Below the pieces are notes generated by a model. That model had not been told where the DNA came from. It searched no databases and worked only from the letters and a program-made list of their open reading frames with translations. Both the position numbers and the translations under genes were made by a program. A stretch of 64,000 nt of DNA from Bacteroidia bacterium (GTDB taxonomy: Bacteria; Bacteroidota; Bacteroidia; M30B66), in contig OZ257142.1 in the NCBI GenBank assembly GCA_965279035.1, forward strand, positions 1,344,001 through 1,408,000, written 5' to 3'. How positions within the stretch are numbered: position 1 is the first letter of the stretch; each line of letters begins with the position of its first letter. Of the stretch, positions 1 through 64,000 are shown one piece after another.

Positions 1-546
1 GAGTGTTTGTCTTTCTTTAGGAAGAAATGTTAGAATACGTTGAATGTCTTCAATGAAGCCCATATCCAACATACGATCTACTTCGTCGAGCACTAAATGT
101 TTGAGATGGCTCATATCAACATATCCCATATTTAAATGAGAAAGCAGTTTACCTGGAGTTGCAATCACAATGTCGGTTCCTTCGCGCAAAGCTCTTTTTT
201 GAACTTCAAACTCTTTTCCATCTCCTCCTCCATAAACGGCAATGGAACTCACCGAAACAAAATAGGCGAAACCCTCGAGTTGTTGATCTATTTGTAATCC
301 CAATTCCCGTGTTGGAACGATGATTAAGGTATCGATGTATCTTTTTTCCTTGTGTAGATTTGATTCAATGATGGGTAATAAAAATGCAGCAGTTTTTCCT
401 GTGCCTGTTTGAGCACTAGCGATTAAATCTTTCCCCAACATGATTTCAGGAATCGCTTGATTTTGAACCGGTGTTGGTTCTTTGAAATTCATTGCATCAA
501 GGCCATCAAGTAGCTCCTGTGAGAAGCCGAATGTTTCAAATCCCAT
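1..546 (-). CDS. DEAD/DEAH-box RNA helicase, N-terminal part (runs off window edge)
   Basis: Manual translation from ATG at 546: MGFETFGFSQELLDGLDAMNFKEPTPVQ (Q motif), AQTGTGKT (Walker A), PTRELG, ATPG, LDEVDRMLDMG. Confidence 0.92.
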   Translation of the reverse strand, partial: MGFETFGFSQELLDGLDAMNFKEPTPVQNQAIPEIMLGKDLIASAQTGTGKTAAFLLPIIESNLHKEKRYIDTLIIVPTRELGLQIDQQLEGFAYFVSVSSIAVYGGGDGKEFEVQKRALREGTDIVIATPGKLLSHLNMGYVDMSHLKHLVLDEVDRMLDMGFIEDIQRILTFLPKERQTL

Positions 547-556
547 CGTTAGAGTT

Positions 557-1987
557 CTAATTGATAAGTGATGATTTATCTGGTTTACAAGGAAAATCAA
601 ACAAGCAATTTTCTTTGATGATTTGCGCTACTTTTTCAGGAACATTTTTCTCCCATTCATTCGAGCCTGATTGAATTTGCTTTAATACATCATCTGCATT
701 AATGTGTAATACATTCAGATCAGCATTTCGAACATCTTCCACTTTATTATTATCCTTCAAATACGTAAATAAACCAGCAAACTCAGGTGCGATTTTTAGA
801 TTCTCGAGTGAAAGTAATTCATCTGACTCTTTTCGAAAAGCAGGATATACATAAGCTTTTACATTGGTTCCAAAGAGCATACTTAATACTTCCAAAATTC
901 CACCTTGGATATTAGAGTATTGACTTGTGTCGAATATCCGTTCAATATTTCGAACACTTAGTACAAATCCCACCAATTGATTTCGTGTAGCTTTTGAAAG
1001 GTAGGGCACTAAATACCAATAATCTAAAAAATTGGTAATCATTACTGTGTGACCTAATGAACACAATATATTGGCTCTATCTAGAAAATCTTCATCATCT
1101 ATATTACCATTTGTGTCAATCAATGCATTTAATGAAAGCTCACTAAGGATGATGAATTGACTTGTTGAATCGATCTCTTCAACAAAATCGACGGTTGCTT
1201 TTGCAAGCATGTCTTCGTGAACGCGCGTAAACGGGCTAAAACGTCCTGACATTACCAACGCATTCTTTTTATAAAGCGCTTCTGAAGGTTGAAGTACCGA
1301 ACCATCAGTCCCTAACATGGCCGCTTTGGTCAAGCCATATTTCACCAGCTTCAAACTGAGTAATCGGTTATCAATATGGAGTAAATCTGGGCCGGTCATT
1401 CGAATCATGTCCACCTCTACAGTTCCATGTACAATGCCGTCGAGCAAGGAATTTACGAAATCGTCAGGAGCTTGATTTTGGAAAAAGCAGCCGTATAATA
1501 AATTAACTCCAATTTGACCTACAGCTCTTTGTTGCCAAGTGTTTTCATGGTCATGAAGTACAATATGAATAACACATTCGTTAGGCTCTGATTCAGGATG
1601 AAGTTGAAAACGAACACCAATCCACCCATGACCTTGATTGGTGCGATGAAAATTGGTGGTTTCGATGGTGTTTGCATAGGCAAAGAAGCAGGTTTTCTCT
1701 TCTCTGAAACCTAGTCGCTTACCGAGTAATCCGTATTCTTTATGAAGCATCTGCTGCAAGCGTTCTTCACACACATAGCGGTTAGTTTCACCGTAGATCG
1801 CATCGGAAAAACTCATGTCATAGGCCGACATTGTTTTAGCTACAGTGCCCGATGCACCACCAGCTCTGAAAAAATGAGCAGCGGTTTCTTGTCCAGCGCC
1901 TATTTCGGCAAAGGAGCCATACAGTTTGGAATCAAGATTAATTTTAAGAGCCTTTTCTTTAGCAGAAAGGCGGCGATTATCATTCAT
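557..1987 (-). CDS. Conserved protein with C-terminal nucleotidyltransferase (NadD-like) region
   Basis: 476-aa ORF; N-terminal YGSFAEIGAGQE...AKTMSAYDM signature; GRFSPFTRVH at the HIGH-like position; C-terminal WEKNVPEKVAQII as in NadD-like enzymes. Confidence 0.6.
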   Translation of the reverse strand: MNDNRRLSAKEKALKINLDSKLYGSFAEIGAGQETAAHFFRAGGASGTVAKTMSAYDMSFSDAIYGETNRYVCEERLQQMLHKEYGLLGKRLGFREEKTCFFAYANTIETTNFHRTNQGHGWIGVRFQLHPESEPNECVIHIVLHDHENTWQQRAVGQIGVNLLYGCFFQNQAPDDFVNSLLDGIVHGTVEVDMIRMTGPDLLHIDNRLLSLKLVKYGLTKAAMLGTDGSVLQPSEALYKKNALVMSGRFSPFTRVHEDMLAKATVDFVEEIDSTSQFIILSELSLNALIDTNGNIDDEDFLDRANILCSLGHTVMITNFLDYWYLVPYLSKATRNQLVGFVLSVRNIERIFDTSQYSNIQGGILEVLSMLFGTNVKAYVYPAFRKESDELLSLENLKIAPEFAGLFTYLKDNNKVEDVRNADLNVLHINADDVLKQIQSGSNEWEKNVPEKVAQIIKENCLFDFPCKPDKSSLIN

Positions 1988-2122
1988 GCGCAGGAAATTC
2001 TCCTGAAAAATTCTCCGACAAAGTTAGACAAATAGGAGTAGGGTAGGATTAGAATAAATCAGACCAAGTAAAACGGAAAAATAATATGAATGTTTATAGA
2101 GAAATTCTAAAATGACAGGAAA

Positions 2123-2153
2123 TAAAAAACCCGACACTTGTTGTATCGGGTTT
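2123..2153 (-). terminator. Intrinsic terminator of tRNA-Lys
   Basis: AAAAAACCCGACAC-TTG-TTGTATCGGGTTT hairpin with U-tract on the minus strand. Confidence 0.7.
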
Positions 2154-2159
2154 AGGTTC

Positions 2160-2235
2160 TGGTGATTCAGCTGGGATTCGAACCCAGGACCACTACATTA
2201 AAAGTGTAATGCTCTACCAGCTGAGCTACTGAATC
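2160..2235 (-). tRNA. tRNA-Lys(TTT), CCA encoded
   Basis: Reverse complement GATTCAGTAGCTCAGCTGGTAGAGCATTACACTTTTAATGTAGTGGTCCTGGGTTCGAATCCCAGCTGAATCACCA folds as a cloverleaf; anticodon TTT. Confidence 0.97.
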
Positions 2236-2277
2236 TCCTGCTTTATGACGGAAGCATGCTTGCCGTGAAAGCGGGTG

Positions 2278-2285
2278 CAAATATA
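2278..2285 (-). promoter_or_regulatory. Bacteroidota sigma-A -7 element (TATATTTG) for tRNA-Lys
   Basis: Matches TAnnTTTG about 40 nt upstream of the tRNA. Confidence 0.65.
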
Positions 2286-2338
2286 AGTCGATTTCGGATT
2301 GAGCAAAATAAAACCAAGTAAAATCAATAAAAATCCGC

Positions 2339-3556
2339 TTATTCATTTTTAGATAGCTCATTATCAATGCTATCGTCTGATTTATTTTTTCCGCCAAGTA
2401 TAGGATGTCGTTCAAAAGGGATGGAAGAATCGAAGAAAATACGATAAGTTACTAACGTTCGGTATAGAGAAGTGCCTAAATTTTCAATCACTCGAAGCAT
2501 TTTGGGATTGAAATCTCCAATCCAAGTCAGATTAGTTTCAGTATATCGTTTTTGTGGTACAATGTAATCGCCTGCATAGTTGATTAAAGCACCTTCAACA
2601 CCTCTACCTTGATGTTCTCTAGAAACACCAAAAACTATCCCGAGCATGGTTTTTCGTTTCTTGAATTTCAAATAATAGAGGAACTTGATTTTGCCCAACC
2701 AATTTAAATTCCCGTTCACATGGACAAAAAACTCATTAAGTTCTGGTATGTTGAGGTAGAATCCAATGGGCTTATCTTTTAAAAAGGCAAACAAGAGGAT
2801 GTCTTTGTCCATAATTACTTTCATCGAATTGATGATGGAACGAGCCTGCTCAATTCGCATATTCTTAAATCCTTCATGCCCACCCCATGCAGAATTATAC
2901 ACTTCTAGAAAATAATCAGCAATTTTAGAAAGAGGAACACCTTTCATATGCGTCACTCTGAAATCAGGATCGTGACTTAGAATATTTGCTTTTTTTACAA
3001 ATATTTCTTGTGCAGGTAGGGCAAGATCGCGCCAATATACAAATTGGTTGAAGTAATTTTTAAATCCATAATCTTCGAAAAATGCTTGATAATAGGGAGG
3101 ATTATAATTCATTCCATAGCTTGGACGTGCTTCGAAATTATGGACTAATAATCCCCAAAATTGATCGCGTTCTCCGAAATTAACAGGGCCATCCATTCCT
3201 TCCATTCCTCTTTCTTTTAGCCAATTTTCGCATGTTTTCAAGAGTAGATTTGCTGCTTCTTTGTTGTTTATACATTCAAAAAAGCCCATGCTGCCAACTT
3301 TGTATTTTCCAGCTTTGGATGTTTTAGGATGGATAAATGCCGCAACTCTTCCAATTAATTTTCCATCATCATTTTTTAAAATCCAACGTTGAAGTGTTCC
3401 GCCCTGTCGGAAAAGCTTATTTTTAGCCGGATTAAAAATTTTCTCAAGATCCTGACGTATTGGTGGAATGTAGTTGTTATCATCTTTATAAATGATGGAA
3501 GCGACTTTGTAAAACTGGTCGTTCGTTTTTTTATCGAGAACAGCGATGAGCTGCAT
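2339..3556 (-). CDS. YghO-like GNAT-family N-acetyltransferase
   Basis: 405 aa; GRVAAF...GFFECIN, GPVNF, MNYNPPYY, GVSREHQGRGV acetyl-CoA motif, WIGDFNPKM. Confidence 0.8.
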   Translation of the reverse strand: MQLIAVLDKKTNDQFYKVASIIYKDDNNYIPPIRQDLEKIFNPAKNKLFRQGGTLQRWILKNDDGKLIGRVAAFIHPKTSKAGKYKVGSMGFFECINNKEAANLLLKTCENWLKERGMEGMDGPVNFGERDQFWGLLVHNFEARPSYGMNYNPPYYQAFFEDYGFKNYFNQFVYWRDLALPAQEIFVKKANILSHDPDFRVTHMKGVPLSKIADYFLEVYNSAWGGHEGFKNMRIEQARSIINSMKVIMDKDILLFAFLKDKPIGFYLNIPELNEFFVHVNGNLNWLGKIKFLYYLKFKKRKTMLGIVFGVSREHQGRGVEGALINYAGDYIVPQKRYTETNLTWIGDFNPKMLRVIENLGTSLYRTLVTYRIFFDSSIPFERHPILGGKNKSDDSIDNELSKNE

Positions 3557-3593
3557 AGGCTTAGTCTATTTTTGTCAAAAATACAGGTTTAAG

Positions 3594-4418
3594 ATGAAGG
3601 CAGATGCCGTTGTCGTAATCACAGGTGCTTCATCCGGAATCGGAATGGAATGCGCACGCGAATTTTTCAGTCAGGGATGCCGTTTGGTATTGGCTGCACG
3701 AAATGAAAATGCATTAAAAATTCTTCAACACGAGTTGGATGAAAAAGGAAATCGGACAATCATTGTAAAAACGGATGTTACAAAAGAAGATTCTTGTAAG
3801 CATTTAATTGAGCAAGCTGTTTCTCATTTTGGAGGAATTGATATTTTAATTAATAATGCAGGAATAACGATGCGTGCATTATTTAATGATGTTGATTTAA
3901 GTGTGTTTCGTCAATTAATGGATGTGAATTTTTGGGGGATGGTATATTGTACAAAATACGCACTTCCACATTTATTAAAATCCAAAGGTTCAATTGTAGG
4001 AATGTCGTCTGTTGCAGGATACAAAGGACTTCCTACCCGAAGTGGGTATTCAGCGACAAAGTTTGCAATGGAAGGATTTTTAGAAACACTTCGTATCGAA
4101 AACAGAAGAACTGGTGTTCATGTTTTGATTGCACGTCCGGGTTTTGTTGCAACCAACATTCGAAATACAATGCTTTCTGCAAGCGGAACCGAACAGGGCA
4201 TATCGCATAAAGATGAAGCAAAATCGATGTCGGCAAGTGAAGTTGCGAAACGAATCTATATAGCTGTAAATAAAAGGAAGCCGTATATGATACTTTCATC
4301 TACTGCAATTCTATCATTTTGGCTAAATAAATTCTTTCCCACATTTGTAGATCGCCTTGTTTTTAGGCATGTTTTCAATGAAAAAGATTCTCCTCTAAAA
4401 AAATATTTTTCAGAATGA
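3594..4418 (+). CDS. SDR family oxidoreductase
   Basis: TGASSGIG, NNAG, YSATK catalytic motif; start ATG 3594 preferred over the ORF-track start 3546. Confidence 0.92.
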   Translation: MKADAVVVITGASSGIGMECAREFFSQGCRLVLAARNENALKILQHELDEKGNRTIIVKTDVTKEDSCKHLIEQAVSHFGGIDILINNAGITMRALFNDVDLSVFRQLMDVNFWGMVYCTKYALPHLLKSKGSIVGMSSVAGYKGLPTRSGYSATKFAMEGFLETLRIENRRTGVHVLIARPGFVATNIRNTMLSASGTEQGISHKDEAKSMSASEVAKRIYIAVNKRKPYMILSSTAILSFWLNKFFPTFVDRLVFRHVFNEKDSPLKKYFSE

Positions 4419-4504
4419 AACCAATATTTAAAATTGAAGTATAAACCGACATACTTCTGGCAAGAGAAGTAATTAAATTATTCATGTTTATTGTGGTTTA
4501 TGTG

Positions 4505-4537
4505 AAAAAAAGAGCGGTTCTCCGCTCTTTTTTTTTT
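4505..4537. terminator. Bidirectional intrinsic terminator
   Basis: AAAAAAGAGCGG-TTCT-CCGCTC followed by a long T run. Confidence 0.8.
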
Positions 4538-4617
4538 GAGGTCTAATCAGTTATTGAAGAATTATTGGATTCAATGAAAATTGAAATGAAGACTAATTAA
4601 TATTCAAATTAATTCTA

Positions 4618-5584
4618 TTGAATTAGTCATTTAAGCAATAATCATTTTATAAGTATATGGTTCTGCTTTTACCATTCTCATCATTAGATTTTCGAAGATT
4701 CCTTCATTCATTTTATGCCTGTTAAATCGATATGTATACTCATCAATATAAGGCTGTAAATGTCTAACAGAATGATGGACACCTCTAAGCCAAGCTTTAA
4801 ACATCATTATTGTTCGATGGAGTTCTTTAAAATTCCTTCCTTTCTTCTCAGACTTTTCTTGAATTAGGTTCGGAAATTCAGACTCCAAGCCTTTATATCC
4901 AGCCCATTTATCAGTTCTAACATTCGCATTGGGAGCAATATGATCCCTCATAAATTCACTCAAATTCTTTCTGTTAGCTGTCGCCACAACTTTTCCATAG
5001 AATCTTGATACACCTCTTGATTTCTTTTCAATGGCTAGAACTACAACTTTTTTCTTTCCTTCATTTCTTCCAATGGATTTATCATCTTGTCCTCCAACAT
5101 ATGTTTCATCAACATCAACTTTCCCTTTCATTGGATTTTTCTTACTGCTTTTCATTGCATTCATAACCTTTTGTTTAAACAACCAACAAGTCTTCTGCCC
5201 CAAATCAAGCTTTCTACTTAGCTCAGTACTGCTTATTCCTTTCTTGCTAGTTGATACATAGAAAACAATATAAAAAGCCTTCAGAATTGAAAATTTACAT
5301 TTGTGAAACAGTGTTCCAGATGTTGGCGATTCTAAATGCCTGCAAACAGTGCATTGCCGCTCGTAAAGACTAACGCCTTTACAAAAGTTTTTGTTCTTAC
5401 ATCGTCGACAGGAATAACCATTTGACCATTTCAAATTTGCCAAATATGCGTAGCAACTTTCTTCATTTGGAAACTGAGCCTGAAAATCAAATAATGAAAG
5501 GCTTTTAAATTGTGCATTCATATTGTATCTTTTGATTGCCCTAAATTATTAAAGAAATCAATATTGACTAAACTACTAATTCAA
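4618..5584 (-). mobile_element. IS1595-family insertion sequence, complete
   Basis: Terminal IRs TTGAATTAGTCATTTA / TTGAATTAGTAGTTTA (14/16 match); 8-bp direct repeat TAATTCTA at 4610-4617 and 5585-5592. Confidence 0.9.
4631..5521 (-). CDS. IS1595-family (ISXO2-like) transposase
   Basis: Zn ribbon CRRC...CTVC, HTH, VDVDETY, RTDKWAGY, YIDEYTYRFNR. Confidence 0.95.
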   Translation of the reverse strand: MNAQFKSLSLFDFQAQFPNEESCYAYLANLKWSNGYSCRRCKNKNFCKGVSLYERQCTVCRHLESPTSGTLFHKCKFSILKAFYIVFYVSTSKKGISSTELSRKLDLGQKTCWLFKQKVMNAMKSSKKNPMKGKVDVDETYVGGQDDKSIGRNEGKKKVVVLAIEKKSRGVSRFYGKVVATANRKNLSEFMRDHIAPNANVRTDKWAGYKGLESEFPNLIQEKSEKKGRNFKELHRTIMMFKAWLRGVHHSVRHLQPYIDEYTYRFNRHKMNEGIFENLMMRMVKAEPYTYKMIIA

Positions 5585-5832
5585 TAATTCTATTTAGAAA
5601 ATGTGATCAAACACTCAAAATAAATTTATTCTTACACAAATAATTAGTGCTTATAATTCTTTAAAAAAATAGGAAAACATACTGGATAAAGGGGATTTGA
5701 ATTTAATCATGATCTCTATGTGGTGTTTCTCTTACATATGTAATTCACTTATGCCTTTCGGAAAACACAAACAAATAAGTCGAACGTACTTTGTACACGA
5801 GCCAGAAAATATTCTGTGCCCACTGATTCAAT

Positions 5833-8800
5833 GTGATGAAATGGCGTAAACTCATACTTCTTTTTCTTTATCTGGCTGTGAAAACGGTTCAGGCACAAGC
5901 GCCATCTTTAACAATTAATCCAACTGGAAATTTGTCGGTTTGTGCAGGAACAACAGTCAATGTTTCTGCTACTGTCAATAATGCATTTGCAGGGACAACC
6001 TCTTATGCTATTTCGAATATTACCTATTCACCTTATACTGTTTTAGCTGGTACTTCTTTGACAATGCCAGATGATACCGTGTTAGGTCCTTTTCCCATTG
6101 GATTTCAGTTTTGTTTTTTTGGAAATACCTATACCCAATTTTATGTTGGGTCGAACGGATGGGTTGGTTTTTCGCCAGGTCAAACCCGCGCTTTTACTGC
6201 GAACTCAATTCCGAATACAACCACGTTTGTCCCTCGAAATTGTATTATGGGTCCATGGATGGATTTTAATCCTGGAATTGCTGGCGGCCCATATATAAAA
6301 TATCAAACACAAGGAATTGCTCCATATCGAAGATTGGTTGTTCAATGGACTAATTGTCCTTTATATCAATGTATCGCTTCTAAAGCCACATTTCAAATTG
6401 TTTTGTTTGAAAGTACCAATGTGATCGAAAATTACATTGCTAACAAACCAGTTTGTGTAGTATGGGCTGGTGGTACAGCCACTCAAGGATTACATAATCA
6501 AGCAGGAACAACTGCTTTTGCTGTTACTGGAAGAAATGCTTCTGTATGGACGGCAACCAATGATGCCATCCGTTATCAACCAAGTGGACCGCCGAGTTAT
6601 ACTATTAACTGGACGTCCAATGGAATTCCAATAGGAACAGGTGCAAGTGCATCAACTGTTGTAAATGGTCCAGGAAATACACGAATTATTGGGCGAGTTA
6701 ATTTTCAGTGTAGTAATCTAATTGTATATGATACGTTGGATGTGAGTATTGGAGGAGCTGCAAGTGCAGCTTTTAGTGTTCCTACTGTTGTATGTGCAGG
6801 GCAAGCAGCCAATTTCACTTACACTGGTGGATCAACAGGCACTGGAGCTTGGACTTTTGCATCAGGAACTCCTGCAACTGCAAGTAGTACAGGTACTGTT
6901 TCTACTACTTGGGCAAGTCCCGGAACTTATAATGTTGGTTTAACAGTGACACCTTCTAGTGGTTTATGTTCACCCGGAAGTTTGACACAGGCTGTTACTG
7001 TTGTTTCACCACCAACATCAACATTTACTTTACCTGCAACAATTTGTACAGGAGCAAATGCAACAATTACTTATACAGGGACTGCACCTGCGGGATCAAC
7101 TTATACTTGGAATTTTGGAGCAAATGCAACTCCTGCAACTGCCACAGGTGTTGGTCCACATACCGTTGCATGGTCTGCAATCGGTTCTAAAACGGTCAGT
7201 TTAACTGTTGCTGGAGGAACTTGTACTTCAACAACAACCAATACAATAAGTGTTAATTCAGCTCCAACTTCAACATTTACTGTTGCTCCTACAACGGTTT
7301 GTGTTGGTGCGAATTCTACCATGACCTTTACTGGAACTGCTGCTGCAGGAGCAAGTTATGCTTGGAATTTTGGAGTAGGAGCAACACCTGCAACAGCTAA
7401 TACTGCTGGTCCTCACACAGTTTCTTGGTCAAGTTCTGGAACGAAAACAATAACACTATCAGTTACTGCTGGAGGTTGTACTTCAGCAGTGACTTCACAT
7501 ACAGTCACCGTAAACCCAGTTCCAACAGCAACTTTTACGATGCCCGCAACAGTATGTGTTGGTAGCAATGCAAGTATCTCCTATACAGGAAATGGCTTGG
7601 CTCCTCCATCAGCAAGTTATTCTTGGAATATTGGCGGAGGTGGTCCTGCTCCAGGAAATGTTCAAGGTCCTTTTGGAGTAAGTTGGGCAAGTTCAGGAAC
7701 AAAAACAGTTTCATTAACTGTTGCACAAGCTGGATGTACTTCCAGCCCTGTTTCACAAACTATTAATGTTGTTGCCTTACCTACAGTATCTATTTCAGCA
7801 TCAGCCGCTTCAACTTGTGTTGGTCAAGCACTTTCTTTTTCAACAACAGGAGCAGCTCAACCTTCAGGAACAACATATAGTTGGAATTTTGGAGCTGGTG
7901 CTAGTCCAACAACATCGACAAGTGCTGGACCTGTTTCAGTAACATGGTCAGTGATATCCTCTCCAACAGCAACACTTACAGTTAGTTCAGGAGGATGTAC
8001 ATCAAGTCCTGCAAGTGCTTCTGTTTCGATTGTAGCACCACCTGTTTCAACTATTAGTGCTCCAGCTACAGGATGCATTGGAGTTCCTGTTTCTATTAGT
8101 GCACCTGGACCTTTTGCTAGCGGCACAACCTTTAACTGGAATTTTGGAACTGGTGTAGTTATCAGTGGCTCAGGAGCTGGACCTTATATAGTACAATGGG
8201 CAACATCGGGCTTTAAGCCGGTATCGCTTACTGTAACATCAGGAGCATGTTCTTCTTCTTCGAATGTTTCTGTTGATATTCGATCGGCAAGTACAGCTTC
8301 ATTTACAGTGCCTTCTACAATTTGCGCTGGACAAGCTTCTACCGTCACATTTAGCGGATCGGCAAGTGGAACAGCTACCTATTTATGGAACTTTGGAGTA
8401 GGTGCAACACCTGCTACTGCCAATACGGCTGGACCTCATTCTGTTACTTGGTCAAGTGCTGGATCAAAAACGATTAGTTTGACTTTAACAGATGGGACGT
8501 GTACCATTCCTGTTTCAACTCAAACAGTAACGGTAAATCCTGTTTATACATCTACATTTTCATTGCCTGCAACAGCTTGTACTGGAACTTCAGGAACCAT
8601 AAATTATACTGGAAATGCACCTGTCGGAGCAAGTTATTCTTGGAATTTTGGAATTGGTGCTACACCTGCAACTGCAAGCACAGTAGGTCCACATTCAGTT
8701 TCATGGACTGGTGCTGGATCCAAAACAGTTTCGCTCACTGTTACTTCTGCTGGTTGTAGTTCAACAACATCACAAAACTTAAGTGTTTCTCTAACTCCAA

Positions 8801-11800
8801 CGGCATCCATTTCCATGGCATCTTCCATTGGTGTATCATCTACAACTCCTGTTGGTCTTGGAGGAGCTGCAATGGCTGGTGTAACGTATTCATGGAACTT
8901 TGGAAGTGGTGCAAGTCCTGCAATGGTTACTGGTATTGGTCCACATTCAGTTTCTTGGTCAAGCTCAGGTTTGAAAACAGTAACACTGACAGTTTCGTTA
9001 AATGGATGTTCATCAACCATCACACAAACAATCAATGTCATAACTCCTTCTACATCCAGCTTTACGGCGCCTTCAAGTATTTGCCTAGGATCGTCTGCAA
9101 CAATTAACTATACAGGAAATGCTTCATCTGGAGCTTTGTATGCATGGAATTTTGATGGAGGCACTGCAAGTCCTGGAACCGGAGTTGGGCCACATACTAT
9201 TACATGGGCCACATCTGGATTGAAAACCATTCATTTAATAGTAACGGATAATGGAATTGCTTCTTCAGATTTTACTGCAACAGTAAACGTAAATCCAATT
9301 CCAACATCCACATTCAGTTTGCCTGCGAGTGTTTGTTTGGGTTCTAATGCTACAATCACCTATACTGGAAATGCATCCTCTTCTGCTAGCTATTCCTGGA
9401 ACTTCGGGACATCCTCAAGTCCTGGAACAGCTTTAACAAGTGGACCACATCAAGTGAATTGGTCATCGGCAGGTTCTCCTTCCGTTACACTTTCTGTTAC
9501 TGAAAATGGTTGTTCATCAACACCAACATCTTCCACTATTTCCGTTTTAAGTCCACCATCCATTGGAATTGCAGCATTATCTGCTGTATGTGAAAATGTC
9601 AATGCAAGTGTTACTCTCAGTGGATCAGCTGTGTCTGGAGTTACATATTCTTGGAATTTTGGTTCAAATGCAAGTCCTGCAACGGCTACTGGTGCAGGAC
9701 CACATTCCGTTAATTGGACAAGTTCAGGTACCAAAACTATCACACTTAATGCTACTCAAAGTGGATGTGCAGCAACACCTGTAACATCAACAGTATTAGT
9801 TAACTCAACCCCATCAGCTAGTTTTACTTTAAGCAATCCTTCCTGTGTGAATGAGGATGTTATTGCAACTTACACGGGAAGTGCAGGAAATTCAGCTAGT
9901 TTCAATTGGTCATATCCTGGTGCTTCGCTTATTTCTGGTTCAGCCTCAGGACCGCTTCAACTTAGTTGGGCAAGTTCGGGTGTGAAACAAGTTCAATTGA
10001 CAGTCACTGAAAATGGATGTGTTTCAACAACGGTTTCGAATTCAACAACGATTCTTGATCCACCTTCATTCACGATAAGTTCTCCTCAATACACAGGGAT
10101 AAATTCTTCTACAACCATTACCTATACTGGAACACAGCCAACAGGAGCTAGCTATTTATGGAATTTTGCTGGAGGAACAGTTATCTCAGGTTCTGGAGCT
10201 GGACCATATCAAGTACAATGGTCAAGTACGGGTACGAAAACGATCTTTTGTACTGTGAGTTTGAATGGCTGTTCATCTGTAACAAATTCTTCAACAACAC
10301 AAGTTGTAGCGGCTGCGATAGCTTCTTTCACTGCTGATTCACCGCTTTGTCCGAATGAAGTGAGTACGGTTGTCTTTACCGGATTTGCGCTTTCTTCTGC
10401 TTCTTACACTTGGGATTTTGATGGAGGAACAATCATCTCTGGATCAGGTCCGGGACCTTTTCAAATTTCTTGGCCAAGTTCAGGAACAAAAAATATCAGC
10501 TTATTAGTTAGTCAATTGGGAATTGATAGTCCTTTAATGACCAATCAAGTAATTGTAAATCCAATTCCTACAGCCAATTTTACTACAGTAGATCCATTGT
10601 GTGCAGGAAATGATATCACATTTAGCTATACAGGATCGGCATCCAATGCAGCAAACTTTGTATGGAATTTCGGATCAGGAGTTCTACAAGATTCGGTTCA
10701 AGGAGTATCGTATACAGTGAATTTTTCAAGTACTGGAAATGAAAACGTTTCCTTGGTAGTTTCTGAAAATGGATGTGTTTCGACTCCAGTGAGCTTGCCT
10801 ATTAGCATTCATCAAGTACCAACGGCTAATTTTACTGCAAGTGCATCTGCATGTGAAGATGCTCCTGTTACGTTAAATTATACTGGATCAGCTTCTAGTT
10901 CTGCTGCATTTTCTTGGGAATATCCAACTGGAGATTATATTTCAGGTTCATCTTCAGGACCAATTTCTATCAGTTATCCTAGTAATGGAACTCAAACGGT
11001 TTCGCTTGTTGTGAGTGAAAATGGATGTGTTTCAGATTCGTTCCATGTTGCGGTAAATATCATTGCTACACCTACAGCGAGTTTCTCAATTGTTAGTTCG
11101 GGATGTTCTGCCGATTCGGTTTTAATTACTTATACTGGAAATGCAAGTTCATCGGCAACGTATGTATGGGATTTTGAATCAGCAGTTGGTTATTCCGGAG
11201 CAGATCAAGGTCCTTATTCTGCCTTATTTCCGGGAGCTGGGAATTATCCTGTGGGATTGTTTGTCATGGAAAATGGATGTATGTCGGCCATTAACGAACA
11301 ACATATTTTATTAAACGCCTCACCTTCTGCTGCCTTTACAATCGAAGACACTGTTTATGTAAATCAAACAGCAACGGCTGTATTTAATGGGTTAGCTCCA
11401 ACAGGAACTTCCATGACTTGGTTATATCCTTCGGCGAATATTCTAAGCGGAGGAGCAGGTGGTCCAATTGAAATGAATTGGGCAAATGCTGGAACATATC
11501 CTGTTTCACTTAGCGTTGATAATGCTGGTTGTTCCGATGGTCCAGTCGTTCATCAAGTAGTTGTACTCAATTTACCAGCTTCGGCTTTTACACTATCAGA
11601 AGATACTCTTTGTGCTGGATCTTCCATTACTGTTCAATATTCAGGAATTGGATCAAGTCAAGCACAATATCATTGGAATTTCGATGGAGCTACAATAATC
11701 TCAGGTTCTGCTTGGGGACCATATGAAATAACATGGCCAACGGAAGGTCCTCATACGATCACATTGAATGTGAGTGTTGATGGTTTAACAACTCCAACAA

Positions 11801-13608
11801 GTTCGGAATTAGTTCAAGTTATTGGAATTCCTGTTGCAAGTTTTGATATGCCAGAAGAAGCTTGTGCTGGTTCGGAAGTTCATGCAACCTACAATTCAAT
11901 AACAACATTGAATGCCCAATTCCAGTGGATTGCTTCTGGAGTTGATAGTTTGAATTTGAATGATCCTGCAAATCCAATTCTGATTTGGAATTCAGCAGGT
12001 ACAATGAATGTGATTTTGAATGTTGCTGATGCCATGTGTATTTCAGCTCCATTTGCAAAAACAATTACGATTCATCAAGTTCCAACAGCTTCATTTTCAA
12101 TTCCTCAAACACTTTGTAAATCATCCGATTTCGAAATTGATTTTACTGGATCTACCATTCCTGGAGCTACTTATTCTTGGAATTTCGGATCAGCTGAAAT
12201 TGTTTCTGGTTCGAATGCAGGACCTTATATCTTGAATTCAAGTACAGTTGGAGTTGATCATATTACGTTAGAAGTTTCTTCGAATGGTTGTACTTCCACA
12301 TTAGCTGATACTTCAATAATTGTAAGAGATTTACCAACGGTGAATGTTGGAGCAGATACGCAAGTGTGTTCGGGTGATACCATCCAACTTTCAACATTGT
12401 CGCAAGCTAATTATGATTATGCTTGGTTGCCTTCCACAGGTTTGAGTGATGATTCCATTGCGAATCCAACATTAACGCTTTCGACCATTCACAATTACGT
12501 AGAAACATCTATTTATACTGTTCAGGTTTCTGATGGATATTGCTCAAATTCAGATCAAATAGAAATTAGCATTGCACCTAAACCAACCGCGTCGTTTATT
12601 CACCCGGATGGACAATGCTTCGATGGAAATAGTTTTGAATTTGTTCCGGATGGAAGTTTTACCTCTGATGCTACCTTTTTCTGGAATCTTGGATCACATG
12701 CCTATACACATTCACCTAGCGATCCTATTCAACACGCAATTAGTTTCGACACTTCAGGAACGTTCTCTGTTTCACTTTCGGTAAGTCAATACGGATGTGT
12801 TAGTGATTTGTATTTAGATACTATTCAAGTTTTCAAAAGTCCTTCAGCCACGTTTACTGCACATAACATTAAAGGCTGTGTTCCATTAACATCAACGTTC
12901 GAAGCCAATTCAAGTTCAGCTGGCTCAACGCAATACACTTGGAATTTTGGTGATGGAAATTCATCCACTGGTGCTAATCCTGAACATACGTATGAATCTT
13001 CTGGATACATGACAGTTACTGTAACTGCTGTTGATTCGAACGGTTGTACAGCAAGCTTTACAGAGCAAAATTCTGTTCAAGTTTTAGAGCAACCCATTGC
13101 CGGATTTAGAACTTCTCCCGAAGTCGTATTTATTGGTGGGGATGAGTTGGAATTAACGAGTTTATCGGAAAACGCTTTGTATTGTTATTACGTGATTGGG
13201 AATGATACCATTTTAGGGTGTACAAATACCTATAATTTTACCGAAGAAGGTGTATTTCCAATAACACAAGTTGTATTGAATGCCTTGGGTTGTACCGATG
13301 AAATAACGCATACCGTAGTTGTAGAATATGGTACCGAATATTATGTTCCAACAGCATTTTCTCCTAATAACGATGGAACGAATGATGAATTCAAAGTAGT
13401 TGGATCAGAAATCAAGAAATTTTCAATCATCATTTTCGATCGTTGGGGAAATGAAATTTTTACCAGTGATGATATTGATAAAGGATGGAAAGGCTTGACC
13501 AGTGGTAACGAATTAATGCCAGAAGGGGTTTATTCCTATCGATTAGAAATGAAAAGTAAACTCAATAAAGACATTGTCAAGACAGGTGCAGTAACATTAC
13601 TCAGATAA
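5833..13608 (+). CDS. Giant PKD/Ig-repeat surface adhesin with T9SS type-B (gliding-motility-associated) C-terminal domain
   Basis: Signal peptide; about 25 repeats of ~83 aa with Y.WnFG...GPh.v.W...G.k.vsL.v...gC; C-terminal YVPTAFSPNNDGTND...IFDRWG...GVYSY...GAVTLLR. Confidence 0.92.
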   Translation: MMKWRKLILLFLYLAVKTVQAQAPSLTINPTGNLSVCAGTTVNVSATVNNAFAGTTSYAISNITYSPYTVLAGTSLTMPDDTVLGPFPIGFQFCFFGNTYTQFYVGSNGWVGFSPGQTRAFTANSIPNTTTFVPRNCIMGPWMDFNPGIAGGPYIKYQTQGIAPYRRLVVQWTNCPLYQCIASKATFQIVLFESTNVIENYIANKPVCVVWAGGTATQGLHNQAGTTAFAVTGRNASVWTATNDAIRYQPSGPPSYTINWTSNGIPIGTGASASTVVNGPGNTRIIGRVNFQCSNLIVYDTLDVSIGGAASAAFSVPTVVCAGQAANFTYTGGSTGTGAWTFASGTPATASSTGTVSTTWASPGTYNVGLTVTPSSGLCSPGSLTQAVTVVSPPTSTFTLPATICTGANATITYTGTAPAGSTYTWNFGANATPATATGVGPHTVAWSAIGSKTVSLTVAGGTCTSTTTNTISVNSAPTSTFTVAPTTVCVGANSTMTFTGTAAAGASYAWNFGVGATPATANTAGPHTVSWSSSGTKTITLSVTAGGCTSAVTSHTVTVNPVPTATFTMPATVCVGSNASISYTGNGLAPPSASYSWNIGGGGPAPGNVQGPFGVSWASSGTKTVSLTVAQAGCTSSPVSQTINVVALPTVSISASAASTCVGQALSFSTTGAAQPSGTTYSWNFGAGASPTTSTSAGPVSVTWSVISSPTATLTVSSGGCTSSPASASVSIVAPPVSTISAPATGCIGVPVSISAPGPFASGTTFNWNFGTGVVISGSGAGPYIVQWATSGFKPVSLTVTSGACSSSSNVSVDIRSASTASFTVPSTICAGQASTVTFSGSASGTATYLWNFGVGATPATANTAGPHSVTWSSAGSKTISLTLTDGTCTIPVSTQTVTVNPVYTSTFSLPATACTGTSGTINYTGNAPVGASYSWNFGIGATPATASTVGPHSVSWTGAGSKTVSLTVTSAGCSSTTSQNLSVSLTPTASISMASSIGVSSTTPVGLGGAAMAGVTYSWNFGSGASPAMVTGIGPHSVSWSSSGLKTVTLTVSLNGCSSTITQTINVITPSTSSFTAPSSICLGSSATINYTGNASSGALYAWNFDGGTASPGTGVGPHTITWATSGLKTIHLIVTDNGIASSDFTATVNVNPIPTSTFSLPASVCLGSNATITYTGNASSSASYSWNFGTSSSPGTALTSGPHQVNWSSAGSPSVTLSVTENGCSSTPTSSTISVLSPPSIGIAALSAVCENVNASVTLSGSAVSGVTYSWNFGSNASPATATGAGPHSVNWTSSGTKTITLNATQSGCAATPVTSTVLVNSTPSASFTLSNPSCVNEDVIATYTGSAGNSASFNWSYPGASLISGSASGPLQLSWASSGVKQVQLTVTENGCVSTTVSNSTTILDPPSFTISSPQYTGINSSTTITYTGTQPTGASYLWNFAGGTVISGSGAGPYQVQWSSTGTKTIFCTVSLNGCSSVTNSSTTQVVAAAIASFTADSPLCPNEVSTVVFTGFALSSASYTWDFDGGTIISGSGPGPFQISWPSSGTKNISLLVSQLGIDSPLMTNQVIVNPIPTANFTTVDPLCAGNDITFSYTGSASNAANFVWNFGSGVLQDSVQGVSYTVNFSSTGNENVSLVVSENGCVSTPVSLPISIHQVPTANFTASASACEDAPVTLNYTGSASSSAAFSWEYPTGDYISGSSSGPISISYPSNGTQTVSLVVSENGCVSDSFHVAVNIIATPTASFSIVSSGCSADSVLITYTGNASSSATYVWDFESAVGYSGADQGPYSALFPGAGNYPVGLFVMENGCMSAINEQHILLNASPSAAFTIEDTVYVNQTATAVFNGLAPTGTSMTWLYPSANILSGGAGGPIEMNWANAGTYPVSLSVDNAGCSDGPVVHQVVVLNLPASAFTLSEDTLCAGSSITVQYSGIGSSQAQYHWNFDGATIISGSAWGPYEITWPTEGPHTITLNVSVDGLTTPTSSELVQVIGIPVASFDMPEEACAGSEVHATYNSITTLNAQFQWIASGVDSLNLNDPANPILIWNSAGTMNVILNVADAMCISAPFAKTITIHQVPTASFSIPQTLCKSSDFEIDFTGSTIPGATYSWNFGSAEIVSGSNAGPYILNSSTVGVDHITLEVSSNGCTSTLADTSIIVRDLPTVNVGADTQVCSGDTIQLSTLSQANYDYAWLPSTGLSDDSIANPTLTLSTIHNYVETSIYTVQVSDGYCSNSDQIEISIAPKPTASFIHPDGQCFDGNSFEFVPDGSFTSDATFFWNLGSHAYTHSPSDPIQHAISFDTSGTFSVSLSVSQYGCVSDLYLDTIQVFKSPSATFTAHNIKGCVPLTSTFEANSSSAGSTQYTWNFGDGNSSTGANPEHTYESSGYMTVTVTAVDSNGCTASFTEQNSVQVLEQPIAGFRTSPEVVFIGGDELELTSLSENALYCYYVIGNDTILGCTNTYNFTEEGVFPITQVVLNALGCTDEITHTVVVEYGTEYYVPTAFSPNNDGTNDEFKVVGSEIKKFSIIIFDRWGNEIFTSDDIDKGWKGLTSGNELMPEGVYSYRLEMKSKLNKDIVKTGAVTLLR

Positions 13609-13640
13609 AAAAAGAGGCTGCCTAAATAGACAGCCTCTTT
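13607..13640. terminator. Bidirectional terminator between convergent T9SS cargo genes
   Basis: AAAGAGGCTG-N10-CAGCCTCTTT with upstream A run. Confidence 0.8.
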
Positions 13641-13663
13641 CTATTTAAAATGGAAGTTTCTGA

Positions 13664-15103
13664 TTATTGTTTAACAATTTTCAACACTTGACGAGCTCCA
13701 TTTCCTTCAACAGAAAGAAGGTAGATTCCAGTTTTGTAATTGCTAAGGTTCAATACATAGTTGAAGTTGTCACCGTTTGTATTGATAGTTTCGGTTGTTA
13801 AAACACGACCAGTTAAATCCATTACGCGGAAAATAACATTATCAGCCATGTTCATACGAACAGAAACACTCATGTAATCGCTTGCTGGATTAGGATAGGC
13901 TTCAACCATCATCGCATCTTCCATGATATCGCTGCTAGATTCTTCATTTGTGATTTTTGCAACACTTGAAGAACAGTTTTGAAGTCCAAGAACAGCATCT
14001 ACATCAAAGCCATCACCATCTCCAGGGAAGTTACCTACACCAATAAAAGTGATATCTGTAATTTTAATATAGTTCACCACAGCAAGACTTCCGAAATCCA
14101 ATTTACCATCGCGGCAAATTACATTCGTTCCAGCTACTTCGCCATTTCCAGCATCACCTGGTAGAATAACTAAATCATAAAAATCAACTCCATTACAAGA
14201 ACCTTGAATGCGAGCTTTTTCAGGGTAGTTACCGCATGTACGGCTTGCAACATCACCAAAAGATGTTTCGAAAATTTGAACGTCAGCTCCTGGTCCATTA
14301 AATAAGCTGTAAGGGAATGAAAGTGTAACAGAACCACCATTTCCTAATGAAAAGAAATTATTATTTGCTGGAGTTGTTGTTACATCGTTCGCATATACAT
14401 TAAATGGATTTAATGGTAATCCCAACATTTTGTTTTGGTTATCACGTGCAACAGGAATTGGTGCATTGGTTTCTGTTAAACCTTGTGTAGCTTGAGGATT
14501 TCCTAAGAAACCACTTGCAGCATATTTAGATAATCCTGTTTGAGATGGGAAAGAGCAACCAGTTGAATTTCCAGTTACACCATCTACATCATATCCATCC
14601 GCATCAATTGGAAAAAGTGTAATGTCTGATACATCTCTAATTTTTAAGTATTTCGCCCATGGTAAGCATGCAAGATCTAAAGAACCATTGTGACAAAGTG
14701 GATTTGCAGCTGTTGTTAATTCTACCCAATTACATAAATCTTGAGAAGCCCAAACACGTGCTTTTTCAGGATATGTGCTACACGTGTAACCCCAAGTAGT
14801 TTCAAAAACGGTAAGATCATCTCCAGCTCCGTTGCAAATCGGTCCAGACATTTCAACAGTAATTTCACCACCAAATCCTAAAGCATAGAAGTTTTCTGGT
14901 CCTTGAGCGTCGTTGTTCTCAGGTAAACCATACGTTTTTGTCAAATCAGAACGTACTGCTGTAACAGGTGAAACTGCATCGGCAAGTGTTCCTTGTGATG
15001 ACGAGATTACATTGCTAATGTAAACTTGAGCATCTAGCACATTTGTAACTGCTGATATTGCAAGTGCAGCTACCATCATTTTCATTGTAGGCATGTTTTT
15101 CAT
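13664..15103 (-). CDS. T9SS type-A secreted protein with two internally repeated domains
   Basis: Signal peptide (start near MKNMPTMK); two copies of (F/Y)(A/S)LG.GG...G.D..(V/I)FET...YPEKAR...DG(Y/F)DVD; CTD AYPNPA...GIYLL...KIVKQ. Confidence 0.85.
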   Translation of the reverse strand: MKNMPTMKMMVAALAISAVTNVLDAQVYISNVISSSQGTLADAVSPVTAVRSDLTKTYGLPENNDAQGPENFYALGFGGEITVEMSGPICNGAGDDLTVFETTWGYTCSTYPEKARVWASQDLCNWVELTTAANPLCHNGSLDLACLPWAKYLKIRDVSDITLFPIDADGYDVDGVTGNSTGCSFPSQTGLSKYAASGFLGNPQATQGLTETNAPIPVARDNQNKMLGLPLNPFNVYANDVTTTPANNNFFSLGNGGSVTLSFPYSLFNGPGADVQIFETSFGDVASRTCGNYPEKARIQGSCNGVDFYDLVILPGDAGNGEVAGTNVICRDGKLDFGSLAVVNYIKITDITFIGVGNFPGDGDGFDVDAVLGLQNCSSSVAKITNEESSSDIMEDAMMVEAYPNPASDYMSVSVRMNMADNVIFRVMDLTGRVLTTETINTNGDNFNYVLNLSNYKTGIYLLSVEGNGARQVLKIVKQ

Positions 15104-15349
15104 GGGTGTTAGGTTTAGAATTATAACAACAAATGTATATTTCTTACATATCGTCTTATAGTGGGTTTTCATCGTTTAATAACAATTTAATTCACAATTA
15201 GTCCAAAACCGTTGAATACGGGCATTCTGTATAAGGTTAAAAAGTCATTAAGCCTATTATTTATACTTATTATAAATAATTTTCTTACATCAATTGGTTG
15301 AGGTAGAGTAATAAATAGGTAAATGACTATAAAGTATAGGTTGGCCCCC

Positions 15350-15823
15350 CTTTCTCTTTCCCCGGATTGAAATCCGGGGGTGCTGTAGATTGAAGCTATA
15401 TTCGTTTAGGGTTGGGCATTAATGAAGAAAGACGCTTAATAAAACGTCTTTCTGAGGCTCGTTCTCCTATCCCCGGATTGAAATCCGGGGGTGCTGAAGA
15501 GTGAAGCAATATTCGTTTAGGGAAGGGCATTAACGAAAAAAGACGCCGAAAAGGCGTCTTTTACAATTGGAGGTGCTGAGCCTCGTTCCTCTATCCCCGG
15601 ATTGAAATCCGAGGATGCTGTTGGTCTTAGCTACAGTCGTTTAGGGAAGGGCATTAACGAAAAAAGACGCCGAATGGGCGTCTTTTACATTTAGAGGTTC
15701 CGAGCGGATTTATCTCATGACGTGTTTATTTTTTATTGGTATTCGTGAATCCGCTTACAAGCATTAACAAAAAAAGACGCTTAAAAAAGCGTCTTTAATC
15801 TAGAAGAGGTTCCGAGCGGATTT
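15350..15823. repeat. Tandem array of four ~110-125 bp units downstream of tRNA-Cys (REP-like palindrome + terminator + tRNA 3'-end copy)
   Basis: CCCCGGATTGAAATCCG(G/A)GG at 15360, 15471, 15595; GCATTAA..AAAGACGC-loop-(G)CGTCTTT four times; AGAGGTTCCGAGCGGATTT at 15693-15711 and 15805-15823. Confidence 0.88.
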
Positions 15824-15877
15824 GAACCGCTGTACAAAGTTTTGCAGACTTCTGCCTAACCTCTCGGCCACGGAACC
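15807..15877 (-). tRNA. tRNA-Cys(GCA), CCA not encoded
   Basis: Reverse complement GGTTCCGTGGCCGAGAGGTTAGGCAGAAGTCTGCAAAACTTTGTACAGCGGTTCAAATCCGCTCGGAACCT; anticodon GCA, U73 discriminator; -7 element TACTTTTG at 15892-15899. Confidence 0.96.
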
Positions 15878-15958
15878 GTTTTGAAGGGTGACAAAAGTAG
15901 CAAAATCAGACAAGCAGTCAAGAAAATTTTCAGGAATTTAACCTGTTTCGTTGAAATT

Positions 15959-16183
15959 TTACGAAATGCTTCGTTCTGAGTTACTTGGTTCAACAAACTC
16001 TTCCAAACATTTCGGACATAAACAGTCCATATACATCCGCCTGATCTTGGCAAGATTCTCTTTCGAAATCCTTAGTTTATCGCACCAGCAGCCATCTTTC
16101 GTTACACAGGTAAACGTATGACCACATTTGCCACATACCTTCTTCTTACTCAATTTTGACTTTAGGAAATTCCACATACTCAA
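15959..16183 (-). CDS. Cysteine-rich CWC family small protein
   Basis: CGKCGHTFTC...GCWC...DCLCPKCL pattern. Confidence 0.8.
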   Translation of the reverse strand: MSMWNFLKSKLSKKKVCGKCGHTFTCVTKDGCWCDKLRISKENLAKIRRMYMDCLCPKCLEEFVEPSNSERSIS

Positions 16184-16536
16184 GATTCCATCACGATGCT
16201 CACTCCGGCAACTTTGCCTTCTATCGGAGGATTTAACTTCGTTACCTTGATTTTTGTTTTACCTAAGACCGGAAAATTCATCCGCAGACTATCCAAAATG
16301 CGTTTTGCCACATGTTCCAATAGCTTCGAAGGAATCTTCATTTCCTTCTGTATCAAGGCATACAAAGCCACATAATCGAGTGCCTCCGTTAAAGAATCAG
16401 TATTGGCCGCTTTGCTCAAATCGGTCTCTACTTCCAGGTCAATACGAAACCATTGTCCATCCTCGCGCTCCTTGGTATACAGCCCATGGTAGGCAAAGAA
16501 CTCCATGCCCTCGAGGATAATCTTCCCTTTGCTCAC
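16180..16536 (-). CDS. folB: Dihydroneopterin aldolase
   Basis: FFAYHGL..ERE.GQ.F..D, LDY, LLEHVA, KLNPP. Confidence 0.93.
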   Translation of the reverse strand: MSKGKIILEGMEFFAYHGLYTKEREDGQWFRIDLEVETDLSKAANTDSLTEALDYVALYALIQKEMKIPSKLLEHVAKRILDSLRMNFPVLGKTKIKVTKLNPPIEGKVAGVSIVMES

Positions 16537-18074
16537 GCAAACTTAGTTTTAGTATACTCCAAGGCTTTGTTAAAACGTGCTGCCACTTCTTCTTTCCCCA
16601 ATAAGCTACACACTTCAAACATCGATGGTCCTGCCGGTAAACCCGTAATTAAAATCCGAAATCCCTGAAGAACCTGACCGATTCCTACTCCAATCGATTC
16701 CAAATAGGCTTTGGATGTCGCTTCTAAATTAGCTGCTGAATAATCATTCGTTGCTGTTAATGCATCGCGCCAGCCTTCCAAAATCCCTTGTGTTTCGGGC
16801 TTCCATTTCTTGCTCAATGTAGCTTCATCCCAAGTGGTGGGTGCTTCAAAAAAGAAACGCGAATGTTCTAAGAAATCGTTCACGAAATTAGCTCGCTCTT
16901 TTACTAAGCCTACTACCGTAGTCACATACTCAATCGGACGATTAAATCCAGCTGCCACAAGTAAAGGCATAAACTCCACCGCTAATTCGGCATCCGAATG
17001 CTTCAATAAATACTGGTGGTTGAACCATTTCGCTTTTTCAAAATCGAATTTCGCACCTGCCTTGCTCACACGCTCCAAGCTAAACAACTGAACTAGCTCA
17101 TCCAACGAAAACATCTCCTGCGTCGTGCCCGGATTCCATCCCAACATACACAAGAAGTTCAACACTGCTTCGGGATAATATCCTTTTTCGCGGTAACCGC
17201 TCGTCGTATCGCCCGTATGTGGATCTACCCAATTTAATGGTGCCACCGGAAATCCTAAACGATCTCCATCACGCTTACTTAATTTCCCATTCCCATCGGG
17301 CTTCAAAATCAAAGGCAAATGCGCAAACTGTGGCATCACCTCTTCCCAACCTAAATAACGATATAAAAGCACATGGAGTGGGGCAGAAGGCAACCATTCT
17401 TCACCACGAATCACATGCGTAATCTGCATCAAATAATCATCAACCACATTCGCCAAATGGTAGGTAGGCATACCGTCCGACTTAAACAGCACCTTATCGT
17501 CCATGTTCTGGGTTTGAACCACAATCCATCCACGAATAATATCATGAAAACGCACTTCTTCTTGACGTGGAAGCTTCATCCGAATCACATAAGGCTCACC
17601 CGCATCTAGGCGCCGTTTTACCTCATCTTCCGAAAGTGTGACCGAATTCTTCATCGACATACGCGTAACGGCATTGTACTGCGGCGAAGCCACTTTCGCA
17701 GCTGTTAACTTAGCACGCATATCTTCTAATTCCTCAGGCGTATCAAATGCATAATAGGCATGACCGCTCGCTAGCAATTTTTCGGCATACTCTCGGTACA
17801 TTGCCTTGCGCTCACTTTGACGGTATGGCGCATGCGGACCACCATGCAGTGGACTTTCACTTGGGTTAATTCCCAGCCAGTTGAGGGCTTCCATAATATA
17901 CGCTTCGGCACCGGGAACAAAACGGTTTTGATCGGTATCTTCAATACGAAGAATAAAATCGCCCCCTAATTTGTGGGCAAAGAGGTAATTATAAAGAGCC
18001 GTACGAACTCCTCCAATATGCAGGGTTCCGGTAGGACTAGGAGCAAAACGAACACGGACGCGACGGTCGGTCAT
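16533..18074 (-). CDS. gltX: Glutamate--tRNA ligase
   Basis: RVRFAPSPTG.LHIGG, LRIEDTD, HVIRGEEW, KLSKR. Confidence 0.97.
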   Translation of the reverse strand: MTDRRVRVRFAPSPTGTLHIGGVRTALYNYLFAHKLGGDFILRIEDTDQNRFVPGAEAYIMEALNWLGINPSESPLHGGPHAPYRQSERKAMYREYAEKLLASGHAYYAFDTPEELEDMRAKLTAAKVASPQYNAVTRMSMKNSVTLSEDEVKRRLDAGEPYVIRMKLPRQEEVRFHDIIRGWIVVQTQNMDDKVLFKSDGMPTYHLANVVDDYLMQITHVIRGEEWLPSAPLHVLLYRYLGWEEVMPQFAHLPLILKPDGNGKLSKRDGDRLGFPVAPLNWVDPHTGDTTSGYREKGYYPEAVLNFLCMLGWNPGTTQEMFSLDELVQLFSLERVSKAGAKFDFEKAKWFNHQYLLKHSDAELAVEFMPLLVAAGFNRPIEYVTTVVGLVKERANFVNDFLEHSRFFFEAPTTWDEATLSKKWKPETQGILEGWRDALTATNDYSAANLEATSKAYLESIGVGIGQVLQGFRILITGLPAGPSMFEVCSLLGKEEVAARFNKALEYTKTKFA

Positions 18075-18266
18075 GAGATTTGGTATTTAATGGGGCGGCA
18101 AAATTAAACAAATTGGGCTTGTAACCTTCGTATGCCATAGTATTTGCGAAGGCATACATTGTTTAGTACGTGTTCGCCTATACACGGTATTGGGCTCAGC
18201 CCTTAAGCCGGGAAATAGGAAATACCTTAAAAAGTGAAAAAGTTGAAATTCAAATGCAATTGAAAC

Positions 18267-18923
18267 TTAACAGGAAACCTTTACAAAAATTCGTTTAATC
18301 GCACCATTTTGATCAACAGCCTTTACTACAAGGTTTAGTGGTGTGCCATTTTTCTTGTAAAAAACTCTCGAATGTATTTGCTTTATAAATCCAACTTCCT
18401 GATTGCCTTTAAAAACCCTCACAGCTTGATGGTCGAATTCATTATCAGGTTCAAGTTTATACTTTAATACATCACCTTTATTTACACTGTTTGCAGGCAA
18501 ATGAAGTGAAGTCAAATTTGCTAAGTCCGTAAGAAAACGTAAATCTTTTCGTGGATTAAAATCCGCCAAAAACTCAAAATTATCAGTTGGATTTAAACCT
18601 TGTGTATGTGCTAAAAGATAAAACTTATCTTCCTTAAAAGCGGTATCTATTTCCCAGAAATCATAAAAATCAGAAATGTCTGAACGTTCAGATTTCATAA
18701 TTCTTTGTCCAAAAACTTCAAGGACATTACTCGTATATTCTTTGGAGATATCTGGAAACTCTGTGTATGGAGAAAAGCCAGCCGCTTCAGCGGCTTCAAC
18801 ACCTTTAGGGATATACGAAAAGCGAACACCTTGTATTGCGTTTTTTCTTAAAACACCTACAATATGCCTTCTTTTGCCAAGACCTTCTCTCCAACTAAGG
18901 TATATGTTACCTATCTCCTTCAT
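18267..18923 (-). CDS. HipS-like/HIRAN domain protein (putative antitoxin)
   Basis: N-terminal IYLSW...IVGVL...VRFSY (HipA N-terminal-like); C-terminal LEPDNEFDHQAVRV...VGFI HIRAN motif; 4-bp overlap with the kinase stop. Confidence 0.78.
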   Translation of the reverse strand: MKEIGNIYLSWREGLGKRRHIVGVLRKNAIQGVRFSYIPKGVEAAEAAGFSPYTEFPDISKEYTSNVLEVFGQRIMKSERSDISDFYDFWEIDTAFKEDKFYLLAHTQGLNPTDNFEFLADFNPRKDLRFLTDLANLTSLHLPANSVNKGDVLKYKLEPDNEFDHQAVRVFKGNQEVGFIKQIHSRVFYKKNGTPLNLVVKAVDQNGAIKRIFVKVSC

Positions 18924-19879
18924 GAGTATTGATCGTATATTTCCTTCAGCTTTTTGAACCGCAAATCTAGTAATTCCAAAACCAATTGCTTTCTCTCTTT
19001 TGGAAGGATGTTATTATCTCCAATTTCTTGAAGCTTTACATCAACGTTTATTAAACGTTTTTCTATTTCAGATTTATCAAATTTTTCAGTGACCCTATTC
19101 AAACAACTTAAAACAAAATCTTTTATCCCTTCCAATTGAAGCAAGTTAGTGATTAACTCAAAGTGAGTTACTTTATTATTTTCCCAGTGAATCTCTGATA
19201 ATCCTTTAGAAACGTATTTCTTTATTTCATCTTTATTGGAAAGAAAAATTGTAACGCGTTCATCTCTTAATTCTCGACCAAAACTACAGCCGCTATCATA
19301 GATTGGTGCAAATCGTGTAACCTTTGGAAGCATTAATCTTGACCTCTCTATTTCAGGTCGAATCTTGCCTTTAACAGTATAAATCGATTTTAGAAATTTT
19401 TTTATCCATTTTGGGTAATTTTCAATCTCTTTATTTTCAATAGCTTTTGTAACTATACTAACAGAGTCCGAAATAACTGAATGTGTATTAATTATAGCCC
19501 AGTTTTCCTGATGTCTATCACTGTTACCAATTAATGCATCAAATACAATTGTTTCGATTAAATCTTTTAAGTGTTTTTCCTTTTTAAAGGAAATAAGTGC
19601 ATTTAAAATTAAATCGAAATTATATTGATTGCGAAGTTTAGTATTTTCAGGATTAAAAGTCGAATCATAGGCTTGTAAATATTTTCCTCCCTCAATTAAT
19701 TCTTCAGAAGCTTGATCTATCATGGACTTGGAAATACATCCAACAACTTCACCTCTTATCGCAATATGGTAAGGTAGGATATCAAAGCCTAATTGCATCC
19801 CAACTTCTGATGCAATTATTTCTGACCAAAATTCGTATTTATAATCCCTTTCACCTGATTTAAACGATTGTTTGAAGAA

Positions 19880-21250
19880 CACACCCGTCCAAGACGTTTG
19901 TATAACGAAAATACAATCCTGATTTGATGCGAGATTACTCATCAAAGAACGCTCTTTTGAAAATTAAACCCTCTATAATTTAAAAAAGGGACATTTGTAA
20001 TTCCAGTTTATCAATTTCGTCATCATCTAAAAAGGGTTTATCAAGCCATTTTTTGAGGTCAATTTTCACAAAGAGATTTAATCGAATAAAGGACACCAAA
20101 TTTGAGAGGTGCCAAGAGTGTTTTGCTTCCTTTTGAAGTGTCTTTAAAAGCAGTATGGTGATTAGTGCTGTCCAAATCTGTATCAGAACAGCATTCATGC
20201 TGGTTCCTATGAAAGACTTGATTTTCAGGTGTGTTTTGATCTCCTTGAAGAACGATTCGATGCTCCATCTACGTTTATATAGTTCTGAAATGGTCGATGC
20301 TGTCCAAGAAAAATTGTTTGTAAGAAGTTCAAGATATATCTGTTGTTCTTCATCCCAGATCTGAACCATTCGGAGCTTTTGCGGGTATTTTTCTTTTGAT
20401 TGAGGTAAACTCAAAAAGCCTTTCCAGTCGTATTGCAAGTCTGGATTTGCTTCATCGGTTGGGCTCTTAGTTCGCTCATAAAGTTCAAACTGAATGTTTT
20501 CTTTTCCTCGAATAACAAAGAATACTCCTTGTTCATCTAATTTTCTCATCCAGTTAAAATCGACATATCCTCTATCAGCTACAACAATGCTTCCTGTGGG
20601 AAATTCAATATCATGTGCTGCATTTACATCGTGCTTTTTGCCATCACTCAAATCAGCAAAAACGGGCATACAGCCGTCAAAGTCAAGGACTGTGTGAAGT
20701 TTTATAGCTCCCTTCTTCTTTCGAAATAGTGCCCAGTCGAACACTTTAAGACAAAGGTCAATCGTGGTTGAATCGAGCAGATAGATTTTACGTTTGGGAA
20801 GCAGCTTTCGGCTTGTTTTTAAGGTTGATTCAAACTGCTCATACAAGTTAAAATACATCGCTTGAAACAGCTCCCAGTTGCGATGTTGGTTATTATATGC
20901 CAACGATGATCGCCTCATGGCTTTTGACACTCCCAGATGATTTAAATCGCCTGTTGCTGATCGCATTCCATTGCAAACGTCATTTAAGCTATTAGACTTG
21001 GAAAACTGGCAAAAAACCATTGTCACAAAGTGAGACCAAGCATCATTGCCTTTACAATGTTTATTGGACTCAAACTTTTCTACTAGTTTATTGAAAGAAT
21101 CTCGCTTAATTTTTTGGAATATCTGAGCAAATAATGTGATCTTCATGCCGGAGTTGGTTTATGTTTTTGTGTCGTAACTCAAACATACCGGATTTAATCC
21201 GGACCAACTCTATTTTTTTACCCTATTTTAAAACGTCTTGGACGGGTGTG
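19880..21250 (-). mobile_element. IS4-family insertion sequence, complete
   Basis: Perfect 20-bp IRs CACACCCGTCCAAGACGTTT / AAACGTCTTGGACGGGTGTG; 9-bp TSD TTTGAAGAA at 19871-19879 and 21251-21259. Confidence 0.93.
19980..21146 (-). CDS. IS4-family transposase (DUF4372 + DDE)
   Basis: LLDSTTI, IKLH, ADRGY, YKRRWSIESFFKEIK (YREK motif), IQIWTALI. Confidence 0.95.
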   Translation of the reverse strand: MKITLFAQIFQKIKRDSFNKLVEKFESNKHCKGNDAWSHFVTMVFCQFSKSNSLNDVCNGMRSATGDLNHLGVSKAMRRSSLAYNNQHRNWELFQAMYFNLYEQFESTLKTSRKLLPKRKIYLLDSTTIDLCLKVFDWALFRKKKGAIKLHTVLDFDGCMPVFADLSDGKKHDVNAAHDIEFPTGSIVVADRGYVDFNWMRKLDEQGVFFVIRGKENIQFELYERTKSPTDEANPDLQYDWKGFLSLPQSKEKYPQKLRMVQIWDEEQQIYLELLTNNFSWTASTISELYKRRWSIESFFKEIKTHLKIKSFIGTSMNAVLIQIWTALITILLLKTLQKEAKHSWHLSNLVSFIRLNLFVKIDLKKWLDKPFLDDDEIDKLELQMSLF

Positions 21251-21377
21251 TTTGAAGAAATACAATTGTCCATCTTCTGGGTTCAGATAGATTTTTTTAT
21301 TTCGAGTGCCTCCCGTATTCAACCAAGATTGTTCTATCCATTCAGTAATAATATATAGTTTAGGCATAGGTTAAATG

Positions 21378-21659
21378 CTATTTATTTCTATTTTTAATAG
21401 GAATTGATTCATTATTAATTACCGAAAAAATGTGGTTAATTATTCCTATTTCGGCACTATTTAGTTTTTTCTTTAATGCTAGTTCTTTTAATAAACTCTC
21501 TTTGCCAATTTGTTTTAGAACAGAGGTATTGCTTTTATAAGCGATGGGTATTATTTTTTCTATGACCTCAAGTGCCGCAATTCTTCTGTCTGAGGCGAGG
21601 TCCCTTTCTTCACTTTTGAGTTGTTTAGTGATTTCTGATGTAATCTCTTTCCATTTCAT
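21378..21659 (-). CDS. Hypothetical 93-aa helical protein, first gene of the kinase-HIRAN operon
   Basis: ORF ends 10 nt before the kinase ATG; no recognisable motif. Confidence 0.6.
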   Translation of the reverse strand: MKWKEITSEITKQLKSEERDLASDRRIAALEVIEKIIPIAYKSNTSVLKQIGKESLLKELALKKKLNSAEIGIINHIFSVINNESIPIKNRNK

Positions 21660-21669
21660 TTCTACTATT

Positions 21670-21793
21670 TTAATGGTAATTTACTGCATCTTCTGCTGCA
21701 ATTGAAAAACTTTCCTCCTCCTTCACACCCTATACTTCACCAATTTTGGTCTTTATTTTTTTGCTCAAATATTTCTATTAAACGTTTGTTATT
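21670..21793 (-). pseudogene. Relic C-terminus of a probable restriction-modification (N6-methylase/specificity-subunit fusion) gene
   Basis: Reads NNKRLIEIFEQK / +1 frameshift in an A7 run / IKTKIGEV*GVKEEESFSIAAEDAVNYH*; resembles the LIEIFEQKIK..I..VWG tail as I recall it from such proteins. Confidence 0.55.
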
Positions 21794-21812
21794 GGTTTAG
21801 AGAGTTGATTGA

Positions 21813-21851
21813 ATTAGTTGCAAAGAATCATTCTTATTCTTTGCAACTAAT
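21813..21851. terminator. Long hairpin downstream of the T9SS cargo gene
   Basis: ATTAGTTGCAAAGAAT-N7-ATTCTTTGCAACTAAT, 16-bp perfect stem. Confidence 0.7.
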
Positions 21852-21873
21852 GAATGGTATTTCGAATGATTAC

Positions 21874-24117
21874 TCAGATTTTTGTCCAACGCGAAGAAGT
21901 ACGCATTCCGTTTTTCATGATTACGGTGATAAGATAGGTTCCGGAGGGTAGCTCATTCCAAGTGAAATTGGGAGAATTTTCGGATGTGGTAATGGATTGA
22001 ATGGTTCTTCCACTTAGGTCTGATAGTAGAATTATTTTTTGAGATTCTTGCCAATTTTTTGAGAAATACAATGCAACATTTCCTGTAGATGGATTGGGGC
22101 TCACATTCAATTCGATTGGGCTTGTTACATGATCAATTCCCACAGGCATTGGATAAATGGAATAATGATGCACGGGGGTGAAAACGGGAGCATTAAAATC
22201 GAAATAGATAGCTGCTTGATTTTCGATTGTATACGAGATTGGATTGGATTCTTTTTGTTTGATTTTAAATTCTACAAAACCAATACTTGCTGGCTCATTG
22301 AGCGATTTCTGAACCAAATCAATATGACTAAAACGAAATCGAAGAATGTTATTTTCAAGATAGAAACTGTAGGGATGACTTGAAGCTCCGGGAATGATGG
22401 AAGTATAATCTAAATATTCGCTCAGCGTATCTTTTACGTCAACAGTATGTGCAGTAAAACTCCCTGTATTTTGAAAACGAATTCGGTAGGTAATCGTTTG
22501 TTCTTTTTCAATTCGGTTTAATGCACCAAATCCTTCTGGGAATCCTTGCTTATCATTTGGATCATAACTTCCTACGACAAAAGCACATTCCGTGTCAAAA
22601 GTTTGATAGGTTAAATTAATTAATGTATCTGCAATAGCTGAATTATCACTATTCGAAATAAAAAGGCTTTCAACATTTCCTTCGCTGTCGATTAGTACTG
22701 ATGTCCAATTTTCTGAAAAAACATTGGCAGTGAATGATTCATTGGGCCCTAATGTGAAGCTGTATGGAATGGAAGTTAAAAACATTCCAAAAAGGGTATC
22801 ATAATCGTTATTTACATATAAGGTGAAATAATTGGGCATGGCGATTTCACCAATATTTGTAACGGTAATGGTGTTAGAGAGCGTATCGCCAGAAAGCACC
22901 AATTTTAGGGCTGAGCTGTTTTCATCCATACAATCATTTGAAGCAATTAAAGCACCTTCAATACAAACGAAATTTCCTAATTGATTTTCACAAGTAGTAG
23001 AATCTAGAATGGAAACAATTAACTCCTGAAACAAATCAACAGTAGGAGCATGAAACAGAAAGGTATTGTTTCCTATGTTTTCGAAAGGAACACTTGCTGA
23101 AACTGGATAAATCTGATCAGTGGGATAGGTTAAAGTAAAATCGAATGCCGAAGTTGTTGTTCCATGGTTTGCGATTCTAACATAATTATACGATTCAAAA
23201 CATCTATTGAAAAATGGTGCTGTATATTCGAAATCATATTCAGTGCATTGTTGAGTTGAACGAAGGGCAAAGTCTACATTATTAATAGTTTGTCCTGTAT
23301 CAGAATTGAATGTTATGACTTGTTCTGTAGGAAAACACGAAGGCTCGAAAGGAACCATAACATGGTCTAATGTAGCTGTAATTGACGGCTGGCTGGGAGG
23401 GATAAAAGCATTATACCACCCTGTTTCATTGGAATAAGAAAGGCCAACTAATTCTCCGTTTTGATTAAAGATATTTATTTTTTGATTATCAATTGGTAGT
23501 TCAATTCCATCTCCGCATATATCATTCGAATCATAATTTACATGCCCGATAATTTCATTAAAAGTTCCCAATTGTGCGGTACTACCTGAGAAGTCAATGG
23601 AATAATTACACATTCCTACTCCTGAAAAATTATTCACAACTAAAATATAAATTCTACCTGCTTCTGCTTGAATTGCAGGCGAATCTTGTGGATTGGTACC
23701 GTTGTTAGCTCCAGTTGTTGAAGTTGGAAAAGTACTACCACTGAAGTTACAGGCAATTTGTAACTCTGGATTGGTAGCTATTGCAGAACATCCATAATTG
23801 GTAATATCAAAAACTGCAAAATCATAATCGGCATTATCACAGGTAGGAATAATATTAAAAGAAACCACACCATCACTTGTCGTATAAAATATAAACCAAG
23901 CTACATTTCTTTCTCCACTAGTTAAGCAACCTGTGGATGTGTTTATTTCTCCTAGTACTTCACCCTCACCTACCGAACTATAATAGGTAACAGTTTCCCA
24001 GTTTTCAAGTGGTATAGCATCGATGCAATCCTTAGCTCCTAGCTCTTGAGCATATGTATTATTTACATTAATTAGATTTATCAGCAATAGGAATAATAGG
24101 TAATGAATTATTTTCAT
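21874..24117 (-). CDS. T9SS type-A secreted protein (DUF7619-like domain)
   Basis: Signal peptide; DCIDAIPL, DYDFAVFD, GSYDPNDK, YRIRFQNTG, AAIYFDFNAPV; CTD VSPNPS...GTYLI. Confidence 0.88.
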   Translation of the reverse strand: MKIIHYLLFLLLINLINVNNTYAQELGAKDCIDAIPLENWETVTYYSSVGEGEVLGEINTSTGCLTSGERNVAWFIFYTTSDGVVSFNIIPTCDNADYDFAVFDITNYGCSAIATNPELQIACNFSGSTFPTSTTGANNGTNPQDSPAIQAEAGRIYILVVNNFSGVGMCNYSIDFSGSTAQLGTFNEIIGHVNYDSNDICGDGIELPIDNQKINIFNQNGELVGLSYSNETGWYNAFIPPSQPSITATLDHVMVPFEPSCFPTEQVITFNSDTGQTINNVDFALRSTQQCTEYDFEYTAPFFNRCFESYNYVRIANHGTTTSAFDFTLTYPTDQIYPVSASVPFENIGNNTFLFHAPTVDLFQELIVSILDSTTCENQLGNFVCIEGALIASNDCMDENSSALKLVLSGDTLSNTITVTNIGEIAMPNYFTLYVNNDYDTLFGMFLTSIPYSFTLGPNESFTANVFSENWTSVLIDSEGNVESLFISNSDNSAIADTLINLTYQTFDTECAFVVGSYDPNDKQGFPEGFGALNRIEKEQTITYRIRFQNTGSFTAHTVDVKDTLSEYLDYTSIIPGASSHPYSFYLENNILRFRFSHIDLVQKSLNEPASIGFVEFKIKQKESNPISYTIENQAAIYFDFNAPVFTPVHHYSIYPMPVGIDHVTSPIELNVSPNPSTGNVALYFSKNWQESQKIILLSDLSGRTIQSITTSENSPNFTWNELPSGTYLITVIMKNGMRTSSRWTKI

Positions 24118-24303
24118 AACGATATATTAGAAAAGTAAATATAGGTATAAAAAGAATCTAATACTATCCAAGTATTCTAAAACACGATCTGTTTTTAAGT
24201 AGAATACAAACTTGCTAATCCTAAATATGAAATTCTAGACCATTTGATCGATTGAACACATACGTAAATGAATTAACCAGCTCCAATTTTCGATTTGTCA
24301 ATC

Positions 24304-24402
24304 TTAAACAAACAATTTCTTCGCTTCTTTCCGACTCATTGCCTGATTACGTTGGAGTCGTTTGGATTGAGCACGAATCGCATAGTGTTGCCATTTTTTC
24401 AT
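24304..24402 (-). pseudogene. Duplicated, frameshifted 3' fragment of the gene at 24932-25249
   Basis: ~99 bp near-identical to 24932-25030, with a few substitutions and one extra T. Confidence 0.85.
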
Positions 24403-24455
24403 TTCTTTAGGGTTGCTGCTATGTTGGTACAATTAATTAAGATCGTTTTCTCTTT

Positions 24456-24842
24456 TTACCTAAGTTTCATTCTTCTATTTCTATAATCAGCAAATAATCC
24501 AAGCGTTGGTAGTATTGTAAAAAGATAAACTAGGTGATACCAGATAGGATAGTCGTTCCAAACGTTAACAAAATGAGTATAGGCAGCAATACTAAATAGA
24601 ATTATAGAAACAATCCAAGAGCTTGTCCTTGAATTATTCGAGATGATCGATACACACATACCGGCAGCAATGGAAGCAAATAAAGCAACAACTAATCTAA
24701 ATAATAACATTTCGTTTGAATAGGATTTATCGATACTGGCTATGGCATAGTTTGTCCAACAATACTTAAGCAAATACAAACCCAGCAAGCCTATTATCGC
24801 ATAGGTAATCAAGCCTGCAAGTATTCCTAATAGCATCTTCAT
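24456..24842 (-). CDS. Small 4-TM membrane protein
   Basis: 128 aa, four hydrophobic helices, YPIWYH motif. Confidence 0.7.
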   Translation of the reverse strand: MKMLLGILAGLITYAIIGLLGLYLLKYCWTNYAIASIDKSYSNEMLLFRLVVALFASIAAGMCVSIISNNSRTSSWIVSIILFSIAAYTHFVNVWNDYPIWYHLVYLFTILPTLGLFADYRNRRMKLR

Positions 24843-24931
24843 AATATTTGGTTTGTTCTAGCGATTATTTAGAATTGAATGGGGTGAATGAAAAGGAATG
24901 GAATGATAAATTCCCAATTCTAAATCCAGCT

Positions 24932-25249
24932 TTAAACAAATAATTTCTTCGCTTCTTTCCAACTCATTGCTTGATCACGTTGGAGTCGTTTGGATTGAGC
25001 ACGAATCGCATAGTGTTGCCATTTTTTCATGGCTTCGAGGTGAACTCCCTGTTTGTAGAATTGTTTTAAATCATTTTCATTTTCCCAGAGCGTCATAGTG
25101 TACCAACATTTTAAATTCCAGCTTCCGGTAGCTTTAAATCCTTTGCAGGGAGCTTGTTGTAATGCCTTTATAATTTTCTGGTTCATTGCAAAGAATGACC
25201 TTAATTGGGAATAGGAGCGGAGTTCTATTTTGGTGATAGATACTATCAT
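24932..25249 (-). CDS. DUF3291/ABM-like dimeric alpha-beta barrel protein
   Basis: YTMTLWEN..DLKQFY..GVHLEAMK; start MIVSITKIEL at 25249. Confidence 0.7.
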   Translation of the reverse strand: MIVSITKIELRSYSQLRSFFAMNQKIIKALQQAPCKGFKATGSWNLKCWYTMTLWENENDLKQFYKQGVHLEAMKKWQHYAIRAQSKRLQRDQAMSWKEAKKLFV

Positions 25250-25400
25250 GCGTATTAGATTAATTGTAAGCATTAGGAATTTAGGTAATATAACCCCTAT
25301 TATGAAGTTGACTAATTATACTATTTTTTTTGATTACAAACATAGAATTAAGACCGAGGTAGTATCATGTTAATAAATCATAAATGTTTGTCTACGACGT

Positions 25401-25560
25401 ATTACTTTCTTGTCTTGAAACAAGAAAGTAATCAAAGAAGTTCAAGTCTGGACGATGCTGCTTGCGCTCATAGCCTTTTTTCGACCATTTTGCATGGACA
25501 ATCATTTTTCTAATCAAAGTCGAAACACACCCTCGCCGCCCAGACAAAGCCATCGCACTG
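25401..25560. other. Structured intergenic element with potential pseudoknot (repeat or ncRNA candidate)
   Basis: 13-bp stem 25401-25432; loop CTTGAA complementary to TTCAAG 25441-25446; further stems GTCTGG/CCAGAC and TTTCGAC/GTCGAAA. Confidence 0.55.
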
Positions 25561-25714
25561 ATCCGTTTCTAATTATAATATTAATAATTAAACTAGTTTT
25601 AAGATCATTAAGATAGCAATGAGAAATTTGAGTAAATAATAAATTGGAGTTGGTTAATAATACTTTCCATTTTATTAGTTCTATCATCTACTTTAATTGA
25701 ATAATTTGTATTGT

Positions 25715-26242
25715 TCATTTCGTGGTTTTAGCTCCCAACTGTATTCCCATTTGCTCATACACTTTATCGTTCGGCTGCCAAAGCTCAATCTTATTGCCTT
25801 CTAAATCCATTATATGGACAAACTTGCCATAGTCGAACGATTCGATGGTGTCGGTAAGAGTAACACCTTCTTTCTTTAATTCAATGACTAAGGCTTGTAG
25901 ATCGGCCACACGGTAATTAATCATGAATTCTTTGGTAGATGGTTCAAAGTATTTAGTTTTCTCGTTAAAAGGGCTCCATTGCGTAAATCCTTTTTGAGTT
26001 GAATCGGCACCTTGGTACCATTCAAACACAGAACCGTAGGCATTTACTTCCAAACCCAAATGTTGTTGATACCATTCACGAAGTTTCTTAGGATCTTTAC
26101 ACTTGAAAAAAATACCACCAATACCAGTCACACGTTTTAAAGTAGGTGTTTCTATTGCTGGTTTATCGAGGATTGTTTTAAATGCAAATCCAAAGCAAAA
26201 AGAGGTAGATAATGCGAGTAGGAGAAGGATGTTTTTTTTCAT
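25715..26242 (-). CDS. VOC/glyoxalase family protein with N-terminal signal peptide
   Basis: KRVTGIGGIFFK, FMINYRV, YGKF...D.EGNKIELWQP. Confidence 0.88.
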   Translation of the reverse strand: MKKNILLLLALSTSFCFGFAFKTILDKPAIETPTLKRVTGIGGIFFKCKDPKKLREWYQQHLGLEVNAYGSVFEWYQGADSTQKGFTQWSPFNEKTKYFEPSTKEFMINYRVADLQALVIELKKEGVTLTDTIESFDYGKFVHIMDLEGNKIELWQPNDKVYEQMGIQLGAKTTK

Positions 26243-26251
26243 AAATATTTT

Positions 26252-26289
26252 AATTACGAATTACGAATTACGAATTACGAATTACGAAT
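26252..26289. repeat. (ATTACGA)n heptamer tandem repeat, continued at 27685-27700
   Basis: Five copies left of the IS and two right of it (the right side includes the TSD). Confidence 0.9.
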
Positions 26290-27684
26290 CAGTACTGTCC
26301 GGTTAAAATTGAGATTGCATGATTTACCTTCTGTAGTTGCAGTAAATGCGGGTGTTGATGGTATTTATTTAAAATAAAGCCCCCTATGGAGGGAACAATG
26401 GCAGTTGAAAGGATTTAATTTGATTTCTAATTAGCGATTTTTCAGGATTGATGAGGAATTCAAAAAGGTTGATATAGGTCATCAAATGTAGCCTGACCAT
26501 GGCTGCAAGATTTGAAAACGACCAGTTTTTACCAGCTCTTGCTTTGACAATTTTTAAGACAAGGTCAGCGATCAGGGCACACCAGATTTGGATTTTGATC
26601 GCATTTTCGCTCTCTCCAAGGAAGCTTTGCATCGGATAGTTCTGTTTGATACGCTTAAATAGCGATTCGATCTGCCAACGATTTTTATAAAACAGTGCGA
26701 TTGAGGAGGGTTTGAATTGATTGTTATTGGTTATGAATTCAAATATCCTCTTCGATTTTTTGTCCTCATATTTTATAAGACGTGCCTTCACTCGTGTATT
26801 GTTATTGTGCTTGGTGTGGCCCATTTCTATAATCTGGTCGAGCAAAATTCCGTTCTGCTTTTCCTTGTCTGAAATTTTCTTTTCCCGCAGGACTTTGATC
26901 ACGGTGTTGTTTCGTAATCGGGTCACCCATGTGACATTTTCTTCCGAGAAACGGTTGTATTGCTTGTAATCATTATAACCACGATCAAACACCACAATGG
27001 ACCCACGTTGCAGGTGTATGTTCTGCAGAAATGGGCTGTCGGCTCCAGCTCCAGCAGAGAACCTTATCAAGCAAGGCACGTCTTGATCACTCCTCATTAA
27101 AGTATGCACCTTAATACCGCCTTTGCGCTTACCATCGGCGGGATTACGACCGGCATTTTTCAAAACTTCCTGAAACAACTGAATCGTTGTCGAGTCAACA
27201 ATATAAAGCCGGGATGCGATTTTACTTCGGCTGTCCGGTAAAAAATGCTTGTATCGGTCATAAAGCCAGTAGTAAATATCTTCAAAGACATCGGCTGGTC
27301 GACTGGTATTTGCATCTGAAATCGTGCTCCTTCTGGGAAAGTAGTTGATTCCTAAATGCTGTATCCTGCCTTCCCAGGCAAGTAGGCCTGAGGTCACTTC
27401 TCGGATACCTGTACACCGATTAAAGATTGCGTAAAGCATCGTTACTAGGTGCGTATAAGTCCTGAAGTTCTTATAATACCTATCAGCGTTATGCTCATCA
27501 GCTATGTCCTTTACTTTCGTCTGAGGCAGATAAGAAAGGAGTTGACTGTAAATCGGCTGTCCGGTAAAATATTTACTTTTACTCATGATTATTTTGGTGT
27601 GTCGTAACTCAAAAATAATCACAAAAGGAGTGATCGAAATGGTCGCTCCTTTTTTCTGATTTAAACTTTAACCGGACAGTACTG
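26290..27684 (-). mobile_element. IS4-family insertion sequence, complete
   Basis: IRs CAGTACTGTCCGGTTAAA / TTTAACCGGACAGTACTG; 9-bp TSD ATTACGAAT at 26281-26289 and 27685-27693. Confidence 0.93.
26384..27586 (-). CDS. IS4-family transposase (DUF4372 + DDE)
   Basis: MSKSKYFTGQP start, VDSTTI, KGGIKVH, FDRGY, YKNRWQIESLFKRIKQ. Confidence 0.95.
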   Translation of the reverse strand: MSKSKYFTGQPIYSQLLSYLPQTKVKDIADEHNADRYYKNFRTYTHLVTMLYAIFNRCTGIREVTSGLLAWEGRIQHLGINYFPRRSTISDANTSRPADVFEDIYYWLYDRYKHFLPDSRSKIASRLYIVDSTTIQLFQEVLKNAGRNPADGKRKGGIKVHTLMRSDQDVPCLIRFSAGAGADSPFLQNIHLQRGSIVVFDRGYNDYKQYNRFSEENVTWVTRLRNNTVIKVLREKKISDKEKQNGILLDQIIEMGHTKHNNNTRVKARLIKYEDKKSKRIFEFITNNNQFKPSSIALFYKNRWQIESLFKRIKQNYPMQSFLGESENAIKIQIWCALIADLVLKIVKARAGKNWSFSNLAAMVRLHLMTYINLFEFLINPEKSLIRNQIKSFQLPLFPP

Positions 27685-27752
27685 ATTACGAATTACGAAT
27701 TTATTAGTATTATACATCGAATATCGTACATCGAATATCGAACATCGTTTAA

Positions 27753-28019
27753 TTAAAACTGCTGAATCAATTTGAAATACTCAACACTTTTTTGAAGTGC
27801 ATATAAGGGTAAAATCTGCATGCGTTCTTTAACTGCTTCTTCGTCGAGGCCTTTAAAGATGAGGACGGCGCCATTCCGTTCGTTACGTAAAAATAGGTGT
27901 TCTAATATTCCTTCTTCTTTCCATTTCGCCACAACAGCTTGTTCATGTTGGATGATTTCCTGGAAATTGGCAGGTAGATTCTCTGTATCGATGGTCAGTA
28001 TGGCTTGTATTCTGTTCAT
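27753..28019 (-). CDS. Muconolactone isomerase/YCII-like small protein
   Basis: HEQAVVAKWKEEG...GAVLIF...LPLY. Confidence 0.6.
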   Translation of the reverse strand: MNRIQAILTIDTENLPANFQEIIQHEQAVVAKWKEEGILEHLFLRNERNGAVLIFKGLDEEAVKERMQILPLYALQKSVEYFKLIQQF

Positions 28020-28206
28020 GGTGTGTGGGTTGGGTAGATTGTTTTTGAATGATTTGAAGCAACAAGGTAAGAGTATAGTTGTTCAAATTTGTTGCTACAT
28101 CTTAAATTCCAAACCTAATTATTTAGCAAAGTATATTCATCCAATCATTTTCCTATAAACTAGAAAACAAATCAATGGAGTTGAAATCAGTATCTGTATT
28201 TAAAAC

Positions 28207-28285
28207 TCGTAATTCGAAATCGAAAATTTGTAATTAACAATTCGTAATTAACTACTAGTAATTAACCATTCGTAATTCGTAATTA
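28207..28285. repeat. Degenerate (TCGTAAT)n heptamer array, inverted relative to the 26252 array
   Basis: TCGTAAT TCGAAA...TTCGTAATTA...TTCGTAATTCGTAATTA. Confidence 0.7.
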
Positions 28286-28660
28286 ATCTATAGGTTCCCA
28301 GAGTTCAATTTTGTTTCCTTCAGCATCGAGAATATGAACGAATTTACCGTAGTCGTATGTTTCGATTGCATCAAGAATGGTAACGCCTTCTTTTTTTAAT
28401 TCTTCTACTAAGGCTTCCAAATCTGCAACGCGATAATTAATCATGAATTCGCGCGGAGATGGATCAAAATACTTCGTTGTTTCGGGGAAGGGCGTCCACT
28501 GAGTTTGAGCTTTTTTACTAGCATCATCGCCCTCAAACCATTCGAATGTTGCACCGTATGGATTGGTTTCTAAACCGAGGTGTTTTTGGTACCATTCGGT
28601 TACTTTTTTAGGGTCTTTGCATTTGAAAAATATGCCGCCAATACCTGTTACTTTTTTCAT
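28283..28660 (-). CDS. VOC/glyoxalase family protein (no signal peptide)
   Basis: MKKVTGIGGIFFK, FMINYRV, DAEGNKIELWEP. Confidence 0.9.
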   Translation of the reverse strand: MKKVTGIGGIFFKCKDPKKVTEWYQKHLGLETNPYGATFEWFEGDDASKKAQTQWTPFPETTKYFDPSPREFMINYRVADLEALVEELKKEGVTILDAIETYDYGKFVHILDAEGNKIELWEPID

Positions 28661-28768
28661 AAATTTTAGATCAGATTAAATTGTATGTCTACATTCAAAA
28701 CTAAACATTTAATTATGTTCTTGATATATGCACGTGTTATGTTTAGATAATATGCAGTTATGCAGAAA

Positions 28769-29146
28769 TTATTTTTTATTCAATCGATACATTAAGGCTC
28801 CCACAATTCCACTCATAACCAAGGCACTCAAAATTAAAGGAACTTCGTTTTTAGAAATTCCAAAATAGAGATCTCCCAGTAATACAATCAATAAAAAGAG
28901 ATAGGAAATATTCAACATGGGTACCGATTTTTTAATCGTAGCCCAAGCAAAAATTACCCCCAATGCAAGTTGTCGTATAGCCCACATGTTTTTCAAGTCA
29001 TCTACACCAGTTGCTTTAAAGTCAACAGTTTCCATCATCGATTCTGGTGCAACAAACAGGGCAATACTTACGAGCAATTCAAGTATAGCAAAAAGTCCAG
29101 AAACAATGAGGATCCAATTTGGTAAAGTGGATTGTTTTGTATTCAT
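28769..29146 (-). CDS. Small 4-TM membrane protein
   Basis: 125 aa hydrophobic; WAIRQLALG and GD motifs (DUF4267-like). Confidence 0.65.
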   Translation of the reverse strand: MNTKQSTLPNWILIVSGLFAILELLVSIALFVAPESMMETVDFKATGVDDLKNMWAIRQLALGVIFAWATIKKSVPMLNISYLFLLIVLLGDLYFGISKNEVPLILSALVMSGIVGALMYRLNKK

Positions 29147-29287
29147 GAGCCGAATTCTTATAAATAGTTAATTGAATTATGGGCTAATATACAATCTAAG
29201 TATTTAAATTAGTATGAGAAAAAAAAGCTTAAAATTAACTATGCTAAGTATTTGAACGCTGTATTATATCAATGTACAGAATTCATT

Positions 29288-29524
29288 TTAACGTTGCAAC
29301 TCATGGACTTCTATTGATTTTACTAATTGATGTTTGATTGTACTTACAGGGCAAATATCTTCACATTTCATGCAAGCAATAGTGCATGGAGTATTGACGG
29401 CTATCGTATCGAATGAGGAGATGAATCCAGCTTCATGTGGACAAACCGCAACACAAGCTCCACAATTAATACATGCATTCCATCCTATTTGAAATATGAC
29501 TGAATCATTGAGTTTCTTATTCAT
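29288..29524 (-). CDS. 2x[4Fe-4S] ferredoxin
   Basis: CINCGACVAVCP and CTIACMKCEDICP. Confidence 0.88.
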   Translation of the reverse strand: MNKKLNDSVIFQIGWNACINCGACVAVCPHEAGFISSFDTIAVNTPCTIACMKCEDICPVSTIKHQLVKSIEVHELQR

Positions 29525-30699
29525 TAGAATTTTTTATAGCTAGAAAATGGATTAAAATAATTGGATAAGGTTTCATATAATTTTAGATTTTGTTCGATTA
29601 TATCTTTCTCATTAAAAATTGATTTTTTAAGTTCATACAATTGCCACATTTTATTGCCAATTGCATCAAGCCAACGATGTTGATATTCTTGAAGATTTTC
29701 AGCTTTTGTATTGTTTCCAGCTTGTATCCATTCTGCAAGAAATTGACCAGCTATTTCGCCTCCTTTTAAAGCGGTATGGATCCCTCCGCCCGTTATGGGG
29801 TTTACGTGTCGAGCAGCATCGCCCACTAAAATTAAATTATCAGCAAATTGAGTACGTAATGGTGATGCAAGTGGAACTCCACCACCTTGTACTTCAATAA
29901 TTCGTGCATGTTTGAGTCGTTCTTTTAGAAAGGAATTTTTTATAAAATGATCTAAATGCCATTGTGCATTCTGAGTTGTCATTGTACGAATAACTCCGAG
30001 ACCAATCTCAGTATAGCTATTCCCTTTTGGGAAAATCCATGCATAACCACCTGGAGCCCATTCATGACCTGTAATTATTTCAAGCAATCCATTTGTTTCT
30101 ACTCCATCTACAACAAATTGAAGGCAACTGGCTAGTTCCGTCATTTTAATATGCTTATTCAAGCCCGCCCATTTACCTACCTGAGATTGCAGTCCATCAG
30201 CTCCAACTAAAATGTGTGTTCGAATTACAAAATCTTGATTGAATTTTCGCAAATTAACTTCGCATGTTTTATCATCTAATGGAGTATAGTTTATTCCTTC
30301 TGTTTTAAACCAAACTTCTGCTCCAACTCTTTCTGCTAAGGTGATTAGGTATCGATCAAAACGGCGCCGATCTACGATGTATCCTAATGGTTTTTTATCA
30401 TTACCAATTCCATATTTTTCTGGTTTAAGTAAACGGTAATCAATATTCGATTGATCTCCTTGCTCGTTGTATATAACAAAGCCATAAATTGAATCTAATA
30501 CAAATTCAGAATTTGGTTCAATGTTTACTTCTTCTAAAGCACTGGCACTTAATGCCCCTGAGCATTGTATTGGAGCTCCCAATTCTTGTCTCTTATCAAC
30601 GAGAAGTACTTTTAAACCTTTTTGTGCGGCAATGCGAGCAGTTGTAGAACCAGCAGGCCCGCAACCTATAATTACAACGTCATAATCAACTGTTTTCAT
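29524..30699 (-). CDS. Geranylgeranyl reductase family FAD oxidoreductase
   Basis: GCGPAG, DRRRFD, GADG, GGYAWIFPK, GDAA..VNPITGGGI. Confidence 0.88.
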   Translation of the reverse strand: MKTVDYDVVIIGCGPAGSTTARIAAQKGLKVLLVDKRQELGAPIQCSGALSASALEEVNIEPNSEFVLDSIYGFVIYNEQGDQSNIDYRLLKPEKYGIGNDKKPLGYIVDRRRFDRYLITLAERVGAEVWFKTEGINYTPLDDKTCEVNLRKFNQDFVIRTHILVGADGLQSQVGKWAGLNKHIKMTELASCLQFVVDGVETNGLLEIITGHEWAPGGYAWIFPKGNSYTEIGLGVIRTMTTQNAQWHLDHFIKNSFLKERLKHARIIEVQGGGVPLASPLRTQFADNLILVGDAARHVNPITGGGIHTALKGGEIAGQFLAEWIQAGNNTKAENLQEYQHRWLDAIGNKMWQLYELKKSIFNEKDIIEQNLKLYETLSNYFNPFSSYKKF

Positions 30700-30875
30700 A
30701 CCGAATTTTCATACTCACACAGATGCTTATTAGCTATACATGATAGAGCATGAAAGATGATTAATCTGACTCAGTATGTAGCTACAGAATTTTTATATAT
30801 AAATACATTATTCACATATTTTATGGAAGCATTAAAATAAGAAATGGAGATAAATAATAAATTGATTGGAATAAA

Positions 30876-31397
30876 TTAATCTAATATTTTGAGCATTACT
30901 CTATTGTCGTAAGAATTGACTTCCATCTGAAAGGGAGCATTCCCAATCCATTGGTATTCATGTTTTTCATAAAATGAAATGGCACGTTGATTTGATATCA
31001 AAACCCACAACCAAATTTGTTTTTCTCCTGCATTCTTCACTGTATTTTCGGCTAATTCCATGAGTTTGGCGCCAATTCCTTTTCCACAGAACCATTCTAA
31101 AATATAGAGTTTGTTGAGTTCGGGAGCGATAATATTTCCACAAGGACATTGCTTATTCCATTCTAATTCGGCAACTCCAACTAGGTTATTTTGATATTCG
31201 GCAACTAATATACAATCGGGGTTTTGCTGTATTGTTTTTTCAATGCGCTCAATTGAAAATTGCTGTGTGGTGAAATTTGCAAACTCATCTGAAACACCAT
31301 AAATCCCATAGGTTTGAATATATACTTGCTTATATAAAATAGCTAACTTTTTTGCATCTGATAATTGGGCATTTCTAAAATGAAAGGTTGATTCCAT
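30876..31397 (-). CDS. GNAT acetyltransferase (PaiA-like)
   Basis: ELNKLYI...GKGIGAKL, WLWV...NQRAISFYEK. Confidence 0.88.
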   Translation of the reverse strand: MESTFHFRNAQLSDAKKLAILYKQVYIQTYGIYGVSDEFANFTTQQFSIERIEKTIQQNPDCILVAEYQNNLVGVAELEWNKQCPCGNIIAPELNKLYILEWFCGKGIGAKLMELAENTVKNAGEKQIWLWVLISNQRAISFYEKHEYQWIGNAPFQMEVNSYDNRVMLKILD

Positions 31398-31470
31398 TAT
31401 TATTTCGAATAAATATTTAATTCTCTCCTAGGTTTTGAATTTCGAACTATTCAATGGTATTCATAATTAA

Positions 31471-31917
31471 TTATTTTTTGAGATCCGGATTTCCTTTTCC
31501 TGTAGTAATGAGTGGCAATAAACTGTTTTTCAAGTAATGCGTCCAGCCATTTGAACATGCTTCGAAGCATTGCAAATCTGGGATAAGTCCAAAATGTGTA
31601 ATGGTAAGTAGTGTTTTATCTTGATGTTTTGATATTTCAAAAATTACCTGAGTATTATTCCATTCATCTTGTTTTTCAACGAAGGTTAATTGGCTTTCTA
31701 AAGTTAACCAAACTACTTTTTTATCTGGAATAACTTCGATGAGTTTATGTTTTGAATAGTGGAAATCACCATGTCGGTAGCTGAATTCATCGTTTTGGTT
31801 TTCAGAATTCCCGACCAATTCTTCCGACCACCATGCGCGTACGTTTCGAATGGCATTAAATACTTCTTGAGGAGTTTGATCTACTGTAAATGAGATACTG
31901 AAATGGTGATTATTCAT
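31471..31917 (-). CDS. SRPBCC/AHSA1 domain protein
   Basis: VFNAI.NVRAWW, EWNNT...FEI, CFEACSNGW. Confidence 0.85.
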   Translation of the reverse strand: MNNHHFSISFTVDQTPQEVFNAIRNVRAWWSEELVGNSENQNDEFSYRHGDFHYSKHKLIEVIPDKKVVWLTLESQLTFVEKQDEWNNTQVIFEISKHQDKTLLTITHFGLIPDLQCFEACSNGWTHYLKNSLLPLITTGKGNPDLKK

Positions 31918-32085
31918 AGGATATTTTGAGTGTATTTAAAGTTAAATTAGACAAATGGATTGCAATTTTAATTATTTAATCTATGAAATACGATTTACGA
32001 ATTTATGATCAGTATATTGAATCAAGAATGGAATTAAAAAACAAAATGATTGTCATTCTAAAATGAATTATACTAACTGCATTTC

Positions 32086-32167
32086 GCACAAGGGATTGAG
32101 CCAGAGGAACGAAGCGACGAGGCGAAAGCCCGGTTCTGTTGGCGACGAAGGAGACAGCAGAATGTGC
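32086..32167. other. GC-rich structured intergenic element (Flavo-1-like candidate)
   Basis: Stems GCACA/TGTGC, GGG-ATTGAG-CC...GG-CGAAAG-CCC, TTCTGTT/AGCAGAA. Confidence 0.45.
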
Positions 32168-32171
32168 CCAA

Positions 32172-33509
32172 TTATTCTAATTCTTTCAATATTCTCCAAC
32201 TCTTCGGTAAAGCATTATTTATTCTGTTTGGTAACACATTTCCCCAGCCCAATCCCAAACCTTGGTAATTCATTCGATGCCAGCCACGGATATCGCTGCG
32301 ACCGGCTAATGCTTCTTTTTTTAAGTAGTGCAAGGCTTCGTCGCGGCTAAGTTCTAATTGAGGAATATTGTTTTTCAACAACGTGCTCAATGCCATTTCG
32401 TGAGATGGTAAAAAATCTTTTCCTTTCATTTCACCAGCTAGAATTCCACATTTCAGAATATGTAAATGTTTTAATAAAGGTGGAATGGTATCGAGTAATT
32501 GGGCTGGTAAAATACTCGCTCCTAAATGTGTTTCGGAATACAGAAAGTCATCGGGATTTGTCATCCAGTGTGCTACTTGAGGAGGAATGCTTACTGGACG
32601 GAATGCTGGTTTGTGATAGGGATTTTCTGCCTCAGATGTTTTCCGGATTGCCGATAAATAAAATCCTTCACCCAAAATATTTCCTGGGTAGAAACGATAG
32701 CCCATCGCTGTTTTTACTAGTCCGGGATGTGCATCCAAGGAAGGAATATTCAGGATTTCGGCATCGAGTTCTTCGGAAATAAATCTACTTAAATGCTCAT
32801 CTTCAGCTTCGGAATAACTGCAGGTAGAGTAGAGGAGAAGTCCACCCTCTTTCAATGCTGGCCATACATCGGTGATAATACGTTCTTGTCGCGCAGCACA
32901 ATGAATTACCGCATCTTCCGACCAATGATTCATCGCAGCTGGATCTTTCCGAAACATACCGGAACCACTGCAGGGTGCATCAACCACCATAACATCGAAG
33001 AAGCCTTCTAGTTTCCCAAATTGACGAGGATCGTTATTGCTCACAATCGTATTGGCACTTCCCCAACGAATGAGGTTTTCATTTAAGATTCCTGCACGAC
33101 TTCGAATCACTTCATTAGCTACCAAGATTCCTTCACCTGCTAACCACGAAGCGATCAACGTGCTTTTTCCGCCTGGTGCTGCACATAGGTCTAAAACACG
33201 GATTTGAGCTTTCTCCTGCACTAAATCGTTCAACGCCGACCAAATGCTCATGGAGCTTGCTTCTTGCACGTAATACGCTCCGGTATGAAACAATGGATCG
33301 AGTGTAAAATCGGGGCGTGTAGGAAGGTAGCGTCCGTGTGAGCACCAATCTACTTTGGCTTCGAATTCAAAGGCTGAGCTTGGTTTTTCGGGATTCAGTC
33401 GGATGGAAACCGGAGCAGATTGTTGATGAGCTTCATTAAATCGATCAAGACGGAGTCCTGGTAATTGACTAATATGATTCTGAAAACCCGAAGGGAAAAT
33501 AATTGGCAT
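32172..33509 (-). CDS. RsmF/NOL1/NOP2 rRNA m5C methyltransferase
   Basis: YYVQEASSM, LDLCAAPGGKS, VDAPCSG, YSTCS. Confidence 0.92.
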   Translation of the reverse strand: MPIIFPSGFQNHISQLPGLRLDRFNEAHQQSAPVSIRLNPEKPSSAFEFEAKVDWCSHGRYLPTRPDFTLDPLFHTGAYYVQEASSMSIWSALNDLVQEKAQIRVLDLCAAPGGKSTLIASWLAGEGILVANEVIRSRAGILNENLIRWGSANTIVSNNDPRQFGKLEGFFDVMVVDAPCSGSGMFRKDPAAMNHWSEDAVIHCAARQERIITDVWPALKEGGLLLYSTCSYSEAEDEHLSRFISEELDAEILNIPSLDAHPGLVKTAMGYRFYPGNILGEGFYLSAIRKTSEAENPYHKPAFRPVSIPPQVAHWMTNPDDFLYSETHLGASILPAQLLDTIPPLLKHLHILKCGILAGEMKGKDFLPSHEMALSTLLKNNIPQLELSRDEALHYLKKEALAGRSDIRGWHRMNYQGLGLGWGNVLPNRINNALPKSWRILKELE

Positions 33510-33520
33510 ACGGTAAAACT

Positions 33521-33549
33521 AAAAAAGCACCCCGAATTGGAGTGCTTTT
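33521..33549 (-). terminator. Terminator of the thrS-infC-rpmI-rplT operon
   Basis: AAAAAAGCACCCC-GAATT-GGAGTGCTTTT. Confidence 0.75.
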
Positions 33550-33569
33550 GAGAAAGAAAAGGTGTCAGA

Positions 33570-33914
33570 TTATTTTACCGCATCGCAGATAGCTTTGAAA
33601 GCTTCTGGATTGTTCATCGCCAAATCGGCAAGAACTTTACGGTTAATCTGGATGTTTTTCGCGTGGATTTTACCCATGAATTCGCTGTATGACATTCCGT
33701 GTTGACGAACACCGGCGTTAATACGCTGGATCCACAATCCGCGGAAATTCCGTTTTTTGGTTTTACGGTCGCGATAAGCATAGGTAAGACCTTTCTCAAG
33801 AATATTCTTCGCAATAGTGAAGACGTTCTTGCGGGCACCCCAATAGCCCTTGGTCTGGTTGAGGATTTTCTTTCTCCTTGCGCGTGAGGCAACGTGGTTG
33901 ACTGAACGTGGCAT
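33570..33914 (-). CDS. rplT: 50S ribosomal protein L20
   Basis: [16 protein letters not shown]...[20 protein letters not shown]. Confidence 0.98.
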
Positions 33915-33995
33915 GGTTTAGTTGGTGTTGTGATGAACAGCGTTACGCCTTTCGGGTACACTTAGTACTGAGCATCTGGTTAAAAAAAATTGATT

Positions 33996-34193
33996 TTACT
34001 TTCCAATCGTTAACATACGTTTAACGAGACCTTCATCAGCCTTGCAAACCAAACCAGAATGGCCTAGACGACGCTTCTGATCTTTTGATTTCTTGGTGAG
34101 AATGTGCCGCATAAACGCATGCTTGCGTTTGATTTTTCCAGAAGCCGTCAGCTTGAAGCGCTTTTTGGCACTGGAATTTGTTTTCATTTTCGG
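33996..34193 (-). CDS. rpmI: 50S ribosomal protein L35
   Basis: [24 protein letters not shown]...HILTKKS. Confidence 0.97.
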
Positions 34194-34219
34194 CATTGTG
34201 AATTGTATTTGAGTTTTAC

Positions 34220-34786
34220 TTATTTCTTCTTTTTGGGAGACAGATACATAATCATCCGTTTTCCTTCCAGTTCTGGCATGCTTTCCGGCTTGCCAAGTTC
34301 TTCTAGTTCAGCAGCGAATTTCAATAATAGAATTTCACCTTTTTCTTTGAAGAGAATCGAACGACCCTTGAAGAAAACAAATGCTTTCACTTTGGATCCT
34401 TCTTGAAGGAATTTACGTGCATGATTCAATTTGAAGTTGAAGTCATGCTCATCTGTATTTGGCCCGAAACGAACTTCCTTCACCACAATCTTTGTGGCTT
34501 TGGCTTTCATTTCTTTTTGTTTCTTTTTCTGTTCGTAGAGAAACTTTTTATAGTCAATCACTCTACAAACTGGAGGATCAGCATTGGGAACGATTTCTAC
34601 CAAATCCAATTCTTGATCACGCGCTATTCGTAAAGCTTCCTCAAAAGAGTAAACGGCAGGTTCAATGCCATCTCCAACGAGTCGAACTTGTGGTACACCA
34701 ACAATTTTTAAGTTGATGCGATGTGCTTCTTCTTTTTTCTGCGGTCCCCGGTTAAACGGCCGTGGAGAGCGCGGTGGCATTGCTAT
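34220..34786 (-). CDS. infC: Translation initiation factor IF-3 (probable ATA start)
   Basis: RIN..I....[24 protein letters not shown]; GGAGG lies 9 nt upstream of the in-frame ATA at 34786. Confidence 0.95.
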
Positions 34787-34802
34787 AGCTTGGGTCCTCC
34801 CT

Positions 34803-36749
34803 TCAGTTGTTAGCGTAATTGGTTTGCTTATCGACTTCCTCGTTGACCATCCTGGCAAATGCTTCCAGACTCATTGAGCCTAAGTCGCCTTCTCCATGTT
34901 TCCGGACAGAAACAGAGCCTGTTTCCTCTTCCTTCTCACCAACAACAAGCATATAAGGAGTCTTCATCATTTCAGCATCCCTAATCTTTTTGCCGGCACG
35001 TTCATCACGGTCGTCAATAGCGGCGCGAATATCGTAATTTTTAAGCAGTTGTAAAACTTTTTTTCCGTACTCATTATACTTTTCCGAAATAGGCAGTATT
35101 ACTGCTTGTTCAGGAGTTAACCATAATGGAAACTTACCTGCACAGTGCTCAATCAAGACCGCAACGAAGCGTTCTAAAGAGCCAAAAGGTGCACGATGAA
35201 TCATTACCGGACGATGTTTCGCATTATCAGCACCCATATATTCGAGTTGAAAACGCTCCGGTAAATTGTAATCTACTTGAATGGTTCCTAACTGCCAACG
35301 GCGTCCAATAGCGTCTTTCACCATGAAATCGAGTTTAGGTCCGTAAAAAGCGGCTTCACCTAATACCACAACGGTGCGTAAACCTTTCTCAGCAGCAGCT
35401 TCGATGATAGCATTTTCTGCTTTTTCCCAATTCTCGTCGCTACCAATGTATTTGCTCTTATTTTCTGGATCACGCAATGAGATTTGTGCCGTAAAGTCTT
35501 TAAAATCGAGTGCTTGAAAGATCATAAACACCAAATCAATCACTTTCAGGAACTCTTCTTTTACTTGATCAGGGCGACAGAAAATATGCGCATCATCTTG
35601 AGTAAATCCGCGAACGCGTGTTAATCCATGCAACTCACCACTTTGCTCATAGCGATACACTGTACCGAATTCGGCCAAACGAATAGGTAAATCTTTATAC
35701 GAGTGTGGTTTGTTTTTATAAATCTCGCAGTGATGCGGACAATTCATCGGCTTCAAGAAAAACTCCTCGCCCTCGGCTGGTGTTTTAATAGGTTGAAAGG
35801 AGTCGGCTCCGTATTTTTCGTAGTGCCCAGAAGTCACATACAAATCTTTATGGGCGATATGCGGAGTAATTACTTGAACATATCCAGTTGCAGCTTGAGC
35901 ACGTTTTAGATAATCAACCAAACGTTCACGAAGTGCTGTTCCTTTAGGAAGCCACATAGGTAAACCTTGTCCAACTTTTTCGGAGAACATGAATAATTCA
36001 AGCTCTTTCCCCAATTTGCGATGATCACGTTTACGAGCTTCTTCCAACAAAATGAGGTATTCATCCAAATCGGATGCTTTGGTGAAGGTGATACCATAAA
36101 TTCGAGTGAGCTGCTTGTTTTTCTCATCTCCTTTCCAATAGGCACCAGCCACATTCATCAATTTCACGGCTTTGATAAATCCGGTATCGGGAATATGTGG
36201 TCCACGGCAGAGATCAGTAAAATTACCTTGTTCGTAGAAGGTAATTGTTCCATCCTCTAAACCTTCTAATAAGTCGAGTTTGTATTCGTCTCCTTTCTCA
36301 GTGAAATAAGCAATCGCATCTGCTTTGCTCATATCTTTCCGAACATAGGCACTTTTCTTTTTAGCCAGCTCCTTCATCTTCGCTTCAACAGCAGGAAGGT
36401 CTTCGGCTGAAATAGATCGTCCACCCAAATCTAAATCATAGTAGAAACCATGTTCGATTGGAGGACCAATACCGAATTTGATACCCGGATACAATTCTTC
36501 CAATGCTTCAGCCATTAAGTGAGCTGAGCTATGCCACATGGTACGTTTTCCATCTTCATCTGTCCACGTGAGTAGTTTCACCGTCGCATCGGAGTTGATA
36601 GTTCGAGTAGCGTCTTGAACTTCTCCATTAACAGTTGCAGCAAGGACGTTACGAGCGAGTCCTTCGCTGATGCTTTTTGCGATGTCGATAGCAGTAACGC
36701 CCGATTCATATTGGCGTACCGAGCCATCAGGCAGGGTGATGTTGATCAT
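34803..36749 (-). CDS. thrS: Threonine--tRNA ligase
   Basis: TGS domain, [47 protein letters not shown]; -7 element TATCTTTG at 36771-36778. Confidence 0.98.
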
Positions 36750-36846
36750 AGTATTTAAAATTCAGGGTTGCAAAGATAATCAGAAGGATGCTTGTTTTTG
36801 ATTGAAATGTGCGTGCGATTTATTTACTTTAGAGAAAATATTTGTC

Positions 36847-37296
36847 ATGACTATTTCTAGAATATTCCTTGCCCTTAGTTTGGTGCTTTCAAGTTTTACT
36901 TTAATAAATGCACAAGTTCTTAGAGAGCCTATTGTAGAACCGACTGAACCCCCTGCTGTAGATACTAAGGAACAAGTATTCACTATAGTTGAGGAGATGC
37001 CTGTTTTTGATCATGAAGGAGTTGATTTCAATACGTTCGTTGCGAAACAAATGAAATACCCACAAGAATGCGTAGATATGAGTGTTCAAGGAACTGTTTA
37101 TGTACGGTTTGTTGTTCCTGCTCAAGGAGGTGTTCGCGATATTGAAATATTAAAGTCTCCAGGGGAATGCAAAGCCTTGGAAAAGGAAGCCATTCGAATC
37201 GTAAATTTATCAAGTAAATTTTGGAAAGCAGGAAAGCTAAACGGGAAAGCCGTGAATGTTAACTTTACATTTCCAATTAAATTCAAACTTCAATAA
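36847..37296 (+). CDS. TonB C-terminal domain protein (energy transducer-like)
   Basis: Signal peptide; VEEMP.F, YP.......QGTVYVRFVV, EAIRIV, W..GK.NGK.V.V.FTFPIKF. Confidence 0.85.
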   Translation: MTISRIFLALSLVLSSFTLINAQVLREPIVEPTEPPAVDTKEQVFTIVEEMPVFDHEGVDFNTFVAKQMKYPQECVDMSVQGTVYVRFVVPAQGGVRDIEILKSPGECKALEKEAIRIVNLSSKFWKAGKLNGKAVNVNFTFPIKFKLQ

Positions 37297-37346
37297 TCTA
37301 CTTACGAGTAATCACAAGCATTCATCATTACTTCATTTTCTTACTT

Positions 37347-37817
37347 ATGCGCCTTTCCATCATTTCTTTTTTCATTCTTGTTTCATGTGTATCTTATAGT
37401 CAAACAGTTCCTCCACCGACCATATCTCATATAGATTCTAAAATAACAATGGAAGGAGCAGTAAGTCCAACTGAAAGTTTGAATTCAACAGATGCGATTT
37501 ATACTGTTGTTGAAGAATATGCGCATTACAAGGATGGAGATGCTGCCTTGATGACGTTCATTGCTAAAAACATACAATATCCTAATATTGCATTAGAGAA
37601 TGAAATACAGGGGAAAGTGTATTTAAGCTATGTAGTGAATGTGGATAGTACGATTTCGGATATTACAGTTGCTCGATCGGTTGCGGGAGGTGATATTTTG
37701 GATAATGAAGCTATTCGAGTTTTAAAGCTCACATCCGGTGAATGGGTGCCTGCAAAAAATAATGGGAAAGTAGTTCGGTGCAGAATGATATTACCTATTA
37801 TTTTTCATCTGCAATAA
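37347..37817 (+). CDS. TonB C-terminal domain protein
   Basis: YPNIALENEIQGKVY, EAIRVL, W.PAKNNGK.V....LPIIF. Confidence 0.85.
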   Translation: MRLSIISFFILVSCVSYSQTVPPPTISHIDSKITMEGAVSPTESLNSTDAIYTVVEEYAHYKDGDAALMTFIAKNIQYPNIALENEIQGKVYLSYVVNVDSTISDITVARSVAGGDILDNEAIRVLKLTSGEWVPAKNNGKVVRCRMILPIIFHLQ

Positions 37818-37891
37818 TTGATTTCAATTAAAGTTTGAGCAGAAATAAATATTCAAGCTCAATTTTAAAAAGTGAACGAAGAATTAAACTC

Positions 37892-39853
37892 TTACTTTTT
37901 CTTTTCCAGCAATAATGTGTATTTATTGATATCAGCAGCGGCATTGATAACCTCTCTGAAATTCATGTAATCCGAAACGGGATATTCGATTTTTGAATAA
38001 TATTCTCGGATTTTCATTACAACTTCATTTCCCAATAATTCCACTTTAATATCGATGCCGAATAAGTCGTTGCCTTCTTTGTCCTTGAATGCAAGTTGCC
38101 GGTTTTTATTCTCAAAACCTTTAGCTGTATATCCTTCAGGAATGGCAATTCGAACTTCCGAAGTATGGATATGAGGGTAATAGGATTGAATTATGTTTTG
38201 ACGTTCAAGTTTATCATACATCTGAACCTGAGGACCGATCAATTCACCATATTTTACTAAAAGATTTTCACCATTTTGTTCTAAATATTCATCCGTTTCC
38301 CATTGATAATTTAAAACGAATGGTAGATAGTATTCTTTAAAATCGTTCACATTATGATTTTCCGCAGAAACGATCATAAATACACCTTCTTTTCTCTCAT
38401 TTCGAATTTGTTCTTCAATGAGTTCCTTGGCTTTTTCCTCTCCTGCAATGGTGTATAAAATTTTTCGTCCATCATCCGCATAGGAATTTCCATGATAAAT
38501 GGTATGAACTGTCATTTTATTTTCAGCATCCCAGGTGACATTTATTTTATAATCTCTCGAAACATCTTCAGTTTTATTTACTGGTATTTTGTCGATTCTA
38601 GTGACTCCTGACCATTGATCGCCTAATTGAATCGGTTTAACAAACATGGCTTTCTGACCTAAATACAAGGAACTAATTTCACCTACTCTGAGAGCACGAT
38701 CGACAGGATCGGTGAACAATTTATATGAAGGAAAATAAAAGAGAGGATCTTCAATAAAACTTGGAGAAGGGAAATCAGCATCGAATTTTTTCTTCGAACG
38801 AATCACTGTATAAGCTATTTCCCATGGAATTCCTAATTCCTGAAATATCATGATGTATACTCTCAAGACTGAATATTCATCACCGTATTTAGCTTTAAAC
38901 ATTTTCTCAACATCATTCATGTAGGGATAATCTTTCGAAACATTGATCGTGTTTTTCAGGTAATTCTCGATGGCAAATAATTGTTCTTTTCCACTGAGTT
39001 TGTCCCAACCTTGCGTCTTAATCATCTTACTCACGAACTTATGCTCACTTTTCTCGGTAGTCATGAAAAATTCCATTCTATTTCTTCCTTTCTCAGCCCA
39101 AGAATTAAATTTTTTATTGGTAGAAAAATTTTGAGCTAGTGCGAATTCGACTCTCGTTTTTTGAGATTGAGTCATGGAATAGGATTCATCCATAATTGGA
39201 TCTAATTTTCCAATGTTTGCGTATTGATAGCGATCCGTTTCATCTATTACTGTATCATTAAACGTAATGTTGTTTGGATATAATTTAAGTGCAAATTCAA
39301 CGGTTGCTGGACATCTTAAAATGAAATTCGATTTTCTAACTGGATAGCTTTTTTGAATGGTCATCCAGCCAGAATCTGAATAACTATGAAGAGTAATAAT
39401 TAATTTTTCAATCATCTGCCCTTTCTTCAATCCCTCAACTGCCATTTGTTTGTAGCGAGCTGATTCCTCAACAACCGACATCATTTCAGAGCCATCATGC
39501 TCTTTCACCACTTTTCCATTTTCGATGATTCGGATTCTAAAATAAATTAAGGAATCTTGATCACTTACTGGAACATATACTTTATTATTATTATCAATTG
39601 CTGATTCACTATTTAAATAGAGCATATCATGTTCAACAATCATTTTGACTGCAGCATTGGTATTGGGAAATAGACCAAACCAAACATATGTATTGTCGAA
39701 CATAGCTGTTAAAGGCTCAGCCAAAGCGATTGAATCTGGTTTTATTGCCAAGGTCGAATCGTTCAATTTAAAATCAAATGGATCGAATTTAAATTGAGCT
39801 TGAACAGAAAGAATTGAAATAATAAAAGTGAGTGATAGAATTATTCTTTTCAT
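37892..39853 (-). CDS. DUF3857/DUF3858 transglutaminase-fold protein, apparently non-catalytic
   Basis: Signal peptide; VEGLKKG, IENYLK, YGDEYS in place of YGDCKD, IAIPEGY and C-terminal YPVSDYMNFREVINAAAD. Confidence 0.72.
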   Translation of the reverse strand: MKRIILSLTFIISILSVQAQFKFDPFDFKLNDSTLAIKPDSIALAEPLTAMFDNTYVWFGLFPNTNAAVKMIVEHDMLYLNSESAIDNNNKVYVPVSDQDSLIYFRIRIIENGKVVKEHDGSEMMSVVEESARYKQMAVEGLKKGQMIEKLIITLHSYSDSGWMTIQKSYPVRKSNFILRCPATVEFALKLYPNNITFNDTVIDETDRYQYANIGKLDPIMDESYSMTQSQKTRVEFALAQNFSTNKKFNSWAEKGRNRMEFFMTTEKSEHKFVSKMIKTQGWDKLSGKEQLFAIENYLKNTINVSKDYPYMNDVEKMFKAKYGDEYSVLRVYIMIFQELGIPWEIAYTVIRSKKKFDADFPSPSFIEDPLFYFPSYKLFTDPVDRALRVGEISSLYLGQKAMFVKPIQLGDQWSGVTRIDKIPVNKTEDVSRDYKINVTWDAENKMTVHTIYHGNSYADDGRKILYTIAGEEKAKELIEEQIRNERKEGVFMIVSAENHNVNDFKEYYLPFVLNYQWETDEYLEQNGENLLVKYGELIGPQVQMYDKLERQNIIQSYYPHIHTSEVRIAIPEGYTAKGFENKNRQLAFKDKEGNDLFGIDIKVELLGNEVVMKIREYYSKIEYPVSDYMNFREVINAAADINKYTLLLEKKK

Positions 39854-41817
39854 TTTTTGGGCAATATGGAGATGGATTCTTTATACACTTTGTTTAACAC
39901 ATTAATTCCTTTGTTCCAATCATTAAATCGATCTGGCTCAATAAACATAGCATTTACTTTTAAAATGGAACTCAGCTCAACTACTGAATTTGTTTCATTA
40001 TAAGATCGCTTGAAAGATATTAAATCGGAAGAAAATTCTTGATTTACAGGTAAATCATTCGTTTTATATCCTTTAGGCAACTCAAATTTTACGTTAAGCG
40101 AGTTCGTATATCGAAAAATATAGGAAATTGGAACGTTTCGATTCGTTTCTTTCACCTGTTCATTCATCATGGGTTTCATAAGGAATAGATTCAGGTAAAA
40201 ATTACTGTCGATCTTAGTTGCATAATCAGGAAGTTCAATTCGATATTCAATAGAAATAGGTTTATGAATATCTGAATTTCCTGAAATTGAATAATCAATA
40301 ATTTTTGATTTACTGTAGTTGTGTTTCAAATAACTATGGATATATTCTTTTTTGTCTTTATCATTCAAGTCGTTATAACTCGAAATAAACCTCCAACGGG
40401 CAAAACCACTAAAATTTATTTTGCCGCTTATTTCGATCAGATTCATTGAATTGAAATGCATGGAAATCGTATCAGAAATGGTATTTAAATCGACATTCAT
40501 TTCAGGTATTTTGGCAATTTCAAAATGATTCTCATCAATCGAAATCATCGCTTCTTTTCCTTGAATAAAGGAAGAGGGATAACTTATTGGAAGAAATTCG
40601 GCAGTCGCATCAAAAAACATCCATTCTTTTCCAATTTTCTTTGATAGAATCATGTGATTTGAACTCGATAATAATGGCAATTCCTTATATGTATAGGGAA
40701 TATCTCGAGTACCAACCCAGGTTAAATACGAAGTAATGTTTGCTTGCTTTAATAGGGTTTGAAGTAAAGCAGCTTTATCTTTACAATCACCATAACGACG
40801 GTCGAACACATCGTTTGAAGGTCTTGGGTAAAATCCACCTAATCCATCTTCAATGGCTATGTATCGAATATGTTGTTGAACCCAATAATAGATTTTTTCG
40901 ATTAATGCTAAAGAGTCGTTTGAGGGAACCGTTGATTTTAAGGAATCGACAAGAGAAACTATCCCATTTGAAATAGAATCCTTATTTAAATCTTTAATAA
41001 AAACGAAATTATTCTTATATAATTCTTCAACAGTTCCTGATATGGTTGTGGTTTTTCCTTTAGAAGAATATGATTTTAAAATGTAAAAAAGATGAGGACT
41101 GAAATAGGCGCGTGAAGTTTCATTGTCATATTCTTTTTCGGGCTGAATATTATTCATCTGCTTGTAATAAACAGTAGATCCCTTAGATTTTTCACTACTT
41201 GAAATTACTTTAGAAGTATCTCCAAACATTCGTATTTCTAAATCAATATTTTCGGGGCAGATGATTGAAATTTTAGATTCAGAAACTGGAATGCTGTATC
41301 CAGTAATAAAATAAAAAGGGATAGCATACAATGGGTCTTTAATATGATATCGGTATTTAAGTTCAGAAACTGCTCTATTCTGAAGGCCTTGAAACATAAT
41401 TTTCGCTTGCATCATGTCATCATAAAATAATCCTGATGAGATGTTTGAAAAATGTTCTGTTTCGGCTGCCTTTATTTTTTTATAAGATTTTCCATCTGGA
41501 ATCCAGGTGCATGCATCTAAATTTTCAAGCAAGAAAAAACGCTCAGAGTAGGGGATAATTCTTTCATTTCCAACAATTCCCTGTTCATTTAGATATAAAA
41601 TATGCTCATCAAATTCTATATATATTTCAGGTTTTCCCTTTTGAAATTCAATACTTACTTTTTCAGTATGATTTAAAACAACAGCTTTCTTTTCTCCTGC
41701 AAGTTTAAGCATATCGGCTTCATTGAATTGAGGAACTTGTCCATATCCAATAGAATTCAATAAGCCTAGAAAAACAATAAAAACAAATGTTCCTTTATGG
41801 AATATATTCATAACCAT
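39850..41817 (-). CDS. DUF3857 + transglutaminase-like domain protein
   Basis: Start at ATG 41817 or 41811; IYYWVQQHIRYIA, RRYGDCKDKA (Cys), NHMI (His), FFDAT (Asp), FELPKGY. Confidence 0.88.
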   Translation of the reverse strand: MVMNIFHKGTFVFIVFLGLLNSIGYGQVPQFNEADMLKLAGEKKAVVLNHTEKVSIEFQKGKPEIYIEFDEHILYLNEQGIVGNERIIPYSERFFLLENLDACTWIPDGKSYKKIKAAETEHFSNISSGLFYDDMMQAKIMFQGLQNRAVSELKYRYHIKDPLYAIPFYFITGYSIPVSESKISIICPENIDLEIRMFGDTSKVISSSEKSKGSTVYYKQMNNIQPEKEYDNETSRAYFSPHLFYILKSYSSKGKTTTISGTVEELYKNNFVFIKDLNKDSISNGIVSLVDSLKSTVPSNDSLALIEKIYYWVQQHIRYIAIEDGLGGFYPRPSNDVFDRRYGDCKDKAALLQTLLKQANITSYLTWVGTRDIPYTYKELPLLSSSNHMILSKKIGKEWMFFDATAEFLPISYPSSFIQGKEAMISIDENHFEIAKIPEMNVDLNTISDTISMHFNSMNLIEISGKINFSGFARWRFISSYNDLNDKDKKEYIHSYLKHNYSKSKIIDYSISGNSDIHKPISIEYRIELPDYATKIDSNFYLNLFLMKPMMNEQVKETNRNVPISYIFRYTNSLNVKFELPKGYKTNDLPVNQEFSSDLISFKRSYNETNSVVELSSILKVNAMFIEPDRFNDWNKGINVLNKVYKESISILPKK

Positions 41818-44800
41818 AGTAAAATTGAACTTTTTTAAGAAGCTTTCCTGCAGTTGAATAATACGATGCTGGCCCATGCAAATAGCCATCTTCATAAGTT
41901 TCTTCTAAATAGAGCTGTCCATTAGGATTGTAAATTTTCAAGGTGCCAACTTTATCTCCATAGCTATATTCAGCTTCTTCTTTCAATTGTCCAGAAGGAT
42001 AGTATTCTTTGGAAGGACCATTGAACGAACCATTTTTATAAGTATTGGTATAATATAGTTTACCTGAAGGGTAATACGCACTATATTCTCCGTCACGTTT
42101 CCCATTTTTCATCACAAAAGAAATGGCTGGTTTGCCATCTTTATAATAGGTTTTCACTTCCGCATTTCCATTTACAATTGGGATTGTTATTTTTTTACCA
42201 GTATTGTCTTCATACGAATATGAAACTAGCTCACCTTCAAAAAAGTTGCGCTCTAACATCAAACTGCCAACTTCAGCGAATGTTTTACAAATACCATCTA
42301 ATTCATCATTTCTATTGGAGTAGGTAGTCATGATTTTGCCACTTGAATAGTAAAATATTTCCTCTCCTTCTGATTCACCATTGTCATAGTTTTCTCTACT
42401 GCTCAACACTCCAAATTCATCATAGCTCGTTAGAATCGAATCTAATTTCCCTAAAACATATTTTCCTTCTTGACGAATATTCCCATTTGCATAAAATAAT
42501 TTGAAATAACCATGTTGTTTACCACATAAATAATTCGATGTTTTACTTGGCATATTTTGTCCATAATTCACTTTCCATGGGCCTGTTTTAACACCGTATT
42601 TATATGCTCCTTCCCATTGATTATAAGGTGTATCGCCTTTTTCTTTGCAATAAAATTCAGGTTTGTCGAATGAAATAGTGTCTTTACTTAGATCATTTTC
42701 ATCGAAAATTATCATTTTAAATGGTTCTTTATCTTTATAGATAAGGCTCACATTTCTTTTTCCGTTTGGATAATAGGATAAATCAATCCCAGTAAGTACA
42801 TCTTCTTCATAAAATTCATCCGAATCGATTTTTCCATTTTCATGATAAGATATCATAGGGCCATTACTTTCGCCATTCATGTAATATCCTTTTAATTTAA
42901 TTGTGCCATCTTGAAAATAGCTTTTGCAGAAACCAGTTCTATTTCCTTCAGAATACATTAATTCATCAGAAACAGTTCCATTACGATAATAATAAGTCGC
43001 CTCCCCATCAATTTTTCCATCTTTATAGTTGAACTTCCGTTGAATTGAACCATCCGGATAGTAACTAATAAATTCATCATTAAATTCCCCTTTTTTGTAA
43101 ATTGATTTTTCAGTTAATAATCCATACGGAGTGAAGTTTTTCCAAAGGATTTCTCCTGACTTTTCTTCTTCTTTGTATATGATATTTCCATTTTTATCAA
43201 GAAATTCATAATAATTCAAACGCTCATTTTTAAATGTTAAATGGGCATATACTTTCCCATCATTCGCATCATACCAGTTTGAAGGACCATTGGCTTTCCC
43301 ATTTTTATATTCGTATTCATTTTTTAAAATCCCTTGATTCGAATATTCTTTCACTGATCCATCATATTTACCATTCTTAAATGAGGCAATTGATTGGGTT
43401 TTCCCATTTCGGAAGTATTTTTTGTATTCTCCTGTTTTATATCCGCCTTCAAAGTTCATTTCCTCTTTTAATTCACCCGTTGGGTAGTATGATTTATAGG
43501 CTCCAGATAAATCACCATTCAATAAATGACCTTCAGCCGATTTTTGCCCATTGGCAAAATACGATGTATAATTTCCAGATTTTCCAGGATCAACAACCTC
43601 CCTTTCATATTCTAAAGCTCCTTCTGAAGAATATCCTTTAATTATTCCACTTGCTTTTCCATCTTTAATTGTTAGCTCCATTTTTAAAGCTCCTGTTGGA
43701 TGATATTCATAATAATTATCGACATATTGTTTGTTCACTTTGGTGCCATCTTCTTTCTTATATCCATTTTCGTAATAAGAAGTGTAATGCACTTTATCTA
43801 ATTCAGCTTCATATTCTTCCACTTTTGATAGAAGTCCATTATTATAATAATATTTCCATGTGCCCTCTTCTTTTCCTTGGTCATTGTATTTGCCTTCGGC
43901 CGATTTTATTCCATTATTTCTAAAATATACCCAATCCCCAAAAATTGTTTTATCAGCTTTTTGATTTCCATATGCTGCCAATTCGCCATTATCATGGAAT
44001 GCAAATGTTAGATCTTCATTTGTTCCCATTGATTCAATCTTGTATTGACGTCTCTTTTCAATTAAATCTTTATTTGCCCAGGCTACAAAATCATCAACAA
44101 CTCCTTTGTTTTTATTGAAAGCTTTATTTACGGATTCTATTTCTTTAAGTGCCGAAAGCCCCGACATAATAGCCCCTTCAAAATATCCTTGATTCCAAAG
44201 TTCTTTGTAAAATGTGCAATAAAAATTAGCCATATAATTTTCTTCTTTACTTGGAATATTATCAAGCCTTTCCAAAATCATATGTAGTTGTCGAATGTAC
44301 GGCTCATCAAGGCGAGTCTTGATTTTGTACTTAGGAGTAAGTGCAATTTTTGCTTTAACTAATTGATTAATCTCTTCGAGTGATTCTAAATTCTTAAGTG
44401 TATTTTCCGGACTTGGTTTTTCGGAATTATAATTATCGTCCGACATCGATACCATCAATTTGTAGGTATCATATTGTGCTTTTGGTGTTGTATTAATTAA
44501 GGAGGAAAAATGCATAGCCATTAAAGCTAATGCAGGCTGTCCTGATGTATACGCCATATCAGCATATATTATATGCGTTCGTTTATTAAATAGGTTTAGC
44601 TTGAATGAAGTTTCTAATTGTTTAATTGCTTCCTCCCATTTCTTTTCTCCCATATAGGTTATCGCTTCTTCATAATATGTTTTACCTGCATGAGGAAATA
44701 GTTTTTTACACTCATTATAATAAAAGTGAGCACTATCTGGCTTTTTATAGTTATCGTATGTTTGAGCGATGAGCCAATAAAAATCTCTTAAGTTCTCATC

Positions 44801-45085
44801 ATTACGTTTAATTCCTTTTTTCGCATTAGAAATGGCTTCTGCATATTTCTTTTCAGAAGACAAACTCATGGTTAATTCATAATGGGCTAGATTATAATTT
44901 GTGTCGGAAGGTGAAACCTGACTATATAACTTGGAGGCAGCCTCATAGTTAGAAGTGTCATAGGCTAAAATCCCTTCTTTAATTAATTGATTCGATAATG
45001 TGAGTGTATCTCCAATTTTTTGAGCAGTTGAAATTTTGCACAGAAATACAATAAGGATAGCGAGCGTAAACTTTGTTTTTGTCAT
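41795..45085 (-). CDS. Exported TPR + MORN-variant (YwqK-like) repeat protein
   Basis: Signal peptide, N-terminal TPR helices, then more than 25 repeats of G....YY.NG.L..E..Y..G. Confidence 0.88.
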   Translation of the reverse strand: MTKTKFTLAILIVFLCKISTAQKIGDTLTLSNQLIKEGILAYDTSNYEAASKLYSQVSPSDTNYNLAHYELTMSLSSEKKYAEAISNAKKGIKRNDENLRDFYWLIAQTYDNYKKPDSAHFYYNECKKLFPHAGKTYYEEAITYMGEKKWEEAIKQLETSFKLNLFNKRTHIIYADMAYTSGQPALALMAMHFSSLINTTPKAQYDTYKLMVSMSDDNYNSEKPSPENTLKNLESLEEINQLVKAKIALTPKYKIKTRLDEPYIRQLHMILERLDNIPSKEENYMANFYCTFYKELWNQGYFEGAIMSGLSALKEIESVNKAFNKNKGVVDDFVAWANKDLIEKRRQYKIESMGTNEDLTFAFHDNGELAAYGNQKADKTIFGDWVYFRNNGIKSAEGKYNDQGKEEGTWKYYYNNGLLSKVEEYEAELDKVHYTSYYENGYKKEDGTKVNKQYVDNYYEYHPTGALKMELTIKDGKASGIIKGYSSEGALEYEREVVDPGKSGNYTSYFANGQKSAEGHLLNGDLSGAYKSYYPTGELKEEMNFEGGYKTGEYKKYFRNGKTQSIASFKNGKYDGSVKEYSNQGILKNEYEYKNGKANGPSNWYDANDGKVYAHLTFKNERLNYYEFLDKNGNIIYKEEEKSGEILWKNFTPYGLLTEKSIYKKGEFNDEFISYYPDGSIQRKFNYKDGKIDGEATYYYRNGTVSDELMYSEGNRTGFCKSYFQDGTIKLKGYYMNGESNGPMISYHENGKIDSDEFYEEDVLTGIDLSYYPNGKRNVSLIYKDKEPFKMIIFDENDLSKDTISFDKPEFYCKEKGDTPYNQWEGAYKYGVKTGPWKVNYGQNMPSKTSNYLCGKQHGYFKLFYANGNIRQEGKYVLGKLDSILTSYDEFGVLSSRENYDNGESEGEEIFYYSSGKIMTTYSNRNDELDGICKTFAEVGSLMLERNFFEGELVSYSYEDNTGKKITIPIVNGNAEVKTYYKDGKPAISFVMKNGKRDGEYSAYYPSGKLYYTNTYKNGSFNGPSKEYYPSGQLKEEAEYSYGDKVGTLKIYNPNGQLYLEETYEDGYLHGPASYYSTAGKLLKKVQFYYGYEYIP

Positions 45086-45260
45086 AACGCGACAATTTCT
45101 ACAATTTTGACCGCCAATTTATAACTCATTTAGTTATTTAACGAATCTGTTCTTGTATTATTCCTTTTTATATAGTTCCTGTTCAGGATTGAAATTCAAT
45201 TATTATCCCTCTCGAAATATTTGGATAAAACAGAAAGAATTAAATATTGACATGAAAATA

Positions 45261-45322
45261 AGGGGGTGTTTAAAGAAAAAGTGCAAAAAATTGGGAACTA
45301 CCCCCTCGAAAATATATCTTTG
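45261..45322 (+). promoter_or_regulatory. Glutamine synthetase promoter: -7 element TATCTTTG plus AGGGGGT/ACCCCCT inverted half-sites
   Basis: AGGGGGT 45261-45267, ACCCCCT 45300-45306, TATCTTTG 45315-45322. Confidence 0.55.
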
Positions 45323-45348
45323 CCTCCGAAAAACATAAAAATATCTAT

Positions 45349-47544
45349 ATGTCGACAATTCGGTTTAAGGCAATTGAGTCTTTGATAAATCGTTCTTATG
45401 ATATCAATGGACCACAAGCAGAGAAAATCTCAGATTATTATGGTAAATCTGTTTTTGGGGATATTGCAATGCGGGAGTTTCTGAGTAAAGAAGCCTATGA
45501 AAAGGTACGTGGGGCAATTGAACAGGGAACTCAAATTGAGCGTCATGTTGCAGATCAAGTAGCATCCTCTATGAAAGCTTGGGCAATGAATCAAGGATGT
45601 ACGCATTTTACACATTGGTTTCAGCCTTTAAACGGCGCAACAGCCGAAAAACACGATTCCTTTTTTGAGCCATTGTCAGATGGTCGAGCAATTGAAAATT
45701 TTAGTGGAAGTAATTTAATACAACAAGAACCCGATGCATCATCATTTCCAAGTGGTGGAATTCGAAATACATTCGAAGCTCGTGGTTATACTGCTTGGGA
45801 TCCAACATCGCCTGCTTTTGTTATTAGTGGAACACTTTGTATTCCAACAATCTTTGTTTCTTATACAGGTGAAGCTCTCGATTTTAAAACACCACTAATC
45901 AAAGCGCTGCATGCATTAGATAAAGCAGCTGTTGACGTTTGTCAATACTTTGATAAAAATGTCACCAAAGTCACTGCTACTTTGGGTTGGGAACAGGAAT
46001 ACTTTTTAATTGATGAAGCATTATTTCATGCTCGACCTGACCTTTCTCTAACTGGTCGTACATTATTTGGACATTCACCAGCTAAAGGTCAACAGCTTGA
46101 AGACCATTATTTTGGAACAATTCCCGATCGTGTTGCAGCTTATATGCGTGATTTTGAAACTGAATGTCATAAATTGGCTATTCCGGTGCGAACTCGTCAC
46201 AATGAAGTAGCTCCCAATCAGTTTGAGTGTGCACCAATTTTCGAGGAAGCAAATTTAGCTGTTGATCACAATCAATTATTGATGGATGTGATGAGCAAAG
46301 TGGCGCGTCGTCATCGATTCCGTTTATTGCTTCATGAGAAACCATTTGCAGGAATCAATGGTTCTGGGAAACATAACAATTGGTCTTTATCTACTAATAC
46401 TGGAAAGAACCTTCTAAGTCCAGGTAAAACACCTAAAAACAATCTTCAATTTCTAACATTTTTCATCACTACTATCAAAGCATTACATACTTATGCTGAT
46501 TTGATGCGTGCTGCAATTGCTTCTGCGGGAAATGATCATCGACTGGGTGCCAATGAAGCTCCTCCGGCTATCATTTCAGCTTTTATCGGTTCTCAACTTA
46601 CTGGTGTTCTTGATGATTTGGAGCAAAGAGTCAAGCCAAGTGGTAAAATGACACCTGATGAAAAGACTGATTTGAAATTGAATATTGGGAAAATCCCTCA
46701 AATTTTGCTCGATAATACAGATAGAAATAGAACATCTCCTTTTGCTTTCACAGGGAATAAGTTTGAATTTCGTGCAGTAGGTTCTTCAGCAAATTGTTCT
46801 CAAGCGATGATTGTTTTAAATACCATCGTAACACAACAACTTAGAGATTTCAAAGTAGAAGTGGATGGTTTAATTTCTAAAAAGAAACTAGATAAAGACG
46901 AAGCGATTTTCCAAGTTTTACGTCGTTATATTACAGAATCCAAGGCTATACGTTTTGAAGGAAATGGATATAGTGATGAATGGGTGATTGAAGCAGCAAA
47001 AAGAGGGCTGAACAATTTTGCAAAAACACCCGAAGCATTGGATGCATTTGTGTCAAAACAATCACTTAAGCTATTTGAAGACAACGACGTTCTTTCACAT
47101 CGTGAAGTAGAAGCACGTTATGAAATTCAATTAGAGATGTATACGAAAAAGATACAGATTGAATCACGTGTTATGGGAGATATTGCAGCCAATCATATTA
47201 TTCCTACTGCTTTAAAATATCAAAGTGCACTAATTCAAAATGTGAAAGGCTTGAAAGATATTTTGGATACTAAAACATTTCAGAAATCTGCACAAGCTCA
47301 ATTGGAAATTATCTCTGAAATTTCGGAGCATGTGAATGCAATCAAAAAAATGGTTGATGAAATGATTGAATCACGCAAGCAAGCGAATAAAATTGCTGAT
47401 ATAAGGAAGCAAGCCTCTGAATATTGTGTCAAAGTGCAAGGTTTTTTTGATCCAATCCGGTATCATGTTGATAAGCTAGAATTATTGGTAGATGATGAAA
47501 TATGGTGCTTGCCTAAGTATCGGGAGATGTTGTTTATCAATTAA
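45349..47544 (+). CDS. Glutamine synthetase type III
   Basis: THWFQPL, AEKHD, EPDASSFP.GG.R.TFEARGYTAWD, HNEVAP, NGSGKHNNWS, DRNRTSPFAFTGNKFEFR. Confidence 0.97.
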   Translation: MSTIRFKAIESLINRSYDINGPQAEKISDYYGKSVFGDIAMREFLSKEAYEKVRGAIEQGTQIERHVADQVASSMKAWAMNQGCTHFTHWFQPLNGATAEKHDSFFEPLSDGRAIENFSGSNLIQQEPDASSFPSGGIRNTFEARGYTAWDPTSPAFVISGTLCIPTIFVSYTGEALDFKTPLIKALHALDKAAVDVCQYFDKNVTKVTATLGWEQEYFLIDEALFHARPDLSLTGRTLFGHSPAKGQQLEDHYFGTIPDRVAAYMRDFETECHKLAIPVRTRHNEVAPNQFECAPIFEEANLAVDHNQLLMDVMSKVARRHRFRLLLHEKPFAGINGSGKHNNWSLSTNTGKNLLSPGKTPKNNLQFLTFFITTIKALHTYADLMRAAIASAGNDHRLGANEAPPAIISAFIGSQLTGVLDDLEQRVKPSGKMTPDEKTDLKLNIGKIPQILLDNTDRNRTSPFAFTGNKFEFRAVGSSANCSQAMIVLNTIVTQQLRDFKVEVDGLISKKKLDKDEAIFQVLRRYITESKAIRFEGNGYSDEWVIEAAKRGLNNFAKTPEALDAFVSKQSLKLFEDNDVLSHREVEARYEIQLEMYTKKIQIESRVMGDIAANHIIPTALKYQSALIQNVKGLKDILDTKTFQKSAQAQLEIISEISEHVNAIKKMVDEMIESRKQANKIADIRKQASEYCVKVQGFFDPIRYHVDKLELLVDDEIWCLPKYREMLFIN

Positions 47545-47569
47545 TTAAACATAGGATTTGAAATTTCAC

Positions 47570-47606
47570 AGCGGGTTGAATAAGGTTTTCAACTCGCTTT
47601 TTTTTG
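47570..47606 (+). terminator. Intrinsic terminator after GS III
   Basis: AGCGGGTTGAA...TTCAACTCGCTTTTTTTT. Confidence 0.75.
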
Positions 47607-47703
47607 ATGTTTTTCACCTTGTTTTAGAAAGAAAGCCGCCCCTTTTTGTACCAAGCACATTTTTTTTAATTTAGCCAACTGCATATTGCAACTAAGCTCC
47701 ATT

Positions 47704-49872
47704 ATGGTAAAGACCTTTAACCAACTACTAACATGCCTGCTATTGCTGGCTTTATCGGCGACTACTGCGCTTGCACAACCAAAGCGTGTTAAAGAAGCTG
47801 ATCGCCTTTTTAACAACAAAGAATTCTACGAAGCGCTTGATGCCTATAAAAAGGCTTCCGAAAACATTCGAGGAAACAAAGCTTTAAAAGCTGAAGTTAC
47901 TTACAAGCAAGCACTTTGTTACATGGCTTTTAAAGACACTAAAAAAGCAGAGGTGTGGTTTGCTAAGGCCATAAAAGCAAAATATCAAGATCCAACGGCT
48001 GTCCTATTTCTTGCAGATATGATGCGTGAAAATGGTAAATATGACGAGGCATTGGCTGAATACGAAAAGTATATTAAACTTAAACCAGAAGATTCTCGTG
48101 GTGGTTCTGGAGCTGAAAGTTGTAAACTTTCTGTAAAATGGAAAGCATCACCAACGAAACATGAGGTGAGTAATGTTCAACCGTTGAACTCGAAGTTTGA
48201 TGATTTTTCACCTATATATTCTCGTAAGAATTACAAAGAAATTATTTTCACTTCAAGCCGCGAAGGTTCTACAGGTAGCGGAACAGATGGTTGGACAGGT
48301 GAAGCCTTTTCTGATTTATACGAAGCAAAATTGGATAAGAATGGCAAATGGAGCACACCAACTTCATTTAAAGAACCATTGAACTCTAAATACAATGATG
48401 GAGCTGCTGCATTGAATGATAAATTTAGTGTGATGTTCTTTACTCGTTGTTCTTACGATAAAAACAAAATCAAAGGTTGTCAGATTTATACAACTCGTAA
48501 GAAAGGAAATAATTGGGATGAACCAATTCTGTTACCTTTTGCAGCTGATAGCTTTACAGTTGGACATCCTTGGTTGAGTGATGATGAGCAAACTCTTTAT
48601 TTTGCTTCTGATATGTCTGGTGGCCTAGGTGGTCGTGATATTTGGATGGCTAAATTTGATAAAAAAGCTAAAACTTGGGGAAATCCAATCAATTTAGGTC
48701 CTCAAGTGAATACCATTGGAGACGAACTTTATCCTACACTTCGTAACGATTCAACGCTTTATTTTTCTTCTACTGGTTTAGTCGGAATGGGTGGTTTGGA
48801 TTTATTTGAAGCGAAATTCACGAAAGGTAAATGGGGATCAGTATCGAATTTGAAATTCCCTTTAAATTCTGAAGCAGATGATTTCGGAATTATTTTCCAA
48901 GGGAAGCAAGAAAAAGGCTACTTCTCATCTAGTCGTTTAGGTGGACGTGGAGGAAGTGATATCTATGAATTTAGTGTGCCACCCATTTTATTTACTTTAG
49001 GTGGATACGTTTATGATTTCGACAATAAAACCCCAATTGTTGGTGCTAAAGTATCAATGGTAGATAAAGATGGTATGACATACGATGCCATTACTGACCA
49101 AACTGGTTCATACTATTTTGATAATACAAAATTCCGCGAGGATAATACCTATGAACTTGTTTCAAGTGCTACCGACTTTTTGAATGATAAAGGCACAGAA
49201 ACTACAGTTGGTGAAGCAACAGGCAGTGACCACAAAAAGGATTTCTTCTTAAAAACAACCAAAAAAGGTCCAATCAAACTACCTAAAATTGAGTATGATT
49301 TAGGTAAATGGGATCTTCGTCCAGAATCTAAAGATTCATTGAATGGCTTAGTTCAAACTTTAAAAGACAATCCAAATATTACGATTGAATTGATGTCACA
49401 CACCGACTCACGTGATGCTGCAAAAGCAAATATTCTCCTTTCTCAAAAACGTGCTCAATCGGTTGTTGATTATCTAATCGAGCAAAAGATTGATCCATCT
49501 CGATTGACAGCAAAAGGATATGGTGAGACTAAATTGTTGAATCGTTGTAAGGATGGCGTTAAATGTTCAGAAGAAGAACATCAAGTTAACCGTCGTACAG
49601 AATTCAAAATTACAAGTACGACTTTCGTTCCAGCTGTTGGTTCACCGGAATTCAAAGCTCCTAAGATTGAATCTGTAGATGAGGATGCTGAAATAGAAAC
49701 AGATGTTGAAGAGATTAAACGTGATAACCTTCAAGTTGATCCTAAATCAGCTCCAGCTGCTCCTCCTGTAGAACCAGCAGCGCCTTCTAAACCAACACCT
49801 GCGGTAGCACCTGCTCCAACTCCAGCTAAACCAGCTCCAGCACCTGCAGTACCTGCTAAACCCAAAAAATAA
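47704..49872 (+). CDS. PorE-like OmpA-family protein (TPR, PD40 propeller, carboxypeptidase-regulatory-like, OmpA) with Pro/Ala tail
   Basis: TPR, FTSSR/YFASD..GG.GG.D repeats, SHTDSR...NILLSQKRA, GYGE, NRRTEF. Confidence 0.88.
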   Translation: MVKTFNQLLTCLLLLALSATTALAQPKRVKEADRLFNNKEFYEALDAYKKASENIRGNKALKAEVTYKQALCYMAFKDTKKAEVWFAKAIKAKYQDPTAVLFLADMMRENGKYDEALAEYEKYIKLKPEDSRGGSGAESCKLSVKWKASPTKHEVSNVQPLNSKFDDFSPIYSRKNYKEIIFTSSREGSTGSGTDGWTGEAFSDLYEAKLDKNGKWSTPTSFKEPLNSKYNDGAAALNDKFSVMFFTRCSYDKNKIKGCQIYTTRKKGNNWDEPILLPFAADSFTVGHPWLSDDEQTLYFASDMSGGLGGRDIWMAKFDKKAKTWGNPINLGPQVNTIGDELYPTLRNDSTLYFSSTGLVGMGGLDLFEAKFTKGKWGSVSNLKFPLNSEADDFGIIFQGKQEKGYFSSSRLGGRGGSDIYEFSVPPILFTLGGYVYDFDNKTPIVGAKVSMVDKDGMTYDAITDQTGSYYFDNTKFREDNTYELVSSATDFLNDKGTETTVGEATGSDHKKDFFLKTTKKGPIKLPKIEYDLGKWDLRPESKDSLNGLVQTLKDNPNITIELMSHTDSRDAAKANILLSQKRAQSVVDYLIEQKIDPSRLTAKGYGETKLLNRCKDGVKCSEEEHQVNRRTEFKITSTTFVPAVGSPEFKAPKIESVDEDAEIETDVEEIKRDNLQVDPKSAPAAPPVEPAAPSKPTPAVAPAPTPAKPAPAPAVPAKPKK

Positions 49873-49938
49873 ATTTCTTTGAAAATATAATGTTGCAACA
49901 TCCTGCCCCAAACGGCGGGATGTTGTTATTTTGTACCC

Positions 49939-51114
49939 ATGCAAACTAATGATCGTTATGCTGCACGAGGCGTATCTTCGGGAAAAGAAGATGTTCATGC
50001 TGCAATTCGTAATACAGATAAAGGCCTTTTTCCCAAAGCATTTTGTAAAATTATTCCTGATACCTTAACAGGTGATCCTGAATATGCATTGGTAATGCAT
50101 GCTGATGGGGCTGGGACAAAATCATCACTCGCCTATATTTATTGGAAAGAAACAGGGGACATTTCTGTTTGGAAAGGAATAGCTCAGGATGCTTTGGTCA
50201 TGAATACTGATGATCTTTTATGTGTAGGTGCGACGGATCAAATTTTAGTTTCTTCCACTATAGGGCGAAATAAATCAAATATCCCCGGAGAAGTTATTTC
50301 AGCTATCATCCAAGCTAATCAAGAACTATGTGATTGGTTTAGTTCTTTGGGAATACAAGTTCATTTAACTGGTGGAGAAACGGCCGATGTAGGTGATATC
50401 GTTCGCACTTTAATAGTTGATTCTACAGTTGTTGCCCGTATCAAACGAAGTGATATCATTGATAATAGCCGCATAAAAGCTGGTGATGTAATAGTAGGAT
50501 TGTCGTCTTTTGGACAAGCAAGCTATGAAGATCATTACAACGGTGGAATGGGCAGTAATGGCTTGACTTCAGCCCGCCACGATGTGTTCTCATCCATTTA
50601 CCGTTCTAAGTACCCTGAAAGCTATAATCCGGAAGTCCCTGAAGAATTAGTTTATAGCGGCAAGTACCTACTTACCGATCAGGTACCAAGCTTATCGGTT
50701 AATTATGGACAATTGGTGTTATCACCTACTCGAACGTATGCACCAATCATAAAAGAAATACTTAGAAATTATAGAAATCAAATTCATGGAATGGTTCATT
50801 GTAGTGGTGGTGGTCAAACGAAAGTGTTGCATTTTGTTGAAAATGTTCATGTGATAAAAGATTCTTTATTTGATGTTCCCCCTTTGTTTCAAATCATTCA
50901 AGAAGCCTCTTCTACCGAATGGAAGGAAATGTATCGTGTTTTTAATATGGGACATCGAATGGAATTGTATGTTCCAGCTGAGATAGCTGAAGACTTAATA
51001 CGGATTTCAAAGTCGTTTGATGTCGATGCTAAGATTATAGGTCGAGTTGAAGAATCTGAGATGAAAAAACTTACTATTAAAACCGATCAAGACACCTTTA
51101 TTTATTTGTCTTAA
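49939..51114 (+). CDS. purM: Phosphoribosylformylglycinamidine cyclo-ligase (AIR synthase, Bacteroidota type)
   Basis: [38 protein letters not shown]. Confidence 0.92.
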
Positions 51115-51131
51115 GACTAATTTTGTCATCC

Positions 51132-52223
51132 ATGGAAGAGAATACTTTGCTGCCAAGATTAGAAGCGATCCGAGCACGATATGAAGAAGTTGAGATGCAA
51201 ATCTCTGATCCTGCTGTAATTTCTGATATGGCAAGATTTAAACGATTAAACAAAGAGTATAAAGATTTGCAACCTGTTGTTGAAGGGGCAATTCGATACC
51301 GCAAAATATTAGAAGACCTTAGTTCTGCCAATGAATTAATGTATGCCGATTCTGACGAGGCATTTAGAGCAATGGCTAAAGATGAAATTACATCATTAGA
51401 GGCAGAGCAAATTGCACTCGAAGAATCCATTCGACTTTTGTTAATTCCTAAAGATCCGGAGGATGGTAAAAATGCAGTGCTGGAAATTCGTGCTGGAACA
51501 GGTGGAGATGAGGCGAGTATTTTTGCAGGCGATCTTGCGAGGATGTATATTAAGTTTTGTGAAAATAAAGGATGGAAAGTAGATGTTGTAGATCAAAGTG
51601 ATGGGACTTTAGGTGGTTTTAAGGAGATTGTGATGGAAGTTAGTGGTGATAATGTTTTCGGTGTTCTAAAGTATGAATCAGGTGTTCATCGTGTTCAACG
51701 TGTACCTGCAACTGAAACACAAGGTAGAGTTCATACTTCAGCAGCAACTGTTGTTGTTTTACCTGAAGCTGATGAAGTAGATGTAGTTATCAATCCAGCT
51801 GACCTTGATTTTCAAACGTCTCGTTCAGGAGGTGCTGGTGGTCAGAATGTGAATAAAGTAGAAACCAAAGTGCAACTGACACATAAGCCAACAGGTATCA
51901 TGGTGATGTGTCAAATTGAGCGCTCACAATTGGGAAATAAAATTCGTGCAATGAATATGTTACGTGCTAAATTGTACGATTTAGAACTTACAAAACATAA
52001 CGCAGCGATATCAAAACGCCGTAAAACAATGGTCTCTACAGGCGATCGTTCCGCTAAAATAAGGACGTATAATTATCCGCAAAGTCGAGTAACCGATCAT
52101 CGTATAGGTTATACCATGTATAATTTACCTGCATTTGTTGGTGGAGATATAGAAGAGGTAATTAATGCTTTGCAGGTTGCTGAAAATGCAGAACGAATGA
52201 AAGAAGGGACTGAAATAGCATGA
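51132..52223 (+). CDS. prfA: Peptide chain release factor 1
   Basis: [22 protein letters not shown] (PxT), [17 protein letters not shown]. Confidence 0.97.
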
Positions 52224-53035
52224 CACGTTCCGAACTAATAGCATTTATTCGCCATCAAAAGAGTTATTTATGTGTGGGTTTGGATACTGATATTTCCAAA
52301 ATACCATTTCATCTTTTAGAAGAACCAGATCCAGTATTCGCTTTCAATAAAGCGATTATTGATGCTACAAAAGAATTTTGTGTAGCATACAAACCAAATA
52401 TTGCATTTTATGAATCGTTAGGATTGAATGGATGGATCAGTCTTCAAAAGACTCTTGACTATATTCCTTCTACACATTTTACGATTGCGGATGCTAAACG
52501 TGGAGATATAGGAAACACCTCTGCTATGTATGCTAAAACATTCTTTGATACATTTTCATTCGATAGCGTTACTGTTGCTCCCTATATGGGAAATGATTCT
52601 ATTCAACCTTTCCTCGATCGAAAGGATAAATGGACCATATTACTAGCATTAACAAGTAATTCAGGAGCTGATGATTTTGAACAACTTGAAACGAAAACAG
52701 GAGATCGAGTTTATGAGCAAGTGTTGAAAAAAGCGATTGAATGGGGAGATTCAAATCAATTGATGTTTGTTGCAGGAGCTACGCGTGTTGAAGAATTGAA
52801 ACGATTAAGGTTGTTAGTACCTGATCATTTTTTATTAATTCCAGGTGTTGGAGCCCAAGGAGGTAATCTTCAAGAGGTTTCAAATGCTGCATTGACAAAG
52901 GATATAGGGATATTAGTTAATGCTTCACGAAGTATACTCTATGCTTCAGTGGGAGAAGATTTTGCCCAAGCAGCTCAAGGAGAAGCAATGAAAATGCAAC
53001 AAGAAATGCAGTTAATTTTAGAGAACTATAGTTGA
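52220..53035 (+). CDS. pyrF: Orotidine-5'-phosphate decarboxylase
   Basis: [36 protein letters not shown]. Confidence 0.96.
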
Positions 53036-53395
53036 TTCAAGCAGTATTTTGAATGGACTGAGTTTGATTCGAAATAGGATTGTAAGCGTTAGGTATAAAC
53101 TTAATGAGAGTAAATATAAATTATTTCCCCAAGCCTTTAATCTTTAATTGCTGTAAATCAGTTTATTAGCCTCGCACACGCGGGGGCCACCGCTAACCTC
53201 CCTCCGATGTTAATATCAACATTTTCTTTGACCTAAGTCGTATATTAAACGTTTATAAACGACTAGTAATCAACACGATTGTTGATAAATCTATGTTAAT
53301 TCTTGTTGAATTTTGCATTGCATGCAACTCTTTTGCTTGAGTTGCAAAATGATTTATTAAAGATTGCTTTCATCTTGAGGTTCTAATATCCTCTT

Positions 53396-54715
53396 ATGAT
53401 TAATGAGCAACTTTTGCATTTTGTATGGAAATTCAAATTGTACCAATCCAACGCATTAGCGCTTGTTTCAGGTGAGTCACTAGAAATTATTTCCCCAGGC
53501 ATTCATCATCAACATGCAGGTCCAGATTTTCAAAATGCTCGAGTTCGAGTTGGGAATACACTTTGGGCTGGGAATGTAGAAATTCATTGTCGTTCTTCAG
53601 ATTGGTATCGTCATAAGCATGAAAATGATGCAGCCTATCATACCATTATTTTGCATGTTGTTGCCATTCATGATATGGATGTGTTTGATTTGAATGGCCA
53701 AGTAATTCCTGTATTGGAGCTTCAAGGATTCATGAAAAAATCCATGTTGCAACGTTGGAATGATTTGTCAAACAGCTTATTTGCGATTCCATGTTCTGCT
53801 TTAGGAAGGCCAGATGTTATTACGATGCAGAATTGGTTAGATCGACTAGTTACTGAGCGCTTAGAAGAAAAGGCATTACGTATTCGTCAACTTTTAATTC
53901 TTACTAAAAATGATTGGACTGAAACTTTGTATTGTTTCATTTTCAGATCTGTGGGAATGCAATTGAATGCCGTTCCTTTTGAATTATTAGCTCGATCCAT
54001 TCCATATCGTGTATTATTAAATTATAATCAAAGCCAATTTCAACTAGAAGCCTTGTTATATGGACAAAGCGGGCTTTTACATTCAGAACATCATGATGAG
54101 TATCTGCAAGCGCTTTGGAATGAATACCGGTTCTTAGCACGTAAACACAAACTTAAACCAATAGAAAAGCATTTATGGAAATTCCTTCGATTGAGGCCTA
54201 TGAATTTTCCTACAGTGCGAATAGCGCAATTGGCCAATCTAATTAGTAAGCGCACGATTTCTCCTGAAAGCTTTCGGGAAATGAATCAATTGAAAGATTG
54301 GTTGAATTGGTTTGAAATGGAATGTTCCCCTTATTGGGAAGAACATTATGTAATGGATCACTTATCAACTAAGAAGAAAAAGCATTTCGGGAAATCTGCT
54401 AGTCAGAGTTTGCTTATGAATGCTATAGTTCCTTTTTTATTTGTTTATGCTACTCATCGGGGTGATGAAGAGCTTCGTGATCGCGTATTGGAAGTATTGT
54501 ATCAACTACCTCCAGAAAAAAATAGTATTCTCGAAACGTGGAATCAATTTGGAATTCAACCTGATTCTGCCGCTGCTTCTCAGGGTCTCATCCAACTTAA
54601 AACAAACTATTGTGATATGCGCAGATGTCTAGAATGCGCCGTTGGTCATCGTTTGCTTAAAGATGAAAACCGAAGGGAGTCGATTAATTTAAGCGGTAAG
54701 GAACCGACATTTTGA
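53396..54715 (+). CDS. DUF2851 family protein
   Basis: MINEQLLHFVW, AGPDF.NA, GNVEIH, H..D.AY...ILHVV, RP.NFPTVR, C..RRCLECAVG. Confidence 0.85.
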   Translation: MINEQLLHFVWKFKLYQSNALALVSGESLEIISPGIHHQHAGPDFQNARVRVGNTLWAGNVEIHCRSSDWYRHKHENDAAYHTIILHVVAIHDMDVFDLNGQVIPVLELQGFMKKSMLQRWNDLSNSLFAIPCSALGRPDVITMQNWLDRLVTERLEEKALRIRQLLILTKNDWTETLYCFIFRSVGMQLNAVPFELLARSIPYRVLLNYNQSQFQLEALLYGQSGLLHSEHHDEYLQALWNEYRFLARKHKLKPIEKHLWKFLRLRPMNFPTVRIAQLANLISKRTISPESFREMNQLKDWLNWFEMECSPYWEEHYVMDHLSTKKKKHFGKSASQSLLMNAIVPFLFVYATHRGDEELRDRVLEVLYQLPPEKNSILETWNQFGIQPDSAAASQGLIQLKTNYCDMRRCLECAVGHRLLKDENRRESINLSGKEPTF

Positions 54716-55070
54716 ATTCTGGGATGCTCACTTGAAATGATTCACCATCAACTAAACGTTCGAACGTATAATTTCCGAACATCTTACCAAATTCTGATTT
54801 TAAGTTGCATGCAGATTCATATTCATATACTTCACCTGGACGAAGTACTGGCTGTTGTCCAACAACACCTGCTCCATCAACATCACGATGTTCTGAAATA
54901 GAATCTATAATGTTCCAATGACGACGAAGCAATTGTACATCATAATCACCGGTATTCTCAATCTTGATCCTATATGTGAAGAGAAAGTACATCTTCGAAG
55001 GATCTGAATACAGTTCTTGAAACTTTGTTTCTACTGTAACCCGAATGTCATTTGTAACTAGTGTGATCAT
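54684..55070 (-). CDS. apaG: ApaG (Co2+/Mg2+ efflux-associated protein)
   Basis: YRIKIEN, QLLRRHW.I, V.G.GVVGQQPVL.PG, G.M.G.Y. Confidence 0.93.
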   Translation of the reverse strand: MITLVTNDIRVTVETKFQELYSDPSKMYFLFTYRIKIENTGDYDVQLLRRHWNIIDSISEHRDVDGAGVVGQQPVLRPGEVYEYESACNLKSEFGKMFGNYTFERLVDGESFQVSIPEFKMSVPYRLN

Positions 55071-55242
55071 AGCTTGTGTGTTTTGTTGAGACAATGTTAG
55101 GCACAAATCATCATACAAAACAAATTGGCATCCTCTGAACTCCTTGGTAGACGCGGGTTTTAGTGATTGGTTGTGTCAAAAACCGATTTGACTTTACAAA
55201 TATGCAAAAAATCTTACATCTATTTTACATGCTGATGAAGAT

Positions 55243-56547
55243 TTATTGGTTTCGAATCGAATTGACTTGTCCGACACCAATTAATTCATCATAAACTTCT
55301 GTGTATGGCCTGTAATAAAAGAGAATTTGATAATCATTCTCGGTATTAAAAAAACTTCCTTCTATATAAGATTCATCTCCTTTTCCACCTTTTGTGGACT
55401 GAAATACATAACTGTAATTGTAAATTCCTTGCTTAAGTAAGATACGCGACTTGTAATACTTATTTGGGTAATCGTAAGCAGGTTTGAAAGCCTTGTTGAA
55501 TTGCCAATCGCATAACGAACCGAATAAATAAAGGTTACCATTTACAACAGGAGCTTCAAATGGAAGTGAAAAATCAACCCAAGTATAGTCGCCATCTACT
55601 TCTGGTTCAGAACCTTCTTGATTTCGAATAAAGAATTTACCATTGGCTTCGGGTAAGGATCTATAAGATGAAAAAGCTCTAACTGGATCATCTAATAATA
55701 CTGTTTCAACCAAAACAGAATCACGAATAATCTTTTTTACTCGATCACTTTGCATTCTTAAACTTCGAATATCAACCCAACGATATTCATTACCTCCCAT
55801 AAAACAATTCGATCCATCGTCATAATCGTAATTCACCGATTGACTATTTACTGAAAACGGTTTCAACCAAATGGCATTATCCCAACGGTTATTTTGTCTT
55901 ATGACAAGTTTTACTGAGCTCGAAGCATTCGTTATATGAATTGAACTAATATCTACAACAGCATCAATCTCTTGATGAGTATCTCTCAGGCTCATCATAG
56001 TTGGTCGTTTAATACGGGCTGCCACCTTTGCCGTAGTTGTATAAACCATGAACCGTTTAGTCAACAATAAATTCTCAGGATCTCCATCTTCATAAACTTT
56101 CAGCAAATAATTCCCACTAAGCAGAATCTTCATGTTATCATTAGGAAACACCAAATTATAATGAATGTATTGTTGGCGTGTATTAAAGGAATACCTGAAA
56201 TCTTGAATCAAATCTTGCTGAAGACCTTGAATTGATCTTGACTTCATCACATTGGAAGGAGTCCAATCGGCATTGCAATGTTCTAATGAATAATACAATT
56301 GACGTTGTACAGGTTCAAGATCATCGAACTGAAGTTGTAATCGAGTATCTGAACCTAACTCTATCATTGGTAATGAGCCATCTGTTCCTAATTGTTGAAT
56401 GAATACGGTTTTGATAGATGGTCTATATATATGATCTTCATAACGTAGAAATTTATCTGAATAATAGTCGGGATCTTGATTGGTTTCTTGTGCTAGAGAA
56501 ATGAGAGTCAGGTTTAGAAACACTAGAATTAAGTATAGTTGTCGCAT
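55243..56547 (-). CDS. DUF5103 protein (T9SS plug-like)
   Basis: Signal peptide; L.FDDL, HCNADW, SGNYLL, QNNRWD, GGNEYR, LKQG.YNY, EG....TENDY. Confidence 0.8.
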   Translation of the reverse strand: MRQLYLILVFLNLTLISLAQETNQDPDYYSDKFLRYEDHIYRPSIKTVFIQQLGTDGSLPMIELGSDTRLQLQFDDLEPVQRQLYYSLEHCNADWTPSNVMKSRSIQGLQQDLIQDFRYSFNTRQQYIHYNLVFPNDNMKILLSGNYLLKVYEDGDPENLLLTKRFMVYTTTAKVAARIKRPTMMSLRDTHQEIDAVVDISSIHITNASSSVKLVIRQNNRWDNAIWLKPFSVNSQSVNYDYDDGSNCFMGGNEYRWVDIRSLRMQSDRVKKIIRDSVLVETVLLDDPVRAFSSYRSLPEANGKFFIRNQEGSEPEVDGDYTWVDFSLPFEAPVVNGNLYLFGSLCDWQFNKAFKPAYDYPNKYYKSRILLKQGIYNYSYVFQSTKGGKGDESYIEGSFFNTENDYQILFYYRPYTEVYDELIGVGQVNSIRNQ

Positions 56548-56615
56548 TCGAAAAAGCTTTGATGCGAATATACAGTGTATGCTTTCAGCAATTTCTGATT
56601 ATGCATATTTGCATC

Positions 56616-58745
56616 ATGAAAATGCTAGAACAACTTGCTTCACTTACTGGAATTTCAATAAAACAGCTACAATGTGTCATCGAACTTTTCGAAAACGGAA
56701 GTACGATACCTTTCATTGCTCGCTATAGAAAAGAAATGACAGGTGGTTTGGATGAAGTTCAACTTGAAACGATTCAAGAAAGCTGGCAGCAATGGTTGAA
56801 ATTAGAAGATCGAAGAAATGCCATGATTTCTTCACTTACAGAACGAAACATCTTAACCACTGAGCTGAAAAGCTTGCTCGAGAATGCGAAAACAATTCAA
56901 GATGCAGAAGATATCTATCTTCCATACCGACCAAAGCGTAGAACTAAAGCTACAATTGCCAGAGAAAATGGTTTGGAGCCTTTAGCTAAAATGATCATGA
57001 GTCAAGGGAATGATGATACCTATCGCATGGCAAAACGATTCATTAACAAGGTTGTTTTGGATGAAGATGCTGCGCTACAAGGAGCTCGGGATATTATTGC
57101 AGAATGGATTAGTGATCATGTTGGGGCGCGTCAAACATTGAGGCAACAATTTGAACGTCATGCTACTTTGAATTGTAAAATTCAAAAGGAGAAAGAAGAA
57201 AGTGGTATGAAGTATCGAGATTACTTTAATTTCTCAGAATCACTTTCACGAATTCCTTCTCACCGTTTTATGGCTGTGATGCGAGGTGTTTCTGAAGGTT
57301 TTTTAACTATTTCTGCTTTACCAGAAGAAGATATAGCACTTGAGAAATTGAGTCGAATTTTTGTACGTTCAAAATCTGAAAGCTCAATCCAAGTTGAAAA
57401 GGCGTTGAAAGATAGTTACAAGCGCTTAATAGCTCCATCTCTTGAAAATGAAGTGCTCAGTATTATAAAGGAGAAATCCGATAAACAAGCAGTTCAGATT
57501 TTTGCAGAAAATTTACGTCAACTTCTTATGGGCGCACCTTTGGGAGAAAAACGGATCTTGGGAATTGATCCAGGCTTTCGATCTGGATGTAAATTGGTTT
57601 GTTTAGATGAAAATGGTGCCTTACTTCATAATGAAACTATTTATCCTCATGCTCCTCAGCAACAGGAAAAACAAGCCATGGCAAAAATTTCGTCCTTAGT
57701 TGCTGCTTATAATATTGATGCAATTGCTGTTGGAAATGGAACAGCTGGGAGAGAGACTGAACAAATCCTTCAGCGTATGCGATTTGAAAAACCAGTTCAA
57801 GTATTTGTTGTAAGTGAAAGCGGAGCTTCTGTTTATTCAGCTTCTAAAATTGCTCGGGATGAATTTCCTCAATATGACGTTACTGTTCGTGGTGCCGTTA
57901 GTATTGGTCGTCGTTTACAAGATCCTTTAGCTGAACTTGTAAAGATTGATCCCAAAAGCATTGGCGTTGGTCAGTATCAACATGATATAGATCAGAAATT
58001 ATTAGGTGATCGTTTAAGTAATGTTGTGTTGAGTTGTGTGAATCAAGTTGGGGTGAATGTGAATATTGCTAGTGCACATTTGCTAACATATATTTCAGGT
58101 TTAGGCCCAATGCTCGCAACAAACATTGTTGAATATAGAAACGCACAAGGTCCATTTCAAAAGCGTTCCGACTTGAAGAAGGTTCCTCGTTTAGGAGAAA
58201 AAGCGTTTGAACAATCAGCTGGTTTTTTAAGAATTGAAGGGAGCGAAAATCCTTTAGATAATAGTGCTGTTCATCCAGAGCGATATGCATTAGTTGCTCG
58301 CATGGCGAAAGATGTTGGATTGAGTTTACATGAGATTGTTGGGAAAAAAGATTTAAGAAAAGTAATTCAACCAGAACGATACGTTAGTGAAGGGGTAGGG
58401 ATGCCAACTTTAGAGGATATTTTAATCGAATTAGAAAAGCCAGGCAGAGATCCTAGGAAACAAGCGAAAGTGCTCGTATTCGATCCTTCTGTAAGTAAGC
58501 CGGATGATTTAATTCCTGGGATGATTCTTCCCGGAATTGTAACGAACATCACGGCATTTGGTGCTTTTGTGGATGTTGGTGTTAAGCAAGATGGGCTTGT
58601 TCACGTTTCTCAAATGGCCGATCGATTTATTAGTGATCCAATGGAAATTGTTAAACTCCATCAACATGTTCAAGTAAAAGTGATGGAAGTAGATTTAGCC
58701 AGAAAAAGAATCGCCTTCTCCATGAAAGGAATTCCAAGCACATAG
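56616..58745 (+). CDS. Tex family RNA-binding transcription accessory protein
   Basis: TIPFIARYRKE.TG.LDE, GIDPGFRSGCK, ESGASVYSAS, GVGQYQHD, C-terminal S1 domain. Confidence 0.95.
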   Translation: MKMLEQLASLTGISIKQLQCVIELFENGSTIPFIARYRKEMTGGLDEVQLETIQESWQQWLKLEDRRNAMISSLTERNILTTELKSLLENAKTIQDAEDIYLPYRPKRRTKATIARENGLEPLAKMIMSQGNDDTYRMAKRFINKVVLDEDAALQGARDIIAEWISDHVGARQTLRQQFERHATLNCKIQKEKEESGMKYRDYFNFSESLSRIPSHRFMAVMRGVSEGFLTISALPEEDIALEKLSRIFVRSKSESSIQVEKALKDSYKRLIAPSLENEVLSIIKEKSDKQAVQIFAENLRQLLMGAPLGEKRILGIDPGFRSGCKLVCLDENGALLHNETIYPHAPQQQEKQAMAKISSLVAAYNIDAIAVGNGTAGRETEQILQRMRFEKPVQVFVVSESGASVYSASKIARDEFPQYDVTVRGAVSIGRRLQDPLAELVKIDPKSIGVGQYQHDIDQKLLGDRLSNVVLSCVNQVGVNVNIASAHLLTYISGLGPMLATNIVEYRNAQGPFQKRSDLKKVPRLGEKAFEQSAGFLRIEGSENPLDNSAVHPERYALVARMAKDVGLSLHEIVGKKDLRKVIQPERYVSEGVGMPTLEDILIELEKPGRDPRKQAKVLVFDPSVSKPDDLIPGMILPGIVTNITAFGAFVDVGVKQDGLVHVSQMADRFISDPMEIVKLHQHVQVKVMEVDLARKRIAFSMKGIPST

Positions 58746-58793
58746 ATTTCCAAATCCTTGAACAAAATCAACCATTTTGCGTTCCTAGCAACC

Positions 58794-59246
58794 ATGCAAG
58801 AAGAGCAACCATTCATCAATCCGATTGATCCGGATAAAGTAGCCCAAAATCCAGGATTATTGCCCTATGCTCATACCTTAAGCAGCGGTGTAATTAAACC
58901 TGATGATTTAGGTAAGATAAAAAGTAATGCTCTGCTTGCTATGGAGCAACAAACTGAAATGCAATTGAATCAGTTGCAACAACAAATACAATTGCTCTAT
59001 AATCAAGCACAAGAGATAAAATCAAGAACAGAAATATCTGTTTGGATTTACCAATCGGATATGGGATTTGATCCTCTAGTTGGGCATACGTACCACCTCT
59101 ATGAGAAAGATGATGGAAAGCATTTTCTTTCCATGGTTGCTCCAACTGAATGGGGCAGAAGCAAGAAATTTAAACGCTTCATAGCCAGTGTTCGTTTACT
59201 AGCCGATCACACTTGGGATGTTATTTCTAAAGGTGAAAACCCTTAG
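58794..59246 (+). CDS. DUF2452 family protein
   Basis: NPGLLPYAH, F.P.VG.TYHLY, LSMVAP.EW, LLADHTW. Confidence 0.75.
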   Translation: MQEEQPFINPIDPDKVAQNPGLLPYAHTLSSGVIKPDDLGKIKSNALLAMEQQTEMQLNQLQQQIQLLYNQAQEIKSRTEISVWIYQSDMGFDPLVGHTYHLYEKDDGKHFLSMVAPTEWGRSKKFKRFIASVRLLADHTWDVISKGENP

Positions 59247-59267
59247 TCGAACATCTAAGTTTGAATA

Positions 59268-59301
59268 AAAACGGATGTATTAAAATCAATACATCCGTTT
59301 T
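59268..59301. terminator. Bidirectional terminator between convergent genes
   Basis: AAAACGGATGTATT-N6-AATACATCCGTTTT. Confidence 0.8.
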
Positions 59302-59307
59302 AGAAAA

Positions 59308-60852
59308 TTAATAAATCAAAGCTGCATTCACTGCTGCTCCTGCATTCAAATTTCCATACCCATGTCCATTATTAAATGTTGGATAGTTTTGGGATGTGTT
59401 TCTCAAAATAGTAAATACTTGATTCTTTGTCAGACTTGGTCTTGCACTCCATACTAATGCTGCGATTCCAGCCGACATTGCAGTTGCACAAGAACTTCCC
59501 CCAATATATGTTGGTATTGAACTACTTGCAGGAAGTGAAAGGGAATTTCGATCTGTATTACTATTGCGTTCCATGGGAATGGTAAACATAACTTCACTTC
59601 CATCGTGACAAGTTTCACAGGTGTTACCATTTTCTTGAACACCTGTAATAGCAGTACAAGCAGAATAGGCCGCTGGATAAATAACTCCCCACCAACTAGT
59701 CCAACTAAATGAAGTTCCAGCTGCCGCAAAAATCAATTTACCCTGATTGTTAGCGTAATTCACTCCGTCTTGCAAAACACTACTCGAAAATGGAGTTCCG
59801 ATACTCATACTCACAATTTTTACATCTGTTTTATTTCCCATTTTAACTAGTGCATTTTTAACTGCAGTTTTTTCGCTTGAGGCATCCAAAACAACATCAT
59901 CGCATGCTCTTATAAAATGGAGATTTGCTTTATAGGCTACTCCAGTTGTTGCATTTCCATTATTTCTCGGGCCTGTTGCTAATCCACACATACTTGTACC
60001 GTGTGTACAGGATGTAAATGCACTTGTTCCATAAGTATAGTCTGTTGTTATAGTACGCCCAACATTCGAACTTCCATTATTGAATAAAGTACTCAAGTAA
60101 TATTGTGAGGAGCTAATTCCTGCGTCAATTATCCCAATGGTTACACCTTGACCTTGAGCAACATTCCATGCATTGGGTATATTCACATTATTATAATTCC
60201 AAGGTAAACGACATCCAGGTGTTATTGTAGTCCAATCAGCAGTATTGAGCGGAGCTGTTGCAGCACTGCAGCCCGAAGATGAACGTTCTACATTGTCTGG
60301 CCAATAGTCTAAAGGCTCTATATATCGTACATTTTCAAGATTGTAAAGTGCTGTAAATGTATTTTTATCAGTAAGGCGAATAGTTAGAATAGGGAGTGTT
60401 TGATCATCCTCAACTAAGATATCTTCCCATTTGACAGGAATAGAAGCAGATTTATTTAGTTCATTCAGAATGAATTTAATGAGTTCGTCATGCACTTCTT
60501 TCCATTCTTTACTTTGAAGATTGATTTGATGAATGGAATTAGTAATATCGCCAAATCCAGATGGTTTATATCCAATTGCAACTGACTGATCACCATATTG
60601 AGAAGCACTCCAACCGACTTTCAAATCCATTTTATCCCAACGGAAATCATTTTCTTGTTCGAGTGTTTGTAGGACAATCCCATCTAATTTTTCTTTCGAA
60701 TATGCATCACCTTCTGGTGCTTTAACACTTGTCGATTTTTGTTTAAGAATAGGTCCTGAATGAATTTGATTGATCGGTTGATCTTCTTTTCTATCACATG
60801 AACTACTAAGAATAAGAGTGAATAGACTTAAAATGAGCATACTTTTTTTCAT
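59308..60852 (-). CDS. S8 (subtilisin-like) serine peptidase lipoprotein
   Basis: Lipobox LSSSC; IIDAG (Asp), HGTSM (His), GGSSCATA (Ser), GYG C-terminal motif. Confidence 0.88.
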   Translation of the reverse strand: MKKSMLILSLFTLILSSSCDRKEDQPINQIHSGPILKQKSTSVKAPEGDAYSKEKLDGIVLQTLEQENDFRWDKMDLKVGWSASQYGDQSVAIGYKPSGFGDITNSIHQINLQSKEWKEVHDELIKFILNELNKSASIPVKWEDILVEDDQTLPILTIRLTDKNTFTALYNLENVRYIEPLDYWPDNVERSSSGCSAATAPLNTADWTTITPGCRLPWNYNNVNIPNAWNVAQGQGVTIGIIDAGISSSQYYLSTLFNNGSSNVGRTITTDYTYGTSAFTSCTHGTSMCGLATGPRNNGNATTGVAYKANLHFIRACDDVVLDASSEKTAVKNALVKMGNKTDVKIVSMSIGTPFSSSVLQDGVNYANNQGKLIFAAAGTSFSWTSWWGVIYPAAYSACTAITGVQENGNTCETCHDGSEVMFTIPMERNSNTDRNSLSLPASSSIPTYIGGSSCATAMSAGIAALVWSARPSLTKNQVFTILRNTSQNYPTFNNGHGYGNLNAGAAVNAALIY

Positions 60853-61026
60853 ACGATTTTTTTATTGGTGAAAATTTAGAATGTGAAAATAGAAATCTCG
60901 CTTTTTCAAAAATCAATTCAATCCGAACAAACATCAACAAGCCTGTTCATATCCATGTTAATAGGATGTTCATATTAATCAATTTAAACCCATTGAACTA
61001 TTCGAATAGTCTTTTCCTTCAATTGA

Positions 61027-62697
<1,671 letters not shown>

Positions 62698-62769
62698 GAA
62701 TTCATCATTAACTAGAATTTAATCGGAACAAAAGCTTGCTTAGGTTAATATTGTTGTGATATTCAATCT

Positions 62770-63447
62770 ATGAGCATTCTGATTATTGAAGATGAACCCA
62801 AGTTAGCCGATTTTATTCGTCAGGGACTTGAAGAAAATGGATACAAAACGGAAGTGAATTATGAAGGACTTTCTGGTCTTCAAAATGCATTACGATTTGA
62901 TTATGAATTAGTAATTCTCGACGTTATTATCCCTGGTATTAATGGAATAGAAGTTTGTAAGGGTATTCGAAAGGAAAAGCAAAATTTGCCTGTAATTCTT
63001 CTAACAGCCTTAGATACAATAAGTGATAAGCAAAAAGGTTTTGACGCAGGCGCCGATGATTATCTGGTGAAGCCATTTGAGTTTAGAGAATTATTGATGC
63101 GAGTAAAAGCCTTGACACGACGAGTTTCTGTTCAATCAAGCTCTGGGCATTTTTTAAAAGTTCTTGATCTTGAATTGGACTTGGACTTGAAACTAGCTCG
63201 ACGTGGAGGGAAAGAAATTTCCTTAACTGCTAAAGAATATCAATTGCTAGAGTTTTTGATGAGAAACAAAAACCGTGTACTTTCAAGAGCTGAAATCGCT
63301 CAAAAAGTTTGGGAAATCAATTTTGATACAGGAACCAATATTATCGATGTATATATTAACTTTCTACGAAAGAAAATAGATGCTGGTTTTGATCATCGAT
63401 TGATTCAAACGCATATTGGGATGGGTTATATTTTTAAAGACAACTAA
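62770..63447 (+). CDS. OmpR-family response regulator (CusR/ArlR-like)
   Basis: IIEDE, LDV..PG, GADDYLVKPF, LTAKEY.LL, N.IDVYINFLRKKID. Confidence 0.93.
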   Translation: MSILIIEDEPKLADFIRQGLEENGYKTEVNYEGLSGLQNALRFDYELVILDVIIPGINGIEVCKGIRKEKQNLPVILLTALDTISDKQKGFDAGADDYLVKPFEFRELLMRVKALTRRVSVQSSSGHFLKVLDLELDLDLKLARRGGKEISLTAKEYQLLEFLMRNKNRVLSRAEIAQKVWEINFDTGTNIIDVYINFLRKKIDAGFDHRLIQTHIGMGYIFKDN

Positions 63448-64000
63448 ATGAATATTCGGTCGAGGCTTACCCTGCAATTCTTGCTGATAAATGCCTTGAT
63501 TTTAATTATCGTTTCACTGTTTACTTATTATTTATCCTCTGAATATCGAAAGGAAGAATTTTACGAAAGGCTCTCTAAAAAGGCTCAAACAACAGCTCGA
63601 CTTCTCATCGAAATTGATGAAATCGATTTGGAATTGCTCAAAATTATCGACCGTTCGGATTTTGGAACACTTCCCGAAGAAGCCATTTATATTTACGATC
63701 AACAAGGAGAACTAGTTTATCAATCGAATGATGTTTCGACATTTGTTGTTGATACTGGCATGATTGAAAAAGTGAAAAATGGTCAGCATTACTTTGATTA
63801 TAAAAAAGGAATTGAAGTGTATGGATATATTTATTCAGATCCCAATCATCCTTATGTGATTATTGCAGGAGCTCTAGATAAGTTCGGGCTTAGTAAACTC
63901 AGAAACCTAAGAGATATATTGATTTTAGTTGTATTAACTGGGATAGTGATGGTTTCTATTTCCGGTTGGATATTTTCGGGTAAGGCACTCGCTCCAATTT
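63448..64000 (+). CDS. Sensor histidine kinase, N-terminal part (runs off window edge)
   Basis: ATG directly after the regulator stop; MNIRSRLTLQF, TM1, periplasmic region, TM2 ending GWIFSGKALAPI (HAMP start). Confidence 0.85.
   Translation, partial: MNIRSRLTLQFLLINALILIIVSLFTYYLSSEYRKEEFYERLSKKAQTTARLLIEIDEIDLELLKIIDRSDFGTLPEEAIYIYDQQGELVYQSNDVSTFVVDTGMIEKVKNGQHYFDYKKGIEVYGYIYSDPNHPYVIIAGALDKFGLSKLRNLRDILILVVLTGIVMVSISGWIFSGKALAPI

Follow-up and report, generated by a model that had tools for sequence, protein, structure and literature searches.

A hipIN-like kinase–HIRAN gene pair interrupted by an IS4-family element in a Bacteroidia chromosome, and an undescribed family of small helical modules represented upstream of it

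The locus presented here is most probably a chromosomal module of the hipIN type, or PDC-M03, whose kinase has been broken by an IS4-family insertion sequence; the module would have had a role in abortive infection, and a small upstream gene, here called p93, would be an accessory to it. To this reading as a whole we assign a probability of about 0.65. The evidence comes from the remains of the kinase and its intact relatives, from the predicted fold of the partner protein, from the surroundings of related pairs in other genomes, and from the very different company in which the homologues of p93 are found.

Results

The module lies in the window, that is, in the whole stretch of 64,000 nucleotides that was analysed and to which all positions refer, and comprises the following features, whose open reading frames agree in all coordinates between the ORF list of the window and the first-pass annotation:

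21378..21659, minus strand: 93-aa ORF (p93), from the ORF list and homologue searches
21251..21367, minus strand: 5′ piece of the kinase gene, codons 1-39, with the Gly-rich loop TGGTRNK, from translation and tblastn
19880..21250, no strand: IS4-family insertion sequence of 1371 bp with perfect terminal inverted repeats of 20-22 nt, from the repeats and a contig of run X18
19980..21146, minus strand: intact IS4 transposase of 388 aa, from matches to NF033592, DDE_Tnp_1 and DUF4372
19871..19879, no strand: target-site duplication, copy 1 (TTTGAAGAA), from the direct repeat and the IS ends
21251..21259, no strand: target-site duplication, copy 2, from the direct repeat
18920..19879, minus strand: 3′ piece of the kinase gene, 319 aa, with SEIIASE, the catalytic DRHQENW and the Mg-site IYDSG, from translation and PDC-M03A
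18267..18923, minus strand: HipN-like gene of 218 aa, HipS-like at about 4-124 and HIRAN at about 123-218, from PDC-M03B and fold matches

The stop of the kinase and the start of the 218-aa gene share an ATGA overlap of 4 nt (18920-18923). A scan for sigma-70-type promoters and terminators gave fewer sites than shuffled sequences did, Bacteroidota promoters being outside the coverage of the model.

The kinase gene was cut recently by an active, multi-copy element. Its membership in the IS4 family is given by the transposase, which scores 254 bits against NF033592 (cut-off 115), by the terminal inverted repeats and by the target duplication. The arms of the inverted repeat, of 22 nt and 100% complementary, occupy 19878-19899 and 21231-21252, and a direct repeat of 11 nt occupies 19869-19879 and 21249-21259, at a spacing of 1380, which is divisible by 3; for the 20-nt terminal repeat the window has 2 occurrences where 0.02 would be expected. 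A collapsed repeat contig of the isolate-type run X18 covers exactly 19880-21250, so that its ends fix the length of the element as 1371 bp and that of the duplication as 9 bp. It is also in X18 that further contigs terminate in the ends of the element, and that the element reaches a word depth of 1346.9 against 96-107 for the flanks, some 14 times as much, a measure which supports the multi-copy status of the element and is no copy number. The empty site has been found as well, in one freshwater-metagenome contig (run X3) that joins 19868 to 21249 and skips exactly 1380.

The two pieces of the kinase fit each other. The 5′ piece (21367..21251) encodes 39 aa and ends in FFK, and the 3′ piece (19879..18920) encodes 319 aa and begins with FFK, the repetition being due to the duplication of the target. 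By tblastn both pieces abut, with the 9-nt overlap of the duplicated target, in 8 of the 8 related loci that have both, and the 5′ piece, which in L001-L008 is contiguous with the remaining kinase, is 62-79% identical to the sequences of those loci. The gene is uninterrupted in eight related Bacteroidota loci and encodes 355 aa in L001, L002, L003 and L005, which is the length that the first-pass annotation had obtained for a clean kinase on removing the element and one 9-bp duplication. The extent of both of these, which the repeats and the X18 contig confirm, had also been read correctly, as had the knock-out of the kinase by an IS4 element, to which the transposase match and the split gene attest, and the artefactual nature of the 341-aa ORF (19945..18920, TTG start), whose start codon lies inside the element.

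With the Gly-rich loop on one side of the insertion and the catalytic core on the other, a full kinase can no longer be made; no further decay of the module is visible besides the element. Among the relatives, the kinase of L009 is a remnant with an internal deletion. Taken together, the insertion here and the deletion there suggest that the kinase is costly.

The kinase is, as judged by its sequence, a putative Ser/Thr kinase, a short homologue of the HipA superfamily with an N-terminal Gly-rich loop. Its 3′ piece matches the PADLOC model PDC-M03A at E 1.9e-47, and scores 22.3 bits against HipA_C (PF07804), under the gathering score of 30.5; of more than 1100 kinase homologues, 120 are among the matches listed, and 80 of these (counted by hand) carry the precomputed PF07804 assignment; one homologue bears the NCBI name "HipA domain-containing protein", and NCBIfam has no model for either the kinase or its HIRAN partner. 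In a profile search the closest solved relative was CtkA, and not HipA or HipT: the family profile matched CtkA (3akj) at E 2.2e-10 in two stretches over profile positions 19-348, which is near full length, and matched HipT (8ezr and 7vkb) at E of about 0.04 (best 0.036) on the catalytic loop. The motifs GGTR, DRHQENW and IYD are invariant in an alignment of 20 kinase sequences and align with their counterparts in CtkA and HipT; all those named in the first-pass annotation fall in invariant columns of this alignment, and the two pieces in the window retain 85 of its 85 invariant columns. The core motifs of the superfamily are thus all present (the Gly-rich loop, the D-x-H-x-x-N loop and the Mg-binding Asp), and the position of the first, at residues 17-25 of 355, is that of a short kinase without N-subdomain 1. 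The assignment to the HipA superfamily proposed at the outset is upheld by these motifs, by the match to PDC-M03A and by the matches of the family profile to CtkA and HipT.

In the 218-aa protein a HipS-like domain is followed by a HIRAN domain. It matches PDC-M03B at E 8.8e-27, and against the Pfam HIRAN family it scores 21.4 bits, under the gathering score of 24.7, while PF08797 is assigned to 76 of the 120 partner homologues among the matches listed (counted by hand). Fold comparisons were made with a model of mean pLDDT 76.7, for which 15 of the 15 Foldseek matches listed at E<=1e-3 were HIRAN domains, of HLTF or lp_0118. With VIA-align, residues 123-218 gave 3k2y (Z 13.0, rmsd 3.8, 94 aligned), HLTF (Z 10.5) and Rad5 (Z 8.9), and residues 4-124 gave the HipA N-terminal subdomain 5k98 (Z 7.5, rmsd 3.1, 93 aligned), followed by 7vkb_B (Z 6.3), HipS 7ab3_B (Z 6.2) and 4pu3 (Z 5.3). 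Both halves that the initial reading had ascribed to this partner are thus found again, by PDC-M03B and by fold matches to HIRAN and to HipS and the HipA N-subdomain. The invariant N161 and D164 of the family align with the NPYD of HLTF, so that the N-x-aromatic-D motif of HIRAN is present, the motif that in HLTF binds the 3′ end of DNA.

The partner follows the kinase immediately in 8 of the 8 loci that include the DNA downstream (L001-L005, L007, L008 and L017). In the window the module stands among gltX, folB and genes for secreted proteins, according to the ORF list, which is not a defence island; nor does the neighbouring gltX, to which significance had been attached, occur in any of 20 related loci, so that its adjacency looks coincidental. 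Such housekeeping surroundings, together with the fact that solved HIRAN domains belong to the fork-remodelling HLTF and Rad5, would suit a module for the signalling of DNA damage or replication stress, which would phosphorylate a repair or replication factor and be neither toxin-antitoxin nor defence. This we hold to be very improbable, however, as the pair is patchy in its spread (3 of 401 genomes), phage protein families match both the kinase and the partner, and loss by an insertion here and by a deletion in L009 is typical of dispensable, costly genes. Moreover, its relatives adjoin type I restriction systems or sit inside them and have other conflict genes close by: the pair comes after a methylase-specificity fusion in L002, after HsdR and YgjP and before a T5orf172 protein in L008, and before a STAND-type NTPase in L001, and a PemK toxin is found nearby in L005.

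The gene upstream requires separate treatment. It had been proposed that p93 is an uncharacterised, non-HTH third gene of a three-gene module. As a gene it is real, conserved and upstream, with eleven homologues at 69-100% identity and a family of 198 clusters at E<=1e-3 in a representative library, and no HTH or Xre family of Pfam or NCBIfam matches it at E<=1; what did not hold was its constancy, as, of the 10 kinase-HipN loci whose upstream DNA is visible, only 2 (the window and L003) have it before the kinase. The co-occurrence sought in the gene neighbourhoods is therefore partial, with other partners elsewhere, and a conserved three-gene module must be given up, because 4 of the 5 kinase-bearing genomes searched have no p93 homologue anywhere, and because the homologues head other cassettes or are joined to them. 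A copy 72% identical to that of the window precedes an AlbA_2/HATPase_c_4 gene, and other stand-alone homologues precede an hsdS gene and genes of no known kind.

Within a sub-lineage, p93 could nevertheless have become an obligate third part, as in hipBST, with the role of HipB, that is, as a DNA-binding autoregulator that helps to neutralise the kinase. The two copies that precede a kinase, in the window and in L003, are 38% identical and yet both end 10 nt before its start, which argues for a real functional link, at least in that sub-lineage; p93 also stands beside the start of the kinase in close relatives from three metagenome runs, it is basic (pI 9.7), and its predicted model resembles the core-binding domains of tyrosine recombinases (Z 5-7). 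We consider an obligate tripartite system improbable all the same, given the eight loci of ten that lack p93, its absence from four whole genomes, the 72%-identical copy that heads another gene, the lack of an HTH or Xre match, and the fact that the PADLOC definition of PDC-M03 has models for two genes only. A kinase tree of 9 rows, trimmed to the part spanned by the 3′ piece in the window and excluding L006 (cut by a contig end) and L009 (a remnant), gave the two p93-bearing loci a support of 51/72, without a starred branch, and one and two origins of the link with p93 are indistinguishable in it. The prediction of a complex of the L003 kinase and HipN with p94 as the partner scored 0.00, which is uninformative either way.

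At the other extreme, p93 could be functionally unrelated to the pair, a small gene, mobile or regulatory, carried along in the variable regions where the pair also occurs, as its many different downstream neighbours and its rarity (3 of 401 Bacteroidota genomes) would suggest. This is unlikely, if somewhat less so than the obligate tripartite system, in view of how p93 is attached to what follows it. In 6 of 6 loci p93 and the gene after it stand close together, the extremes being an overlap of 4 nt and a gap of 18 nt, and the C-terminal domains to which the p93 domain is fused N-terminally are of at least 15 kinds; such fusions ordinarily indicate that a module is functionally linked to its downstream partner. 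Among these partners are a deoxyinosine-DNA glycosylase, a GIY-YIG nuclease, a Septu/PDC-M01-like ATPase, NOV_C, DUF7255 and at least 9 more clusters; the largest unnamed fusion group (A8, 14 sequences) has a Zn-ribbon-like CPxC...CxxCG after the p93 domain, and its profile found nothing in the PDB.

We conclude that p93 is not a core part of the pair, and that its family, one of small helical modules with basic charge, is undescribed; Pfam, NCBIfam, PADLOC and PHROGs have no model for it, and an alignment of p93 homologues contains no conserved stretch. The predicted structure (pLDDT 85.6) is all-helical, with six helices; its best VIA-align match is lambda Int 1p7d (Z 7.1, rmsd 3.9, 78 aligned), which is under the caution mark of the tool for helical proteins, and about 20 of the best 50 fold matches (counted by hand) are N-terminal domains of integrases or Xer proteins. 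Foldseek found nothing for the model in the PDB (best E 5.2) or BFVD (best E 2.5), and the ESM Atlas, with a score of 0.76, under the mark of that tool, gave no usable lead. That p93 works as a portable accessory, for DNA binding or regulation, to whichever cassette comes next is a proposal to which we would give even odds. A more far-reaching version, in which this new portable module would have an integrase core-binding-like DNA-binding fold and act as a sensor or switch shared by unrelated conflict systems, and would make hipIN three-part, analogous to hipBST with a different regulator, is rather doubtful.

Discussion

If the locus is a hipIN-type module, its activity could be pictured as follows, on the model of HipBST and following the proposal of Gerdes (2021): (i) the HipS-like domain would keep the kinase inactive; (ii) the HIRAN domain would bind free 3′ ends of DNA, belonging to invading or replicating phage DNA, and the kinase would be released; (iii) and finally, the released kinase would phosphorylate an essential translation factor, and the arrest of growth would amount to abortive infection. 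A mechanism of this kind may be right or wrong with about equal chance, and in the present strain the system would be dead on the toxin side. In the passages of PMC8262856 used here, DNA-end sensing, toxicity and abortive infection likewise have the standing of inferences, and our search of the literature for experiments on any hipIN or PDC-M03 system found predictions only.

The kinase-HIRAN pair is thus of a predicted defence or toxin-antitoxin type, and in the Bacteroidota clade of its intact relatives, L003 and L001 among them, clean alleles are available from nature. Of greater use, as a by-product, is the p93 family, a domain common to many types of effector and lacking a model in the four collections named above; in other immune systems, domains common to many effectors have led to sensors and adaptors.

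As regards known systems, the insertion sequence is an ordinary member of the IS4 family in its transposase model, its perfect terminal inverted repeats and its 9-bp target duplication, and there is nothing unusual in it. Three motifs of CtkA (JHP0940 of Helicobacter pylori, 3akj) align with those of the kinase, namely the Gly loop, the catalytic loop DRH..NW and IxD.G; the relationship is distant, and CtkA is not known to have a HIRAN partner.

The hipBST systems (E. coli O127 and the HipBST of Legionella) resemble the locus in having a kinase without the N-subdomain, which a HipS-like protein supplies in trans (the fold matches being 7ab3_B, Z 6.2, and 7vkb_B, Z 6.3), and in the small third gene upstream. 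They differ in that the HipS-like part in the window carries a fused HIRAN domain and follows the kinase instead of preceding it, in that the upstream gene of the window is facultative and no HTH HipB, and in the similarity of the kinase to HipT, which is weak (E 0.036).

With PDC-M03 the agreement extends to both genes, which match models A (1.9e-47) and B (8.8e-27) and are adjacent as that system requires, and to the relatives found in type I RM systems or next to them, where the PDCs originated; the difference is that PDC-M03 has no model for the 93-aa gene. According to the parts of the source considered here (10.1101/2024.01.29.577857), the PDCs go back to genes found inside BREX, DISARM and type I RM systems, and the 145 of them are candidates, stated there to be untested.

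The closest counterpart is hipIN (Gerdes, 2021; PMC8262856), described bioinformatically with the same architecture in those sections of the paper on which we draw, so that the first-pass annotation was justified in recalling an earlier description of kinase/HipS-HIRAN pairs. Both have a short kinase without N-subdomain 1 and with an N-terminal Gly-rich loop, a bicistron in which the kinase comes first, and a downstream protein that is HipS-like and HIRAN; the motif pattern of the HipI and HipN rows of Table S1 is the same, in a comparison by eye only. The differences are the host, which in the window belongs to the Bacteroidota, whereas the HipI subclades are given in the portions of PMC8262856 used here as Actinobacteria, Firmicutes, Proteobacteria and Cyanobacteria, and the Bacteroidetes rows inspected in its supplement are hipBST; the length of the kinase, 355 aa in the window type against the 279-321 aa stated there for the HipG/I/J/M kinases; and, finally, the additional 93-aa gene upstream at some loci and the kinase broken by an insertion in the window. 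The pair of the window matches hipIN by its architecture and by the comparison of motifs by eye. In summary, the kinase/HipS-HIRAN type of pair had already been described, and the family of p93 is undescribed.

Gene Order and the Interrupted Kinase

All parts of the module lie on the minus strand, and are arranged in the following manner.

Gene order of the module and of the gene downstream
21659..21378, minus strand: 93-aa ORF (ORF list), its product and homologue family being called p93
21367..21251, minus strand: kinase 5' piece, first 39 codons (translation)
21250..19880: insertion sequence of 1371 bp (repeats and repeat contig), with an intact 388-aa transposase gene oriented as the kinase
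19879..18920, minus strand: kinase 3' piece, remaining 319 codons (translation)
18923..18267, minus strand: 218-aa gene, its ATG overlapping the kinase stop (ATGA)
16533-18074, same strand as the module: gltX, 192 nt downstream of the module

This layout, with a HipA-like kinase gene split by an IS4-family element, had been proposed in the first-pass annotation, and is confirmed by the ORFs, the translations, the repeats and a repeat contig. The gap between the 93-aa ORF and the kinase start is 10 nt, and the neighbors in the ORF list are ordinary ones: gltX, folB and secreted proteins. The sequence also shows, about 25 nt past the stop codon of the 747-aa gene that lies upstream, a perfect inverted repeat of 14 bp (21815-21849) whose loop is 7 nt long and which has no T run; the terminator scan did not flag it. 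It probably marks the end of the transcription unit of the 747-aa gene, in which case the 93-aa gene would begin a separate unit.

The repeat finder gives perfect terminal inverted repeats with arms of 22 nt and a direct repeat of 11 nt at a spacing of 1380 nt, and since these share a few bases, the ends of the element are ambiguous by 2–4 nt from the sequence alone. A collapsed repeat contig in the isolate-type run X18 covers exactly 19880-21250, and thus fixes the target duplication at 9 bp, TTTGAAGAA, which codes for the FFK that closes the 39-aa piece and opens the 319-aa piece. The 341-aa ORF in the ORF list is, as already claimed, an artefact of the insertion, as its TTG start lies inside the element.

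That a single gene was split is seen in the relatives: the two pieces are contiguous and in one frame in all eight related loci that have both (L001-L008), where they overlap by exactly the nine duplicated bases, and the intact kinase ORF is 355 aa long in four of these (L001, L002, L003 and L005). Furthermore, a 658-nt contig from a freshwater metagenome (X3), about 91% identical to the window, joins 19868 to 21249 and skips 1380 bases, the shorter side of the junction being 55 letters; it is the empty site in a natural relative.

The insertion looks recent, because all 85 invariant columns of a 20-sequence kinase alignment are retained in the two window pieces, and the transposase and both repeats are undamaged. 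The element occurs once in the 64-kb window. Its word depth in X18, which is not a copy number, is 1346.9 (about 14x) against 96–107 for the flanks, and further X18 contigs terminate in its ends, all of which fits a multi-copy, active element. It is also widespread, copies about 99% identical and with different flanks being present in activated-sludge and freshwater metagenomes (X1-X3).

The Kinase and its HIRAN Partner

The 3' piece of the kinase scores 22.3 bits against Pfam HipA_C, below the cut-off of 30.5 and on the catalytic loop, and has no NCBIfam match. The assignment to the HipA superfamily is better supported at the family level: PADLOC PDC-M03A matches at 1.9e-47, roughly two in three of the 120 kinase homologues listed carry a precomputed HipA_C, and the family profile finds H. 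pylori CtkA (3akj, 2.2e-10) along almost the full length and Legionella HipT (8ezr, 7vkb) at about 0.04, all three motifs (Gly loop, DRH..NW loop, I-x-D-x-G) being aligned. The Gly-rich loop lies at residues 17–25, which implies a kinase without the HipA N-terminal subdomain, that is, by sequence comparison, a short member of the superfamily.

The proposed HIRAN nature of the partner stands. In the predicted model of the 218-aa protein (mean pLDDT 76.7, the linker at 91–107 being poorly predicted), all 15 Foldseek matches listed at E<=1e-3 are HIRAN domains (HLTF or lp_0118), and in VIA-align the C-terminal half matches 3k2y (Z 13.0), HLTF (Z 10.5) and Rad5 (Z 8.9). N161 and D164, invariant in the family, align with the NPYD of HLTF. 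Every further match with a Z above 5 is confined to residues 4–124, and comes either from the N-terminal subdomain of HipA (5k98, Z 7.5; 4pu3, Z 5.3) or from a HipS protein (7vkb_B, Z 6.3; 7ab3_B, Z 6.2). The model thus predicts a HIRAN domain in the C-terminal half, and overall the HipS-like plus HIRAN architecture of HipN (Gerdes 2021).

The pair is rare, its kinase occurring in 3 of the 401 Bacteroidota genomes that were sampled. The contexts of the relatives support a putative conflict role for the pair. In L002 it directly follows a methylase-specificity fusion; in L008 HsdR and a YgjP-like peptidase precede it and a T5orf172 protein follows; a STAND-type NTPase lies downstream in L001, and a PemK toxin nearby in L005. 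Phage protein families match both proteins alike: in phrog_26212 (547 positions) the kinase matches profile positions 22–181 and the HIRAN protein 327–518, so that this family is a fused, HipL-like form encoded by phages or prophages. The hint that the adjacent gltX might encode the kinase target was overstated, as none of the 20 related loci examined has gltX close by, and its adjacency would be coincidental as far as context goes.

The Upstream Gene

Judged by its conservation the 93-aa ORF is a real gene: eleven homologues are 69–100% identical, and searching 1.84 billion representatives with a profile gave 198 clusters at E<=1e-3, 97 of them at E<=1e-10. Pfam, NCBIfam, PADLOC and PHROGs contain no model for it. 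However, the idea of a three-gene module survives only in part, as p93 is not a fixed third component. The DNA upstream of the kinase is visible in ten kinase-HipN loci, namely the window, L001-L008 and L017, and p93 lies there in two of them, the window and L003; four of the five kinase-bearing genomes searched have no homologue anywhere, and p93 itself is present in 3 of 401 Bacteroidota genomes. It is thus a facultative partner.

Elsewhere stand-alone p93 homologues are followed by other genes: in L010, where the copy is 72% identical to that of the window, by an AlbA_2/HATPase_c_4 gene; in L011 by a 158-aa exported protein; in L013, with an ATGA overlap, by a type I specificity subunit; and in L014 by a 434-aa protein without known family. 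In this last locus (L014:64-3102) the homologue has 101 aa and is flanked on its other side by a 463-aa ORF; neither flanking ORF matches Pfam, NCBIfam or PADLOC, and the three may form an undescribed cassette.

Among 150 representatives listed, 83 are stand-alone (<=115 aa) and 50 are proteins of at least 200 aa with an N-terminal p93 domain, whose C-terminal parts fall into at least 15 unrelated clusters. These include a zinc-ribbon-like motif group without known family (14 members), the UDG superfamily (11), DUF7255 (7), GIY-YIG (2), a Septu/PDC-M01A-like ATPase (2.2e-153), NOV_C and an 8xMP membrane protein; none of the fusions listed joins p93 to the kinase or to HipN. Three UDG-group fusions scored 149–174 bits against the deoxyinosine-DNA glycosylase model TIGR04274 (cut-off 80); such fusions include P0257, P0266 and P0391. 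On these sequences p93 is a promiscuous domain, and the fusions, together with the tight spacing of the next gene in six of six loci, argue that it would work with the downstream gene product, whichever that is.

Most fusion partners act on DNA, which fits a putative DNA-binding role. The protein is basic (pI 9.7; family median 9.5, with 68 of 78 members above 8). Its model is confident (pLDDT 85.6) and has six helices. In structure it comes closest to the core-binding domains found in lambda integrase, in XerD and in many integrases of phages, a likeness that at Z 5–7.1, below the caution mark, is a lead only.

Proposed Mechanism and Natural Knock-Outs

The analysis establishes which domains the proteins have, how the genes are ordered, where the kinase gene is broken and in what contexts the relatives lie. 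By analogy with HipBST as summarised in PMC8262856, and with the proposal made there, the HipS-like domain would provide the kinase in trans with its missing subdomain and hold the kinase off, until the HIRAN domain, by binding free DNA 3' ends arising in phage infection, released it; the released kinase would then phosphorylate an essential translation factor and arrest growth. In the window strain the insertion parts the Gly-rich loop from the catalytic core, so that the presumed toxin arm is dead; read-through from the element may still allow expression of the 218-aa gene. A second natural knock-out, in which the toxin has also been removed, is the internal deletion in a Leptonemataceae genome (L009:3872-4191), where the pair has shrunk to one 88-aa ORF joining the first ~65 residues of the kinase to the last 38 of the HIRAN protein.

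Comparison with Known Systems

The first reading of the two-gene core and of its insertion was right, and the pair fits kinds already named. It fits hipIN, of which the supplement of PMC8262856 counts 14 among 1239 modules, and PDC-M03 of PADLOC, one of 145 predicted candidates that came to light as genes lying within BREX, DISARM or type I RM systems (10.1101/2024.01.29.577857). In Actinobacteria, HipA and HIRAN gene pairs adjoin diDNase genes, their defence role being termed predicted (PMC11706625, 2025); a literature search found no experimental work on a pair of the HipA-HIRAN type. The pair is, then, a newly added and somewhat longer example, from Bacteroidota, of an already described predicted kind, and the sole new element of the module is its facultative upstream gene, p93.
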